Assembly: GCA_963762145.1 (NCBI GenBank) | Contig: CAVXJS010000009.1 | Coordinates: forward strand, 672,001-736,000 | Origin: an uncultured Candidatus Rokubacteria bacterium | GTDB taxonomy: Bacteria > Methylomirabilota > Methylomirabilia > Rokubacteriales > CSP1-6 | DNA: 64,000 bases | Direction: 5' to 3' | Shown here: in pieces, positions 1 through 64,000 of the stretch | Layout: every line of letters starts with the position of its first letter | Position numbering within the stretch: the first letter of the stretch is position 1 | Position numbers and translations under genes: made by a program | The notes under the pieces: model-generated | The model's input: the letters and a program-made list of their open reading frames with translations, nothing else | The model's database searches: none | What the model was told of the DNA's origin: nothing

Positions 1-350
1 AGGAGTCCGGACGTCCGGAAGCGCGCCGTCATACGATCGCTCCTCATCCGGGAGAGGCCGTCACCCTGGGCGGCCGCGCTCTCGCGGCCAAGGCGTCCCG
101 GCGTTGCGAAGAGCGGCTGGTGGGTCAGCTTAGGCGGGAGCACGAGGATACTTCCGACCCGCATGATCGCCTTCCGGCCCGTCCGGTTGAGTCGGAGGAG
201 TTCCTCCACGCTCGTGCGGTAGCGAGGAGCGATGGCGGCAAGCGTCTCTCCTGGGCGGACTTGGTGACACCGGGCAGGCCCGGCTCCAGCGTTGGTTGAC
301 CCCAGTACGCAGATCCCCAGCGACACCACGAGTACACCCCGCACGCTCAT
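1..350 (-). CDS. Secreted LysM-domain protein, possibly followed by a DUF5715-like domain; runs off the window
   Basis: Manual translation from ATG 350: MSVRGVLVVSLGICVLGSTNAGAGPARC-HQVRPGETLAAIAPRYRTSVEELLRLN...LVLP (signal peptide + LysM); frame stays open to position 1. Not in the ORF track. Confidence 0.75.
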   Translation of the reverse strand, partial: MSVRGVLVVSLGICVLGSTNAGAGPARCHQVRPGETLAAIAPRYRTSVEELLRLNRTGRKAIMRVGSILVLPPKLTHQPLFATPGRLGRESAAAQGDGLSRMRSDRMTARFRTSGL

Positions 351-448
351 CGCGCGTCGTGCTTAGACGACACAGTCTGATCTTCCACTTTGCCGGTGCA
401 CTGGGCGCAGATTGGCGCCAAGTGCGTCACGACCGCTTTCCCCTACAG

Positions 449-1269
449 TCAACACTCGCTTTCCGTTTTCCATGTTCCATGGAAACTCCAGGCAAACGCG
501 ATCTGTGCCAAGAGATCGATGGCCGCCGAGCGATCGATGACCCAGTAAGATCCCGCACTCATGCCGGTTCGCTGCCCCACGTGTACCGCATAGCCCTGCT
601 TGCGAAGCGCCCGGTGGGCGTCCTCCTCGGCGTCGTCATCGCCGAGGTATACGACGGTCGGCTGAGCTTGCCCGTCGCACGCCGATTGTTCCAGAATCCA
701 ACGTGCCATAAAGCTTAGCGGGCAACCCACGTCCGGAAATAGGTCTACGGCAACCTCGGACCGCCACACTCGGAACTCCGCCGCGCACGTGCGCCTCAGC
801 TGCTCGGCCTGGGCGACGATCGCGGCCAATGGCAAAGGATCCGCTCGGCGAACATGGACCGTGACGCCCAATTCCCTGATCTCTACTTCTACATCGGAGA
901 GCGGGGCGAAGCAGTCGGACAGCTTTTGAGCCAAGAGCGGCAGCATTTCCCTCATTCCCACAGCGACAGGATGACAAAAGGTGATTCCTGCCCCTCGAAT
1001 CTGAAGTCCCCGGCATCCGGCATAGATGACGCCCGGCACATTGAGTTGAGCTTCCAGGTCGCACGCATCATGTCCTGAGACTATGGCGACGCGGGTATGC
1101 GGCGTTGCCGCGAGCGCCACCGAAGCGCAACACGTCGATCCGGTACGCTAGAGGAGAGCGTGCTGTCATGATCCGCGAAAAGAAGCAGTCCCCCTCGTGC
1201 GCGAGCTTCTTGCACAATCCGCTGCGCCAGCCGCCTGGGGTCCGCTGGCTCCCTCACCTCATTGGCCAC
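449..1269 (-). pseudogene. otsB: Trehalose-6-phosphate phosphatase (OtsB)-like HAD protein, frameshifted and degenerate
   Basis: LLLFADHDSTL (motif I) in ORF 1081-1293 continues after a frameshift near 1120 into VAIVSGH...YAGCRGL...TVHVR...VYLGDDDAEEDA. Confidence 0.65.
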
Positions 1270-1283
1270 GTGACCACCTCCGG

Positions 1284-1730
1284 TCACCACCAACTTGCAG
1301 GACCTGGCTCTCGGCGCCCAACCGTCGGGGTCGCCTGGCTGAGCGATGCTCGCAACACCTCAAGCAATCGGGCGACCCTGAACGGCTTGTCCATGTAGCA
1401 AGTTGCACCGAGCTTCAGCGCCTCGGCTTCGACCTCCGAACCTCCGAAGGCCGTAACGAACACCACGGGCGTACTCGGGAGGCGCCGTCTGATGTACGAC
1501 AGAAGATCGAGCCCGTTCGCCCCCGCCACTTCCTTGTCCAAGACGATGGCATCAGGGGTCCAGCCCTCGAGCAACGGCACTAGCCCATCCCCCGAAGCAT
1601 GCTCGCGCACGTGGAAGCCATCGCGTCCCAAGACGTCTCGCAAGAGCGCCCGCATTTCGGCGTCATCATCCACGATCATTACGCTCGGCCGTCGACCCAC
1701 GTTCAAACCCATAGCCTCATGGCTCGCCAT
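1284..1730 (-). CDS. Single-domain response regulator (receiver)
   Basis: VMIVDDD...IVLDKEV...FVTAFG...YMDKPF; start uncertain. Confidence 0.85.
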   Translation of the reverse strand: MASHEAMGLNVGRRPSVMIVDDDAEMRALLRDVLGRDGFHVREHASGDGLVPLLEGWTPDAIVLDKEVAGANGLDLLSYIRRRLPSTPVVFVTAFGGSEVEAEALKLGATCYMDKPFRVARLLEVLRASLSQATPTVGRREPGPASWW

Positions 1731-1751
1731 TTCGTCCACCATTCACGCCCT

Positions 1752-1767
1752 TGCAACCGCTGGACCA
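1752..1767 (-). promoter_or_regulatory. sigma54 -24/-12 promoter
   Basis: TGGTCCAGCGGTTGCA (GG-N10-GC) on the minus strand just upstream of the receiver gene. Confidence 0.65.
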
Positions 1768-1864
1768 CTCGCCCCTCATTGGCGTTAGGTACCGTAGGCT
1801 AGGCACTTGCTCCGCTTTTTTCTGGCCGGGCGAGGCATCAACGACCGTTGCGACAAACAGGTGG

Positions 1865-1895
1865 GACAACTTGTCGCCTTCAGTGACAGTTTGAC
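1865..1895. promoter_or_regulatory. Tandem enhancer (UAS) for a sigma54 activator
   Basis: GACAACTTGTC (1865-1875) and GACAGTTTGAC (1885-1895), about 100 bp from the -24 box; same motif at 4966-4995. Confidence 0.6.
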
Positions 1896-1990
1896 GGGAC
1901 CTGACTCAGGCTGGCTCAGGCGATACCGACCGGCTGGGTCGGGGTCAATCTAGACTCTTCCTGATTCGGGCTAGCGCACCGACATCCCGG

Positions 1991-3319
1991 TTAGTCTTCC
2001 TTGAACCTCCGCTGGAGTGTCCGTACTGACACTCCCAGAACCTTCGCCGCGGCCACCAGGTCTCCCCGCACCTCTTCGAGTATGCGTCGTACATACTGCC
2101 CTTGAAGTTCTGCCAACGTGGGTCGAAGCGCAGGGTTGGCATGGCCCATCGTGAACTCCGTGCCGAGATCCAGCCGCGTAATTCTGGCCTCATGCGCCAG
2201 CACGACCGCTCGTTCGACTACGTTCTCAAGCTCCCTGACATTTCCCGGCCAGGTGTGACGTTCCATCCACTGTACTGCCGTATCGTCGAATCCCTCGATG
2301 TCCTTCCCGAGGCGCGCCGCAGTCTCCCGTAAGTAATGCTCGGCGACTAGCATGATGTCCTCCGGCCGCTCGCGAAGGGCTGGCAGTCGGATTGGAATCA
2401 CCGCCAGACGATAGTAGAGATCCTCGCGAAACCTGCCATCCTTGACCATGGCGGGGAGATCCTTGTTTGTGGCGGTCAGGATCCGAAGATCTAGCTGCAC
2501 CGGCACCGTCCCTCCGAGTGGACGGACAACCCGATCCTGGAGTACGCGGAGGAGCTTGGCCTGAGTGGCCAGGGGCATATCACCGACTTCATCCAGGAAC
2601 AACGTTCCCCCGCTGGCGGCGGCAAACAGGCCCTCTCGCCGGCGATCAGCTCCGGTGAACGCACCCTTCTCGTGGCCGAACAGCTCGGACTCCAGCAGAG
2701 TCTCTGGCACCGCCGCGCAATTCACCGCCACGAACGGCCCACTGCGCCGCGCGCTCGCCCAGTGTATCGCCCGAGCCACGAGCTCCTTCCCGGTTCCACT
2801 CTCTCCCAACAGCAGAATCGAGGAGTCGCTCTCGGCTACCGCACGGATCTGGCCCACGGTCTGCTGCATGATCCTCGAACGTCCCAGGATCCGGTCTAGG
2901 CCCTGGTCCCGCTCGACCACCGCGCGCAACCGTTCATTCTCCCGGCGCAGACGGTAATCGTCGAGCGCTCGCCGCACGGCCGCCGTGACTGCGGCCAGCT
3001 TGAACGGTTTCGTCAGATAGTCATGGGCGCCCTGGCGCATGGCTTCAATCGCGGTTTCCAGGGTTCCAAACGCCGTCATCAGAATGACGCGAGGAGCGGG
3101 ACGGCACCGACCGGCACGGGAAAGGACCTCGAGACCCCCGACCTCGCCCATGACGAGGTCCGTGACCACCACGTCAAACCGCTGGGATTCAAGCGCCTTC
3201 AATGCAGCCCGACCGCCGGTCGCGGTCACGACGGCTACGGCCTCGGTCTCGAGGTGGCGCGCGAGCATGGATGTCATGTCCTCATCGTCGTCGACGACAA
3301 GGACCCGGTGCACCGTCAT
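1991..3319 (-). CDS. sigma54-dependent response regulator (REC-AAA+-Fis HTH; AtoC/ZraR-like)
   Basis: [25 protein letters not shown]-terminal HTH. Confidence 0.95.
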
Positions 3320-4809
3320 GCCACAACCTCGTAAGTGGGAAGCCAGACCGTGAATGTCGTCCCGTGCCCAGGGCGGCTTTGCGCGACAATGGTCCCCTCG
3401 TGATCTCGCACGATGTCCCGGGCGATGGCGAGACCCAGTCCAGTACCCTGACCCGCTGGCTTGGTTGTATAGAACGCCTCGAAGACCTGCCCTAACGCGT
3501 CAGGTGGAATGCCCATGCCGGTGTCGGTCACCTCCACCGAAACACCGGCACGCCCATCGTTTGCGCACGGCCGAGCACTGATCCCGATTTGCCCATTGGG
3601 TGAAGTGGCCTCAACCGCGTTCATGAGGAGGTTGATGAACACCTGCTGGAGCCGAGCAGAATCGCCGGCGACGTCACTCACGTCCTCACGGATACTCGTG
3701 GTTATGGAGATCCCGCGCTTACGCGTCACGTGCTCCAGCAACAGCAGCAAACGACTCATCAGTAGCTCGATCGGCACACGTTGAATTTCCAGCTTGCCGA
3801 GTCGAACCGAATCGAGAAGTGAGCGCACAATGTTCGACACTCGGTCGATCTGGTGAATTATTCGTTCGAGATCCTGCCGCCCAGGATGCGCGGGTGGGAG
3901 CGATCGCAACACAATCTCGGCCCGACCGGAAATGATATTCAGCGGCGTGCCGACCTCGTGCGCAATGCCCGAAGCGAGTTTTCCGGCCACCGCCAGCGTC
4001 TCTGAGCGGCGCAACTGCTGCTCGAGGTCCAGTGCGTATTCGCCCTCAGCCACCACACGCTGACGTGCCTCTTCGAGCCGCTCTGTCATGCGGTTGAATG
4101 CGTCCGCCAGTTCCCCAAGCTCATCCTGCCGCTTCACCGGTAGGGGCGGTCCACGGCGGCCTTCGCCCAGGTCACGGATGGACCGGGCCAGGTCAGCCAA
4201 AGGGCGAAGAACTTGGCGCTGCAGCACCACGGCGATCAATGCGGCCAGCACGACCGTCAGTATGCCGACCCTCACCAGTACGTCGCGAACGGCTTGGCGC
4301 GCCATCGCTCTACCGTCTGGTGCGACAAAAGCAATCTCTAGAGCCGCCCAGCGAGTGCCCGAGCGACTCCGACCCACGGGTGCCAAGTATCGGACGGGTA
4401 AGATGAATACCACCCAGCTTCGACCATCACCATGGGTCTCCACCAGGCCGGGTGTGCCCGTCTCTATCGCCCGGGCAATGGCGTCCGATTGCGGAGCAAG
4501 AGTCACGGTTCGGACACTCGACGCGGCGAGGACTTGACCCTTCCTGTCGAGGAGGCGAATTCGATCGATCTCGCGTTGCCCGATGGTCAGGCTCTCAAGC
4601 AGGTCCGCAAGGTCGGTGAATTGTCGGACACGCAGGACGAGTGCGTTCTCCACGGCGATCTGTACTGTTCTTGCCATTCTCGCCGCTCGTTCTTGTTCGT
4701 CCTCAACCCGTGTGAGCACTTCCTGCTGCACTCGGACGACACTGTAAACACCGCTGACGAGCAGGAGCGGCAGCATGAGAAGCACAACCAGACGAAGTCG
4801 AAGCCCCAT
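3316..4809 (-). CDS. Membrane sensor histidine kinase with HAMP domain
   Basis: Two TM segments, HAMP, H-box AHEVGTPL, N/G1/F/G2 boxes; ATGA overlap with the regulator; start chosen at MGLRLRL. Confidence 0.93.
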   Translation of the reverse strand: MGLRLRLVVLLMLPLLLVSGVYSVVRVQQEVLTRVEDEQERAARMARTVQIAVENALVLRVRQFTDLADLLESLTIGQREIDRIRLLDRKGQVLAASSVRTVTLAPQSDAIARAIETGTPGLVETHGDGRSWVVFILPVRYLAPVGRSRSGTRWAALEIAFVAPDGRAMARQAVRDVLVRVGILTVVLAALIAVVLQRQVLRPLADLARSIRDLGEGRRGPPLPVKRQDELGELADAFNRMTERLEEARQRVVAEGEYALDLEQQLRRSETLAVAGKLASGIAHEVGTPLNIISGRAEIVLRSLPPAHPGRQDLERIIHQIDRVSNIVRSLLDSVRLGKLEIQRVPIELLMSRLLLLLEHVTRKRGISITTSIREDVSDVAGDSARLQQVFINLLMNAVEATSPNGQIGISARPCANDGRAGVSVEVTDTGMGIPPDALGQVFEAFYTTKPAGQGTGLGLAIARDIVRDHEGTIVAQSRPGHGTTFTVWLPTYEVVA

Positions 4810-4965
4810 CGATTTCGCGCCAATGATAGCGCCCGCTTGCACGGCGAGCAATTGTGGGTCAAAAGAGAGCGGGACTCGCCCCATGCGTTGCCAAAGAGAA
4901 TCGTCCCAAGAGGTGGCGATCCTAGCACGACGTATCGGCCGGCCTCCAGTGCGCGCACTTACCGT

Positions 4966-4995
4966 GACAAGTTGTCGCCGCCACGACAACTTGTC
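4966..4995. promoter_or_regulatory. Tandem enhancer (UAS) for a sigma54 activator
   Basis: Palindromes GACAAGTTGTC (4966-4976) and GACAACTTGTC (4985-4995). Confidence 0.65.
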
Positions 4996-5093
4996 CGGAG
5001 CAGTTCCTCCGTATTTTCGGCTGACCCCTTCACATCGCCCTCCAACTTCTAAGGATCTCGGCATCTATCTCGTCAAGGGCGGTCCGGGCCACT

Positions 5094-5109
5094 TGGCTTC
5101 TGGGTTGCA
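5094..5109 (+). promoter_or_regulatory. sigma54 -24/-12 promoter
   Basis: TGGCTTCTGGGTTGCA (GG-N10-GC), 99 bp downstream of the UAS pair and upstream of ORF 5216. Confidence 0.65.
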
Positions 5110-5215
5110 CCGACCACGGCGCCTTACGCTTTCGATGCCGGCACACTAGCATCCTGACGAGGAAGGATGGAGAGAAGGCTATGGCGAGGCCACCCGCCTT
5201 GCGGCAGCTGCTTCG

Positions 5216-5638
5216 ATGCATCAGCTCCTGATTTCGGTGGTGCTGGCGTTCTGTTTCTGGTTGGTTTTGGCCCCTAGACTCCTCTGGCTCGCCCTAGGAG
5301 TCCTGCCTCTCCTCACCTTGGGCGCTGCGCCCGTGTTGGCAGGAAACCTAGTTCGCGTTTCCGGGCAAACCCATAGCCTTGCACCTTCTGACGATGTCCT
5401 CGTCCTCACGGTGCTTGGGGCCAACGGGTTGGAGGAGATGGTGTCGGTCAGCGTCCGCAACGCCACGGTCGTCCGGCTCTGGCGGGATAAGGACCGCCAC
5501 TGGGAATGGCGCGAGAGGCCCACGAGTCTCTACTGGTTGCCGAGCAAGACGTTCGTGACGGTAATCGGTCGAGAGGACCCCTCGGGAACTATCCGAGCCG
5601 GCCGAATCGAAGTGCCCGACCTGGACTACTTACACTAG
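5216..5638 (+). CDS. Hypothetical membrane-anchored or exported beta-rich protein
   Basis: Hydrophobic N-terminus; beta-strand-like C-terminus ending FVTVIGRE...IRAGRIEV. Confidence 0.6.
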   Translation: MHQLLISVVLAFCFWLVLAPRLLWLALGVLPLLTLGAAPVLAGNLVRVSGQTHSLAPSDDVLVLTVLGANGLEEMVSVSVRNATVVRLWRDKDRHWEWRERPTSLYWLPSKTFVTVIGREDPSGTIRAGRIEVPDLDYLH

Positions 5639-5649
5639 CGAGCAGAGCC

Positions 5650-5847
5650 ATGAGAGATACGACGACTGCACGGAATGGGTGGTTTGCTACGGGCCTCGTT
5701 CTAATTGGAATCGGAGCGGACAGACTCTTGAACGCCTATCTACTCGATCGCTGGACCAATTCGTCTATGCCACTTCTCAGTGGAGTTCTTAGCGCCGCGG
5801 TGGGAGGAGTGATCGTTGGGCTGGCTATCCATATGCGTACTCGTTAG
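5650..5847 (+). CDS. Small two-TM hypothetical protein
   Basis: ATG 12 bp after the previous stop; two hydrophobic segments. Confidence 0.45.
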   Translation: MRDTTTARNGWFATGLVLIGIGADRLLNAYLLDRWTNSSMPLLSGVLSAAVGGVIVGLAIHMRTR

Positions 5848-6076
5848 GGGACCGATGGTCGGCCCTGAAGTACCTGTATTTCTCGACGCATACTCTGCCT
5901 CGCTCCGAACCGTTCCTCCACCCATCCGCGCGGTCGATCAGAGCGTACGGATAGAACACTCGCGTACAGCTGGGTCCCGGCGATGAGGGCTCACGCTGTT
6001 CGGACTCATCGACGAGGTGGTGGTTGCGGCCGCACGCAATGCACAGCAGATCGACACGACTTCACCACGGAGAGCC

Positions 6077-6583
6077 ATGGCTGACACTGACGATGAGGCG
6101 TCTGTTTGCCGAGTTTGTAGAGCCCTGATCAGCCTCGGTACACTCCGCTATCGAGGTCCAGGTGGAGACGTCCATGCACGATGCCATGAGGAGCGACGGC
6201 TAAGCGGCAGCGCGAGTATCCCCAAAGGACTCGTCCTCGTGCTCGACGACGACCCGCTGCTTCGCGAGCTGATCACGCGCGAGAACTACGCCATCCACAC
6301 AGCCTTGAATGGGCAAGAGGCACTTCAGCTAGTTGGCGAACACCACTACGATCTTATCCTGTGCAACGTCGATATCCTTGGCATGGACGGCGGCCGCGCC
6401 TTCTATAACGGACTACAGCATCAGCATCCGAGCGTCGTAACACGCGTCGCCTTCTTGACCGCGCATGGGCAACTCACTGAGTCCGCGGCGTTCGGTCCGC
6501 GGATCCTAAAGAAGCCGACCGATAGTCACGAGTTCCGCGCGACGTTGTCACTCATCATCGACCCCTTACGCTCGCCGAGTTAG
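6077..6583 (+). CDS. Zinc-finger (CxxC...HxxC) fused to an atypical receiver domain
   Basis: GGAGAG RBS; CRVC...VHARC followed by VLVLDDD...ILCNVD...LKKP. Confidence 0.65.
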   Translation: MADTDDEASVCRVCRALISLGTLRYRGPGGDVHARCHEERRLSGSASIPKGLVLVLDDDPLLRELITRENYAIHTALNGQEALQLVGEHHYDLILCNVDILGMDGGRAFYNGLQHQHPSVVTRVAFLTAHGQLTESAAFGPRILKKPTDSHEFRATLSLIIDPLRSPS

Positions 6584-6728
6584 GGCGCATCCCTGTCCAA
6601 GTCTTTCATAGGCCACAGACCATCGTCGAGGCCTCACGTAGACCGTTGGTCATCCTCATTCTTGATCGCTGCCTGGTCGCGTGTGGACGCTAGCGCAAGA
6701 GAAGTAGCCCAGAAGCAGACCGGGTCAC

Positions 6729-7669
6729 CTACGAAGAGCACGCTCCACGGCAACGGCCGTCAGCAGCATCGCGACGCCGAACTGTGCGCCCTCGGCGAAC
6801 GGGTTCAGCGCCGCGGGCCTTCATCCCGACGGTGACGAAGAACACCGGAACGAGGAGGTCGGCGATCGGCTTGATGCGCTCCTCGATGTGCGCCCGCCGC
6901 TCCGTCGTGGCGAGGACCAGCCCCGCCGCGAACCCCCCGATGATCGTCGCCAGGCCGATCAGGTCCGCGACGGCGGCCAGCGCGACCGCGAAGACCACCG
7001 AGTACACGATGAGCGTGCCCCGCGCCCGCAGCCGCCCGACCCAGCGGACCAGCGTCGGGGCCAGCCGGACTCCGACCAAGATCGCCGCGACCAGGAAGAT
7101 GACGGCCTTCGCCGCGAGCAGGCCGACCGCGCCGAGGGACACGCTCCCCGTCTGCGCGACCCCAGTCACGACCGCCAGGATGATCAGCCCGAGGATGTCA
7201 TCCACGACGGCCGCGCCGAGCACCACTTTCGCGGCGCTGTCACCGAGACGGCACAGGTCCGCGAGCACGCGCGCCGTGATGCCCACGCTGGTCGCGGTGA
7301 ACGTCGCGCCGACAAAGACAGCCAGGAGCGCGGGGTGGCCGAGTCACGACATGACACCGTAGCCGACCGCGAACGGCACCGCCACGCCGACCAGGGCGAC
7401 GAGTGTCGCCTGAGGGCCGGCCCGCAGCAGCTCGCCGAGGTCGGACTCCGAGGCCGACCTCGAACAGGAGGATCAGGACGCCGAGCTCGGCCAAGGCGTG
7501 GAGCGCCCCTGCGACTCGTGGACGAGACCCAGCACGCCGGGACCGATGAGCACCCCGCCAGCAGCTCGCCCAGGACGGCGGTCTGGCCGACCCGCTCCAT
7601 GGCCTCGCCGGCCACCTTGGCGGCAAGCCAGACCAGCACCAGGCCCAGCAGCAGGTCACGGAACTCCAC
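6729..7669 (-). pseudogene. Cation:proton antiporter (CPA2/NapA-like), multiply frameshifted and 3'-truncated
   Basis: GQTAVLGELLAG; LAELGVLILLFEVGL; GAAVVDDILG; PVFFVTVG in different frames; C-terminal helices absent. Confidence 0.8.
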
Positions 7670-7687
7670 TGTGGCTTCGCGCGGCGA

Positions 7688-8029
7688 TCAGCTCGACGCC
7701 AACGCCGCGCACCGCGTCTTCAGCTCGGCGAGCGTGCCGGCGTCCCTCACGAACTCGACGGCGGCGCCCAGCGGCGTCGCGGCGAGACTGCCGGGCTCGG
7801 CGCCGCGCGTCAGCCAGGCGAGCACGCGCTGGCCCTCCGGACCGTCCAGGTCGCATGCGAAGATGCGGTCGGAGCGGAAGCCCATCAGCCTTGGGGCCTC
7901 GATCGTCAGCATGCCCCCCTTGAAACCGCCCTTCTCGTGGTTAACGACGACCTTCTCGCCGCCGCCGAGGATGATCTGGCAGTACGCGCCGGCCCTGGGA
8001 TCGGTGACAAAGCGTCCAACTTTCGGCAT
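7688..8029 (-). CDS. Hypothetical protein
   Basis: GGAGG RBS before MPKVGRFVTDPRAGAYCQ; strong GC3 codon bias. Confidence 0.7.
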   Translation of the reverse strand: MPKVGRFVTDPRAGAYCQIILGGGEKVVVNHEKGGFKGGMLTIEAPRLMGFRSDRIFACDLDGPEGQRVLAWLTRGAEPGSLAATPLGAAVEFVRDAGTLAELKTRCAALASS

Positions 8030-8209
8030 GGTCGCCTCCCTCAGAAGAGCCATTTGACGATGGTGATGGGCGTGAGCGCGATCACGAGCATGGTCCACTA
8101 ACCACCATTCCCTCGTATCCCTGCTCCATTCCCTGGACCAGCCACGCCAACCCGGAGTGATGGACATGGGCAGACCCCCGCCACGGGAGCCGCCGAACAC
8201 GGAGCGGGA

Positions 8210-8530
8210 CTAGTGGGGGTCTTCGGAAGGGGGCGCGGGATCGTACTGCGCCCGATACTGCCAACTGACGACGGGCCGCGCGCGCCGCTCAGGCGAACTG
8301 ACGTGCGCCAGCCGTTTATCGCCTTCGCGCGGTGGTTGGAAGAGGAGGGGCCCTGGATCGGGCGCCAAGGCGGGCAGCCCGACGATCTCGGCCACGGCAC
8401 GAGCGCGGACCTGCGTGCTTTCGGCTGAGTCTGCGGGCTCGAACACGAAGGCTCCCGGCATCGCGGGGAGCGACAGGTCGAGCGTCACGTAGATGAGGAT
8501 CGCGAGGACGAGGGACCGCCGATGCCTCAT
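8210..8530 (-). CDS. Hypothetical protein with N-terminal signal/TM segment
   Basis: MRHRRSLVLAILIYVTLDLSLPAMPGAF...SEDPH; TAGAAT -10-like box just upstream. Confidence 0.6.
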   Translation of the reverse strand: MRHRRSLVLAILIYVTLDLSLPAMPGAFVFEPADSAESTQVRARAVAEIVGLPALAPDPGPLLFQPPREGDKRLAHVSSPERRARPVVSWQYRAQYDPAPPSEDPH

Positions 8531-8652
8531 GCGCCTATTCTAACTCACGCGCTGCCTCTAGCGGCAAACCCGCAACCGAGGGGGCGCGTTGGGTCGCCGG
8601 ACCATCTCTAGGATCAAGCCTAACGCATCCGCTCGAGTCGACCCTCTACGGC

Positions 8653-8674
8653 TTCTGGTTCCATTCTGGTTCCA
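8653..8674. repeat. Tandem 11-bp direct repeat, possible integrase arm-type site
   Basis: TTCTGGTTCCA twice; related TGGTTCCA at 8749-8756. Confidence 0.5.
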
Positions 8675-8711
8675 ACGCAGAGAGACGGAGGGCGACGCAG
8701 GCTGACGCTCG

Positions 8712-9292
8712 TCATGGCTGTTGCGTCTGGGTTCCGAGGTTTAGATCGTGGTTCCAGCATTTGCTTCCACGCCGCTCGGTCTTCGCCATCTCCCCGCGGA
8801 GGTGCTCCGGGCTCATGTGCGCGTACCGCATCGTCATCGCCAGCGAAGCGTGGTCCAAGATCTTTTGCAGGGCGGGCACAGATCCACCGCGCACCATGAA
8901 CCAGCTGGCGAAGTGGTAGCGGCATGCATGGAACCGGAACGGGCCCAGGCTCGCGGCCTCCACGGCGGCCTCGAAGCCGGCGCGGGTACTCCCCTCCGGC
9001 CGGAGGCGGCCCTCGCGCGCGCCCGGGCGCCTAACCAGCACATCGTAGACGCGCTGGCGCATCGGGATCTCCCGGCGCCGGCCGCCCTTCGTGATCTCGA
9101 GCCGGAGCACACCACGCGAGAGGCCACCCGATCCCACGTCAGCCCCTCGGCCTCGCTGCGCCGCATGCCGGTCTCGAGCGCCACCGTCACGAGGTCGGCT
9201 GGGTGCGGCAATGCCGACGCTTGCACGCCGCGATCAGGCGGCGCTCCTCGTCGCCTCGAGCCACCGGAGGTGGCCCTGCGGCTCCTTCTCAA
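8712..9292 (-). pseudogene. Tyrosine recombinase/integrase remnant (catalytic domain only)
   Basis: ALETGMRRSE then frameshift to TKGGRRREIP...FHACRYHFAS...LQKILDHASLAMTMRYAH. Confidence 0.85.
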
Positions 9293-9533
9293 GCCGGCTT
9301 CAGGAATGCTTCGACGTCCTCAAAGTGAACCGCCCACGGAAGCTGGCCCGGCGTTCAGCGCGATCGATATGGACTGGGATGTGGACCCCGACTGGGGGGA
9401 GGGCGGGCTGTCGATCTTGGCCCTTGCCGATGCTTGCGAAAATCACCATTCCACCGGGCCGGGAGCGACCCGCAGGCTCTCTCATCAGCACGAGGCCGAG
9501 GAAACACTCACAGTGGTCAGCAAAGGGGCCAGC

Positions 9534-10481
9534 ATGAAAGCCGTTCGACTCCGTAGAGAAGGCGGCCCGGAGCAGCTTGTGTACGAGGATGCACCCGAGC
9601 CTGAGTTAAGCGCAGGAGACGCCCTCATCCGCGTTCACGCCACGGGCATTACGCCTGCCGAGTTGACCTGGGCGGACACGTACAGGAATTGCGACGGGTC
9701 TGAGCGCCTGCCCGCGATTCCGGGACACGAGGTGTCGGGCGTCGTCGAGAGCGTGGCGCACGGCGTCAGCGACGTGTCGATCGGCGAGGAGGTCTATGCG
9801 CTCACCTCTTTCTGCCGAGATGGCGCCGCCGCCGCGGAGTGTGTCGCGGTCCACGCCGCCGACCTGGCGCCGAAGCCACAGACACTTGATCATGTGCAGG
9901 CGGCCGCCGTCCCGCTCTCAGCGCTCACGGTCTGGCAGGCGTTCTTCGATCACGCGCGACTTGCGTCGGGTCAGCGTGTGTTGATCCACGGCGCCGCCGG
10001 CGGGGTCGGCAGCTTTGCGGTTCAAATCGCGCACTGGCACGGAGCTTATACGGTCGGCACCGCATCTGCGGACAACCGCGACTTCCTGCTCGGCCTTGGG
10101 GCGAGTGAGGTCATTGATTATCAGCACGTTCAATTTGAACAGGCGGTGCGTGACATCGATGTCATTCTGGACACCATCGGCGGCGACACGCGCGAACGCT
10201 CCTGGCAGGTGCTAAAGCCGGGAGGAGTACTCGTCAGCTTGCCGGAGCCAATCCCTGAGGACGAAGCGGCGGCGCACGGCAAGCGCGGCAGGCGTGGAGT
10301 GTTTTTCATCGTCAAGCCCGATCGAGAACAGCTGGGCAACATCGCGACATTGATAGATTCCGGCCCAGTCCGCCCGGTGATCGCAGAGACAATCCCGCTG
10401 GCGAACGCCCGACAGGCATTTGAACGCGGGGTGGCCGGCCATACCCGAGGAAAGTTGGTGTTGGAGGTCGAGAAGCTATGA
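9534..10481 (+). CDS. NADP-dependent oxidoreductase (MDR, zeta-crystallin/quinone oxidoreductase family)
   Basis: IPGHEVSGVV, VLIHGAAGGVGSFAVQ, GHTRGKLVL. Confidence 0.92.
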   Translation: MKAVRLRREGGPEQLVYEDAPEPELSAGDALIRVHATGITPAELTWADTYRNCDGSERLPAIPGHEVSGVVESVAHGVSDVSIGEEVYALTSFCRDGAAAAECVAVHAADLAPKPQTLDHVQAAAVPLSALTVWQAFFDHARLASGQRVLIHGAAGGVGSFAVQIAHWHGAYTVGTASADNRDFLLGLGASEVIDYQHVQFEQAVRDIDVILDTIGGDTRERSWQVLKPGGVLVSLPEPIPEDEAAAHGKRGRRGVFFIVKPDREQLGNIATLIDSGPVRPVIAETIPLANARQAFERGVAGHTRGKLVLEVEKL

Positions 10482-10650
10482 GCGTGTCATTCACAAGAAG
10501 TCAACAACTCGCTGGCGGAATAGCGGTGCTGGCGGTCGGCGCACTGTTGGCCGGAGCGACGTCCGGGGGAACGCCCGTACGGCAACGGACGATGTCAAGC
10601 TGATCCGCACCGAGAAGCTCGCGAACGTGCCCGGCCAGACGTTGATGAGC
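10478..10650 (+). pseudogene. Truncated exported cupin-domain protein
   Basis: ATGA overlap with the oxidoreductase; signal peptide MSVSFTRSQQLAGGIAVLAVGALLAG, then after a frameshift VKLIRTEKLANVPGQTL, then similarity stops. Confidence 0.5.
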
Positions 10651-10778
10651 TCAGTTCACTCTCAAGATCTCGGGCCGCTATTGGACATTGGTCTGATCCG
10701 AAGCGTGACTCTCGAGCGTGGACGCCGCTCGTTGCGTGTTGTCAGGGCGCTGCTACAATACGAGCGAACCCGCAGGCC

Positions 10779-13569
10779 ATGGACACCTTCGACTCCATCG
10801 CGCGCGCCAATCCGGAATACGTCGAGGCGCTGTACCGCCGGTACCGGGCGGACCCGCGTTCCGTGGACGAGAGCTGGGCGCTCGTCTTCGCAGGTTACGA
10901 CTTCGCCCTCGCGGGCGGCCCCGGCGCGAGCGCGACCGGGAGGACGTCACCGCCGGTGGCCGATCTCGTCCACTCCTACCGCGAGCTGGGCCATCTGATC
11001 GCCGACGTGAATCCGCTCGATCGCTCGCCCCGCCGTCATCCGCTCCTCGAGCTCGGCGAGTTTGGCTTCGAGGAAGCGAACCTGGATCGTGTTGTCGACT
11101 GCTCACCCTTCCGAAGCCTCGGGTCGGCGCCGCTGCGCGACCTCGCGACCGCGCTCCGTGAGACCTACGGTGGGACGCTCGGCGTCGAGTACTTGATGAT
11201 CAGCGACAAGGCCCAGCGGGAGTGGCTCCAGGAGCGAATGGAGCCGGCTCGCAACCGCCCCGCGCTCGGATCGGAGGATCGGGTCGGCTTGCTCGAACGG
11301 CTCATCGCGGCGGAGACCTTCGAGCAGTTCCTCCACACGAGCTACGTGGGCCAGAAGCGCTTCTCCCTGGAAGGCGGCGAGGCGCTGATCCCGCTCCTCG
11401 ACACCATCGTCGAGGAGGCGGCGGCGCAGGCGACCGAGGAGCTCGTGATGGGCATGCCTCACCGCGGGCGGCTGAACGTCCTCGCGCACGTCCTCCGGAA
11501 GCCCTACGAGCTGATCCTAGCCGAGTTCGAGGGTAGCTTCCTGCCGTGGGAGACCCAGGGCGACGGAGACGTCAAGTACCACCTGGGCTACTCGCACGAT
11601 CACGTGAGCCGTGCCGGCCGGCCCATCCACCTCTCGATGAGCTCCAATCCGAGCCACCTCGAGGCGGTCAACGCGGTGGTGGAGGGCATCGTCCGGGCCA
11701 AGCAGAGCCATCGCGGAGCCGACCAGGCGCGTCACGTCATGCCGGTGCTAATGCACGGCGACGCCGCGTTCCTGGGGCAGGGCTCGGTCTACGAGACCCT
11801 GATGATGTCGCGCCTGCCGGGCTTCGCCACCGGCGGCACGATCCACGTCATCGTCAACAACCAGATCGGCTTCACAACGTCCCCCGAGGACTACCGGCCC
11901 ACCCGTTACCCGTCCGATCCCGCCGCCGTCGTGCAGGCTCCGGTGTTCCACGTCAATGGCGACGACCCCGAGGCGGCCGTGCAGGCGGCGCGGCTCGCGG
12001 TCGGCTTCCGCCAGACCTTCCAGACGGATGTCTTCATCGACTTCGTCTGCTACCGCCGGCACGGCCACAACGAGCTCGACGATCCGACCTTCACTCAGCC
12101 CGTGATGTATCGCGCCATCGATGGCCACCCGTCGGTGGCGAAGCTCTATCGCGAGCGGCTCACCGCGGAGGGCATCGTCGAGCCCGGGCACGCCGAGCAG
12201 GCCCGGGAGGCGGTCAAGAGCAAGCTCCAGGCGGCCCTCGCCGCGGCGCGCGAGCGCATGCCTCAGCAGAAGGTGCTCGCCTTCGGCGGCCTCTGGAAGG
12301 GACTTTCGTGGGCGGGCGAGGACTGGAGCGCGGCCACCGCGGTGCCGGCCGAGCGCCTGCGCGCGATCGCCGACGCGACCCGGCGGCTGCCGCCCGGGTT
12401 CACGCCGCACAAGCGAATCCCGGCACTCCTCGAGGCGCGCCACGCGATGGTCGAGCGGGGCGACGGCATCGACTGGGGCTGCGCTGAGGCGCTGGCCTAC
12501 GGCAGCCTCCTCCTCGAAGGCGCTCCGGTACGGCTCAGCGGGCAGGACACCATCCGCGGCACGTTCAGTCATCGCCACGCCATGCTCTTCGACGCCGAGA
12601 CCGGCGCGTCGTACGTGCCGCTCAACCATCTGGGCGGCGATCAGGCGCGGATCGAAGTCGTCAACAGCCCGCTGAGCGAGTTCGGGGTGGTCGGGTTCGA
12701 GTACGGCATGGCCAGCGCCGATCCGCGGCGGCTGGTCATCTGGGAAGCGCAGTTCGGCGACTTCTTCAACGGGGCCCAGGTGATCATCGACCAGTTCCTC
12801 GCCAGCGCCGAGTCCAAGTGGCAGCGTCAGAGCGGCCTCGTCCTGCTCCTTCCCCACGGCTACGAGGGCCAGGGACCGGAGCACTCCAGCGCGCGCCCCG
12901 AGCGGTTCCTTCAGCTCTGCGCGGAGGGCAACATGCAGGTCGTCAACTGCTCGACGCCGGCGCCAGCTCTTCCACGCGCTCCGGCGCCAGATGCACCGGC
13001 CCTTCCGTAAGCCGCTGATCGTGATGAGCCCGAAGAGCCTGCTCCGCCACCGACGGGCCGTCTCGCGCCTGGACGACTTCGCGACCGGAGCGTTCCAGCC
13101 CGTGCTGGGCGATCCGCGCCCGCAGGAGCCTGAGGCGGTCCGACGCGTGCTCCTCTGCTCCGGCAAGATCTTCTACGGCCTCGACCAGGGCCGAGAGGAG
13201 CGCGACTGGGACGGGATCGCGATCATCCGGCTCGAGCAGCTCTACCCGTTCCCGGCCGCGGAGCTCACTGAGGCGCTCCGCCACTATCCGCGCGCCACCG
13301 ACTTCGCCTGGGTGCAGGAGGAGCCGGCCAACCAGGGCGCGTGGAGCTTCGTGCGAGGGCGGATCGAGCCGCTGCTCGACGGGCGCCGACTCCGATACAT
13401 CGGCCGCGCCGAGGCCGCGAGTCCCGCTACCGGCAGCCACAAGATCCACGAGTCGGAAGAGCAGGCGCTCGTCGAGCAGGCCCTCAAGCGGCCACGGGCC
13501 GGCCGCGCGTCACGCGCCGCTGAGCCGCCGCCGGTGCCGTCCGACATGACGCGCGGATCGCGGCCATGA
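10779..13569 (+). CDS. sucA: 2-oxoglutarate dehydrogenase E1; one frameshift near 12963 (probable sequencing indel)
   Basis: [38 protein letters not shown]; second frame [26 protein letters not shown]. Confidence 0.95.
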
Positions 13570-14852
13570 CCGTCGAGGTGCGAATCCCGCAGCTCGGTGA
13601 GTCGGTGACGGAGGGCACGATCGCCCGCTGGCTCAAACAGGAAGGGGACGTGGTGAACGCCGAGGAGCCGGTGCTCGAGCTCGAGACCGACAAGGCGACG
13701 ATGGAGATCCCCGCCGGAGCCTCGGGACAGCTCTCGATCGTCGAGCCGCAGGGCGCGGTGGTACACGTGGGCACGGTGGTCGCGCGCATCACCGAAGGAA
13801 AGCCAACGGCGGCCGGCGCGGTCAGGACGGCACCTCCGACCGCCCCGGCCTCACCGAGTCGGCCGAGCACGCAGACCGCCACGAACGCGGCGGCCGACCC
13901 GGCGTTGAGCCCGGCGGTGCGCAAGCTTGTGGCCGAGCATGCCCTCGACCCGGCCCAGCTTAGCGGAAGTGGGAAGGGCGGCCGACTGACCAAGGACGAT
14001 GTGCTCCGTCATCTCGAGCAGCCGGCTCCCGCTCCGGCCGCGCCCGTCCCGCGTCCGACCGAGCCGCAGGCCGCGGACGAAGCCCGGCCGCCAATGGAAC
14101 CGCCTGCGCCGGCGCCTGCCACGCCACCCGCAGCACCGCGCCCGCCCGAGGCCGAGACGCCGGAGCGCGTGCCGATGAGCCGGCTGCGGCGGCGGATCGC
14201 CGAGCGGCTCGTGGAGGCGCAACGGACCGCGGCGATCCTCACCACGTTCAACGAGGTGGATCTGTCGGCCCTCCTGGCCGCCCGCCGGCGCCACCGCGAG
14301 GCGTTCCGCGAGCGGCATGGCGTGGATCTGGGGCTGATGTCCCTCTTCGGCCGCGCCTGCATCGGGGCGCTCCGCGACGTGCCTGTTGTCAACGCCCAGA
14401 TCGACGGGACCGACATCGTCTACCATCGCCAGGTGCATCTCGGCATCGCGGTGAGCACCGAGCGGGGGCTCGTAGTGCCGGTGATCCGGGGCGCGGACTC
14501 GCTCGGCCTGCCCGACCTGGAGCGCCGGATCGAGGAGTTGGCCCGGCGGGCCCGCGAGGGCAAGATCACGCCGGACGAGCTCTCGGGCGGCACCTTCACC
14601 ATCACCAACGGCGGTGTCTTCGGCTCGCTGCTCTCAACCCCGATCCTCAATCCGCCGCAGTCCGGGATCCTCGGGATGCACAAGATCGAGGATCGGCCGG
14701 TGGCGGTGGACGGGCAGGTCGTGATCCGCCCCATGATGTACCTCGCGCTGTCCTATGATCACCGTCTGGTGGACGGCGCCCAGGCCGTGACCTTCCTGGT
14801 CCGGGTCAAGGAACGCCTCGAGGACCCGGTGCGCATGCTCCTCGAGGTATGA
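13566..14852 (+). CDS. sucB: Dihydrolipoyllysine succinyltransferase E2
   Basis: Lipoyl motif [23 protein letters not shown]. Confidence 0.96.
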
Positions 14853-16258
14853 GCGCGGTGGCCGAGGCGGAGCGCTACGACCTCGCGGTCATCGGGGCGG
14901 GCCCGGGCGGCTACGTGGCCGCCATCCGGGCGGCCCAGCTCGGCATGCGCGTGGTCTGCGTGGACCGCGAGGCGGCGCTCGGCGGCACCTGCCTGCGCAT
15001 CGGCTGCATCCCGTCCAAGGCCCTGCTCGACTCCAGCGAGCTCCTCTGGCAGGCGCGCACCCGTCTGGCCACCCACGGTGTCTCTGTGGGTGAGGTCTCG
15101 CTCGATCTCCCCACGATGATGCGCCGAAAAGAGCAGGTGGTGCAGGGGCTCACCACCGGGGTCGCCGGCCTCTTCAAGAAGAACCGGATCACGCGGCGTC
15201 ACGGCAGCGCGCGGATCGCCACGCCGGACCGCGTCGCGATCGAGGGCCCGGATGCGGGCACCGTGCTCGCCGCGCGCATCCTCATCGCCACCGGCTCGGG
15301 TCCGGCCACGCTGCCCGGCTTCGAGCCCGACGGGACCCGGATCGTCAGCTCCGAGGAGGCCCTGTCGTTCGACGCGGTGCCCGCACGCCTCCTGGTGATC
15401 GGCGCCGGGGCGGTCGGACTCGAGCTGGGCTCGGTCTGGGCGCGCCTGGGCTCCGAGGTCCGGGTCGTCGAGATCGCCGACCGCATCGTCCCGGGCATGG
15501 ACGGCGAGCTGACGCGCGCGCTGCAGCGCGCGCTCGAGAGACAGGGGCTCTCGTTCCGGCTCTCGACGGCGGCCCGCAAGGCGGTGGTCAAGGAGACCGC
15601 GGTGGACGTGACGATCGAGACGGACGGAACCGCGGTCACCGAAACCTTCGATCGCGTGCTCGTGGCGGTCGGCCGGCGCCCCGTCACGGCCGGCCTGGGG
15701 CTAGACAAGCTCGGCGTGGCGCTCGACCCGAAGGGCCACATCCGGGTCGACGAGCGCTTCGAGACCTCCGTCCCGGGCATCCACGCCATCGGTGACGTGA
15801 TCGGCGGGCCCATGCTGGCGCACAAAGCCGAAGAAGAAGGGATCGCCTGCGTGGAGCGCATCGCCGGCCAGGCCGGTCACGTGAACTACGAGGCGATCCC
15901 CAACGTGGTCTACACGTGGCCGGAGCTGGCCAGCGTGGGGAAGACCGAGCAGGAGTGCCGGGCGCAGGGCCTCGAGATCACGACTGGCACTTCCCTCTTC
16001 GCGGCCAACGGCCGGGCTCGCGCAATGGGCGAGCGGGACGGCCTCGTCAAGATAGTCGCCGACGGCCGGAGCGACCGGATCCTCGGGCTCCACATCCTGG
16101 GGCCCCACGCCTCCGAGCTGATCGCGGAGGCCGTCCTCGCGATCGAGTTCGGCGCCAGCGCCGAGGACATCGCCCGCACCTCCCACGCTCACCCGACGCT
16201 GGCCGAGGCGGTCCGCGAAGCCGCGCTCGCGGTGGCGAAGCGGAGCATCCATTCCTAG
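14849..16258 (+). CDS. lpdA: Dihydrolipoamide dehydrogenase
   Basis: [25 protein letters not shown]. Confidence 0.97.
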
Positions 16259-16301
16259 CGGCCATCCGCTCCTGCTGACCCTCGATCTCGTCGGGACCTT
16301 C

Positions 16302-16874
16302 GTGTTCGCGCTCAGCGGCGGCGCGGCGGCGGTCAAGGGCCGGCTCGATCTGTTCGGCGTGCTCGTCCTGTCCTTCGCCGCCGCCAACGCGGGTGGTCTC
16401 ACCCGCGACCTGCTGATCGGCGCCGTCCCGCCGGCCGCGATCAGCGACTGGCGCTATCTCGGAGTCTCCCTCCTCGCCGGCCTGGTGACCTTCTTCTGGT
16501 ATCCCCTGCTCGACCGCCTGCGCAACCCCGTGCTGGTGTTCGACGGCGCGGGTCTGGCGCTCTTCGCCGTCTCCGGCACGCAGAAGGCGCTCGCCTATGG
16601 GCTCGAGCCAGTCATGGCGGCGCTGCTCGGCATGCTCACCGGGATCGGCGGCGGGATGGTGCGCGACCTGCTCGTCACCCAGATCCCCACCGTCTTGCAC
16701 GCCGAGCTGTACGCGGTGGCCGCGCTCGCCGGCGCGGCCGTGGTGGTGGCCGGCCACGTGCTACACCTGCCGCCGACCGCAGTGACCATCGCGGGCGCGT
16801 TGCTCTGCTTCGGGCTCCGCCTCCTCGCCATATCGCGCGGCTGGCGCCTGCCGATCGCTCGGCTGCCGCAATGA
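16302..16874 (+). CDS. Trimeric intracellular cation channel (TRIC/UPF0126) family protein; true start unclear
   Basis: LDLVGTFVFALSG, GGLTRDLLIG, GGGMVRDLL. Confidence 0.9.
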   Translation: MFALSGGAAAVKGRLDLFGVLVLSFAAANAGGLTRDLLIGAVPPAAISDWRYLGVSLLAGLVTFFWYPLLDRLRNPVLVFDGAGLALFAVSGTQKALAYGLEPVMAALLGMLTGIGGGMVRDLLVTQIPTVLHAELYAVAALAGAAVVVAGHVLHLPPTAVTIAGALLCFGLRLLAISRGWRLPIARLPQ

Positions 16875-17132
16875 CTCGATGCCGGCCGACCCGCGTTCCG
16901 GACGGCGCCGGGATGCGGGGCCTCGGTACCCGACCGTGAACCGGCGTCGGCTGTGGGTCGGGCACTCCAGCTTGTCGACCCTCGCGATGGCGAAGTCCTG
17001 AGGCGCGGGCGCGACGCTCGCCCGGAGGCGCGAGGGGTGGAGTAGAGTGTGGGCCATGAAAAGGGCGCCGGATCGTCTTCGCGCGATGAAACGCTCGGAC
17101 GTTGCTCGACCAGTCGTGACCAGGAGACAATC

Positions 17133-19202
17133 GTGAGCCCGACGGGACAGCAGACAGGACCCAAGAGCAATCCCGTGCCCCCCCCCACCCGGCCTGGAGC
17201 CACGAAGGGCCCCCCGCCCGCAAAGATGCCGCCGCGCAAGATGTGGCTGTGGTTCCTGCTGGTCCTGGTTGCGAACTTCTTGCTGGTGAGGCTGATGGCA
17301 CCCGGCGCGGAAGCACCGGTCACCGTGCCCTATACCTTGTTCAAGGAGGAGGTCAGGAAGGGCAACGTCCAGTCGATCTACAGCCGGAGCGACACCATCA
17401 CGGGCCGGTTCAAGGCGCCCGTCACCTACCCGCCGGCGGGCGACAAGAGTGCGGCACCGAAGGCCGAGCCCCAGTCGACGGCCGACCGCGCAGCGGCGCC
17501 CGCCAGCCCGCCCAAACCGGCGAGCTCCTTCGCGACCACGCTGCCCTCCTTCGTGGACCCCGGTCTGGAAGCCTTCCTGATCGATCACGGGGTCGAGATC
17601 AGCGCCAAGCCAATCGAGGAAGGCGGCAGCTCCTGGTCGACGCTCCTGTTCGGATTCGGTCCGGCCCTGCTCTTCATCGGCTTCTACTTCTGGATGTTCC
17701 GGCGGGCCCAGCAGGGCGGCGGCATGGGCGGCGGGCTCATGGGTATCGGCAAGAGCAAGGCGCGTCGCTACGACCAGGAGCAGGACACGAAGGTCACCTT
17801 CGACGACGTCGCCGGCATCGACGAGGCCGAGAACGAGCTGATCGAGATCGTGGACTTCCTCAAGGACCCTCCGAAGTACACCCGCCTGGGCGGGACCGCT
17901 CCGAAAGGCGTGCTGCTGGTCGGCGCGCCCGGAACCGGGAAGACCTTGCTGGCGAAGGCGGTCGCGGGCGAGGCGGGAGTGCCGTTCTTCTCGATGAGCG
18001 GCTCGGAGTTCGTGGAGATGATCGTGGGAGTGGGAGCCGCCCGGGTCCGCGATCTCTTCAAGCAGGCGCGCGAGCACGCGCCGGCGATCATCTTCATCGA
18101 CGAGCTCGATGCCATCGGGCGCGCGCGCGGCCAGGTCGTGATCGGCGGCTCGAGCGAGCAGGAGCAGACGCTCAACCAGATCCTCACCGAGATGGACGGC
18201 TTCTCCAGCCGCGAGGGTATCATCGTGCTGGCCGCGACCAATCAGCCCGACGTGCTCGACAAGGCGCTCCTGCGGCCCGGACGCTTCGACCGACGCGTGG
18301 TGGTGAACCTGCCGGACAAGACCGGGCGCGAGGCGATCCTCAAGGTTCATACGCGCCAGGTACCCCTCGCGAGCGACGTGAGCCTGGGAGACCTCGCCGC
18401 CACGACGCCGGGATTCTCGGGGGCCGACCTGCGGAACCTCGTCAACGAGGCGGCGCTGCTGGCGGCGCGGCGCGGGCAGAACGAGGTCCATCACAAGGAC
18501 TTCCTGGACTCGCTGGAGAAGATCGTGCTCGGGCCGGAGCGGCCGCTCCTGCTGAGCCGCGCCGACAAGGAGCGCATCGCCTACCACGAGGGCGGACACA
18601 CCATCCTGGGCCTGGTGGTGCCGGGCGCGGATCCGGTGAACCGGGTGACGATCGTGCCGCGCGGGCAGGCCCTCGGGGTGACGTATCAGCGCCCCGACAG
18701 CGACCGCTACAACTATCCGGAGGCCTACCTGCGGGGGCGGATCGTCGGAGCACTGGGCGGCCGGGCGGCCGAGGAGATCGTCTACGGTACCAAGACGACC
18801 GGGGCCGAGAGCGACATCGAGCAGGCCACCTCCCTGGCCCGGCGGATGGTCACGCGCTGGGGCATGAGCGAGCGAGTCGGGCTGGTGCAGCTCGCGCCGC
18901 GGGAGAATCCCTATCTGGGTGGCTCGGGGGGGTACACCGGCGAGAAGCCGTTCAGCGAGGCGACGGCCGAGGCCATCGATGCCGAGGTGCTCAAGATAAT
19001 CAACGAGAGCCACGAGGAGGCCAGGCGCCTCCTGACCGCGCACCGCAAGCAGCTCGACGCGCTCGCGGAAGCCCTGGTGGCGCGGGAGACCCTCAACGAG
19101 CAGGAGATACTCGAGGTCACGGGGCTTCCGCCTGCCCCGCCGCTGGACACCGCGATGCGGCCCGTCGCCGGCGGCGGAAGTCACAACTCGGGGGGCGCGT
19201 GA
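17133..19202 (+). CDS. ftsH: ATP-dependent zinc metalloprotease FtsH
   Basis: Two TM segments, [20 protein letters not shown]; AGGAG RBS before GTG 17133. Confidence 0.96.
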
Positions 19203-19341
19203 AGGGGCGCTGAACGGGACGTCGTGAGCCCCCTGCCGCTAGTCCCTGGTCCTCCGCTAGTTCGGCTGCTCGCGTCCGAAGGCTGCGCTAGCTCGGCGGC
19301 AGGGTGCTGGGCGCTCGGCCTTACCACGGTTCGGTGAATTG

Positions 19342-19593
19342 TCACTGAGTCCTCGCTTTCTGATACCGCTGTGCGTACTCAGCGCGCCGGGCGGCCTCTT
19401 GCAATTCCTGGTATGCGCGGCTTTCGGCTCTCTCCCGCTCTTTCTTGTAGGACTTATGGTCCGCGCCCAGTGAGGTGTGGACGGGCGTGGGCCTCGCGAC
19501 CACGAGGATGACTGCAACCACCACCACTACCCCGAGGCCCATCATCAGTGAGCGAATCTCTCCCGGATTAGGAATTTTCAACTGGAGGATCAT
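19342..19593 (-). CDS. Small single-TM hypothetical protein with charged helical tail
   Basis: LGVVVVVAVILVV then KKERERAESRAYQELQEAARRAE. Confidence 0.5.
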   Translation of the reverse strand: MILQLKIPNPGEIRSLMMGLGVVVVVAVILVVARPTPVHTSLGADHKSYKKERERAESRAYQELQEAARRAEYAQRYQKARTQ

Positions 19594-19707
19594 GCGGAGA
19601 CCTTCACGATCGATCGTCGTCGTCCATGTCTTCGACGAATGAGAACGTTACGCTGAAGAGGTCAATCGACGGTCCGCGTTGGGACTGTTGCTCCGGCGTG
19701 AGTATCT

Positions 19708-20031
19708 TCACGCCGTCTTCCGGCGAGCAAGAGATTCCTCCCGCCAGGGCTTGTAACACGTCTCGTGCGCGTGAAAGAACACCCCGGCGCCTTCCACTTC
19801 GCGCTCGACGTCGGCCGGCTCGATCGGGCTCCGGCAGACGACGCACGGTCGGCCCGTCCCCCGATGGGACTTGGAGATCCCCTGAACGGGAGGTAACCGG
19901 CCGTCCGACAACTGGGCCTCTATGCGCTGCCTCAACGCATCGTCGGAAACGCAGGCCGCTCGCCACTGAGCGGCCGCCAGGTTTTGCTCGCGGACAATGT
20001 ATCCGTCAAGCATCCGGGCTTGGCCGCTCAT
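19708..20031 (-). CDS. Small zinc-finger protein (GxGxxCxxC...HxxC..W)
   Basis: ATGA overlap with the upstream paralogue; LSDGRLP...GTGRPCVVC...HAHETCYKPW. Confidence 0.75.
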   Translation of the reverse strand: MSGQARMLDGYIVREQNLAAAQWRAACVSDDALRQRIEAQLSDGRLPPVQGISKSHRGTGRPCVVCRSPIEPADVEREVEGAGVFFHAHETCYKPWREESLARRKTA

Positions 20032-20276
20032 GTTCGCCCCGGGGCGCAGCGCTCCTCGTCCCATAGGTGGAAGCACGCCACGTGAAACTGAATCCCTTTG
20101 CCACCCGTCGTGCTGACCCCTTCCATGACAAACTGCGCCTTGCTGATGAGGTCCTCACAGGCGTCACACGTTTCACCGGCACCAGCACCGCCCCAAACGC
20201 GGGGGATACTGTTTTGCGGCAGGCGACCGTCGGCGAGCTTGCTTTGGATCAGGAGACGAAGGGCGGTCTGCTCCAT
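20028..20276 (-). CDS. Small zinc-finger protein (GxGxxCxxC...HxxC..W)
   Basis: AAGGAG RBS; LADGRLP...GAGETCDAC...FHVACFHLW. Confidence 0.8.
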   Translation of the reverse strand: MEQTALRLLIQSKLADGRLPQNSIPRVWGGAGAGETCDACEDLISKAQFVMEGVSTTGGKGIQFHVACFHLWDEERCAPGRT

Positions 20277-20383
20277 GAAGGACTCCTTGGGTGCGGCTCC
20301 GGCGCCGGACTAGGCGAGCCAGATTCACCAGGGTCTTGGCGCAACCGCCGCCAACCCAAGAAGGCCGAGGTGCAGGCCTATTG

Positions 20384-20430
20384 ATTCTGTCGCGTTCGGC
20401 CCGCAGCCGCCTATTGGACGTTGGTCCAAT
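20384..20430 (-). promoter_or_regulatory. TGGAC-N4-GTCCA operator with promoter
   Basis: ATTGGAC-GTTG-GTCCAAT (20413-20430); TAGGCG-18-CAGAAT on the minus strand. Confidence 0.7.
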
Positions 20431-20510
20431 GGCCGCTTCGCGACAGGTTGGCCACCGCTTAGGGCAAAGCTACTAACTCGCCCCCCAGAACGTGCCCCCG
20501 CTGGCTCGCA

Positions 20511-20747
20511 TCATGACTCCTGCGCTTGAAGTCTTGCGGCGTCCTCTCGCCAGAGAGTGAAGCACGCCTGATGGAAGACCCCGCGCCGGGACTCGACCTC
20601 CACCTCGACCTCGGTGTCCGGGGGGCGGATGACCACGTGGCATACAGCACAATGTCCGCCTCGTCCCCGCCCGACCCGGCCTCCCGTAATGGACTTCGGC
20701 GACGCGCTTTGAATCCTTGCCGTAACGGATTGATCGAGAGTGCTCAT
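20511..20747 (-). CDS. Small zinc-finger protein (GxGxxCxxC...HxxC..W)
   Basis: GGAGGGAG RBS; GRGGHCAVC...FHQACFTLWREDA. Confidence 0.75.
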   Translation of the reverse strand: MSTLDQSVTARIQSASPKSITGGRVGRGRGGHCAVCHVVIRPPDTEVEVEVESRRGVFHQACFTLWREDAARLQAQES

Positions 20748-20796
20748 CGGCTCCCTCCCACTGGCGTGATGGCCGGCGCCCGAAACCCGCTTCGGG

Positions 20797-21087
20797 TCAT
20801 GCTTCTCTGGGGACTGCCGCCGGGCGAATCGCTTCCTCTCCAGCCTGGAGAGCCTCGGTGACATGCTGCTTCGTGTCCTGCAAGAAATCGTCGGCCCGAC
20901 GCAGGGCATCCCCGCTGCGGTCCAGCACTCTTGCCGCTGTCTCCTCGACCGCCCGGACGCTTTCCGCGGCCTTCGTGCGCACCCCTCGCGTCCTCTCCTG
21001 CACGTACTCCTCCAGCTCCTGCCCCCACAGCCAGACGACGGCCGCCCCCATGATCGCTCCCAGAACAAAGACCTCACTGCTTCGCAT
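20797..21087 (-). CDS. YtxH-like small membrane-anchored stress protein
   Basis: GAGGAGG RBS; FVLGAIMGAAVVWLW followed by an amphipathic helical tail. Confidence 0.7.
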   Translation of the reverse strand: MRSSEVFVLGAIMGAAVVWLWGQELEEYVQERTRGVRTKAAESVRAVEETAARVLDRSGDALRRADDFLQDTKQHVTEALQAGEEAIRPAAVPREA

Positions 21088-21148
21088 CGTGGTCCTCCTC
21101 GTTTGCGAATAACAATCCCGTGACGGACTTCATGCTCGACGCCCCGGC

Positions 21149-21164
21149 TGCAACTTTGGGGCCG
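21149..21164 (-). promoter_or_regulatory. Possible sigma54 promoter
   Basis: CGGCCCCAAAGTTGCA (GG-N10-GC) about 60 bp upstream of the YtxH-like gene; no enhancer recognised. Confidence 0.3.
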
Positions 21165-21314
21165 TCAGATGGATCGGCGGCCCGCAATGAACTGGAACAC
21201 GACGACAATGACAGCGATCACCAACAGGAGATGAACCATCCCGCCGCCCGTGTAGGAGCTGCCCATGCCGAGCGCCCACAGTACTAACAGAATCACTGCA
21301 ACCGTCCACAGCAT
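21165..21314 (-). CDS. lmo0937-family small membrane protein (49 aa)
   Basis: AAGGAGG RBS; MLWTVAVILLVLWALG...GGMVHLLLVIAVIVVVFQFIAGRR. Confidence 0.9.
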   Translation of the reverse strand: MLWTVAVILLVLWALGMGSSYTGGGMVHLLLVIAVIVVVFQFIAGRRSI

Positions 21315-21402
21315 GATCCCCTCCTTACTGCGTCCCTGACACCGGCCCCCTCGCCCGAAGCGATTCGAGGGGCCGGTCAGGAAGCCGAAACCGCGCGAGC
21401 CG

Positions 21403-21489
21403 TTAACGGCGCCAGCGAGAGTATCCCCACCCCCCACCACCGAGGAGGAACAACACGACGAGAACGATCAGTATCGTCTCCGTGGACAT
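21403..21489 (-). CDS. 28-aa membrane microprotein (DUF3309-like)
   Basis: GGGAGGTG RBS; MSTETILIVLVVLFLLGGGGWGYSRWRR; below the ORF-track cutoff. Confidence 0.75.
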   Translation of the reverse strand: MSTETILIVLVVLFLLGGGGWGYSRWRR

Positions 21490-21546
21490 GATTCATCACC
21501 TCCCACTACTGCGTTGCGACTGCTACGACGGGCGTCATCGCCCATT

Positions 21547-21620
21547 AGTCTAGTCGCGACCATTTGCGGCGCCTATTGGACCTAGGTCCACTACGGAATC
21601 GAGATGCAGCCCACTAGAGT
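21547..21620. promoter_or_regulatory. TGGAC-N4-GTCCA operator with -10 boxes on both sides
   Basis: TATTGGACCTAGGTCCACTA (21574-21593); TAGACT on minus (21552-21547) and TAGAGT on plus (21615-21620), both 31.5 bp from the centre. Confidence 0.75.
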
Positions 21621-21660
21621 ACAAGCAACCAGTGATCGGCTCGGATGAGGGGTGTCCATT

Positions 21661-22362
21661 TCATGACGGGCCTCCCTGGCGTTCGTGCACCGCTCGCTCC
21701 ACATCCTCGCGGACGAGCAGACCGATCAGCTCGCCCGCCGAGGTCGTCACGAGAACGTTCGGGAGATCGCGCGTGGCCATGACCTTCGCCAACTCCTCGA
21801 TGGCCACGTGCGGCCGGTAGGTGCTCGGTCCGGGGCGCATGGCGGAACCGGCAGTAACCTCTCCGTCCCTGCCGAGTTGGTCGGCGCGGAGGAGTCCCAT
21901 GACGATTCGCTTCTCATTGACCACGACGCAGGCGTCCCATCCAGCGGCGCGAACGCGTGCCCGAACATCCCGGAGGGGTTCCTCGAGAAGGCAGGTCGGT
22001 ACCTCCCGGCGCGCGACCATCGCGGCAGTCGGTCGGCCGGCAGCCGCGCCTTCGGTCGGGAGCCCGGCCGCCATCCAGTCTGACTTGCCCGCCGCGTAGT
22101 CGTACACCTGGCCGAACCCGAGGCTTTCGAGCCGCCACGCGGCTCGTGCACTCAGGTCTCAGGCAGAGTCCCAGCAGTAGACGACTACGGGTCGCTCGGG
22201 AGCCAAGCTCGCCCGGACCTCGGAATCGATCTTCCGAAGTGGGATGTGCATCGCGCCCGGCAGATGCTGCTCGTCGAACTCCTCTTTGGGCAGTACCTCG
22301 ACGAGCTGCGCACCCTGTGCTACCAGTTGCTGTGCGGCCTCGCGTCCGATTTCAGTCGGCAT
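21661..22362 (-). CDS. Rhodanese + CBS-pair protein, probable selenoprotein (UGA at codon 68)
   Basis: VVVYCWDSA-TGA-DLSARAAWRLESLGFGQVYDYAAGKSDW read in one frame; two CBS domains follow; SECIS-like hairpin. Confidence 0.85.
22128..22146 (-). other. Bacterial SECIS-like hairpin
   Basis: CGAGCCGC-GTG-GCGGCTCG starting 13 nt after the UGA; loop begins GU after a 20-nt spacer. Confidence 0.7.
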
Positions 22363-22520
22363 CTTCCTTCTTCCTTTCGGATCTGGGATTGGAGCGAGGG
22401 CACCACGTGGCCACGCGCGGTGGATTGAGGGGCAGGAATCGCGCTCCTCGTCCCGGCGCGACGGGTCCCCCACGTGCGAACGCCCGGAGCGAGGCTGGGG
22501 ACGACCGTCATCTGATAGCG

Positions 22521-22569
22521 ATGCTAACCGCCTCCAGAGGAGCTGCCTAGTGGACCAAGGTCCACTAGG
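22521..22569 (-). promoter_or_regulatory. TGGAC-N4-GTCCA operator with promoter
   Basis: CCTAGTGGACC-AA-GGTCCACTAGG (perfect 11-2-11, 22546-22569); TAGGCA-17-TAGCAT. Confidence 0.8.
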
Positions 22570-22615
22570 TGAACCTGAGCGCGGCGACTAAGGACGAGGA
22601 GCGGCGTGGCTGCCG

Positions 22616-24415
22616 TCAACGCGCTCTCTCCAGGGCCACCGGCAAGGTGAAACGGAAGCTCGCCCCTCCCTGCGGATTGTTCTCGGCTTCCACCGCGCCG
22701 CCGTGCGCGTTGACGATGGTTCGCACGATGGCCAGCCCCATCCCCAGCCCCGCGCTCTTGGTCGTGTAGAGCGGCTCGAAGATGTGGTCGAGATCCTTCA
22801 GGGCGATGCCTGGCCCTGAGTCCTGAACCGTGACGTGGAGCTCGCCGGCGCCGTCTCGGGCCGTCCGGATGACGAGAGTGCGCGCCCCCGTGTGGGGTTC
22901 GCGCATCGCTTCGAGCCCGTTGAGCACCAGGTTGAGCACCACCTGCTGGAGCTGGACCCTGTCGCCGCGGGCGTTCGGAATGTCCGAGGAGAGCTCGAGG
23001 CTCATCGACACCTTGCGCATGATCGTATCGCTTCTCATGAGCCACGCGACCTCGGTGACGATCTCGTTGAGGTCGAGCGGCACGAACTCCGGCTCACCCT
23101 TCTTGAGGAGGGCGCGCAGTCCGCTGATCACGGCGGTGGCTCGTTCGTCGTCCGCCACGATGTCGCTCAGGATCACACGAATCTCGCGCACCTTCTCGAG
23201 ATCCACCACGTCGCCCTCGACAAGGAGTTGGGCCGCGTGCGCGTTGTTGAGGATCGCGGTCAGCGGCTGGCTCAGCTCGTGGGCCAGCGACGCGGTCAGC
23301 TCGCCCAAGGCGGAGACCCGGCCGATGTGAGCCAGGTCCTGCCGGAGCCGCACCGCCTCGAGCTCCCCCTGCTTGCGTGACAACGCATTGGCGAAGACCT
23401 CGCCGAGGAGGTGAAGCTGCTGGATCAGCTCGTCCGACTTCGCGCGCTCGGCCCCGACCGTGCTGAATATCAGCCCTCCCACCACGATTCCACTCACCAG
23501 GAGAGGCACCGCGACTTGGGGCTTGACCCGGTGCACGAGATAGCTCTGCCGATCCACCGCCGCCTCGTCCGGCAGCTCCTCGAGGTGCGATACGTTGATG
23601 ACCTCACCCCGCTGCAGCCGTGCCGTCATCCACGGAAACTCACCCATCTCCACCCATTCCTCGACCGCCCAGGAACGGGTGGCCGTGCCGTCCCGGGTGA
23701 ACTCGATGAGGCTGCCGCGATCGACCCCCAGGAAATCGACAACCTGGCGAAGCCCTCGCTGGACCGCTTGGTCGAAATCGGCAGCTGACAGATGGCTGAA
23801 TGCGGTCGCCAGGGAGGACAGGAGCTTCTCGAAGCGCAGCCGCTCGGCGAGCGATAGCTCCATCCGCCGGCGATCCAGGATCCCGGCGAAGGCCTCGCTG
23901 AGGAGGCGGAGCCGCCCCACCAGGTCGTCCGGCCAAGCGTGGCCGTCACGAACGGAGGCGAAGGAGAGCACCCCGAGGATGGGTCCCCCGGTGCGCAGGG
24001 GGATCAACACTTGCGAGCGCGTGCCCACGCGCTCCCAACTGGCCCGATCGATCGCGGCCGCCTTTGGCAGCTCGGCGAGTCGAGAGAATCGGACAACCTC
24101 CCCTTCCCGTAGTCTCCCCGATACCCAGGGGAACAGGTCGGCGGCCGTGACCTGCTCCTCGAGGCCCGGCCGTGCCCACGAGAGGCGGAGCCTCGGCCTG
24201 CCTTCGGCGTGCTCGTCGAGCCCGCCTCGATCCACGCCCAGGAACGTGACCACCTGCTGTAGTGCGCGCTCGATCGCCACGCCAGTGTCGGGCGCGCTCA
24301 CGTGAATCAACCCGGCGGACAGCTCCGAGAGGAGCGTCTCGAAGCGCAGGCGGTTCGCCAGCAGGAGCTTCGTCGACCGGCCCGTCCGCCGGCGAGCCAA
24401 ATCGCGGCGTTTCAC
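22616..24415 (-). CDS. Cytoplasmic histidine kinase with two GAF-like repeats (FixL/NodV-type kinase core)
   Basis: Repeated RLRFETLLSELS / RLRFEKLLSSLA; LAHIGRVSALGELTASLAHELSQPL; GDRVQLQQVVLNL; GLGMGL; no TM segment. Confidence 0.92.
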   Translation of the reverse strand: MKRRDLARRRTGRSTKLLLANRLRFETLLSELSAGLIHVSAPDTGVAIERALQQVVTFLGVDRGGLDEHAEGRPRLRLSWARPGLEEQVTAADLFPWVSGRLREGEVVRFSRLAELPKAAAIDRASWERVGTRSQVLIPLRTGGPILGVLSFASVRDGHAWPDDLVGRLRLLSEAFAGILDRRRMELSLAERLRFEKLLSSLATAFSHLSAADFDQAVQRGLRQVVDFLGVDRGSLIEFTRDGTATRSWAVEEWVEMGEFPWMTARLQRGEVINVSHLEELPDEAAVDRQSYLVHRVKPQVAVPLLVSGIVVGGLIFSTVGAERAKSDELIQQLHLLGEVFANALSRKQGELEAVRLRQDLAHIGRVSALGELTASLAHELSQPLTAILNNAHAAQLLVEGDVVDLEKVREIRVILSDIVADDERATAVISGLRALLKKGEPEFVPLDLNEIVTEVAWLMRSDTIMRKVSMSLELSSDIPNARGDRVQLQQVVLNLVLNGLEAMREPHTGARTLVIRTARDGAGELHVTVQDSGPGIALKDLDHIFEPLYTTKSAGLGMGLAIVRTIVNAHGGAVEAENNPQGGASFRFTLPVALERAR

Positions 24416-24643
24416 CTCAGCTATCTCTCGGCGCGCAAGCGCCAGGCTTCGGATTCTGGCGCCACACGAGATAACACGTCAGGTGGGCCACTGCCGCCCC
24501 TTGCGCTCCTTCGATGCAGTCGCGCTGCCAGTTCGGGATCAACCCCTGGCTGGCCGGTCAGGCCTCGTGACGTTCTTCGACGTCCGCCCCGCCAGGCCTT
24601 CAGCCACCGAATTCCAGCAACCGGGCCACGGCACACTAGGCCG

Positions 24644-24649
24644 ATTATA
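24644..24649 (-). promoter_or_regulatory. Consensus -10 box upstream of the kinase
   Basis: TATAAT on the minus strand about 230 bp upstream of 24415. Confidence 0.4.
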
Positions 24650-24789
24650 CCCCTCACCCATGATTTACGAGAGGTTGCACGCGATAGACAGTCGCACAAT
24701 GGCGTCAGGATCGACGGTCGCGGCCGGGGATGCTGGGTGATGCTGCAGTGAACTCGAAAGCAGGTCAGTCCACCAAACCGGGGGCAACT

Positions 24790-24979
24790 CTAGAGTTCAC
24801 GGCCTGGTCGGGCTTGCCGCGCGGGAGCGCGGGGCTCCTGGCTTCGCCGAGACGTGAACGGTGTACCCTTTGAACCGGATGGGCGCGCTGATCTTCCTTC
24901 GGATGATCCCGCTCACACGCCCTGCCCCGGGGGTTCAGCTCACATGGTCACCGATCTTGAACGCGCCCGGCCTGGCCAT
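24790..24979 (-). pseudogene. DUF2945 (Hva1 Tudor-like) protein, frameshifted
   Basis: MARPGAFKIGDHVS then shifted NPGAGRVSGIIRRKISAPIRFKGYTVHVS; 3' end approximate. Confidence 0.7.
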
Positions 24980-24991
24980 CTCTTCCCTGTC

Positions 24992-25369
24992 CTAGGAGGC
25001 ACCGCCAAGGGTGAGCAGACAGGCGCTCTCATCGAGGGCCTCCACCTCATGCGCGACGGCTGCCTCCAGCACGACGAGCTCGCCGGATCCAAGCCGCTCC
25101 GCGCGGCCGCCAGCCCGAAAGGTCACGGAGCCGCTCAGGACATGGAAGGTCAGCGGCCCGGCGGTCTGATGCTCGGAGAGCGTGGTCCCCTTGCCGAGCA
25201 GCATCAGCACCACGCGAAGTGCGGGCTCCTTGACCAAGGTGATCGCGTTGCGTCCACTCGTACGCCATGTGGTCTCTTGCCTGAGCCGCTCCAGCTGCTC
25301 GCCGAGCCGCAGGCACTGGAGGGGAACCTCGACGGGGCGGGCCGGTCTCGCCTTCCACTCGTCCACCAT
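24992..25369 (-). CDS. Cupin-domain protein
   Basis: LSEHQTAGPLTFHVLSG...HEVEALDESACLLT. Confidence 0.88.
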   Translation of the reverse strand: MVDEWKARPARPVEVPLQCLRLGEQLERLRQETTWRTSGRNAITLVKEPALRVVLMLLGKGTTLSEHQTAGPLTFHVLSGSVTFRAGGRAERLGSGELVVLEAAVAHEVEALDESACLLTLGGAS

Positions 25370-25439
25370 GACTGTCTCCAATCTGCCGTTCTGTGAGAGT
25401 GCGAAGACACGCTGATAGCCCAAGTGTCGGCATCGCGTA

Positions 25440-26231
25440 CTACTTCTGCTGCCCGCGCGCCGATGTTGTTGCGCCGAGAAGAAGTCCCTCGAAACGCCGA
25501 GGAGCCTCAGGCTCGTTGGCCCTGACACTCCCGCCCCCGGCACGGGCCGACTGCCTCAGCCGTTCCGTCCGCATCCGTTCCATGAGCTGGGGGAACGAGG
25601 ACGTCCGCATGCTCGACGCGAACTGGCTCCGATATGTGGACACGAGACTCGTACCGTCCAACACGATGTCGTAGACAGCCCACCGCGAGCCGCGTTCGAG
25701 CAACTGATACTCGATCGAGATCCCGGAACCGGTGGCTGGGGTGACGAGGGAACGCACTCGAGCAAGAGATCCGGTGACCTCCTCGCTCAGGAATGCCACG
25801 CGCTCACCGGAGTACCGTTCCACGGCCGTCGCGTAAGCCTGGGTGAAGACGTCGGCGAACAGCCGAACGAACTCGTCCTGCTCCTGCGGCAGACAGTCTT
25901 TCGAATGCTGCCCCATTACCCGGCGGGCCATTTCGTTGAAGGCGAAGAGGTCGAGAGCGACGCGGCGGATCTGTGTGCGGCGGTCCTCGCTGCCGGCCAT
26001 ACTTACCGTCGGCGACTGGGTAATCGCGAGCACGCGCGAGACCGAGGACTTCACGAGGTCGAGGGGCCTGAGTGAGCCAGCGGCCGCTCCCGTGTCGTCC
26101 CCCGGCTGGGCGCCACCTACGATGCCCGCACTGCCGAGGTTGAGAGCAAGCACGAGAACCACGAGCGCGGACAGGCAACGCCCAGTGAGTCGCCAGCTTG
26201 CCAAGGGCGCTCGCGCCGGGAGAGGCCTCAT
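25440..26231 (-). CDS. MlaC/Ttg2D-family periplasmic binding protein (divergent)
   Basis: FAFNEMARRVMG...WAVYDIVLDGTSLVSTYRSQF. Confidence 0.85.
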   Translation of the reverse strand: MRPLPARAPLASWRLTGRCLSALVVLVLALNLGSAGIVGGAQPGDDTGAAAGSLRPLDLVKSSVSRVLAITQSPTVSMAGSEDRRTQIRRVALDLFAFNEMARRVMGQHSKDCLPQEQDEFVRLFADVFTQAYATAVERYSGERVAFLSEEVTGSLARVRSLVTPATGSGISIEYQLLERGSRWAVYDIVLDGTSLVSTYRSQFASSMRTSSFPQLMERMRTERLRQSARAGGGSVRANEPEAPRRFEGLLLGATTSARGQQK

Positions 26232-26240
26232 CGCAGTATG

Positions 26241-26294
26241 ACTCTAGCGTTCGTCAGCCGGCCCGGCCTATTGGACCTTGGCCTATTGGACCTT
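26241..26294 (-). promoter_or_regulatory. Duplicated operator half-site with promoter
   Basis: GGCCTATTGGACCTT twice (26265-26294); TAGGCC-18-TAGAGT. Confidence 0.65.
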
Positions 26295-26337
26295 GGGGCA
26301 CCCCCCTGCTCGTCGAGGCGCGCTCCAGCGCTTCGGC

Positions 26338-26919
26338 TCAGGAGGTGCCAGGGCCCTTGAGTCGTCGAACCAGCTCCCCGTACGAGGTCGTCCGGATGAC
26401 TCGGTCGAACTGAGACCGATAGCTCGCGATGAGGCTGACGTTCTCGACCAGAACGTCGTAGATAAGCCAACGATCCGCCTTCCGTAGCAGGCGCGACTCG
26501 ACTGGTATCTGCGTCCCCTTCTTGGTCACGATCACCGCCCGCACGATCGCATAGTCACCGTCGATCTTCTCACTCACATACTTGATCTGCTCGCCACCGT
26601 ACTCGCCGATCCGGGACAGGTACCCGCGCTCGAGAAGATCCTGGAACAACTGCACAAACTCCCCCTGCTCCGCCGCGGTGCGTTGCTGCCAGTGGAGCCC
26701 GAGGGCGCGCTTGGCGGCTTCTGTCACGTCGAACGCTTCGCCGGCGACCGTCCGCACCGCTTCCAGACGAGCCGAGGCCGTCAGCGTCGGGTTCTCCAAG
26801 GCCTTCATCACTTGATCGGTGTACGCGCGTAGCTGCTCGGTCGGCGAACTCGCCCATGCGTACCCCTCGAGACTCAGCGTGATGACCACCGTCAGCGCCA
26901 ACTGCCGCATGATTTTCAT
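26338..26919 (-). CDS. MlaC/Ttg2D-family periplasmic binding protein
   Basis: AGGAGG RBS; signal peptide; FDVTEAAKRALGLHW...WLIYDVLVENVSLIASYRSQF. Confidence 0.92.
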   Translation of the reverse strand: MKIMRQLALTVVITLSLEGYAWASSPTEQLRAYTDQVMKALENPTLTASARLEAVRTVAGEAFDVTEAAKRALGLHWQQRTAAEQGEFVQLFQDLLERGYLSRIGEYGGEQIKYVSEKIDGDYAIVRAVIVTKKGTQIPVESRLLRKADRWLIYDVLVENVSLIASYRSQFDRVIRTTSYGELVRRLKGPGTS

Positions 26920-26978
26920 GGTCCCTCCTGTTCGATCAGCTCGGTCTACTCTGGCGCAAACCTCTGCGCCTGATCGCG

Positions 26979-27098
26979 ACTCTAGCCGACGTGATCCCGC
27001 GCGCCTATTGGACCTTGGTCGCTGGTGACTCTCCACACTGGCGTGGCAGGTCGTTGGACCAAGGTCCGATAGCCTGGCCCTCGGCCGTCACCTAGACT
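26979..27098. promoter_or_regulatory. Divergent promoter pair, each with its own TGGAC-N4-GTC operator
   Basis: CCTATTGGAC-CTTG-GTCGC (27004-27022) with minus-strand TAGGCG-17-TAGAGT; TTGGAC-CAAG-GTCCGATAG (27054-27072) with plus-strand TAGCCT-17-TAGACT. Confidence 0.75.
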
Positions 27099-27154
27099 CG
27101 GAGTACGTGAACCATGAACAACAGAGGTGCACTGCCACCGAACGGGAGAGACTT

Positions 27155-27388
27155 ATGGCAACCAAGGTGAGAGTCAACCTAGCCAACGAGCAAGAATTGC
27201 TGGAGCTTCCAGGCGTCGGCCCTGCGGAAGCGGCCGCGATCGTCAGGTTCCGCTCGGCACACGGTCCCGTCAAGGACGCTGACCAGCTTGCCACAATCTT
27301 GATCGGGTTCCCGCTTGACGAAACGCTCCGAGAGCGTGCCGACTTCGCTCCCTCCGACAGCACAGCGCCCGAGGCACCAGGAGCCTAG
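27155..27388 (+). CDS. Stand-alone helix-hairpin-helix (ComEA-like) protein
   Basis: VNLANEQELLELPGVGPAEAAAIVRFRSAHGP. Confidence 0.85.
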   Translation: MATKVRVNLANEQELLELPGVGPAEAAAIVRFRSAHGPVKDADQLATILIGFPLDETLRERADFAPSDSTAPEAPGA

Positions 27389-27539
27389 CCCCCGAGTTTC
27401 CTCGCCGGTCGGCGCCACACCGGCGACACACCAGCTCACGCCGCTTCCCCTCTAACAGGAGCTCACAGATGGATGCGATTCAATCACCCGCGACACGGCT
27501 CGGCGCCTCTCCTCGCGCGCCCTCGGCGGGGGAACGGAC

Positions 27540-29375
27540 GTGAACAAGGGATGGGGGATCGTCGCGCTCGTCATCGTGGGCTTGTACTGGCTGCAGGCCG
27601 TGTTGATTCCGCTGGCGCTGGCCGTCCTGCTCACGTTTCTCTTGAGTCCCGTGGTGGGCACCCTCCAACGGCGAGGCCTGGGCCGGGTACCGTCGGTCCT
27701 CGTGACGGTCCTCCTCGCCCTCTCCATCCTGGGCGGGATTGGCTGGACGCTCACTCGCCAGATGGTGACGCTCGCCGACGAGCTGCCGCGGTACAGCCTG
27801 AACATCCACCAGAGAATCGCGGACCTTCGCGGGGCGAGCCAGGGTGGCTCCATGGAGAAGGTTCAGCAAGCGGTGGAGGACGTCGTCGGCGAGCTTCAGA
27901 AGACGGGCAAGGGGGGTGGGCCGGGTCCAAAGCCCCTCGCCGTGGTCCTGGAGCCCCCGTCCATCCTTTCCCACCTGCCAACCCTTCTCCAAGCGTTGGC
28001 AAGCGCGGGGGTCGTGACCGTGCTCATGATCTTCATGCTGCTCGAGCGCCGGGAGCTCCGGGATCGGGTCATCTTGCTGGTCGGGTATCGACGGATGACG
28101 GCGACGACGAGAGCGCTAGACGAAGCCGGGACGCGCATCAGCCGGTACCTGCTCATGCAATCCCTCATCAACGGCGGCTTCGGCGTGGCCGTGGGGATCG
28201 GCCTGTTCCTGATCGGGGTTCCCTACGCCGTCATCTGGGGGTGCCTGGCGGCCGCCCTCCGGTTCATCCCGTACTTGGGGGCATTCGTCGCGCTGCTCCT
28301 GCCCCTGGTCCTCAGCCTGGCAGTGTTCCCGGGGTGGCTCCAGCCGGCGCTGGTCGTCAGTCTGTTCCTCGTGCTGGAGCTGATCACCGGCTGGGTGATG
28401 GAGCCGTGGTTGTACGGTCAAAGTGCCGGGGTCTCGCCGGTTGCGCTCCTGATCGCGTTGACCTTCTGGACCTGGCTGTGGGGACCGGTGGGACTACTGA
28501 TCGCGACGCCCCTGACGGTCTGTCTCATCGTGCTCGGCAAGCATCTGCCCGCGCTGAGGGGCATCGTCGTACTCATGAGTGACCGCCCGGTCATCGAGGC
28601 CAAGGCGCGCTACTACCAGCGACTGCTCGCACGAGACCAGGACGAGGCGATCGACATCGTCGAGACCTCCGTGAACGCAGATGGACGGGAGTCGGTCTAT
28701 GATGCGGTGCTCCTCCCCGCGCTCTACTACGCCAAGCAGGACCGTGATCGCGGGCTGTTGAGCGAGGATGACGCTCAGTTCGTGGGACAGGCGACCCGAG
28801 AGATCCTCGACGTTCTCGCCCACGACCCGCCGGCGCCCTCCGAGAGGTACGGTGGGGACCTCTCGGTCAGCGATCCCGGCGTTACGCCGGTCCGGATCCT
28901 CGGGTGTCCCGCTCGAGACGAGACGGATGCCGTGGGGCTCGAGATGGTGCGACACCTGCTCGACCCGGCGCGGTACCAGATCGAGATCAGCGGAGCCGGG
29001 ATGCTCACCGCCGAAGTTGTCGCTCAGGTCGGCGCGGACCGCCCCACTCTCGTTTGCATCGGGGCGGTGGCCCCAGGAGGCTTGAGCCAGGCGCGGCATC
29101 TCTGCAAGCGCCTGCGTTCGCAGCATCCGGAGCTCAAGATCGTGGTCGGTCGCTGGGGCCTCCACGACGAGAAGGATACCGATCGCGAGCACCTGCTCGC
29201 GGCCGGGGCCGACTACGTCGAGACGACGGTGCTCGATACGCAACGAGCACTCGCGCAGGTGGGGCTCACGCTCGGGCGGCCCGCTCCGGAATCGCCACCC
29301 GCGCCGGTGCCCGAGATCGTGCCCTGGACTGCCCCGACGACGGTCACGGCGCTCGGGCGTGCCCAAGGCGCGTGA
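27540..29375 (+). CDS. AI-2E family transporter with C-terminal cytoplasmic Rossmann-like extension
   Basis: LRFIPYLG, EPWLYGQSAGVSP, WTWLWGPVGLLIATPLTV; YYQRLLARD; C-terminal IVVGRW. Confidence 0.9.
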   Translation: MNKGWGIVALVIVGLYWLQAVLIPLALAVLLTFLLSPVVGTLQRRGLGRVPSVLVTVLLALSILGGIGWTLTRQMVTLADELPRYSLNIHQRIADLRGASQGGSMEKVQQAVEDVVGELQKTGKGGGPGPKPLAVVLEPPSILSHLPTLLQALASAGVVTVLMIFMLLERRELRDRVILLVGYRRMTATTRALDEAGTRISRYLLMQSLINGGFGVAVGIGLFLIGVPYAVIWGCLAAALRFIPYLGAFVALLLPLVLSLAVFPGWLQPALVVSLFLVLELITGWVMEPWLYGQSAGVSPVALLIALTFWTWLWGPVGLLIATPLTVCLIVLGKHLPALRGIVVLMSDRPVIEAKARYYQRLLARDQDEAIDIVETSVNADGRESVYDAVLLPALYYAKQDRDRGLLSEDDAQFVGQATREILDVLAHDPPAPSERYGGDLSVSDPGVTPVRILGCPARDETDAVGLEMVRHLLDPARYQIEISGAGMLTAEVVAQVGADRPTLVCIGAVAPGGLSQARHLCKRLRSQHPELKIVVGRWGLHDEKDTDREHLLAAGADYVETTVLDTQRALAQVGLTLGRPAPESPPAPVPEIVPWTAPTTVTALGRAQGA

Positions 29376-29587
29376 AGGCCTCGAAAGGCGTGGAAGCCGC
29401 GGTGCGACTGAGCTATGCTCCGCCCACCACGATATTCATTCCTGACGACGTTGATTTGACGCGCTGAAGACTGCCTCCACCAAGGGAAGCTGCGGCAGCT
29501 CTGGTTGATCAGCCTTTCATACGGCTGCGCTCTGCAGGTTCTGATGAGCGCAACACGACCGACGATATCAGGGAAAGGGAGCCGGCA

Positions 29588-31996
29588 ATGAGAAAGGCGT
29601 TATCGGACAAGGAACTGAAATTGATCCATGCCTACTGGAGGGCGGCGAACTATCTCTCGGTGGGGCAGATCTATCTCTACGATAACCCGCTTCTGAAAAA
29701 GCCACTGACCAAGGAACATGTGAAGCCGAGGCTGCTGGGTCACTGGGGCACCACCCCGGGCCTGAATTTCATCTATGCCCATATGAATCGCGCGATCAAG
29801 GCACGGGACCTCAGCCTGATCTACATCATCGGCCCGGGTCACGGCGGTCCCGGCATCGTCGCCAATGCCTACATGGAAGGCACCTACTCGGAGGTGTATC
29901 CGAACATTGCACAGGACGAAGAGGGAATGAACCGGCTGTTCAAGCAGTTCTCCTTCCCTGGAGGCATTCCCAGTCACGTGGCACCCGAGACCCCCGGCTC
30001 GATCCACGAAGGCGGCGAACTGGGGTATGCGCTCTCTCACGCGTACGGGGCTGCGTATGACAATCCCGACCTGATCGTTGCCTGCGTCGTCGGCGACGGC
30101 GAAGCCGAGACCGGGCCCCTGGCAACCTCCTGGCATTCCAACAAGTTCCTCAACCCGGCGACCGACGGAGCAGTGCTGCCGATCCTCCACCTGAACGGGT
30201 ACAAGATCGCCAATCCTTGCGTGCTGGCTCGTATCAGCCACGAAGAACTGGATCAGCTCTTTCGCGGTTATGGTTACACACCCCATTTTGTCGAGGGCAG
30301 CGATCCGGCCAAGATGCACCAGCTCATGGCCGGCGCGGTGGACACCTGCATGGAGGACATCCGCCGCATCCAGACCCAGGCGCGGACGCGGGGTGTGAAG
30401 GCGCGGCCGCGCTGGCCGATGATCATCCTCCGTTCGCCGAAGGGGTGGACCTGCCCGAAGGAGATCGACGGTAAACGGACCGAGGACTACTGGCGCAGCC
30501 ACCAGGTCCCAATGGGTGAAATGCACGACAAGCCCGGGCACGTGAAGCTCCTCGAGAAATGGATGAAGAGCTACAAGCCGGAGGAGCTGTTCGACAAGAC
30601 TGGTCGGCTGAAGCCCGAGCTCGCTGATCTGCCGCCGAAGGGCAAGCGCCGCATGAGCGACAATCCGCACGCCAACGGCGGCCTTCTGCTCAAGGACCTG
30701 CTTCTACCGGACTTCCGCGACTATGCCGTCGAGGTCACGACACCGGGCGCCATCTCGATCGAGTCCACCCGCCTCATGGGGAAGTTCCTGCGCGACACGA
30801 TGAAGCTGAACATGGAGAGCCGGAATTTCCGTCTGTTCAGTCCGGACGAGAACAATTCAAACCGCTGGCAAGATGTGCTGGAGGTCACGAACCGCACGTG
30901 GATGGCGGATCGCTATCCATACGATGATCATCTGGCTCCGGACGGCCGCGTGATGGAGATGCTCAGTGAGCACCAATGCCAGGGGTGGCTGGAAGGGTAT
31001 CTCTTGACCGGGCGGCACGGATTCTTTTCCTGCTACGAGGCCTTCATTCATATCATCGACTCGATGTTCAACCAGCACGCCAAGTGGCTGAAGGTGTGCC
31101 ACGACATTCCTTGGCGTCGACCGATTGCCTCGCTCAACTATCTCTTGTCTTCCCACGTCTGGCGGCAGGATCACAACGGGTTCAGTCACCAAGACCCCGG
31201 ATTCATCGATCACGTGGTGAACAAAAAATCGGAGATCGTGCGTGTCTATCTGCCGCCGGATGCGAACACTCTGCTGTCGGTCACCGATCACTGTCTGCGG
31301 AGCCGTAACTATGTGAACGTCGTCGTAGCGGGCAAGCAGCCTGCTCCGCAATGGTTGACGATGGACCAGGCGATCAAGCACTGCACGGCGGGCATCGGAA
31401 TCTGGGAATGGGCCAGCAACGACAAGGGAGGAGATCCAGATGTCGTTCTGGCCTGTTGCGGGGACGTGCCTACGCTGGAGACTCTGGCCGCGGTGGATCT
31501 GTTTCGTCAGCATCTCCCGGCGCTGAAGATCCGCGTCATCAACGTCGTCAACTTGATGACCCTGCAACCGCAGAAGGAGCACCCGCATGGCCTGTCCGAC
31601 CAGGACTTCGATGCACTGTTCACCAAGGACAAGCCGATCGTGTTTGCCTTCCACGGCTACCCGTGGTTGATCCATCGGCTCACGTACCGGCGGACCAACC
31701 ACGGAAACTTGCACGTGCGCGGCTACAAGGAGGAAGGCACAACGAGCACGCCGTTCGACATGGTGGTGATGAACGATCTCGACCGGTTTCACCTCTTCGG
31801 CGACGTGATCGATCGACTCCCGGAGCTCGGGTCCCGCGCCGCCTATGCCAAGCAAGCGGTCCGCGACAAGCTCCTCGAGCACAAGGAGTACATCGCCAAG
31901 CACGGTGAGGACATGCCCGAGATCACCGACTGGCAGTGGGGTCGGGTCAAGGCGCAAACGAGGCGGAGAACCACGACGGAGGGAGACAACGTCTAG
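29588..31996 (+). CDS. xfp: Xylulose-5-phosphate/fructose-6-phosphate phosphoketolase
   Basis: [49 protein letters not shown]. Confidence 0.97.
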
Positions 31997-32011
31997 GCTG
32001 GAGGGCACGCG

Positions 32012-32506
32012 ATGCAAGTCTTGCTGATCCGGCACGCCGCCGCGGTGCCCGCCGGAACACCCGGCATCGCGGACGACGAGCGCCGGCTGACCCCGAAGGG
32101 CGAGGCCAAGTTCCGCGTGGCCGCGAAGGGGCTGGCGCGCATCGCCTCCCGACCCGATGTGCTCCTGACGAGCCCGCTACCGCGCGCGCGGCAGACCGCT
32201 GAGATTGCCGCGCGCGCGTTCAAGCGGATCGAGCCCACCGTCGAGCCGGCCCTGGCCGGCGGGCCCGTATCCGGCATTCTGAGTGCTCTCGGAACGCACG
32301 AGGCCGACGCCCTGGTCGGCCTCGTCGGCCACGAGCCCACGCTCTCCGACCTCCTGGCGCACCTGCTCGGGGCCCGCGCGGGCGACCCGTTCGCGTTCAA
32401 GAAAGGAGGCGCCGCGCTCGTGGACCTGCCCGACGGGCCCTCGGAGCCGGGTCGTCTCCTCTGGTTCCTGAAGCCCCGCGTGTTGAGAGCGCTCGCGGAC
32501 GACTAG
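32012..32506 (+). CDS. sixA: Phosphohistidine phosphatase SixA
   Basis: LIRHA, RRLTPKG, TSPLPRARQTAEI, VGHEP, FKKGG. Confidence 0.9.
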   Translation: MQVLLIRHAAAVPAGTPGIADDERRLTPKGEAKFRVAAKGLARIASRPDVLLTSPLPRARQTAEIAARAFKRIEPTVEPALAGGPVSGILSALGTHEADALVGLVGHEPTLSDLLAHLLGARAGDPFAFKKGGAALVDLPDGPSEPGRLLWFLKPRVLRALADD

Positions 32507-32518
32507 ACGAACGGACGT

Positions 32519-33364
32519 CTACTCCGCGCCCTCTCCGCGCAGCGTCGGGTCCAGGAGATCGCGCAGCCCGTCGCCCAGAAGGTTCAGCCCGAGGACGGTG
32601 ACCATGATCGCGGCGCCGGAGAGGCCCGAGATCCACGGCGCGTTCTGCAGGAACGAGCGGCCGTCGCTGATCACCGCGCCCCACGTCGCGGCCGGGGGCT
32701 GCACCCCCAGGCCCAGGAAGCTCAGCGACGACTCGACCAGGATCGCGTCCGCCGCGCTCACCGTGACCATGACGAGCACGGGAGCCAGGCAATTCGGCAC
32801 CACGTGGCGGGTCAGGACGTGCCAGTGGGTGCTCCCGAGCGCGATCGCGGCGAGGACGAACTCGCGCTCCCGCACCGTCAGGGTGACCGCGCGCTGCAGG
32901 CGGGCAAACCGCGGCAGGAACGCCACCGCCACCGCGATGATGACGTTCAGCAGGCTCGAGCCGAGCCCGGCCATGACCGCGAGGGCGAGCAGCAGCGCCG
33001 GGAATGCCAGCATCATGTCCACCACCCGCATCGTGACCAGGTCGAGGCGCCCGCCGAAGTACCCGGAGACGAGCCCCACGCCCGCGCCGCCGATCGCGGC
33101 CACGCCGACGACGATCAGGGCCACCAGGAGCGAGACGCGCGCGCCCCACACCACGCGACTCCAGACGTCGCGGCCGAAGTCGTCGGTGCCGAAGAGGTGG
33201 GCGCGGCTTGGCGGTCGGATGCGCTCGAGCAGGCTGTTGGCGATCGGGTCGTGGGTGGCGAGGATCGGCGCCAGCAGCGCGACGAACAACACCGTCGCGA
33301 GCACCACGATGCCCACCCAGACCGCGACGCTCCGGCGGAGCCGGGTGTACACGCGGCCGATCAC
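32519..33364 (-). CDS. Peptide/nickel ABC transporter permease (DppC-like)
   Basis: HLFGTDDFGRDVWSR, REFVLAA, LSFLGLG; GTGA overlap. Confidence 0.93.
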   Translation of the reverse strand: MIGRVYTRLRRSVAVWVGIVVLATVLFVALLAPILATHDPIANSLLERIRPPSRAHLFGTDDFGRDVWSRVVWGARVSLLVALIVVGVAAIGGAGVGLVSGYFGGRLDLVTMRVVDMMLAFPALLLALAVMAGLGSSLLNVIIAVAVAFLPRFARLQRAVTLTVREREFVLAAIALGSTHWHVLTRHVVPNCLAPVLVMVTVSAADAILVESSLSFLGLGVQPPAATWGAVISDGRSFLQNAPWISGLSGAAIMVTVLGLNLLGDGLRDLLDPTLRGEGAE

Positions 33365-34299
33365 GCCCGCACCCGGGGATCGAAGGCGGCGTAGAGCACG
33401 TCCACCACGACGTTGACCAGCACGATGCTGGTCGCGAACACCACGACCACGGCCTGCACCTGCGGGTAGTCGCGCTGATAGATCGACGAGATCAGCAGGC
33501 TGCCCATGCCCGGGCGGGCGAAGACCGTCTCCACCAGGATGGTGCCGCCGAGCTGGATCCCGAAGTTGGTCCCGACGATGGTCAGGATCGGCAGGGCCGC
33601 GTTGCGAAGCGCGTGCTTGGCGATGATGAGGACCTCCCGCAGGCCCTTGGCACGCGCGGTGCGGATGTAGTCCTGACGGATCACCTCGAGCATCGCGGAG
33701 CGCGTCATGCGCGTGACCATCGCGCCGAGCGACAATCCCAGGGCGAGCGCGGGCAGGACCAGGTGGTGCAGCGTGCTGAGCCATCCCCCGTCCCCGCCCG
33801 CGCCGATCGTCGGCGTCCAGCCGAGCGTGAAGGAGAAGAGCAGCAGGAGCAGCAACCCGAGCCAGAAGACGGGCATGGACATCCCGCCCAGGGCCAGCGT
33901 CATGGTGACGTAGTCGAGGGGGCGGTTGCGGCGCGTGGCCGCCAGGATGCCCGCCGGGATGCCGAGGAGCATGGACACGACGGCGCCCGCCACCGCGAGC
34001 TGCATGGTCGGGGCGAAGACCGCGAAGACCTCGAAGAAGGCGGGCCGCTGGGTGACGAGCGACTGACCGAAGTCGCCCCGCAACGCCCGCCCCACGAACG
34101 TCACGTACTGCATCGCCACGGAGCGGTCGAGCCCGAGGGCCTCGCGGAGGCGGGCGATCGACTCCTTGGTGGCGTAGTCCCCGAGCATCACCTGGGCCGG
34201 ATCGCCCGGGATCAGCCGCATGACGAGGAAGGCGATCGTGAAGGCGCCACCCACGCTCAGCCCCAGGAACGAGAGGCGCTGCAGCAGGAAGCGCTTCAC
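33361..34299 (-). CDS. Peptide/nickel ABC transporter permease (DppB-like)
   Basis: LIPGDPA, DYIRTARAKGL, RDYPQVQ. Confidence 0.93.
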   Translation of the reverse strand: MKRFLLQRLSFLGLSVGGAFTIAFLVMRLIPGDPAQVMLGDYATKESIARLREALGLDRSVAMQYVTFVGRALRGDFGQSLVTQRPAFFEVFAVFAPTMQLAVAGAVVSMLLGIPAGILAATRRNRPLDYVTMTLALGGMSMPVFWLGLLLLLLFSFTLGWTPTIGAGGDGGWLSTLHHLVLPALALGLSLGAMVTRMTRSAMLEVIRQDYIRTARAKGLREVLIIAKHALRNAALPILTIVGTNFGIQLGGTILVETVFARPGMGSLLISSIYQRDYPQVQAVVVVFATSIVLVNVVVDVLYAAFDPRVRA

Positions 34300-34310
34300 G
34301 ATCGCCCCGC

Positions 34311-35852
34311 CTACTTGTCGATCGTCACCCCGTAGGCGTTCATCGTGAACTGCGGGTCGGGGGCGAAGTTCTTGACGCCGGCCCGTGAGGCCGCGAAGAG
34401 GACGTCGTTGTAGAGCGGTACCACCGGCACGTCCTCGCGCAGCTTCACCTGGATCTGCCGGTAGATGGCGAGCCGCTTGCCGCGGTCCAGCTCGACCTGC
34501 GCGGTCTCCAGGAGCTCGTCGATGCCCGCGTAGCGGGCGGTGTTGAGGCCGGGAGGGAAGCTCGAGGAGTGCAGCAGGTTCCAGAGCGGCTGGTCCGGGT
34601 CGGCCGGGCCCGTCACCCCGGTGAGCACCACGTGCGGCGTACCGGCGCCGCGGGCCGCGAGGTAGGCGGCCCGCTCCAGGATCTGAACGCTGGCGTCGAT
34701 GCCGACCTTCCGGAGGTCGTCGGCCAGGAGGACCGCGATCTTGTCGTAGGGCTGCAGGGTGAAGGACGTCACCGTGATCTTGAAGCCGCCCGGATAGCCC
34801 GCCTCGCGCAGGAGGGCCTTGGCCTTCTCCGGGTCGTACGGCCACTCGGTCAGCTCCTTGGCCGACTCCGGGAAGCTCGCGGTCAGCACCCAGTTGGGCT
34901 GGCCCTTCAGGCCGCTGAAGAACACCTCGCGCATCGCCTTCAGGTCCAGCGCGTGGGCAATCGCGCGGCGGACGAGCGGCTTGCCGAGCGGCTCGTAGGT
35001 CGCGTTGAGGATCATGTTGATGGTGTGGTTCGCGGTGCGTCGGTGGACGGTGATGCCCGGCACCTTGGAGAGCCGGCCGATCACCTCCGCGTTCTGCAGG
35101 GCGTAGAAGACGTCGATCTCCCCGCGCTGCAGCGCGATCTCGGCGGTGGTCTCCTCCTGGATCACCCGGAAGACGATCCGGTCCAGCTGGGGCGCGCCCA
35201 GGAAGTACTCCTTGTTCGCGACGAGGACGACCTGGTTCTTGGGCGACCAGCTCTCGAAGACGAACGGTCCGGTGCCGATCGGCTCGGTGGCGTACTTGTC
35301 CCCGAGCTTCTCCATCGCCTTGCGGCTCACCACGAAGCCCTGGTTGTAGGCCGCGACCTTGTTGAGGAAGCCGGGGTACTTCGCCTTGAGCCGGATGCGC
35401 ACGGTGAGCGGATCGACGACCTCGATGGCCTCGACCAGCTTGAACTCGCCCTTGTAGCGCGACGCGGTCTGCGGGTCCAGGACGCGGTCGTAGGAGAACT
35501 TCACGTCGTCCGCGGTCAGCTCCCCGTAGCCCTTGTGCCACTTCACGCCCTTGCGGAGGCGGAAGGTATACGTCTTGCCGTCGGCCGACAGCTCCCACTT
35601 CTCCGCGAGGTCCGGCACGATGCCGCCGCTCTTCTCGTACTCGTAGCGGACGAGGCCGTTGAAGATGTGATTGCTGACCGTCTGGTTCTCGATGTTGAAC
35701 AGCTTGGCGGGATCGAGCGCGGTCATGTCCGAGCCGATCCGGACGCGGAGCACCTTCTCCTGCGCGAGCGCGGGCGCCGCCACCGCGATCGCACCCGCGA
35801 GCCCAACGAGGGCGAGCGCGAGAAGCCAGATGGCCGGCCGGCGGCGCCTCAT
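34311..35852 (-). CDS. ABC transporter substrate-binding protein, family 5
   Basis: Signal peptide; PDLAEKW...YTFRLRKGVKWH; PIGTGPF. Confidence 0.93.
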   Translation of the reverse strand: MRRRRPAIWLLALALVGLAGAIAVAAPALAQEKVLRVRIGSDMTALDPAKLFNIENQTVSNHIFNGLVRYEYEKSGGIVPDLAEKWELSADGKTYTFRLRKGVKWHKGYGELTADDVKFSYDRVLDPQTASRYKGEFKLVEAIEVVDPLTVRIRLKAKYPGFLNKVAAYNQGFVVSRKAMEKLGDKYATEPIGTGPFVFESWSPKNQVVLVANKEYFLGAPQLDRIVFRVIQEETTAEIALQRGEIDVFYALQNAEVIGRLSKVPGITVHRRTANHTINMILNATYEPLGKPLVRRAIAHALDLKAMREVFFSGLKGQPNWVLTASFPESAKELTEWPYDPEKAKALLREAGYPGGFKITVTSFTLQPYDKIAVLLADDLRKVGIDASVQILERAAYLAARGAGTPHVVLTGVTGPADPDQPLWNLLHSSSFPPGLNTARYAGIDELLETAQVELDRGKRLAIYRQIQVKLREDVPVVPLYNDVLFAASRAGVKNFAPDPQFTMNAYGVTIDK

Positions 35853-36505
35853 CGGGCGATCCCCGACGCGGGGATGCGCTCGAGCGCGGCGAGGACCTCG
35901 TCCACGTCCATCACGTCGCCGTACTTGGAATCCATGTCGAAGAGATTGACCACGTGGGTGAGCGGCACGCGGTCCGCCACGCACTGGCGCGGAATGACCA
36001 CCCGGAAGCCCGACGAGACCGCGTCCACCACCGTCGCCCGCACGCAGCCGCTGGTGGAGTCGCCGGTGACGATCACGGTGTCCACCCCGCAGGTGGTGAG
36101 ATACGAGTGCAGGCTCGTGCCGTAGAACCCGGACGGGAACCGCTTCTCGAGCACCAGCTCCCCGGAACGCGGGGCGAGCTCGGGCACGATCTGCACTTCC
36201 TTCGACCCCGGACGCAGCGCCTCGAGGCTGGGGATCTTCTTGACGAACCACCCGCCGTCCCGGAAGTGCTCCTCGGTGTACACCACCGTGGTGTGGACGA
36301 CCGGGAACTGCTTGGCGCGCGCGAGGTCGAGCAGGCGGCGGATGTTGCGGATCTCCTCGTCCATCGCGATGGCCATCGAGGACACCGCCGGGTCCGAGCA
36401 GCCGTGGTTGCAGTCGATCACGAGGAGCGCGGGGCGCTCGCCGAAACCGGTCCGCCGGCTGAAGCCGATACTCGCGTAGTAGCGCTCCGCTTCCTTGAGA
36501 TCCAT
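35849..36505 (-). CDS. Isochorismatase-family amidohydrolase (NicF/N-carbamoylsarcosine amidase-like)
   Basis: RPALLVID, EKRFPSGF, GDSTSGCVRAT. Confidence 0.9.
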   Translation of the reverse strand: MDLKEAERYYASIGFSRRTGFGERPALLVIDCNHGCSDPAVSSMAIAMDEEIRNIRRLLDLARAKQFPVVHTTVVYTEEHFRDGGWFVKKIPSLEALRPGSKEVQIVPELAPRSGELVLEKRFPSGFYGTSLHSYLTTCGVDTVIVTGDSTSGCVRATVVDAVSSGFRVVIPRQCVADRVPLTHVVNLFDMDSKYGDVMDVDEVLAALERIPASGIAR

Positions 36506-36555
36506 GGGGTGGTCCTCCTGTGCCGGCGGGTGCGTCGGGACGGGTCGGAGAGCGG

Positions 36556-36822
36556 CTACCGCCGCTTGCCGCTCTGGGCCTTCTCCTGCGCCTGCTGCAC
36601 CACCTGCTCGAGCGCCTCGCGCCGCTGTTTCTCGCTGTTGAGCTCGTCGGTCAGCTGCTTGATCCTGGCCTGCACCTGGCCGCGCTCGTCGGCCTGGCGC
36701 ACCTTCAACGTCTCGATCTCGGTGCTCTGGCGGCCGCCTTCCCACCAGCTCAGGGCGGCCGCGCCGACGATCAGACCGATCAGGAGCGCCAGCAGGGATC
36801 CGAACACGCTCGACCCGCTCAT
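36556..36822 (-). CDS. Small membrane-anchored coiled-coil protein
   Basis: GAGGAGG RBS; TM segment then heptad-rich helix. Confidence 0.75.
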   Translation of the reverse strand: MSGSSVFGSLLALLIGLIVGAAALSWWEGGRQSTEIETLKVRQADERGQVQARIKQLTDELNSEKQRREALEQVVQQAQEKAQSGKRR

Positions 36823-36844
36823 GGCCGTCCTCCTCTCTCGCCGG

Positions 36845-39352
36845 TTAGTGCCTGGCCGCCGCGGGGGAGACCGCGCTGTCCGACTTGATCCGCATGCCGT
36901 AGAACGAGCGCGCCACGAAGATCACCGAGACGACGAAGAAGATGGCGGCCAGCACCGAGGTGAAGGCGGTGCCGCGCTCCGCGCTCAGGGAGACGGCCAG
37001 CTCGACCGCGAGCAGGCCGAACAGCGTGGTGAACTTGATGATCGGGTTCATGGCCACCGAGGAGGTGTCCTTGAACGGATCGCCGACGGTGTCGCCCACC
37101 ACGGTGGCCGCGTGCAGCGGGGTGCCCTTCTCCTTCAGGTCCACCTCGACCACCTTCTTGGCGTTGTCCCAGGCCCCGCCCGCGTTGGCCATGAAGATGG
37201 CCTGGTAGAGGCCGAACAGCGCGATCGAGATGAGGTAGCCCACGAAGAAGTACGGCTCCACGAAAGCAAAGGCCAGCGTGACGAAGAACACCGCGAGGAA
37301 GATGTTGAACATGCCCTTCTGGGCGTACTGGGTGCAGATCTCGACCACCCGCTTGCTGTCGGCGACCGAGGCCTTGGTGACGCCCTCGAGGCGGATGTTG
37401 GCCTTGATGAACTCCACCGCCCGGTAGGCGCCGGTGGTCACCGCCTGGGTGGAGGCGCCGGTGAACCAGTAGATGATGGCGCCGCCGCTGATGAGGCCGA
37501 GCAGGAACGGGGCGTGCAGCAGCGAGAGCTTGTCCAGGTTCTGGGTGAGCCCGTGGGTGAGCAGCACGATGATCGAGAAGATCATGGTGGTCGCGCCCAC
37601 TACCGCGGTGCCGATCAGCACCGGCTTGGCGGTCGCCTTGAAGGTGTTGCCCGCCCCGTCGTTCTCTTCGAGCAGGTGCTTGGCCGCCTCGAAGTTGACG
37701 TCGAAGCCGTAGTCCTTCTTGAGCTGCGGCTTGATGCCGGGCATCGTCTCGATCACGGACAGCTCGAACACGGACTGGGCGTTGTCGGTGACCGGACCGT
37801 AGGAGTCCACCGCGATGGTCACCGGGCCCATGCCCAGGAAGCCGAAGGCCACGAGGCCGAACGCGAAGACCGCGGGCGCGGCCATCAGGGCGCCGAGCCC
37901 CAGCGTGCTGACCCCGTAGGCGATGCTCATCAGCAGCACCATGGTCAGGCCCAGCCAGTACGCACTGAAGTTGCCCGCGACGAGGCCGGAGAGGATACCG
38001 AGCGACGCCCCGCCCTCGCGGGCCGAGGTGACGACCTCGCGCACGTGGGCCGAGCTGGTGGAGGTGAAGACCTTGACGAACTCCGGAATGATGGCTCCGG
38101 CCAGCGTGCCGCAGGTGATGACCGTCGAGAGCTTCCACCAGAGGCTACCGTCGCCGAGATCGGGGATCATGATCCAGGAGGCCGCGTAGGTCAGCACCAC
38201 CGACACGATCGAGGTGAGCCACACCAGGCTCGTCAGGGGGGCCTCGAAGTTCATCTTGAGCGCCGAGCCGTAGCGGGCCTTCGCGAAGGCCTCGTTGACC
38301 AGGTAGGAGCCGCCGCTCGCCAGGATCATGATGATGCGCATCACGAAGATCCACACCAGGAGCTGGACCTGCACCAGCTCCTTGGGCACCGCGAGCAGGA
38401 TGAAGGTGATCAGGGCGACCCCGGTGACGCCGTAGGTCTCGAACCCGTCCGCGGTGGGACCGACCGAGTCGCCCGCGTTGTCTCCCGTGCAGTCCGCGAT
38501 GACGCCGGGGTTCCGCGCGTCGTCCTCCTTGATGTTGAACACGATCTTCATCAGGTCGGAGCCGATGTCCGCGATCTTGGTGAAGATGCCGCCCGCGATG
38601 CGCAAGGCGGCCGCCCCGAGCGACTCGCCGATGGCGAACCCGATGAAGCAGGCCCCCGCGTAGTCCCCCGGAATGTAGAGAAGGATGCACAGCATGATGA
38701 ACAGCTCGACGCTCACCAGCAGCATGCCGATGCTCATCCCCGCCTTGAGCGGAATCGCGTAGACCGGAAAGGGCAGCCCCTTGAGGCTCGCGAAGGCGGT
38801 GCGGGAGTTCGCGAAGGTGTTGATGCGGATCCCGAACCACGCCACCCCGTAGCTGCCGAGGATGCCGACCACGCTGAAGAGCAGGATGATGATGACCTTG
38901 GTGGCCTCGAAGTGCTGCAGGATGCCGAAGTAGAAGACGATGATCACCGCGATGAACAGTTCCAGGATCATGAGGAACTTGCCCTGGGTGATCAGGTACG
39001 TCTTGCAGGTCTCGTAGATCAGCTCGGAGATCTCCCGCATGGACTGGTGCACGGGCAGGTTCTTGAGCTGGGAGTAGATGACCAGGCCGAAGGCCAGCCC
39101 CAGCAGGCAGATCAGGAGACCCCACTGCAGCATGGTCCGTCCCGTCATGCCCACGAAGCTGGCCTGGGAGAGGTCGGGCAGCTTCAGGGAGGCTTCTCCC
39201 CCGCTGTGCGCCGGCGCGGCCACCTGGGCCGCGGGGGCGGGAGTCTGGGCCTGCGCGGCCGGGGCGAGCCCCGGCGCGAGCACGCTCAGGACGAGCAGCA
39301 CCCAGACGAGCGGGGTGAGCGCGCGCCGGGACAGGTGCCGAATCGCTTCCAT
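36845..39352 (-). CDS. hppA: Membrane-integral pyrophosphatase, K+-independent divergent type
   Basis: GGIFTKIADIGSDL, EDDARNPGVIADCTGDNAGD, GNTFKA, GDTVGDPFKDT. Confidence 0.95.
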   Translation of the reverse strand: MEAIRHLSRRALTPLVWVLLVLSVLAPGLAPAAQAQTPAPAAQVAAPAHSGGEASLKLPDLSQASFVGMTGRTMLQWGLLICLLGLAFGLVIYSQLKNLPVHQSMREISELIYETCKTYLITQGKFLMILELFIAVIIVFYFGILQHFEATKVIIILLFSVVGILGSYGVAWFGIRINTFANSRTAFASLKGLPFPVYAIPLKAGMSIGMLLVSVELFIMLCILLYIPGDYAGACFIGFAIGESLGAAALRIAGGIFTKIADIGSDLMKIVFNIKEDDARNPGVIADCTGDNAGDSVGPTADGFETYGVTGVALITFILLAVPKELVQVQLLVWIFVMRIIMILASGGSYLVNEAFAKARYGSALKMNFEAPLTSLVWLTSIVSVVLTYAASWIMIPDLGDGSLWWKLSTVITCGTLAGAIIPEFVKVFTSTSSAHVREVVTSAREGGASLGILSGLVAGNFSAYWLGLTMVLLMSIAYGVSTLGLGALMAAPAVFAFGLVAFGFLGMGPVTIAVDSYGPVTDNAQSVFELSVIETMPGIKPQLKKDYGFDVNFEAAKHLLEENDGAGNTFKATAKPVLIGTAVVGATTMIFSIIVLLTHGLTQNLDKLSLLHAPFLLGLISGGAIIYWFTGASTQAVTTGAYRAVEFIKANIRLEGVTKASVADSKRVVEICTQYAQKGMFNIFLAVFFVTLAFAFVEPYFFVGYLISIALFGLYQAIFMANAGGAWDNAKKVVEVDLKEKGTPLHAATVVGDTVGDPFKDTSSVAMNPIIKFTTLFGLLAVELAVSLSAERGTAFTSVLAAIFFVVSVIFVARSFYGMRIKSDSAVSPAAARH

Positions 39353-39515
39353 AGTCCGAATCTCCTCGTTGAGCGAGTTTCGTTGAGCCAGTTCGATGAG
39401 TAGGTCAGGACGGCACGGACGCCCGAAGCCCAGCTGGGACCGAGAACCCAACTTGGGTTTATACCCCACGCGGCCCGCGCCCGTCAATTCGCCGGAGCCG
39501 ACCACGCGCCCCGCG

Positions 39516-39770
39516 TCACTCCCGCAGGAGGCTCTCGATCTCCTCGCGATTCACCCCGAAGCCGTCGAAGACGCGGTCGCCGATGACGACGGTGGGCACG
39601 CCGAGGCGACCCGCGCGCGCGAAGAGATCGAGGCTCGCGTCGGGATCTCGGCCCACGTCGCGCACGTCCACCGCCACCCCGCGGGTCTGGAAGAAAGCGA
39701 GCGCGGCTTCGCCGTCGGCGTTGCCTTCCATGGTAAAGAGCAGGGCCTTTTTCACCGGGGCGTCCACCAT
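39516..39770 (-). CDS. Glutaredoxin/NrdH-like protein lacking cysteines
   Basis: LFTMEGNADGEAAL...DVRDV..DP...GVPTVVIGDRVFDGF. Confidence 0.7.
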   Translation of the reverse strand: MVDAPVKKALLFTMEGNADGEAALAFFQTRGVAVDVRDVGRDPDASLDLFARAGRLGVPTVVIGDRVFDGFGVNREEIESLLRE

Positions 39771-39825
39771 ACCATCTCGTCCTTGACGCTCCAACGTCCG
39801 GTTTGCTAGCATCCGCCCCCGCCAC

Positions 39826-40098
39826 ATGAACCGGGTGGATCTCGTGACCGCGATGGCCGCGTCGAGCGGCTGGACGAAGGCGGGCGCCGATCGCGCGCTA
39901 CGCGCCTTCCTCGAGTCGGTGCGCACTTCGCTCAAGCGTGGCCAGCCGGTGACGCTCGTGGGCTTCGGCACCTTCTCGGTGACCCGGCGCAAGCCGCGGA
40001 AGGGCAAGAATCCGCGCACCGGGCAGCCCATGCACGTGGCGGGCGGGCGGACGCCGCGCTTCAAGCCCTCCAAGGAGCTCAAGCGCGCGGTCCGTTAG
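39826..40098 (+). CDS. hup: HU family DNA-binding protein
   Basis: LVGFGTF, GKNPRTG, PRFKPSKELK. Confidence 0.96.
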   Translation: MNRVDLVTAMAASSGWTKAGADRALRAFLESVRTSLKRGQPVTLVGFGTFSVTRRKPRKGKNPRTGQPMHVAGGRTPRFKPSKELKRAVR

Positions 40099-40144
40099 GG
40101 TTTTTCTCTGCTCCCAAATTGGGGGCGCACGTAAGATAGGGGCA

Positions 40145-41080
40145 GTGCGCGCCACCTCCGTCCTCGCCCTCAGCGTGGTCTGTTGGCTCGTCGCAGCGCC
40201 GGCTCCCGCTCAGACCACCAGCCCGAATAGCCGGCCGCTCGCGCTGAGTGCGGAGTCCGTTCTCCTGCTCGACACCCAAGGCCGGGTGCTGTACGCCAAG
40301 AGGCCCGCCGAGGACCACGCCCCCGCGAGCCTCGTCAAGCTCATGACGCTCTACCTCGCCTGCGAGGCGCTCGACGCCGGGCGCGCGCAGTGGGAGGACC
40401 CGGTGCTGGTGAGCCATCGCGCGGCCCTCACCCCTCGCTATCGCATGGGCCTGCGTACCGGCGAGTCCGCGCCGCTGCGCACGCTGCTCGAGGGCGTGGC
40501 CATCGCCTCCGCCAACGACGCGGCCACCGCGGTAGCCGAGCATCTGGGCGGCACCGAGGACGCCTTCGTGGCCGCGATGAACGCCAAGGCCGAGGAGCTC
40601 GGGCTCACCCACACGCGCTTCGCCAATGCCCACGGCCTGCCCGATCCCTCCCAGCGCAGCACCGCGGAGGATCTGGCCCGGCTGACCCAGCGCCTGCTCG
40701 AGGACTATCCCTCGTCGCGTCCCCTGCTGGGTGGCGCCACGTTCGTCTACCGCGGCCGCGTCTACAGCCGGCGCATCCCGCTCTTCCAGGACCCGGGTGG
40801 CGTGCAGGCGCTCAAGACCGGGTTCACGCGCGAGGCGGGCTACAATCTGGCCATCTCCGCGTGGAAGTCCGGGCAGCACTTCGTGCTGATCGTGCTCGGC
40901 TCGCAGACGCGGAGCCTCTCGTTCCGCGACGCGAAGACCGTGCTCCGCTACGGCTTCTACGAGACGGGCCTCGAGATCGCGCCGCCCGCGCCGGCCCCGC
41001 CGGTCAAGCGCAAGCCTCCGGTGTCCCCGCGGCGTCCGGGCGAGCGCCGGCCGCGCGCGGCGCTGCCCCCCGCGCGCTGA
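40145..41080 (+). CDS. dacA: D-alanyl-D-alanine carboxypeptidase (peptidase S11)
   Basis: SLVK, SAN and KTG motifs; FANAHGL. Confidence 0.9.
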   Translation: MRATSVLALSVVCWLVAAPAPAQTTSPNSRPLALSAESVLLLDTQGRVLYAKRPAEDHAPASLVKLMTLYLACEALDAGRAQWEDPVLVSHRAALTPRYRMGLRTGESAPLRTLLEGVAIASANDAATAVAEHLGGTEDAFVAAMNAKAEELGLTHTRFANAHGLPDPSQRSTAEDLARLTQRLLEDYPSSRPLLGGATFVYRGRVYSRRIPLFQDPGGVQALKTGFTREAGYNLAISAWKSGQHFVLIVLGSQTRSLSFRDAKTVLRYGFYETGLEIAPPAPAPPVKRKPPVSPRRPGERRPRAALPPAR

Positions 41081-41745
41081 TGGCGCCGCCGCGCGCGTTC
41101 GTCTTCGACGCCTACGGCACGCTCTTCGACGTCCACTCCATCGTGGACGTCGCGCGGGCCATCGCCCCCGACCCGCAGGCCCTCTCGCTCCTCTGGCGCC
41201 AGAAGCAGCTCGAGTACACGTGGCTCCGCTCGCTCATGGAGCGCTACGAGGACTTCTGGGTCGTGACCGGCCTGGCCCTGCGCTACGCGATGAGGCGCCT
41301 CGGCATCACCGCCACCGAAGCCCAGGTCGCCGCGCTGATGGACGCCTATCTCGCCCTGCTCCCGTTCCCGGAGGTGCCGTCGGCCCTCCGAGGGCTGGCG
41401 GGCACCCCGCTCGCCATCCTCTCCAATGGCTCGCCGCGCATGCTGGAGGGCGCGGTGCGCTCGAGCGGGCTCGACGGCGTCTTCGCCCACGTCCTCTCGG
41501 TGGACGCGGTGCGGGTCTACAAGCCGTCGCCGCGGGTCTACGAGCTGGCGCCGCTGGCGCTCGGGGTGACGCCGGGCGAGATTCTCTTCGTGTCGTCCAA
41601 CGGGTGGGACGTGGCGGGCGCCGCCGCCTTCGGCTTCCGGACCTGCTGGTGCAACCGCGCCAACGCGCCCGCGGAGGAGCTGGACGTGACGCCCGACTAC
41701 GAGGTGGACCGGCTGGACGCGATCGCGGACAAGCTGGGCATCTGA
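41080..41745 (+). CDS. Haloacid dehalogenase type II
   Basis: FDAYGTLFD, WRQKQLEY, YKPSP, SSNGWD. Confidence 0.93.
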   Translation: MAPPRAFVFDAYGTLFDVHSIVDVARAIAPDPQALSLLWRQKQLEYTWLRSLMERYEDFWVVTGLALRYAMRRLGITATEAQVAALMDAYLALLPFPEVPSALRGLAGTPLAILSNGSPRMLEGAVRSSGLDGVFAHVLSVDAVRVYKPSPRVYELAPLALGVTPGEILFVSSNGWDVAGAAAFGFRTCWCNRANAPAEELDVTPDYEVDRLDAIADKLGI

Positions 41746-41824
41746 CGATCGCGGGCTGTCATGCGGCGGAGCGTCCTGGGGCGCCGGGCGGGGTCAGGAC
41801 GATCCGCTCGCAGCGAACGGGGAC

Positions 41825-41983
41825 TTACTTCTTGGCCAGCCGCTTCCGCTTCACGTAGGCCCAGATCTTCTTGGTCATCTCCGAGGGGCCGATGGGCGTC
41901 TTGCCCATGACCGACTCGAGCGTGTCGCTGCAGCCCTTGAAGTTGATGGAATATCCGCCAAACGCCAGCTTCTTCTTGGCCAT
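41825..41983 (-). CDS. 52-aa basic protein resembling the N-terminal half of a SWIB/MDM2 domain
   Basis: GGAGG RBS; MAKKKLAFGGYSINFKGCSDTLESVMGKTPIGPSEMTKKIWAYVKRKRLAKK; near-total GC3 bias; absent from the ORF track. Confidence 0.8.
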   Translation of the reverse strand: MAKKKLAFGGYSINFKGCSDTLESVMGKTPIGPSEMTKKIWAYVKRKRLAKK

Positions 41984-42091
41984 TCGTCATTCCTCCCTCG
42001 TTAGGTTATTAGGGGTCCTGCCCGGCGCCCCCCGAAACGGCCGAGGGTATTATGGCCGGACTCCGAGGGAGAGAAAAGCGAAAAATACAAT

Positions 42092-42159
42092 CCCTAGGGG
42101 GTCCCCACGAGGGAGAGACTACCCCGTGGGGGTATACCCCCGGGGGGTCCCCCTACCCC
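42092..42159. repeat. G/C-run palindromic extragenic element
   Basis: GGGGGTCCCC twice around GGGGGTATACCCCC. Confidence 0.5.
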
Positions 42160-43305
42160 TCAGCGCTGCCCCGCGAACGCGGGCATCACGTCCCGCGCGA
42201 ACCAGCGGAGCTGCTCCTTGAACTCGGCGGGCGGGATGCCTTCCGCCCAGTGGATCATGCACTGGTCGAGCCCGGGATAGCGGGCCTCGATCCCGCGGAT
42301 CGTCTCGATCACCTCGGCCGGCCGGCCCACCAGCCACGCCTTCTGCTCGACGCCCTCGCGCAGCGTCGGCACGCGGGCGGGCGCCCCCGGCGTGCCCCAC
42401 GACCGCCCCTGCTCGTCGGCGTAGCGCACGAAGCCGAAGGGCGCGAACCACTTGTAGCGCTCGTCGTGGGCGGGCTCGAGGCGGCGGATCGCTTCCTCGC
42501 GCGAGTCGGCCAGGTAGAGACCCACGCCCCAGCAGAGATCCTCGCCGAGCTCCTTGGGCCGCCCGTGCCGGACGCAGGCGTCGCGGTAGGCCCGCGCGAC
42601 CTGGTCGAGCACCTTCTCCCCGTTGAGCGTCACCATCGCCTTGAGGCCCATGCGGCCCATGTAGTCGATCGTCTTGCCGCTCGCGATCGGCATCCAGATC
42701 TCGACCGGCCGGTGGATCGGGCGCGGCACGCAGGTGACCTCGCGCAGCCGGTAGCCACGGTAGTCCACGTCGGGCGGGATCACGTAGTGCTTGCCCCGGT
42801 GGCTCCACGATTCCTCGTTGAAGCACTTGAGCAGCACCTCCATCTGCTCCTCGAACAGCTCCCGGTTGGCCGCCGCGTCGAGCAGCGGCGCCCCGAGCGA
42901 CTCGACTTCACGAGTGTGATAACCACGCCCTACGCCCATGATCACGCGGCCATTGGTCACGATGTCGGCCATCGCGTAGTCCTCGGCCAGCCGCACCGGA
43001 TGCCACATGGGCAGGATGTTGAAGGCGCAGCCGAGCTTGAGGCGCCGCGTCTGGGTGGCGAGCCACAGGGAGAGCTGCACGAGGTTGGGCAACACCTCGT
43101 AGCCTTCCTTCTGGAAGTGGTGCTCGGCCGTCCACAGGCAGTAGTAGCCGAGCTCGTCCATGAGCTGGGCCACCTCCTTGGAGGTCTGGAACGCCTCGAT
43201 CAGCCGCTCGTTCGGATAGGCGCGCTGCTCGGTCGGCGTCCCGTTGATGCCGACGTTCTCCAGCTCGATCTGCCCCACGTAGAGGACCGAGAATTTCGTG
43301 ATCAC
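42160..43305 (-). CDS. LLM-class flavin-dependent oxidoreductase
   Basis: WTAEHHF, HPVRLAED, GVGRGY. Confidence 0.93.
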   Translation of the reverse strand: MITKFSVLYVGQIELENVGINGTPTEQRAYPNERLIEAFQTSKEVAQLMDELGYYCLWTAEHHFQKEGYEVLPNLVQLSLWLATQTRRLKLGCAFNILPMWHPVRLAEDYAMADIVTNGRVIMGVGRGYHTREVESLGAPLLDAAANRELFEEQMEVLLKCFNEESWSHRGKHYVIPPDVDYRGYRLREVTCVPRPIHRPVEIWMPIASGKTIDYMGRMGLKAMVTLNGEKVLDQVARAYRDACVRHGRPKELGEDLCWGVGLYLADSREEAIRRLEPAHDERYKWFAPFGFVRYADEQGRSWGTPGAPARVPTLREGVEQKAWLVGRPAEVIETIRGIEARYPGLDQCMIHWAEGIPPAEFKEQLRWFARDVMPAFAGQR

Positions 43306-44093
43306 TTGGCTCTCCAGCCTCCGTCGACCACCATCGAGTGTCCCGTGATGTAGCCCGCCTCGTCCGAGGCCAGGTAGCAGACCGCGGACGCGATCTCCTC
43401 GACCGTTCCGCGCCGGCCCGCCGGGGTGATCTTCTGCACCGCCGCGTCGTCCACCGCGATGCCGCGCCCGCTCATATCGGGCACGCCGGGGCCGAGGATC
43501 TGCTGGGAGTGCGCCCGGAGACCGGTCAGGATCGGCCCGGGGCAGACCGCGTTGATCGTGATGCCGCGGCCCGAGTAGGTCACCGCCATCTGGCGCGTGA
43601 GGCCGATCACCCCGTGCTTCGACGCGACGTAGGCCGCGCCGCCGCCGGTGCCGTTGAGGCCGGCCACCGAGGCCATGTTGACGATACGGCCGCGGCCCCG
43701 GGGCAGCATCTCCTTGAGGGCGCGCTTGCAGCCGTGGAAGACCCCGGTCAGGTTGATCCCGATCACCCGGGTCCAGACCGCGTCGTCGGTCTCGTCCACG
43801 TTGAAGTAGCCGTCGAGGATGCCCGCGTTGTTCACCATGATGTCGAGCGCGCCGAGCTGGCTCACCGCGGTCGTCACCGCGCGGTCCACATCGGAGGCCG
43901 CGCTCGTGTCCGCCTGGACGGCGATGCCCTTGCCGCGCGCGCCCATCAGCAGGCGCGCCGTCTCCGCCGCGCTGCCGCCGTCGATGTCCACCGCGGCCAC
44001 GCGCGCCCCGCGGGCCGCCAGCGCCTGGGCGATCCCTCGCCCGATCCCCGACCCGGCCCCCGTCACCACCGCCACCCTGTCCTGTAGATCCAC
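43302..44093 (-). CDS. SDR family oxidoreductase
   Basis: TGAGSGIG, NNAG, YVASK. Confidence 0.95.
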   Translation of the reverse strand: MDLQDRVAVVTGAGSGIGRGIAQALAARGARVAAVDIDGGSAAETARLLMGARGKGIAVQADTSAASDVDRAVTTAVSQLGALDIMVNNAGILDGYFNVDETDDAVWTRVIGINLTGVFHGCKRALKEMLPRGRGRIVNMASVAGLNGTGGGAAYVASKHGVIGLTRQMAVTYSGRGITINAVCPGPILTGLRAHSQQILGPGVPDMSGRGIAVDDAAVQKITPAGRRGTVEEIASAVCYLASDEAGYITGHSMVVDGGWRAK

Positions 44094-44108
44094 CGTCTCC
44101 CCCGAAAT

Positions 44109-44157
44109 GGGGTCAGGTCTTACATTCCGACAATGTGTGAATGTAAGACCTGACCCC
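44109..44157. repeat. Perfect 19-bp inverted repeat (REP-like)
   Basis: GGGGTCAGGTCTTACATTC-11 nt-GAATGTAAGACCTGACCCC. Confidence 0.85.
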
Positions 44158-44160
44158 GGG

Positions 44161-45783
44161 CTAGATTGCCAGGGCGTAGCCGTCGCGGCGGGGGTCGGCG
44201 CCCGCCATCAGCGCGCCCGACTCCGGGTCCCGCGCGACGCCCTGCCCGCCGCCCACTACCCACGACCAGTCGTCGATGACATTGATCTGGTGCCCGCGCC
44301 GGCCGAGCTCGGCGCGCGTGGCCTCGGTGACGCGCGACTCCGCGTCGACCAGGCGATCGCGATAGACGCGGATGCGCGGCGCCTCGATGGCCTCCTGCAG
44401 GTTGAGCCCGAACTCCAGGACGTTGAGCAACATCTGGGGCTGGGTCTGGAGGATGCCGTAGGAGCCGGGCGTGCCGATGCTGAGCGCGAAGGCACCATCC
44501 TGGAACACCTGGGTCGGCGACATCATCGTGCCCGCCTTACGGCCCGGCTTGACCACGTTGGGCGAGGCCGGATCGCGGTCGCTCCACTTGAGGATGTTGT
44601 TCAGCACGAGCCCGGTGCCCGGCACCGCGAAGCCCGAGCCGAAGGGCGCGCCGAGCGTCTGGGTCACCGAGACGACCATGCCCTCGGCGTCCGCGCACGC
44701 GAAGTGCGTGGTCTGCTCGTTCTCGAACCTCGCCGGGTGGCCCTCGCTGATCTGCCCGGCGAGCTTCTTCGGGCTGTGCCGCTCGCCCTCGCTCACCGCG
44801 GCCCGCGCCGGGTCGATGCGCGCGCGCTGCGAGGCCGCGTAGGCCTTCGACACGAGCCCCTTGATCGGCGCGTTCCCGGAGTAGGCGTAGGCGAGCCGGT
44901 CCGCCGAGCCGATCTTGATCGCCTCGATCAGGTGGTGCAGGTAGTCGGGCGAGTTGTGCCCCCAGCCCGCCAGGTCGTAGCCCTCGAGGATGTTCAGCGT
45001 CTCGAGCATCTGGAAGGCGGAGAAGGGCGGCGGCACCGAGCAGACCTCGCGCCCCCGATAGGTGATGGACAGCGGCTGGCGCCACTCGGGCGTGAACGCG
45101 GCCAGATCCGCCTCGGAGAGCCAGCCGCCCGCCTCGGTCACCGCGCGGGCGATCGCCTTGGCAATGGGGCCCCGGTAGAAGGCCTCCGCGCCCCCCTCCA
45201 CGACCTGGCGCAGCGTCGCGGCCAGCTCCTTGTACGTGACGATCTTCCCCGGGCGCGGCCCGCCGTTGCCGAGATAGAGCCGGCCCGCCTCCGCGGAGCG
45301 GCCGAGGGTGGCCCGCGCCTGCTCGAAGAACTTCACGCTGGCGAAGGTCAGCGGCACCCCGTTCTCGGCCAGGTCGATGGCGGGCGCCAGCACCCGGGCG
45401 CGCGGCATGCTACCGAAGCGGTCGAGCGCGGCCATCCACCCGCCCAGGTTGCCGGGCGTCGCGCAGGCCTTCGGGCCGCCCGCCAGCTCGTCCTCGGTGC
45501 ACTTCCGGGCGTCGGCCGCGAGCGGGGCGGGGCCGATGAAGTCCAGCACGTGGCGCTCACGCGTCCGCGCCTTCGAGATGAACATGAGGCCGATGCCGCC
45601 CGCGCTCGACATGAACGGCTCGACGACGTTCAAGGTCGAGCCGACCGCGACGGCGGCGTCCACCGCGTTGCCGCCCTCGAGCAGCACGCGGATGCCGGCC
45701 ATGGAGGCGAGCGGGTGGGCCGAGGCGACGGCGCCGCGAGTACCCATGACGGTCGGGCGGTAAGCGTGACGGTGCGGGGGCAT
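44161..45783 (-). CDS. ggt: Gamma-glutamyltransferase family protein
   Basis: GGNAVDAA, TTHF autocleavage site, GADPRRDG. Confidence 0.93.
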   Translation of the reverse strand: MPPHRHAYRPTVMGTRGAVASAHPLASMAGIRVLLEGGNAVDAAVAVGSTLNVVEPFMSSAGGIGLMFISKARTRERHVLDFIGPAPLAADARKCTEDELAGGPKACATPGNLGGWMAALDRFGSMPRARVLAPAIDLAENGVPLTFASVKFFEQARATLGRSAEAGRLYLGNGGPRPGKIVTYKELAATLRQVVEGGAEAFYRGPIAKAIARAVTEAGGWLSEADLAAFTPEWRQPLSITYRGREVCSVPPPFSAFQMLETLNILEGYDLAGWGHNSPDYLHHLIEAIKIGSADRLAYAYSGNAPIKGLVSKAYAASQRARIDPARAAVSEGERHSPKKLAGQISEGHPARFENEQTTHFACADAEGMVVSVTQTLGAPFGSGFAVPGTGLVLNNILKWSDRDPASPNVVKPGRKAGTMMSPTQVFQDGAFALSIGTPGSYGILQTQPQMLLNVLEFGLNLQEAIEAPRIRVYRDRLVDAESRVTEATRAELGRRGHQINVIDDWSWVVGGGQGVARDPESGALMAGADPRRDGYALAI

Positions 45784-45835
45784 GTGGTCTCCTCCGGAGC
45801 TGGAGTCGTTGCCCGCATGGTAGGCTCTAGCCCGG

Positions 45836-46219
45836 ATGGACGCAAGAAGCCCCGAGCTCGCTCGCGCCAAGTACATCTACGTCACGACCTACAGCCAGGC
45901 GGGCAAGCCCGGCACCGTCCCCACGTGGCTCTGGCCCCACGAGGACGCGATCTACTTCACGACGAAGCGCGACAGCGTCAAGGCGCGGCGCATCCGCAAC
46001 AACGGGCGCGTGACCATCCACGTGGGGAGCAAGGACGGCCCTTCGTTCGAGGGGCGCGCGGAATGGGTGGACGGGCGGCCGGACCTGGAGACGGCGCTGC
46101 TCGCCACGTACCGCCGCAAGTACTGGGCGCTGGTGCCGCTCTTCATGGGGCGCTACATCCGTCGGGGCCTCGCGGCCAAGACCAGCGTGCTCATCCGGGT
46201 CACGCCCGTGACTCGGTGA
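45836..46219 (+). CDS. Pyridoxamine 5'-phosphate oxidase-like split-barrel protein
   Basis: TTYSQAGKPGTVPTW, KARRIRNNGRV, YRRKY. Confidence 0.85.
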   Translation: MDARSPELARAKYIYVTTYSQAGKPGTVPTWLWPHEDAIYFTTKRDSVKARRIRNNGRVTIHVGSKDGPSFEGRAEWVDGRPDLETALLATYRRKYWALVPLFMGRYIRRGLAAKTSVLIRVTPVTR

Positions 46220-46297
46220 CCGACCGCTCCCGGCTCCGAAGGCGCGTCCCGGCGCCCCTTCCCGACCGGCGCCCGCCGAGCGAGGCCATGGGGTAGG

Positions 46298-47353
46298 ATG
46301 GCGACGATGGCCGCGTTCGAGACGGCTCCGCCCGACCTCAAGCCGCTGCTGGGAGAGCGGATCAGCCGGCTCGGGCTCAAGCTCGAAGGCTCTCCCATGG
46401 AGCGGTACGTGAGCGACCTCTACCGGGAGCTCGAGGCCAAGGGACTCAAGCGCTTCCGCCCGCCCACCTACTTCACCGACGAGTGGGGGTGCCCGTCCGA
46501 GGAGCCCATCATCGGCATCCCCTTCTACCTGGCCGACGCACAGCTGTCTCGACTCGAGAAGCAGTTCGACGACCTCGAGGACGTCCGCGAGATCCGCATG
46601 TACCTGCGCCACGAAGCGGGCCACGCCTTCAACTACGCGTACAAGCTCTTCGAGACGCCGGAGTGGCGCGAGCGGTTCGGGCCGTTCAACCGGCCCTACC
46701 GCGATCGGTATCGACCGGTCCCCTTCCATCGCGGCTTCGTGCGTCACATGGAGGGCTGGTACGCCCAGAAGCATCCGGACGAGGACTTCGCGGAGACGTT
46801 CGCGGTCTGGCTCACCCCCCGGTCGCGATGGCGTCAACGCTACAAGGGTTGGCCCGCCATGGACAAGCTGCGCTACGTCGACCGCCTGGCTCACAAGCTG
46901 GGCGACGTCGAGCCGGTGGTGCGGCTGGCCTCCACCGACATCACGGTCGAAGAGATGAACATGACGGTGGAGGAGTTCTTTCGCGCTCAGGAGCCCGAGA
47001 GCCCGCCGGTCGACGTCGCCCTCGAGCACGACCTCGCCGATCTCTTCGTCCGCCGCCGCAAGGGCCTGCGGCCGGCCGCCGACTTCGTCCGGGAGCACCG
47101 CGCCGGGCTCATCAACAAGATCGAATACTGGACCGGGGTGCGCCGCAGCGTCGTGCGCGCGCTCGTAGACCGTATGGTCGAGACCACCGACCGTCTCCGG
47201 CTCGCGGTGCCCGCCGACGGGGAGGCGACCACGCTCGTCGAGCTGACCACGTATGCGACCACCCTCACCATGAACTTCCTCACCTTCGGCAGCTTCGTGC
47301 CCCGGGCCCGCCGGCCTCCTCGCCGCACCAGCCGGGCCTCGGGCAGCCGATGA
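46298..47353 (+). CDS. Putative zinc-binding metallopeptidase
   Basis: LRHEAGH and YAQKHPDEDFAETFAVW. Confidence 0.85.
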   Translation: MATMAAFETAPPDLKPLLGERISRLGLKLEGSPMERYVSDLYRELEAKGLKRFRPPTYFTDEWGCPSEEPIIGIPFYLADAQLSRLEKQFDDLEDVREIRMYLRHEAGHAFNYAYKLFETPEWRERFGPFNRPYRDRYRPVPFHRGFVRHMEGWYAQKHPDEDFAETFAVWLTPRSRWRQRYKGWPAMDKLRYVDRLAHKLGDVEPVVRLASTDITVEEMNMTVEEFFRAQEPESPPVDVALEHDLADLFVRRRKGLRPAADFVREHRAGLINKIEYWTGVRRSVVRALVDRMVETTDRLRLAVPADGEATTLVELTTYATTLTMNFLTFGSFVPRARRPPRRTSRASGSR

Positions 47354-48351
47354 AGATCGTCGTCGCGCACGCCGCCGACGAGACGGTCGATCCGCCCCGG
47401 GGCCGGCGGGCGGCGCGCAAGACCGACGTCCAGGAGGTCGCCCACGTCCTGCGCGCCGCCGGCCACGACGTGGGAGGCATCGCGGTCGACGGCACCCCGG
47501 AGTGCCTGCGCGCGCTCATGCAGCTCAAGGCCGACCTGATCTTCAACCTGGTCGAGTCGTTCGGCGACGACAACTCCAAGGAGCCGCACGTCGCCGCGTA
47601 CTACGAGATGCTCGGGCTACCCTACACCGGCTCGAGCCCCCGCGGGCTCACGCTCGCCATGGACAAGGCGGTGGCCAAGAAGATCCTGGGTTTTCACAAC
47701 GTCGTCAGTCCGAAGTTCGCCGTCTTCTGGCGGGGCCGCCTCGACTGGGACGCGGACCACGTGGAATTCCCGGTCATCGTGAAGCCCCTCCGGGAGGACG
47801 GGTCCATCGGCATCGGCTTCGACGCGCTCGCGGGCAACATCAAGGAGCTCATGGAGCGAATCGACGGCCTCACCGCCGAGTTCAACGGCCCCGTCCTCAT
47901 CGAGCAGTACGTGGAGGGCCGCGAGATCTACATGGGGGTCCTCGGGAATTCGCCCCCGGCGGCCCTGCCGCCCGTCGAGCTGGACCTCTCCCACCTGCCG
48001 AAGGGCACGCCGCGGATTGCCGGCACGGAGGTGAAGTGGAGCGAGGGCACCCGGGCCTACCGGGGCAGCAAGGTCCGCATCCCGAAGCTGCCCAAGGCCG
48101 TGCTCGAAACCATGGAGCGCTACGCGCTCACCGCCTTCCAGGCCCTGGGCCTGCGCGACTATGCCCGCATCGATTTCCGCCTCGCCCAGGACACCGTCTA
48201 CATGATCGAGGCCAATCCCAACCCGTACCTGCACTCGGGCGCCGAGTTCATCCGGGCGGCGCGCGCCGCCGGACGCACGCACCCCGGCACCATCACCGAG
48301 ATCGTGGAGCTCGCGCGGGCGCGGTACCGGCGCCCCGCGCCGCCGAGGTGA
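47350..48351 (+). CDS. D-Ala-D-Ala ligase-like ATP-grasp enzyme
   Basis: FNLVE, PYTGS, MDK, IVKP..EDGSIGI, EQYVEGRE, YARIDFR, EANPNP; ATGA overlap with the peptidase. Confidence 0.9.
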   Translation: MKIVVAHAADETVDPPRGRRAARKTDVQEVAHVLRAAGHDVGGIAVDGTPECLRALMQLKADLIFNLVESFGDDNSKEPHVAAYYEMLGLPYTGSSPRGLTLAMDKAVAKKILGFHNVVSPKFAVFWRGRLDWDADHVEFPVIVKPLREDGSIGIGFDALAGNIKELMERIDGLTAEFNGPVLIEQYVEGREIYMGVLGNSPPAALPPVELDLSHLPKGTPRIAGTEVKWSEGTRAYRGSKVRIPKLPKAVLETMERYALTAFQALGLRDYARIDFRLAQDTVYMIEANPNPYLHSGAEFIRAARAAGRTHPGTITEIVELARARYRRPAPPR

Positions 48352-48421
48352 TCACGACCTCGGTGGGCCGGCCTCGGTGTCTTGACCGTCCGGGGCTTTG
48401 GACGTAGCATCCAGACAGCCA

Positions 48422-50166
<1,745 letters not shown>

Positions 50167-50175
50167 ACGCCCCGC

Positions 50176-50213
50176 CCCCTCACCCTGCTCTCTCCCCCTC
50201 ACGGGGGAGAGAG
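50176..50213. repeat. CCCCTCACCC...CTCTCCCC/GGGGAGAG REP-like element
   Basis: Same family as the two copies at 51678-51778. Confidence 0.8.
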
Positions 50214-50233
50214 TGAACGTGGAGCGACCGACC

Positions 50234-51667
<1,434 letters not shown>

Positions 51668-51677
51668 GGCGAACGAG

Positions 51678-51778
51678 CCCCTCACCCTGCCCTCTCCCCA
51701 GGGGGAGAGGGTGAGTTTGTGCTCTCGTGTCCGGTCCTCCCTCTCCCCCGCCCAGGGGGAGAGGGCAGGGTGAGGGGG
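51678..51778. repeat. Inverted pair of REP-like elements between convergent genes
   Basis: CCCCTCACCCTGCCCTCTCCCC...GGGGAGAGGG and its reverse complement. Confidence 0.85.
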
Positions 51779-51782
51779 ATGT

Positions 51783-52814
51783 CTAGCGGGGGAGAGACGC
51801 GACCAACGGCTCGAGGTTCTTCGGATCCGGCTTGAGCGTGCCCACGCCGTGCCGGCGCACCGCCGCGACCACCGCGTCGTTGACCGGCGTCGGGACGCCG
51901 AGGCGCTTGCCCTGCTGGCTGACGTAGCCGTTCAGGTAGTCGATCTCGGTGCGTCGCCCCTTCATGACGTCCTGGAGCATGGACGGCCGCCCGCCGGTGA
52001 GGAACTTCACGCTCGCGGCCATGTCGGCCTCGACCGCGTCCCAGCCCTTGCCCTGGGCCGCGTCCACGAAGCGCTTCGCGTCGATGCCGTAGATGGGCTC
52101 GACCTCGTGCCCGGCCGCGCGTCCCACCTGGATCACCTCCGCGGCCACGTGGATCGCGATGCGGCGCGGGATCGGCGCGGTGCGCACCTCGGCCGAGCCC
52201 AGCCCGCTCAGCCCGGCCAGCGGGTTGGCCATGCAGTTGACCGCGAGCTTGGACCAGCGCTCGCCCCACAGGTTGGTCGTCACCTTGGTGCCGGCCACGT
52301 CGTTCATCACCTTGGCCAGCGCCTGGGCACGCGGGGTGTCCCGGCCGTCGTGCTCGCCGATCTTGAAGCCGACCGAGCCGGAGTCGGTGCGCATGGCGTG
52401 GCCGGGCTCGTACATGCCGGCCCCGATCGTGATCACGCAGCCGAGGCAGCGCGACTTGCCCACCACCGAGGCCACCCGCTCGTCGTTGACCCCGTTCTGG
52501 AAGTCCACCACCACGCCGTCGGGCTGCGCGAGGTAGGCCAGCGCCATCTGGGCCGCCCACTCGGTGTCGTAGGACTTCACCGAGACGAAGACCGCCTCGA
52601 ACGGCGTGGCCACTCCCTGCAGCTCGTGGATGTGGAGCGCCTTGACCGGGATGAGGTGCTCTCCGCAGGTTCCGCTCAGCTTGAGCCCGCGGGTCTTCAT
52701 GGTCTCGATGTGCTCGGGCCACTGGTCCACGAGCGTGACGTCGTGCCCCGCCTTGGTGAGGAGTCCCCCGACCACGCAACCGATGGCGCCTGCCCCGATG
52801 ATCCCGATCCTCAT
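51783..52814 (-). CDS. panE: Ketopantoate reductase family protein
   Basis: IGAGAIG, VKSYD, QNG, WSKLAVN, SMLQD...RRTEIDYLNG. Confidence 0.9.
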   Translation of the reverse strand: MRIGIIGAGAIGCVVGGLLTKAGHDVTLVDQWPEHIETMKTRGLKLSGTCGEHLIPVKALHIHELQGVATPFEAVFVSVKSYDTEWAAQMALAYLAQPDGVVVDFQNGVNDERVASVVGKSRCLGCVITIGAGMYEPGHAMRTDSGSVGFKIGEHDGRDTPRAQALAKVMNDVAGTKVTTNLWGERWSKLAVNCMANPLAGLSGLGSAEVRTAPIPRRIAIHVAAEVIQVGRAAGHEVEPIYGIDAKRFVDAAQGKGWDAVEADMAASVKFLTGGRPSMLQDVMKGRRTEIDYLNGYVSQQGKRLGVPTPVNDAVVAAVRRHGVGTLKPDPKNLEPLVASLPR

Positions 52815-53386
52815 GACCGTTGGCTCCTTCGCCTGGGATAGCGGAAACACGTCGTGATGTGGTCGTTCACCATGCCGGTGGCCTGCATGAACGCGTAACA
52901 GATCGTGGGCCCGACGAAGCGGAACCCGCGCTTGACGAGCGTCTTGCTCATCGCGCGCGACTCCGCGGTCTCGGCCGGCACCTGCCCGCCGGCCGTCCAC
53001 GCGTTCAGGATCGGCTTGCCGCCCACGAACTGCCACAGGTACTCCGCGAGACTGCCGAACTCCTGCTGCACCCCCAGCACCTGCCGGGCATTGCCCACCG
53101 TGGCCTCGATCTTCTGCCGGTTGCGCACGATACCCGCGTCGCGCATGAGCGCGGCCTGCCGGCGCGCATCGAACCGGGCGACCTTGACCGGATCGAAGCC
53201 CGCGAAGGCCCGCCGGTAGTTCTCCCGCTTCCGCAAGATGGTGGACCAGGAGAGACCGGCCTGGGCCCCCTCGAGCACGAGCATCTCGAAGAGGTGCTGA
53301 TCGTCGTGGGACGGAACGCCCCACTCGGCGTCGTGATACGCGATCTCGAGCGGACCCCCGCTGGCCCAGCCGCACCGGGTCGGCAT
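52811..53386 (-). CDS. tag: DNA-3-methyladenine glycosylase I
   Basis: RCGW, YHDAEWG, QAGLSW, NDHITTC. Confidence 0.96.
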   Translation of the reverse strand: MPTRCGWASGGPLEIAYHDAEWGVPSHDDQHLFEMLVLEGAQAGLSWSTILRKRENYRRAFAGFDPVKVARFDARRQAALMRDAGIVRNRQKIEATVGNARQVLGVQQEFGSLAEYLWQFVGGKPILNAWTAGGQVPAETAESRAMSKTLVKRGFRFVGPTICYAFMQATGMVNDHITTCFRYPRRRSQRS

Positions 53387-53392
53387 CGCGTC

Positions 53393-54820
53393 CTACACCG
53401 CGTCCGGGTCGATGCCGTGTTCCTTGAGCTTCTTGCGCAAGGTATTCCGGTTGATGCCGAGGAGCTGGGCCGCGCGCACCTGATTGCCCTTGGTCTCCCG
53501 CATCACCGCCCGCAGCAGGGGCTTCTCCACCAGCCCGACCATCAGGCCGTGCAGGTTGGCGGAGGCGTGGCCGCGCAGGCCGCGCACGCACTCGTGCATC
53601 TTGCGCTCGATGACGTCCTCGAGCGAGGCGTCGGTACCCACCGCGGCCGCCGCGGACACCGGGCCGATCGGCAGGTGCTCGGGCAGGATCACGCCCGACG
53701 AGGCCATCACCATCGCCCGCTGGATGACGTTCTCCAGCTCCCGCACGTTGCCCGGCCAGTCGTGGCCGACGAGCCGATCCATGGCGTCCCCGGCCACCAC
53801 CCGCTCTCCCAGGGAGTCGGCGTACTTGGCCAGGAAGTGCTCGGCGAGCAGCGGGATGTCGCCTCGCCGGTCGCGGAGGGCGGGGAGCGAGAGCGTGACG
53901 ACGTTCAGTCGGTAGAACAGGTCCTCGCGGAACTGCCCCGCCTTCATCATGGCCTCGAGGTCTCGGTGGGTCGCGGCGAGCACCCGCACGTCCATGCGGA
54001 TCAACTCGTGGCCCCCGACCCGCTCGAAGCTGCGCTCCTGCAGGGCGCGCAGCAGCTTCACCTGCAGCTCGGCCGGCATGTCGCCGATCTCGTCGAAGAA
54101 CACCGAGCCGCCGTGGGCCAGCTCGAGCTTGCCGAGGCGGCGCTCCTTGGCGTCGGTGAACGAGCCCTTCTCGTGACCGAACAGCTCGGACTCGAGCAGG
54201 GTGATGGGAATCGCGGCGGCCGAGATGCCCATGAACGGGCGCCCCGCACGGCGGCTGTAGTGGTGCAGCGCGCGCGCCACCACCTCCTTGCCGGTGCCGG
54301 ACTCGCCGCGCAGCAGCACGCTGACGTCGCTGGCCGCCACGCGGCCGATGGCCTTGTAGACCTCCTGCATGGTCGGGTGCCGCCCCACCAGCGCGCCGAA
54401 CTCCCACACCTCCCGGAGGCCGGAGCGGAGCGCGGTCACCTCCTGGGTGAGTCGGCGCGCGGTGAGGGCCCGCTCCGCGAGCAGGAGCGCTTCGTCCAGA
54501 TCGAAGGGCTTGGCCAGGTAGTCGTAGGCGCCGTCCTGCATCGCGGACACCGCGGTCTGCATCGTGCCGTGCGCGGTCATGATCACGACCTGCGCGTCCG
54601 GCCGGCCGGCGCGCACCTGCTTGAGCAGCGACAGGCCGTCGATGCCGGGCATGCGGATGTCGAGGAGGATCAGATCGAACGGCCCGCCTTCCACCTCCCG
54701 GAGGGCCGCGGTGCCGTCCTTGACCGCGGTGACCTGGTAGCCCGCCCCGCGGAAGCCTTTCTCGAGGACCCAGCGCAGGCTGTCCTCGTCGTCGGCGATC
54801 AGGATCCGTCCGTCGGGCAT
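53393..54820 (-). CDS. ntrC: NtrC-family sigma54 response regulator
   Basis: [44 protein letters not shown]. Confidence 0.88.
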
Positions 54821-54830
54821 GGCAAATTCT

Positions 54831-55916
54831 CTATCGGGCGATGGGGAGGAAGCAGGAAACCGCGGTGCCGCGGCCGGGCTCGCTGACGATCTGGATCGCG
54901 CCGCGATGCTCCTCGATGATCCGGTGGCAGAGGGCCAGGCCGAGACCCAGGCCCTTGTCCTTGGTGGTGAAGAACGGGGTGAAGAGTCGGGCGCGGCTGG
55001 CCTCCGCGATGCCCTGGCCCTCGTCGAGCACCTGGATCTCGGCCATGCTGCGCTGGCCCTGCCCCACGTCCACCTTGGCGAAGAGCGGGTTCATGCTGAG
55101 CCGCGTGACCAGGGTCAGGCGCCCGCCCGCGGTCATCGCCTCCACCGCGTTGCGGACCAGGTTGTGGAAGACCTGCAGGATGCGGTCCTCGTCGGCCAGG
55201 ATCGCGGGCAGGCTCGGGTCGTAGCGCCGTAGGATCTGCACCCCGTGCTGGGCCGCCATCTCCTCGGACAGGAGCGCCACGCGCTCGAGGAGCTGGTGCA
55301 GGTTGAGCGGGACCAGACGCAGGGTGACCGGACGGCTGATGTCGAGCAGCATCTCGATGATCCGGTTGACCCGATCCACCTCCTTGAGGAGCACGGCGGT
55401 GTACTCGCCGAGGCGGGTGTCCTCACCCATCTCGCGGGCCATGAGCTGCACCGCTCCGCGGATGGCGCCGAGCGGATTGCGGATCTCGTGGGCCAGCCCG
55501 ATCGCCATCTGGCCCACCGCGGCGAGCGTCTCGCCGCGCCGCACCTCCGACTCGAGCTGGTGGAGGCGGCTCACGTCGCGGAGCACCGCCACCGCCGCCT
55601 CCACCCCTCCGCTCCGCACCGCCAGCGGCGCGGTGACCACGCTCACGTGCACGGGGCGGCCGTCGCCGCCCTCGATCACCGCCTCCGACTCCGACCGGCT
55701 CTCGCCGGTGGCCAGCGTGTCGGTCAGGTGCCGCACCAGCGAGGTGTCCGGCGGGAAGATCTCCTTCAGCGCGCGCCCGATGGTCCGCCGGGCCGAGCGG
55801 CCGAGCAGCGATTCCGCCGCCGGGTTCCAGAGCATCACCCGCAGGGCCTCGTCCACGCCCACCACCGCGTCGGGCAGCCCGGCGATGAGGGCTTCGTAGT
55901 CGAGGCGGGGGCTCAC
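54831..55916 (-). CDS. ntrB: NtrB-family PAS histidine kinase
   Basis: PAS region, AHEIRNPLGAIRGAVQL, YDPSLP, PFFTTK. Confidence 0.85.
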   Translation of the reverse strand: MSPRLDYEALIAGLPDAVVGVDEALRVMLWNPAAESLLGRSARRTIGRALKEIFPPDTSLVRHLTDTLATGESRSESEAVIEGGDGRPVHVSVVTAPLAVRSGGVEAAVAVLRDVSRLHQLESEVRRGETLAAVGQMAIGLAHEIRNPLGAIRGAVQLMAREMGEDTRLGEYTAVLLKEVDRVNRIIEMLLDISRPVTLRLVPLNLHQLLERVALLSEEMAAQHGVQILRRYDPSLPAILADEDRILQVFHNLVRNAVEAMTAGGRLTLVTRLSMNPLFAKVDVGQGQRSMAEIQVLDEGQGIAEASRARLFTPFFTTKDKGLGLGLALCHRIIEEHRGAIQIVSEPGRGTAVSCFLPIAR

Positions 55917-56915
55917 GCCAGCACCAGATCGGGGACCGCGTTGAGCGAGAGCGGGGCGCGCTCGCCCGCCTCCAGCCGGTCGTGGCCGGCGGCCGCGATC
56001 ATGGCCGCATTGTCGGTGCAGAGCCGGCGCGAGGGCACGTGGAGCGCCCAGCCGCGCTCGCGGCACTCGGCCTCGAGCGCCTCCCGCAGCGCGGTGTTCG
56101 CGGCCACCCCGCCGGTGAGCACCAGCCGCCGGACCCCGGCGCGGACCGCGGCCTTCACGGTCTTGCGCACCAGCATCTTGACCGCGGTCGCCTGGAAGGA
56201 CGCGGCCACGTCGGCCACCCGCGCGGGATCGAGCGGGCCCGCGCGGCGCACGTGGAGCGAGACCGCGGTCTTGAGGCCGCTGAACGAGAAGTCGGGCGCC
56301 CCGTCGCTCATGTTGGCGGTGGGGAACACGATCGCGCGCGGGTCGCCGTCCCGCGCGACCCGCTCGATGGCGGGGCCGCCGGGGAATCCCAGGCCGAGCA
56401 GCTTGGCCACCTTGTCGAACGCCTCGCCCGCCGCGTCGTCGCGCGTCTGGCCGATGCGCTCGTAGCGCCGCGCCTCGCGCGCGAGGTAGAGCGCGGTGTG
56501 GCCGCCCGAGACGACCAGGGCGAGGAACGGGAAGGCTGGGCGGGTCGCCCTCGAGGAACGCGGCGTAGATGTGGCCCTCGAGATGGTTCACCCCGACCAG
56601 GGGCCGGCGGCGGGCATACGCGATGGCCTTGGCCGCCGAGCAGCCGATCAGGAGCGAGCCCACGAGCCCGGGGCCGTAGGTCACCGCGAGGCCGTCCACG
56701 TCGTCGAGCCGGATCGCGGCGGTCTCGAGCGCCCGGCGCACCACCGGCATCAGCACCTCGAGGTGCCGGCGCGAGGCCAGCTCCGGCACCACGCCGCCGT
56801 AGGGAGCGTGCACGTCGTCCTGAGAGGCGACGACGCTCGAGAGGATCTTGCGGCCGCCGTCCACCACGGCGGCGGCCGTCTCGTCGCAGGAGGTCTCGAT
56901 GGCGAGGACGATCAT
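55913..56915 (-). CDS. tsaD: tRNA threonylcarbamoyltransferase TsaD; frameshift near 56535 (probable sequencing indel)
   Basis: IETSCDET, HLEGH; second frame FSFSGLKT, CTDNAAMI. Confidence 0.95.
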
Positions 56916-56925
56916 GTCGGCTCGA

Positions 56926-57802
56926 TTATCGCGCGAGTTGGGAGACCGGCACCAGCCGGAGCCCGCGCGCTTCCCATCGGGGCACGTACTCCTTCAAGAG
57001 CCGTACGGTCAGCGGATGGCCGTGGGCCACCACGATCACCTCGCCCCGGCGCTCTGCCCAGCCCGCCACCTCGTCCCAGCGGGCCCGATCGCCCGCCTCC
57101 CCCCGCGCGTGGTCGACCAGGATCTGGCGGCGCGCGGCGCGGACGCCGGCGTCCCGTGCCTCGTCGAAGGCCACCGACTGGCTCGACGTGTAGGCGTCGA
57201 CCAGGAACAGGCGCCGGGCCGCCAGCACCTCGAGCACCGCGCGCATCCGTGGCCGATCCTCGGTGAGCCGTGAGCCCATGCGGTTCACCACCCCGACCGC
57301 GGGGGCGACCGTCTCCAGGTGACTGCCCACGAGCTGCTGGATCTCACCCGGGGGCATGGACATCAGCAAGGCACCCGGGCCGGGATCCATCTCCGGGAAC
57401 CGGTACGGCTCCATCGGCAGCCCCAGCAGCACCTCCATGCCCGCGCGCGACGCGTCCCGCGCGATGGCCGCCGACAGGGGCAGGGCGGGCAGCACCGCCA
57501 CCGTGAGCGGGCGCCGGATCTCGCGCAGGACATCGAACACGTCACGCCGGCTGCCGAGGTCGTCCACGATGACGGCGACCCGGGGAGCGCCCGGAGGCAG
57601 CGGCGCCGCCTCGGGGAGCGGGCGCGAGGGCGTCGGCGGGCGAGGCGGCCGGCGCGGCGGGCTTCCGGGCCGCGCGCCCGAAGAGATCGGAGCCGAACAG
57701 GCTGGCCTCGCCGCTGCGGGCCTGCCACTGATCGAGGCCGACCACCGCGATCAGCAGCAGAATGATGATGCCGGCGAGAGCCTGCCACACTCTCGCCGGC
57801 AT
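56926..57802 (-). CDS. Divergent polysaccharide deacetylase (YibQ-like); frameshift near 57640
   Basis: N-terminal TM; VAVIVDDLG, LPMEP, NRMGS, AHGHP. Confidence 0.85.
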
Positions 57803-57817
57803 CGTTCCTTCGACCGC

Positions 57818-59125
57818 CTAGCGGGTCTGGGCCTGGGGTCCAGCCGGTCCCGGCCGGCCCTTGTCCAGGATCTTCATGGCCTTCAGCAGGTCGAGCGCCC
57901 GCTGGAGCTGGGGATCCCGCTTGAGCTGCTCCTGCGGCGTCTCCGACACCGGCGGGGTCGGCACCGGCGTCTCGGCGCCGGGCGCTGGCGCCGCGACCTT
58001 CGGGGCATCCACGATGATGTCAGGCGTGATGCCCTTGCCGTGGATCGAGCGGCCCTTCGGCGTGAAGTACTTCGCGGTGGTCAGCCGCAGGCCGGAGCCA
58101 TCCGAGAGCGGGATGATGGTCTGCACCGAGCCCTTGCCGAAGCTCTGGTTGCCGATCACCACCGCGCGGCCCCAGTCCTGGAGCGCACCCGCGACGATCT
58201 CGGAAGCGGAGGCGCTGCCCTGGTTGACCAGCACCACGATGGGGAAGTCGGTGAACACCCGCTTGGCGTTCGAGGAGAAGCGCATGTTCTGGTTGCGCAC
58301 GCGGCCCTCGGTGTAGACCACGAGCTTGCCCGCCTCGAGGAACTTCTCGGTGACCTCCACCGCGGAGGTGAGCAGGCCCCCCGGGTTGTTGCGCAGGTCC
58401 AGCACCAGCCCCTGGATCTTGCCTTCCTTCACGTACTTGTCGATCGAGGTCTCCAGGTCGTTGGCGGTCTGCTCCTGGAACTGGCGCAGCTTGATGTACT
58501 CGATGCCGGGCTCGAGCTGGTTGGCCCGGACCGACTGCACCCGGATCTGCTCGCGGGTGATCAAGAAGTCCTTCGGCTCCGTCCAGCCCTCACGCACGAT
58601 CGAGATCGTGATCTTGCTGCCCGGCTTGCCGCGCATGCGCTTGACCGCGTCGGAGAGCTGCATGTCCTTGGTGGTGAGGCCTTCGATCTTCAGGATGCGA
58701 TCGCCGGGCTGGATCCCCGCGCGATAGGCCGGAGTGCCCTCGATGGGGGCCACCACGGTGAGCACGTCGTCCCGCAGGGTGATCTCGATGCCGAGCCCGC
58801 CGAAGCTCCCGCTCGTCTCGACCTGCATCTCCCGGTACATCTCCGGATCCAGGAACGAGGAGTGCGGATCCAGCCCGCGGAGCGTCCCCTTGATCGCGTT
58901 GTAGATGATGTCCTTGGGCGGGACCTCGTCCACGTACTGGCTCTGCACGATCGAGAGCACCTCGGTGAAGAGACGCAGGTTCTCGTAGGTGGCCGCGGTG
59001 TCGTTGCCCTTGCTCGCCACCCCGCCTCCGAGAGACAGGGTGATGATGAGCAGCAGGGCGGAGATCATGACCACCTTCTTCATGTGCCGGATGGGCCGCA
59101 TCGTGTGCTCCTCCGTAGGTACCAT
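57818..59125 (-). CDS. ctpA: Carboxyl-terminal protease S41 with PDZ domain
   Basis: LDPHS, DLRNNPGG, SASASEI, FGKGSVQ. Confidence 0.95.
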   Translation of the reverse strand: MVPTEEHTMRPIRHMKKVVMISALLLIITLSLGGGVASKGNDTAATYENLRLFTEVLSIVQSQYVDEVPPKDIIYNAIKGTLRGLDPHSSFLDPEMYREMQVETSGSFGGLGIEITLRDDVLTVVAPIEGTPAYRAGIQPGDRILKIEGLTTKDMQLSDAVKRMRGKPGSKITISIVREGWTEPKDFLITREQIRVQSVRANQLEPGIEYIKLRQFQEQTANDLETSIDKYVKEGKIQGLVLDLRNNPGGLLTSAVEVTEKFLEAGKLVVYTEGRVRNQNMRFSSNAKRVFTDFPIVVLVNQGSASASEIVAGALQDWGRAVVIGNQSFGKGSVQTIIPLSDGSGLRLTTAKYFTPKGRSIHGKGITPDIIVDAPKVAAPAPGAETPVPTPPVSETPQEQLKRDPQLQRALDLLKAMKILDKGRPGPAGPQAQTR

Positions 59126-59185
59126 CGAGTTGCTACCGTCGCTTCTCTACTGTATTCGCTCGGCTCGCCTTCGGCTGCGCCTCGC

Positions 59186-60421
59186 CTAGCCACGTGGCCT
59201 GAGCCACTGCGTGGGATCTTGCGGCTTCCCTTCGTGCCGCACTTCGAAATACAGGCGCGGCCCCTGGAGCGAGCCGGTATCGCCGACCGTGCCGATGATC
59301 TGCCCCTGCTTCACCTCATCCCCCTCGGTGACCCGGATGTCGGCCGCGTGCGCGTACACCGTGTAGTACTCGCCGCCGTGATCCACGATGATCAGGTTGC
59401 CGTAACCCCGGAACCAGCCCGTGTAGACGACCTGGCCCGGGAACACCGCCGCGATGTTCGAGCCCTCGATGGCCTCGATGTCGATCCCGTTGCGGAACGT
59501 CTTCGTTCCGAAGCGCGGATTGACCTGGAGGCCGTACTCCGCGACGACCCGCCCGTCCGCGGGCCAGGACAGCCGCCCGCGCAGGCCCGCGAACCCCGGC
59601 CCCCCCGGGCTCGCGTCGCCCGGCGCCGGCCGCGTGGGCCGGCTCGGCGGCGGCACCTTCGCCACCGCCCGCCGCTGCTTCTCCTGCAGGTCGCGGATGA
59701 AGGCCTCGAGCCGGCGGGTGGCCTCGGACAGCTCCCCCACCATCCGGTCGTGGTAGGCGCGCTCGCCCTGCACCTTCGCGAGCAGCGCCCGCCGCTTCGC
59801 CGCTTCCTGATCCGCCTCGGCGCGCTCGTGATCCGCCTCGGTGCGGAGTGACGCCATCTCCCGTCCGCGTGCCTCGACCCGGCTCTTCCGATCCGCCAGC
59901 ACCTCGGAGGTCACACGATACTCTCGAATCAGGCGGGCGTCCACCGAGGCCAGCGTGGTCAGGTGCCGGAGCTGCACCGCCTGCTCTACCGGGTCGGCAC
60001 CCGAGAGCACGATCGGCAGCACCCCGCCCTGCGCTTGCAGCTTGTAGAGCGCGCGCAGGCGTCGGCCCAGCACGTCCTCCTGCCCGGAGCGCCGGGACTG
60101 CAACCGTCCGATCTCACTCTGCATTTCGTTGATGTCGGCCTGGGCCTTCTTGAGCCGCCCGTCCAGGACCGCGACCTGATGGCGCTTGTCGCTGAGCCGC
60201 CGATCGATGCCTTCGAGCTCGCTCAGCACGCCCGCCTCTCGCTTGCGCGCGTCGGCCGCCTTCTGGCGCTCCTCGTGGAGGCGCTTCTGCGTCTGCTGGA
60301 GGTCGTGCTGCTTGTCGCCGATCTCGGCGCTCTCGCGCTTCGGAGCCTGGGCCAGGGCCGGTGGAACGAGCAGTGCCGTCACCACCGCCAGCAGCAGACC
60401 GAGGCACCGGAGGCGTCTCAT
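59186..60421 (-). CDS. envC: Murein hydrolase activator EnvC (coiled coil + M23)
   Basis: Signal peptide, coiled coil, NGIDI, GYGNLIIVDHG, LYFEVR; adjacent to ftsEX. Confidence 0.9.
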   Translation of the reverse strand: MRRLRCLGLLLAVVTALLVPPALAQAPKRESAEIGDKQHDLQQTQKRLHEERQKAADARKREAGVLSELEGIDRRLSDKRHQVAVLDGRLKKAQADINEMQSEIGRLQSRRSGQEDVLGRRLRALYKLQAQGGVLPIVLSGADPVEQAVQLRHLTTLASVDARLIREYRVTSEVLADRKSRVEARGREMASLRTEADHERAEADQEAAKRRALLAKVQGERAYHDRMVGELSEATRRLEAFIRDLQEKQRRAVAKVPPPSRPTRPAPGDASPGGPGFAGLRGRLSWPADGRVVAEYGLQVNPRFGTKTFRNGIDIEAIEGSNIAAVFPGQVVYTGWFRGYGNLIIVDHGGEYYTVYAHAADIRVTEGDEVKQGQIIGTVGDTGSLQGPRLYFEVRHEGKPQDPTQWLRPRG

Positions 60422-61362
60422 ACCTCGGCCCGCCCGCGGGCGAGCAGCCCGCCCAGCGCTCCCAGCATGGTCCCGGCGCCGATCAGCGCGAGCGCCTGCC
60501 ACGGCGAGAGGAACGTCACCCGCTCGAGACCGAGCGTCATCGGCAGCAAGGGCTCGAGGCGCGGCACCGCGAGCGCGTACGCGATCTCGAGCGCGGCGAG
60601 CGCCATGATGGCCGCGACCAGGCCCTGGGCCATGCCCTGGAGCAGGCGCGGCGCGCGGATCACGTTCTCGGTGGCACCCACCAGCCGCATGATCTCCATC
60701 TCGTCACGGCGGAGATGCAGGACCAGGGTCGTCGCGGTGGTCACGGTGAGGATCGCGGCCACGGCCAGCACCGCGCCGATCACGAGGCCGACGCCCTGGA
60801 ACAGGCGGCGGAACTGCGCGAGCCCATCCACCCACTGGCTGCCGCCCTGCACTTCCTCCACCTCCGGCAGCGCGACGAGGCGGCCCACCAGGGCGCGGGT
60901 GCCCTCCGGGGTCGCGATGGCCGCGTCGGGCGTGACCTCGACGGAGGCGGGCAGCGGATTGCGCGGGAGCTGCTCCGCGACGTCGGCCTGGCTGCCCAGC
61001 GAGCGCTTCAGCACGCGCAGGGCCTCGGCCTTGGAGACGTAGCGCAGCCGCTGGATGCCCCCCACCGCCTCGATGCGCTCGAGGAGATCGTCGAGCTTGG
61101 CGGCCGCCGGCTCGTCCTTCAGGTACACGATGACGCGCACCCGGTCGCCCCACAGATCGATGGCCCGGCCCAGGTTGAGCGAGAGCAGCCAGAAGCCCCC
61201 GAGGGCGGTGAGCGAGAGCGCGATGAGCAGGATCGCGGCGAGGCCGATACGACCGGCGCGCCGCAGGTCGCGCATCGCCTCGTTCATGACGAAGCTGAAC
61301 AAGACCCTAACTCCCTCTTCAGCCTCAACATGGCCAAGCGATGCAGGGCGAGCTTCCGCCAA
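60418..61362 (-). CDS. ftsX: Cell division permease FtsX (start may be about 60 bp downstream)
   Basis: YVSKAEAL, NPLPAS, RRDEMEIMRLVGAT. Confidence 0.92.
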   Translation of the reverse strand: MAEARPASLGHVEAEEGVRVLFSFVMNEAMRDLRRAGRIGLAAILLIALSLTALGGFWLLSLNLGRAIDLWGDRVRVIVYLKDEPAAAKLDDLLERIEAVGGIQRLRYVSKAEALRVLKRSLGSQADVAEQLPRNPLPASVEVTPDAAIATPEGTRALVGRLVALPEVEEVQGGSQWVDGLAQFRRLFQGVGLVIGAVLAVAAILTVTTATTLVLHLRRDEMEIMRLVGATENVIRAPRLLQGMAQGLVAAIMALAALEIAYALAVPRLEPLLPMTLGLERVTFLSPWQALALIGAGTMLGALGGLLARGRAEV

Positions 61363-61429
61363 AGGTGAGGCGAGCGAATCAAAAATCGACCGTGGGCCAT
61401 CTCGCTCGCGGCGACCCGAAGCGCCCGGC

Positions 61430-62101
61430 TCATCCTTCGTCCTTCACCAGGCGCCCGCCCTCCAGTTTCAGGGTCCGGCGCCTGAGCTGCGGCACGAGGC
61501 GGGCCTGGTGGGTCGCGAAGAGCACCGTGGTCCCGCGACTCCAGATGTCCTTGACCAGCGCCATGATCTCGTTGGCCATCTCGTCGTCCAGGTTGCCGGT
61601 GGGCTCGTCGGCCAGGAGCAGCCCCGGCGACTTGACGATGGCCCGCGCGAGCGAAGCCCGCTGCGCCTCTCCCTGGGACAGCTGGTTGGGGAAGGCCTGA
61701 GCCCGCGCGGAGAGTCCCACCGCCTTGAGCGCGGCGAAGGCCTTGGGCGTGATGTCGCGGCGGGGCGTCCCCAGGACGCGAAGCACGAAGGCCACGTTCT
61801 CGAAGACGGTGCGCCCGGCCAGCAGCTTCGAGTCCTGGAACACGATGCCGATCGACCGCCGCAGGCGCGGGATCTCGGACCGTCTGAGGGCCCCGACGTC
61901 GAAGCCGGCCACGTCGACGTCCCCTTCCGAGGGCACCTCGGCCGCGTAGAGGAGCCGGAGCAACGTGGTCTTGCCGGCGCCGCTGGCGCCGCTCAGGACG
62001 ACGAACTCACCCTTGGCGATGTGGAAGGACACGTCATTGAGGGCGGCCACGCGGGAGGGGCCGCCACCGAAGACCATCGACACGTGCTGCAGCCGAATCA
62101 T
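61430..62101 (-). CDS. ftsE: Cell division ATP-binding protein FtsE
   Basis: GASGAGKT, LRRSIGIVFQD, ADEPTGNLD. Confidence 0.93.
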   Translation of the reverse strand: MIRLQHVSMVFGGGPSRVAALNDVSFHIAKGEFVVLSGASGAGKTTLLRLLYAAEVPSEGDVDVAGFDVGALRRSEIPRLRRSIGIVFQDSKLLAGRTVFENVAFVLRVLGTPRRDITPKAFAALKAVGLSARAQAFPNQLSQGEAQRASLARAIVKSPGLLLADEPTGNLDDEMANEIMALVKDIWSRGTTVLFATHQARLVPQLRRRTLKLEGGRLVKDEG

Positions 62102-62124
62102 GGGCTGCACATCATTCTATCTAA

Positions 62125-63580
62125 CTATTGGACCTTTCGTATTTTTTCCTCCAACAACCGGTTCACCACGGCCGGATTGGCCTTCCCCTGGGTGGATTTC
62201 ATCACCTGGCCCACCAGAAAGCCCAGCGCGGCCTTCTTTCCGGCCCGAAAATCGTCCACCACCTTGGCGTGCTCCCCCAGCACCCGGTCCACCGCGGCGC
62301 CCAGGGCGCCCTCGTCGGCCACCTGGGTGAGCCCCTCCCGGCTCACGATCGCCTGGGCGGTATCGCCCGAGCGGTACATCTTCTCGAACACGTCCTTGGC
62401 GATCTTGCCGCTGATGGTGCCGTCGTCCATCAGGGCCAGCAGCCCGACCAGATGGGCGGGCGGGATCGGGCACGCCGCCACCGCGCGGTCGTCGTCTCCG
62501 GGCAGCTCGCGCAGCAGCTCGTTCAGCACCCAGTTGGCCACCACCTTCGGCTTGCCGCCGCCACGCACGGCCTCCTCGAAGTAGTCCGCGAGCCCCCGAC
62601 CCTGGGTCAGCAGGTCGGCCTCGTAGGGGGAGAGCGCGTAGGCGCTCTGGAACCGGAGCCGGCGGGCCGCCGGCAGCTCGGGGAGCTGCGCGCGCACCTC
62701 GTCCACCCAGCCCGCCCGGAGATCCAGCGGGGGCAGGTCGGGCTCGGGGAAATAGCGGTAGTCGTGCGCGAACTCCTTGGAGCGCATCGACACCGTGACG
62801 GCCCGGTCCGGATCCCAGAGCCGCGTCTCCTGGACGATGCGCTCCCCGGTCTCGAGCGCGCGCGCCTGCCGCCGGATCTCGTACTCGAGCGCGTCGCGCA
62901 CGTTGCGGAACGAGTTCATGTTCTTGATCTCGACCTTGGTGCCGTACTCGACCTGGCCGCGCGGGCGGAGCGAGATGTTGGCGTCGCAGCGGAGCGAGCC
63001 CTCCTCCATGTTGCCGTCGCACACCCGCAGGTAGATCAGGATCGCCCGCAGCGTCTTCAGGTAGGCGGCGGCCTCCTCCGGGCTCTGGAGGTCGGGCTTG
63101 GAGACGATCTCCATCAGCGGCACGCCGGCGCGGTTGAAGTCGACGCTGCTCGAGGGCGCGGTCTCGAGCGCGCCCTCGTGGACGAGCTTGCCCACGTCCT
63201 CCTCGAGGTGCAGGCGCTGGATGCCGATCTCGCGCGGTCCACTGCCCGCGTCGACCACGAGGCGCCCGTGCTCGGCGAGCGGCTCCTCGTACTGGCTGAT
63301 CTGGTAGTTCTTCGGCATGTCCGGGTAGTAGTAGTGCTTGCGCGCGAAGCGGTTCAGGCCGTTGACCGCGCAGCCGAGCGCCAGCGCGGTCATGGTGCCG
63401 AGCTCGATGGCGCGCCGGTTGATCACCGGCAGCGAGCCGGGCAATCCCAGGCAGACCGGACAGGTCTGGGTGTTCGGCGCTTCCCCGAAGGTGGCCCGGC
63501 AGCCGCAGAACATCTTGGTGACGGTGCGCGAGCTGCGCGTGCACTTCCAGGCCGATGACAGTCTCGTAGCGGTCTGTCAT
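62125..63580 (-). CDS. gatB: Asp/Glu-tRNA amidotransferase subunit B; frameshift near 63528 (probable sequencing indel)
   Basis: IGLEVHAQL; RKHYYYPD, HLEED, YRYFPEPDL, GKANP. Confidence 0.96.
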
Positions 63581-63599
63581 GTTCGGTAGGCGGTCAGGC

Positions 63600-63672
63600 C
63601 TCTTCGCGCAAGCGGATGTTCATCGAAGCGCTCTTCGCGCAAGCGGATGTTCTAAGCCTCTTCGCGCAAGCG
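63600..63672. repeat. Three tandem copies of CTCTTCGCGCAAGCG(GATGTTC)
   Basis: Copies start at 63600, 63631 and 63658, between gatA and gatB. Confidence 0.85.
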
Positions 63673-63673
63673 C

Positions 63674-64000
63674 TCATCGGGCCGTCGAGTCTAGCGCGGG
63701 CTTGCGGGTGTGCCAGGTCGGTGACCTGCTGGTAGGCGTGGGCGGCGCGCAGCAGGGTCGCCTCGTCGAAGGCGCGGCCGATGAGCTGCAGTCCGATCGG
63801 GCAGGCCGGTCTGCGGTGAAGCCGCCCGGGACCGAGATGCCGGGCAGCCCGGCCAGGTTCACCGGGATCGTGAAGATGTCGTTCAGGTACATCTGGCATC
63901 GGGTCTTCCTTCTCGCCCATCTTGAACGCCACCCCGGGCGTGGTGGGCGCCACGATCACGTCCACGCGCGCGAAGGCCTGCTCGAAGTCGCGCCGCACCA
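63674..64000 (-). CDS. gatA: Asp/Glu-tRNA amidotransferase subunit A, 3' end, with several indels
   Basis: [54 protein letters not shown]. Confidence 0.92.

Follow-up and report, generated by a model that had tools for sequence, protein, structure and literature searches.

The window, a 64,000-nucleotide stretch from an uncultured Candidatus Rokubacteria bacterium, carries six copies of a box whose full form is a 26-bp palindrome, GCCTATTGGACC-WW-GGTCCAATAGGC. The boxes, the -10-like hexamers beside them, their predicted target genes and a sensor kinase gene lie as follows (window positions).

10676..10701, plus strand: possible seventh box (23.2 bits), 91 nt ahead of a 743-aa ORF; status uncertain
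20028..20276, minus strand: predicted target of box 1, 82-aa protein with CxxC...H..C, paralogue of the 78-aa protein at 20511-20747
20409..20434, minus strand: box 1, full palindrome (34.9 bits), in the promoter of the 82-aa CxxC protein gene; -10-like CAGAAT at 20384-20389, 32.5 bp from the centre
20511..21489, minus strand: four small genes, predicted targets of box 2: 78-aa CxxC protein (20511-20747), 96-aa protein of no family (20797-21087), 49-aa lmo0937/DUF5670-family protein (21165-21314) and 28-aa DUF3309 protein (21403-21489)
21571..21596, minus strand: box 2, full palindrome (35.6 bits), heading the four-small-gene operon; -10-like TAGACT at 21547-21552, 31.5 bp from the centre
21661..22362, minus strand: predicted target of box 3, rhodanese-CBS gene with an in-frame TGA at 22159-22161
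22545..22570, minus strand: box 3, full palindrome (34.8 bits), heading the rhodanese-CBS gene; -10-like TAGCAT at 22521-22526, 31.5 bp from the centre
22616..24415, minus strand: GAF-GAF-HisKA-HATPase sensor kinase, 599 aa
24992..26919, minus strand: predicted targets of boxes 5 and 4: MlaC/HpnM-like gene 2 (26338-26919, box 5), MlaC/HpnM-like gene 1 (25440-26231, box 4) and, after gene 1, a cupin gene (24992-25369)
26266..26306, minus strand: box 4 with an overlapping 15-bp duplicate (26.8 bits and 17.6 bits), heading MlaC/HpnM-like gene 1; -10-like TAGAGT at 26241-26246, 32.5 bp from the centre
27003..27028, minus strand: box 5 (20.4 bits), heading MlaC/HpnM-like gene 2; -10-like TAGAGT at 26979-26984, 31.5 bp from the centre
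27049..27074, plus strand: box 6 (26.1 bits), heading the HhH and AI-2E genes; -10-like TAGACT at 27093-27098, 31.5 bp from the centre
27155..29375, plus strand: predicted targets of box 6: HhH (ComEA-like) protein (27155-27388) and AI-2E-family transporter with a B12-binding-like C-terminal domain (27540-29375)

All six operator centres proposed by a sequence-only reading (20421.5, 21583.5, 22557.5, 26278.5, 27015.5 and 27061.5) are present in the sequence, and the gene-side string GTCC(A/G)(A/C)TAG(G/C)C was borne out at each; in the orientation towards the adjacent gene, the sites are GTCCAATAGGC (sites 1, 2, 4 and 5), GTCCACTAGGC (site 3) and GTCCGATAGCC (site 6). The hexamer also begins at the described distance from the centre, 32.5 bp at sites 1 and 4 and 31.5 bp at the other four. 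The operator, given as TGGAC-N4-GTCCA, occurs with at most one mismatch at four of the six sites, but sites 4 and 5 are not the inverted repeats they were taken for: site 5 (27015.5) keeps the promoter-proximal half alone intact, and site 4 (26278.5) holds a 15-bp direct duplication, with CCTATTGGACCTTGG twice, resulting in two proximal-type half-sites and no inverted repeat. The supposed weak -35, TAGGCN, turned out to be the outer flank of the proximal half-site of the palindrome, mirrored distally as GCCTA, and no conserved -35-like element besides the box itself was found. Promoters of the TTGACA/TATAAT type were also not found in 19200-27600, a weak result as shuffles yield just 0.8. Box 3 lies 52 nt past the stop codon of the kinase gene. 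Should translation begin at the ATG at 26231, the mRNA from the box 4 promoter would have almost no leader. On the opposite side of box 2 there is a second TAGAGT, also at 31.5 bp. The matrix scan gave two additional matches in the window, at 26293 (the duplicated half of site 4) and at 10688 (23.2 bits); at this possible seventh box the nearest -10-like sequence, TACAAT, begins 66.5 bp from the centre, which is not class II geometry.

The loose 10-base core gave 4 matches in the window against 2.45 expected, a number reached by 19 of 100 shuffles, and genome-wide it gave 19 exact copies compared with 15, 8 and 13 for spacers of 3, 5 and 6; the core alone is not significant, and the extended 26-bp palindrome carries the significance. 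When the 6.26-Mb genome was scanned with the matrix, 62 sites were found at 15 bits or more and 44 at 18 bits, against 7 and 3, respectively, in the reversed genome. Most of the sites are intergenic (58 of 62; binomial p = 7e-39), though about 82% of the genome lies inside gene calls, which were made with our own rough codon-usage caller, and at 55 of the 62 a gene that points away starts within 300 nt. TANNNT starts at +31.5 in 25 of these sites and at +32.5 in 8, compared with 0-3 (about 1 per offset) at the remaining offsets from 13 to 79. Information content falls to about zero outside +/-13 bp of the centre, and among 25 oriented sites the proximal half-site is more conserved than the distal one, with T at +8 in 25/25. 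The box has two sub-types, with T or with A/G at position +/-7 (Fisher p = 0.002), and 18 of the 62 sites are mixed, so that cross-talk is possible. The repeated palindrome and its fixed -10 spacing are real. The regulon is not local, as had been supposed, its roughly 60 sites being spread over at least 11 contigs, with further boxes beside relatives of the candidate regulator in records labelled as several phyla.

The most likely reader of the box, judged by gene neighborhood and protein family, is a 209-aa REC+GerE protein encoded on contig C17, not the contig of the window (G000:C17:39053-39682). Only 8 GerE matches were found in the genome, two of them inside box islands, and the genome's top-scoring box (37.7 bits) lies 133 bp upstream of this regulator, which adjoins a receiver-only gene and a GAF-GAF kinase, both preceded by more boxes. 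Against solved structures the regulator matched StyR (1YIO) with E 2.5e-53 over residues 5-198, FixJ (5XSO) with 7e-37 and DevR/DosR with 5e-12; its best NCBIfam model was NF006900 (189.8 bits), and the FixJ equivalog cut-off of 255 bits was not reached. The FixJ/NarL-family regulator predicted earlier thus has a candidate in this superfamily. The regulator's own gene has a self-sufficient TTGCCC-17-TATAGT promoter, and the box stands about 57.5 bp away from it, which is not the class II distance. Three paralogous regulators share nearly identical recognition helices, and hence the sequence cannot tell which paralogue reads the window boxes.

The window kinase has a HisKA core and a FixL-like transmitter (E about 1e-38), and no box was found upstream of it; it and the kinase adjoining the C17 regulator are paralogues with 56% identity. 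Its pairing with the regulator, as first put forward, is supported at the level of the family, a kinase of which lies directly upstream of the regulator's relatives at 45 of 80 loci, but no regulator gene adjoins the window kinase itself.

As the scan matrix was trained on this same genome, the relatives' loci provide the independent test. The 80 loci around the regulator's relatives (579,704 bp) contained 129 boxes against 1 in the reversed sequence, with at least one box in 64 of the loci, whose record titles name several phyla. Enough sequence was available at 79 loci, and at 43 of these a box was located 0-200 nt past the regulator stop codon; the box is kept beside the regulator gene in genomes of 40-71% G+C. 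TANNNT was again concentrated at +31.5 (72), +32.5 (26) and +30.5 (13), with 1-4 elsewhere, and a Crp-type or LysR-type neighbor occurred in none of the 80 loci. Paired boxes were present upstream of the MlaC pair in 5/5 of the closest orthologous loci (72-82% identity) and in 0/24 of the more distant MlaC loci. None of five rhodanese-CBS orthologues from another family of the order had a box within 1.5 kb, indicating that membership of the regulon is fluid. Co-occurrence of an exact 14-mer with the regulator in 30 relatives showed a trend only, with controls at 0-2 per genome, incomplete genomes and kin that are not independent.

Considering these results, we regard as probable a FixJ/StyR-branch two-component activator that would serve about 60 promoters in a genome-wide envelope/stress regulon. 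In this model, a physiological signal would lead the tandem-GAF, FixL-type kinases, namely the adjoining one and its paralogue at 22616-24415 of the window, to phosphorylate the C17 regulator, and a dimer of this response regulator (REC plus GerE/LuxR-type helix-turn-helix) would bind the box. The box would occupy the -35 position, with its centre about 43.5 bp upstream of the inferred start site, so that the phosphorylated dimer may recruit RNA polymerase to promoters that have a TAGNNT -10 only, which is class II activation. The class II geometry recognized earlier holds in its fixed spacing, and a transcription start about 7 nt past the -10 would put the centre near -43.5. The six window promoters would be part of the genome-wide regulon of roughly 60 boxes.

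In class II promoters of the LuxR/TraR type, a palindrome of roughly 20 bp (the lux box near -42.5) with a GerE-type dimer bound to it replaces the -35 element. This is the likeness to the present boxes; LuxR/TraR regulators bind ligand and, unlike the class of the candidate regulator, are not phosphorylated receivers. StyR, its closest solved relative and alike in its REC+GerE build, belongs with StyS/StyR and TodS/TodT of Pseudomonas, and the StyR and TodT boxes appear to share an ACC-N2-GGT centre. The high-affinity site from which StyR-P is reported to activate PstyA lies about 40 bp upstream of the start (PMC2442086). StyS and TodS are described as large double kinases sensing aromatics (PMC4861429, PMC4321377), in contrast to the tandem-GAF kinases found here, and StyR serves one catabolic operon as against about 60 boxes. 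The FixL/FixJ system of rhizobia provides the second-closest solved regulator and the closest kinase transmitters, and the receiver-only gene near the candidate regulator is a further likeness, whereas the sensor is GAF-GAF here and PAS-haem in FixL, and the motif GTACGTAG, attributed to the fixK promoter of R. palustris (PMC13327599), is unlike the box.

The same FixJ-like regulator might instead be a repressor, lying over the -35 position and blocking RNA polymerase until a signal removes it. A box that overlaps the -35 position would be equally fit for repression, in Rhodopseudomonas palustris a FixJ is reported to act as a repressor of nif promoters (PMC13327599), and StyR-P is reported to repress too, from other sites (PMC2442086). 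We consider repression unlikely, however, as the -10 spacing keeps to within 1 bp at 33 sites of this genome and at 98 of the relatives, which fits an activator contacting polymerase and is not needed by a repressor, and neither a conserved -35-like element apart from the box nor a canonical promoter was found in the region.

That a different factor reads the box, for example the Crp/Fnr-family protein at G000:C17:43183-43836, with the REC+GerE cluster merely a target, appears improbable. This Crp-type gene does sit behind a box in the C17 island, and Crp/Fnr proteins use palindromes near -41.5 as well. However, its homologue is missing from all 80 loci surveyed, records whose labels span several phyla have the box after the regulator gene, and the GGAC-N4-GTCC core is of the NarL/FixJ-superfamily type, as reported for DosR (PMC2703886, PMC2275270).

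An orthologue of the DosR/DevR-DosS/DosT hypoxia regulon is very improbable. Tandem-GAF kinases, one adjoining the regulator and one an unlinked orphan, recall DosS and DosT; DosS and DosT use HisKA_3, whereas the kinases here have HisKA in a FixL-like core, a phosphotransfer domain of another type. With E 5e-12 to DevR against 2.5e-53 to StyR, the candidate regulator is no orthologue, 3 of the 9 half-site positions of the box depart from the published DosR consensus, and universal stress proteins, nitroreductases and alpha-crystallin were not seen among the annotated targets; the host, a diderm from soil, has a target set that is not alike. The two systems would work alike, with a LuxR-type regulator, dimeric in M. 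tuberculosis, on a palindrome of GGAC-N4-GTCC core near -43.5, as at hspX, where a good -10 goes with a poor -35; the DosR dimer is reported to touch sigma region 4 and alpha (PMC13486717). The DosR regulon is put at about 50 genes in M. tuberculosis (PMC2275270), and DevR promoters are reported to require tandem boxes (PMC3177182), whereas most promoters here have a single box. The likeness to the DosR box noted earlier therefore stands for core and position, but not for the regulator, which is much nearer to StyR and FixJ, or for the kinase. A dispersed repeat (REP/MITE end or recombination site) with no role in transcription would suit a palindrome in dozens of often clustered copies, but it is hardly credible given the loss of information past +/-13 bp, the fixed TANNNT distance here and in relatives, the gene starts at 55 of 62 sites and the conservation beside one regulator gene across 40-71% G+C.

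In the window, the 82-aa CxxC protein matched no Pfam or NCBIfam family, and contigs from three RNA-labelled soil runs span 21255-21505, which is weak evidence, as such contigs cannot show start sites. Genome-wide, the predicted targets are mostly envelope and stress genes: MlaC/HpnM-like lipid shuttles, an HpnN-like transporter, OmpA, BON and glycine-zipper proteins, channels, GroES/EL and small membrane peptides. The redox programme proposed at first was not borne out by them; they suggest an envelope or stress programme, with envelope, osmotic or general stress indicated. Going by a limited literature search, it is plausible that the regulon is undescribed. The finding would thus amount to a new regulon that works by a mechanism of an ordinary kind.

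All six sites that the sequence-only reading had reported in the window are present as described (sites 1-6, centres 20421.5, 21583.5, 22557.5, 26278.5, 27015.5 and 27061.5). Each of them reads GTCC(A/G)(A/C)TAG(G/C)C on the gene side, and a -10-like hexamer lies 31.5 bp (sites 2, 3, 5 and 6) or 32.5 bp (sites 1 and 4) from the centre. The motif TGGAC-N4-GTCCA, which had been assigned to all six, is a true palindrome at four of them (at most one mismatch); the distal half has decayed at site 5, and at site 4 the proximal half is duplicated in tandem (15 bp). The bases TAGGCN, formerly taken for a weak -35, are the outer flank of the promoter-proximal half-site, and this half is better conserved than the distal one. 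The genes concerned are as follows.

20028-20276 and 20511-20747 (-), paralogous small proteins sharing C-x2-C ... FH..CF.LW
21645-21782 (+), 45-aa ORF
21661-22362 (-), rhodanese-CBS gene
22616-24415 (-), window kinase, GAF-GAF-HisKA-HATPase, 599 aa
27540-29375 (+), AI-2E-family transporter with a C-terminal B12-binding-like domain (26.5 bits against a Pfam cut-off of 32.1 bits)
Contig C17, 39053-39682, candidate regulator, 209-aa REC+GerE protein
Adjoining the C17 regulator, convergent, receiver-only gene with its own box
Adjoining the C17 regulator, convergent, GAF-GAF-HisKA-HATPase kinase, 621 aa, with its own box

By itself, the short core is at chance level in the window (4 matches vs 2.45 expected), and it has 19 copies genome-wide vs 8-15 with other spacers. 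The conserved unit is longer than this core and covers 26 bp, GCCTATTGGACC-WW-GGTCCAATAGGC. With a symmetrised matrix, built on the six window sites and refined in one round on the genome, 62 sites were found at 15 bits or more and 44 at 18 bits or more, against 7 and 3 in the reversed genome. A gene start pointing outward lies within 300 nt of 55 of the 62 sites. Information content is zero beyond 13 bp on either side of the box centre, so the box is not part of a longer repeat; together with the intergenic position of 58 of the 62 sites, about 82% of the genome being inside gene calls (our own rough calling), this argues against a dispersed repeat or the end of a mobile element. The regulon had been described as local, but the sites are grouped in islands on at least 11 contigs, and it is therefore genome-wide. 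A hexamer of the form TANNNT starts 31.5 bp from the centre at 25 genome sites and 32.5 bp at 8, with at most 3 at any other offset from 13 to 79. The genome-wide scan with a spacing check, as earlier proposed, thus returned a fixed spacing in 33 cases and a mostly intergenic placement.

Three places in the window have features of their own. A 23-bit box at 10676-10701 is located 91 nt 5' of a 743-aa ORF, and TACAAT begins 66.5 bp from its centre, a geometry unlike that of the other sites. At box 2 (21571-21700 area), a second TAGAGT is found exactly 31.5 bp off on the opposite side, facing the 3' end of the rhodanese-CBS gene and directed toward the 45-aa ORF; it may be a promoter for an antisense transcript or a small ORF, or a chance match. 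For MlaC-like gene 1 (26229-26246 area), the -10 at 26241-26246 would give a nearly leaderless mRNA if ATG 26231 is the start; the rough gene caller favoured a start at 26162.

The C17 protein is one of eight GerE-type matches in the genome, and the best box of the genome (37.7 bits) lies 133 bp 5' of its gene. Pfam identified Response_reg (2.3e-26) and GerE (6.7e-17) in the protein (gene at L001:9053-9682, its locus handle), and its sequence shows the residue pattern DD...D56...T...K. In a PDB search the matches were StyR (E = 2.5e-53), FixJ (7e-37), NarL (9.4e-15) and DevR (3C3W, 5e-12), and the last, far behind StyR and FixJ, rules out DosR/DevR orthology. A FixJ/NarL-family regulator had been predicted, and this REC+GerE protein, with StyR and FixJ nearest and a HisKA kinase encoded beside it, has the features of the FixJ/StyR type. 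FixJ (NF006900) ranked first in NCBIfam at 189.8 bits, below the cut-off of 255, and the sensors are GAF-GAF, not PAS-haem; FixJ sensu stricto is therefore excluded. The regulator's own gene appears to have a full promoter, TTGCCC-17-TATAGT, whose -10 is about 57.5 bp away from the box.

Paralogous regulators occur on contigs C15 and C11, each accompanied by a kinase in the vicinity and, immediately 3', a receiver-only gene. In the recognition helix they barely differ from the C17 protein, and the three are too alike to be matched with box sub-types. The boxes themselves fall into two classes by position +/-7, namely T (TGGACC) or A/G (R-type), and the two halves of a site agree above chance (21 TT, 23 RR and 18 mixed; Fisher p = 0.002). 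Boxes around the C17 regulator are of the T type, which also fills the window; those around the C15 regulator are R-type, as are the two near the C11 regulator. This suggests paralogue-specific, partly overlapping sub-regulons, in which the R class is possibly under-sampled by a matrix seeded with T-type sites.

The closest relatives are in records labelled Candidatus Rokubacteria/Methylomirabilota, and the sequencing runs containing the stretch are soil metagenomes. For comparison, 80 loci around regulator relatives (52-89% identity; 579,704 bp) were assembled into a set that also holds records labelled as delta-proteobacterial, Gemmatimonadales, Planctomycetota, Terriglobia, Binatia and other bins, some of them probably mis-binned. 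These loci hold 129 boxes, vs 1 in the reversed sequence, with at least one box in 64 of the 80, and the box is kept across loci of 40-71% G+C. It occurs within 200 nt 3' of the regulator stop in 43/79 loci, where many boxes precede a receiver-only gene. The TANNNT start is 31.5 bp from the centre at 72 boxes, 32.5 bp at 26 and 30.5 bp at 13, with 1-4 at others. The proposed pairing with a GAF kinase also held in this comparison, with a kinase of the family in 45 of the 80 loci, mostly directly 5' of the regulator; the Crp-type and LysR-type neighbours had no homologue at any locus (0/80). Boxes paired like those 5' of the window's MlaC genes were found at all five of the closest orthologous MlaC pairs, several of which adjoin the regulator gene, and were absent from 24 more distant MlaC loci. 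In 30 relatives, the exact 14-mer was more frequent where the genome encodes a close homologue of the regulator, which is a trend only, as many genomes are at control level and kin are not independent.

The class II activator geometry read from the window is borne out, with the box over the -35 position at a fixed offset in 33 cases here and 98 in relatives. A FixJ-like dimer on a palindrome about 43.5 bp 5' of the start, with a good -10 and no -35, would constitute such an arrangement, and since it is documented in the superfamily, the boxes are taken as putative activator sites. StyR-P activates from a site at about -40 (PMC2442086), and the DosR dimer, bound at a box whose centre is near -43.5, touches sigma region 4 as well as the alpha subunit (PMC13486717). 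A repressor would be the alternative occupant of these boxes; the spacing, constant to 1 bp, argues for activation as the predicted mode. Tandem-GAF kinases, at least those of C17 and the window, would feed the regulator, and the box-driven receiver-only protein would provide feedback.

Pfam found HisKA, not HisKA_3, in both GAF-GAF kinases, which are 56% identical over their full length. The transmitter is nearest FixL, and the best PDB matches are FixL chimeras. A sequence search for a solved relative of the window kinase's GAF domains matched none. In a fold search with its AlphaFold model (mean pLDDT 79.4), the predicted structure resembled phytochrome-type tandem GAF/PHY kinases in overall build only and gave no hint of a ligand. 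The window kinase gene has no adjoining regulator gene and no box 5'; the 575 bp between the cupin gene and its start (24416-24991) are without a convincing ORF, box or Rfam match, and 24587-24778 is spanned by one contig from an RNA run. Kinases 84% identical to it are encoded at two other loci (L071:123-1919 and L088:2187-4001), each directly 5' of a regulator gene. Here, box 3 and the rhodanese-CBS gene come after the kinase gene in place of a regulator gene, and in several relatives an orthologous MlaC pair adjoins the regulator gene. Given these regulator-linked kinases and MlaC pairs, the window island looks rearranged.

The box had been described as DosR-like. For the system this is too narrow, the regulator being nearest StyR/FixJ. 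Of the DosR consensus TTSGGGACTWWAGTCCCSAA the box has the GGAC-N4-GTCC core, and the positions beside the centre and outside the core differ; a minority of sites (e.g., C14:424792) look more DosR-like. DosS and DosT carry HisKA_3, and kinases of that type with a haem-binding GAF would be expected in a DosR regulon, whereas those here are HisKA. The box also departs from the FixJ-type motif, printed for PfixK of R. palustris as GTACGTAG (PMC13327599). The system would work like DosR and StyR, and is an orthologue of neither, nor a strict FixJ. A search of article texts for three box 12-mers gave no paper on the box and none on bacterial regulation among the best 25 of 4,382 matches, in which two 12-mers were absent and the third turned up in an article on a human gene and in the preprint of that article; a search of article texts on Rokubacteria response and two-component regulators gave nothing on the box or regulon. 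The predicted regulator-box pair and its regulon appear to be new, and their mechanistic kind is well known.

In the window, the genes behind boxes encode the two small CxxC paralogues, for which no Pfam or NCBIfam family was found, a DUF3309 peptide, an lmo0937-family membrane protein, a 96-aa protein, the rhodanese-CBS protein, two MlaC/HpnM-like proteins with a cupin, an HhH protein and the AI-2E-family transporter; another AI-2E gene elsewhere in the genome is also behind a box. Predicted targets elsewhere include GroES/EL (twice), more MlaC/HpnM-like genes (one 5' of an HpnN-like RND transporter), DUF2147, OmpA, BON and glycine-zipper proteins, MscS, potassium-channel and bestrophin-like channels, HdeA, a DegP-like protease, patatin, cytochrome P460, a sulfite-oxidase-like enzyme and a Crp-type regulator. 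HpnM (MlaC-like), HpnN and a DUF2147 protein are proposed to carry hopanoids across the envelope (preprint PMC12324291). The predicted target set would fit an envelope and general-stress programme. MlaC-like matches number 14 in this genome and 5-12 in relatives, an unusual expansion, with at least six copies behind a box. On 20000-27500, four RNA-labelled soil runs gave contigs that are mostly 90-99% alike and so in part derived from relatives; the small-protein operon and MlaC gene 1 are covered, and the bin 26275-26525 is not. Contigs from two studies end at 26189-26211, within the predicted transcript. Contig cover of this kind neither places a start nor shows induction. An Rfam scan of 19000-30000 gave no match at E ≤0.1.

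The rhodanese-CBS gene has an in-frame TGA (22159-22161) in the rhodanese active-site loop, and a GC-rich hairpin begins about 17 nt 3' of it. One in-frame TGA is present in 5/5 full-length orthologues from other genera, and a tRNA-Sec (anticodon TCA) is encoded on the same contig (C9:756629-756726). The product is likely a selenoprotein. The gene had no match in the 18 same-genus genomes searched. Among orthologues from another family, 0/5 loci had a box within 1.5 kb, so that box 3 has no footprint support.

One possible reading, which we advance tentatively and consider rather doubtful, is that this module is an unrecognised stress/dormancy switch that uncultured diderm bacteria of soil and groundwater share across phyla. 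It may comprise one or more tandem-GAF FixL-type kinases, the FixJ-like regulator, the receiver-only protein driven by the box, and the box itself, TATTGGACC-WW-GGTCCAATA. Such a switch may be a functional counterpart of mycobacterial DosRST, and, besides inducing chaperonins, it may remodel the envelope (HpnM/HpnN-type lipid trafficking, OmpA, BON and channels). Within the present genome, the switch may have been duplicated into at least two regulators whose box specificity diverged at +/-7.

Rokubacteria/Methylomirabilota are abundant soil bacteria. To our knowledge, Rokubacteria have no cultured member, and their regulation is therefore readable from sequence alone. The result is a concrete predicted regulator-box pair, in which the box is sharply defined, the promoter architecture is precise and the predicted promoters number about 60. 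The same box stands beside relatives of the regulator whose records carry the labels of several other phyla. As the mechanism would be that of a standard two-component class II activator, the view of such systems is unchanged. What the pair offers is a handle on the stress response in Rokubacteria, namely which genes move together and which kinases would feed in.
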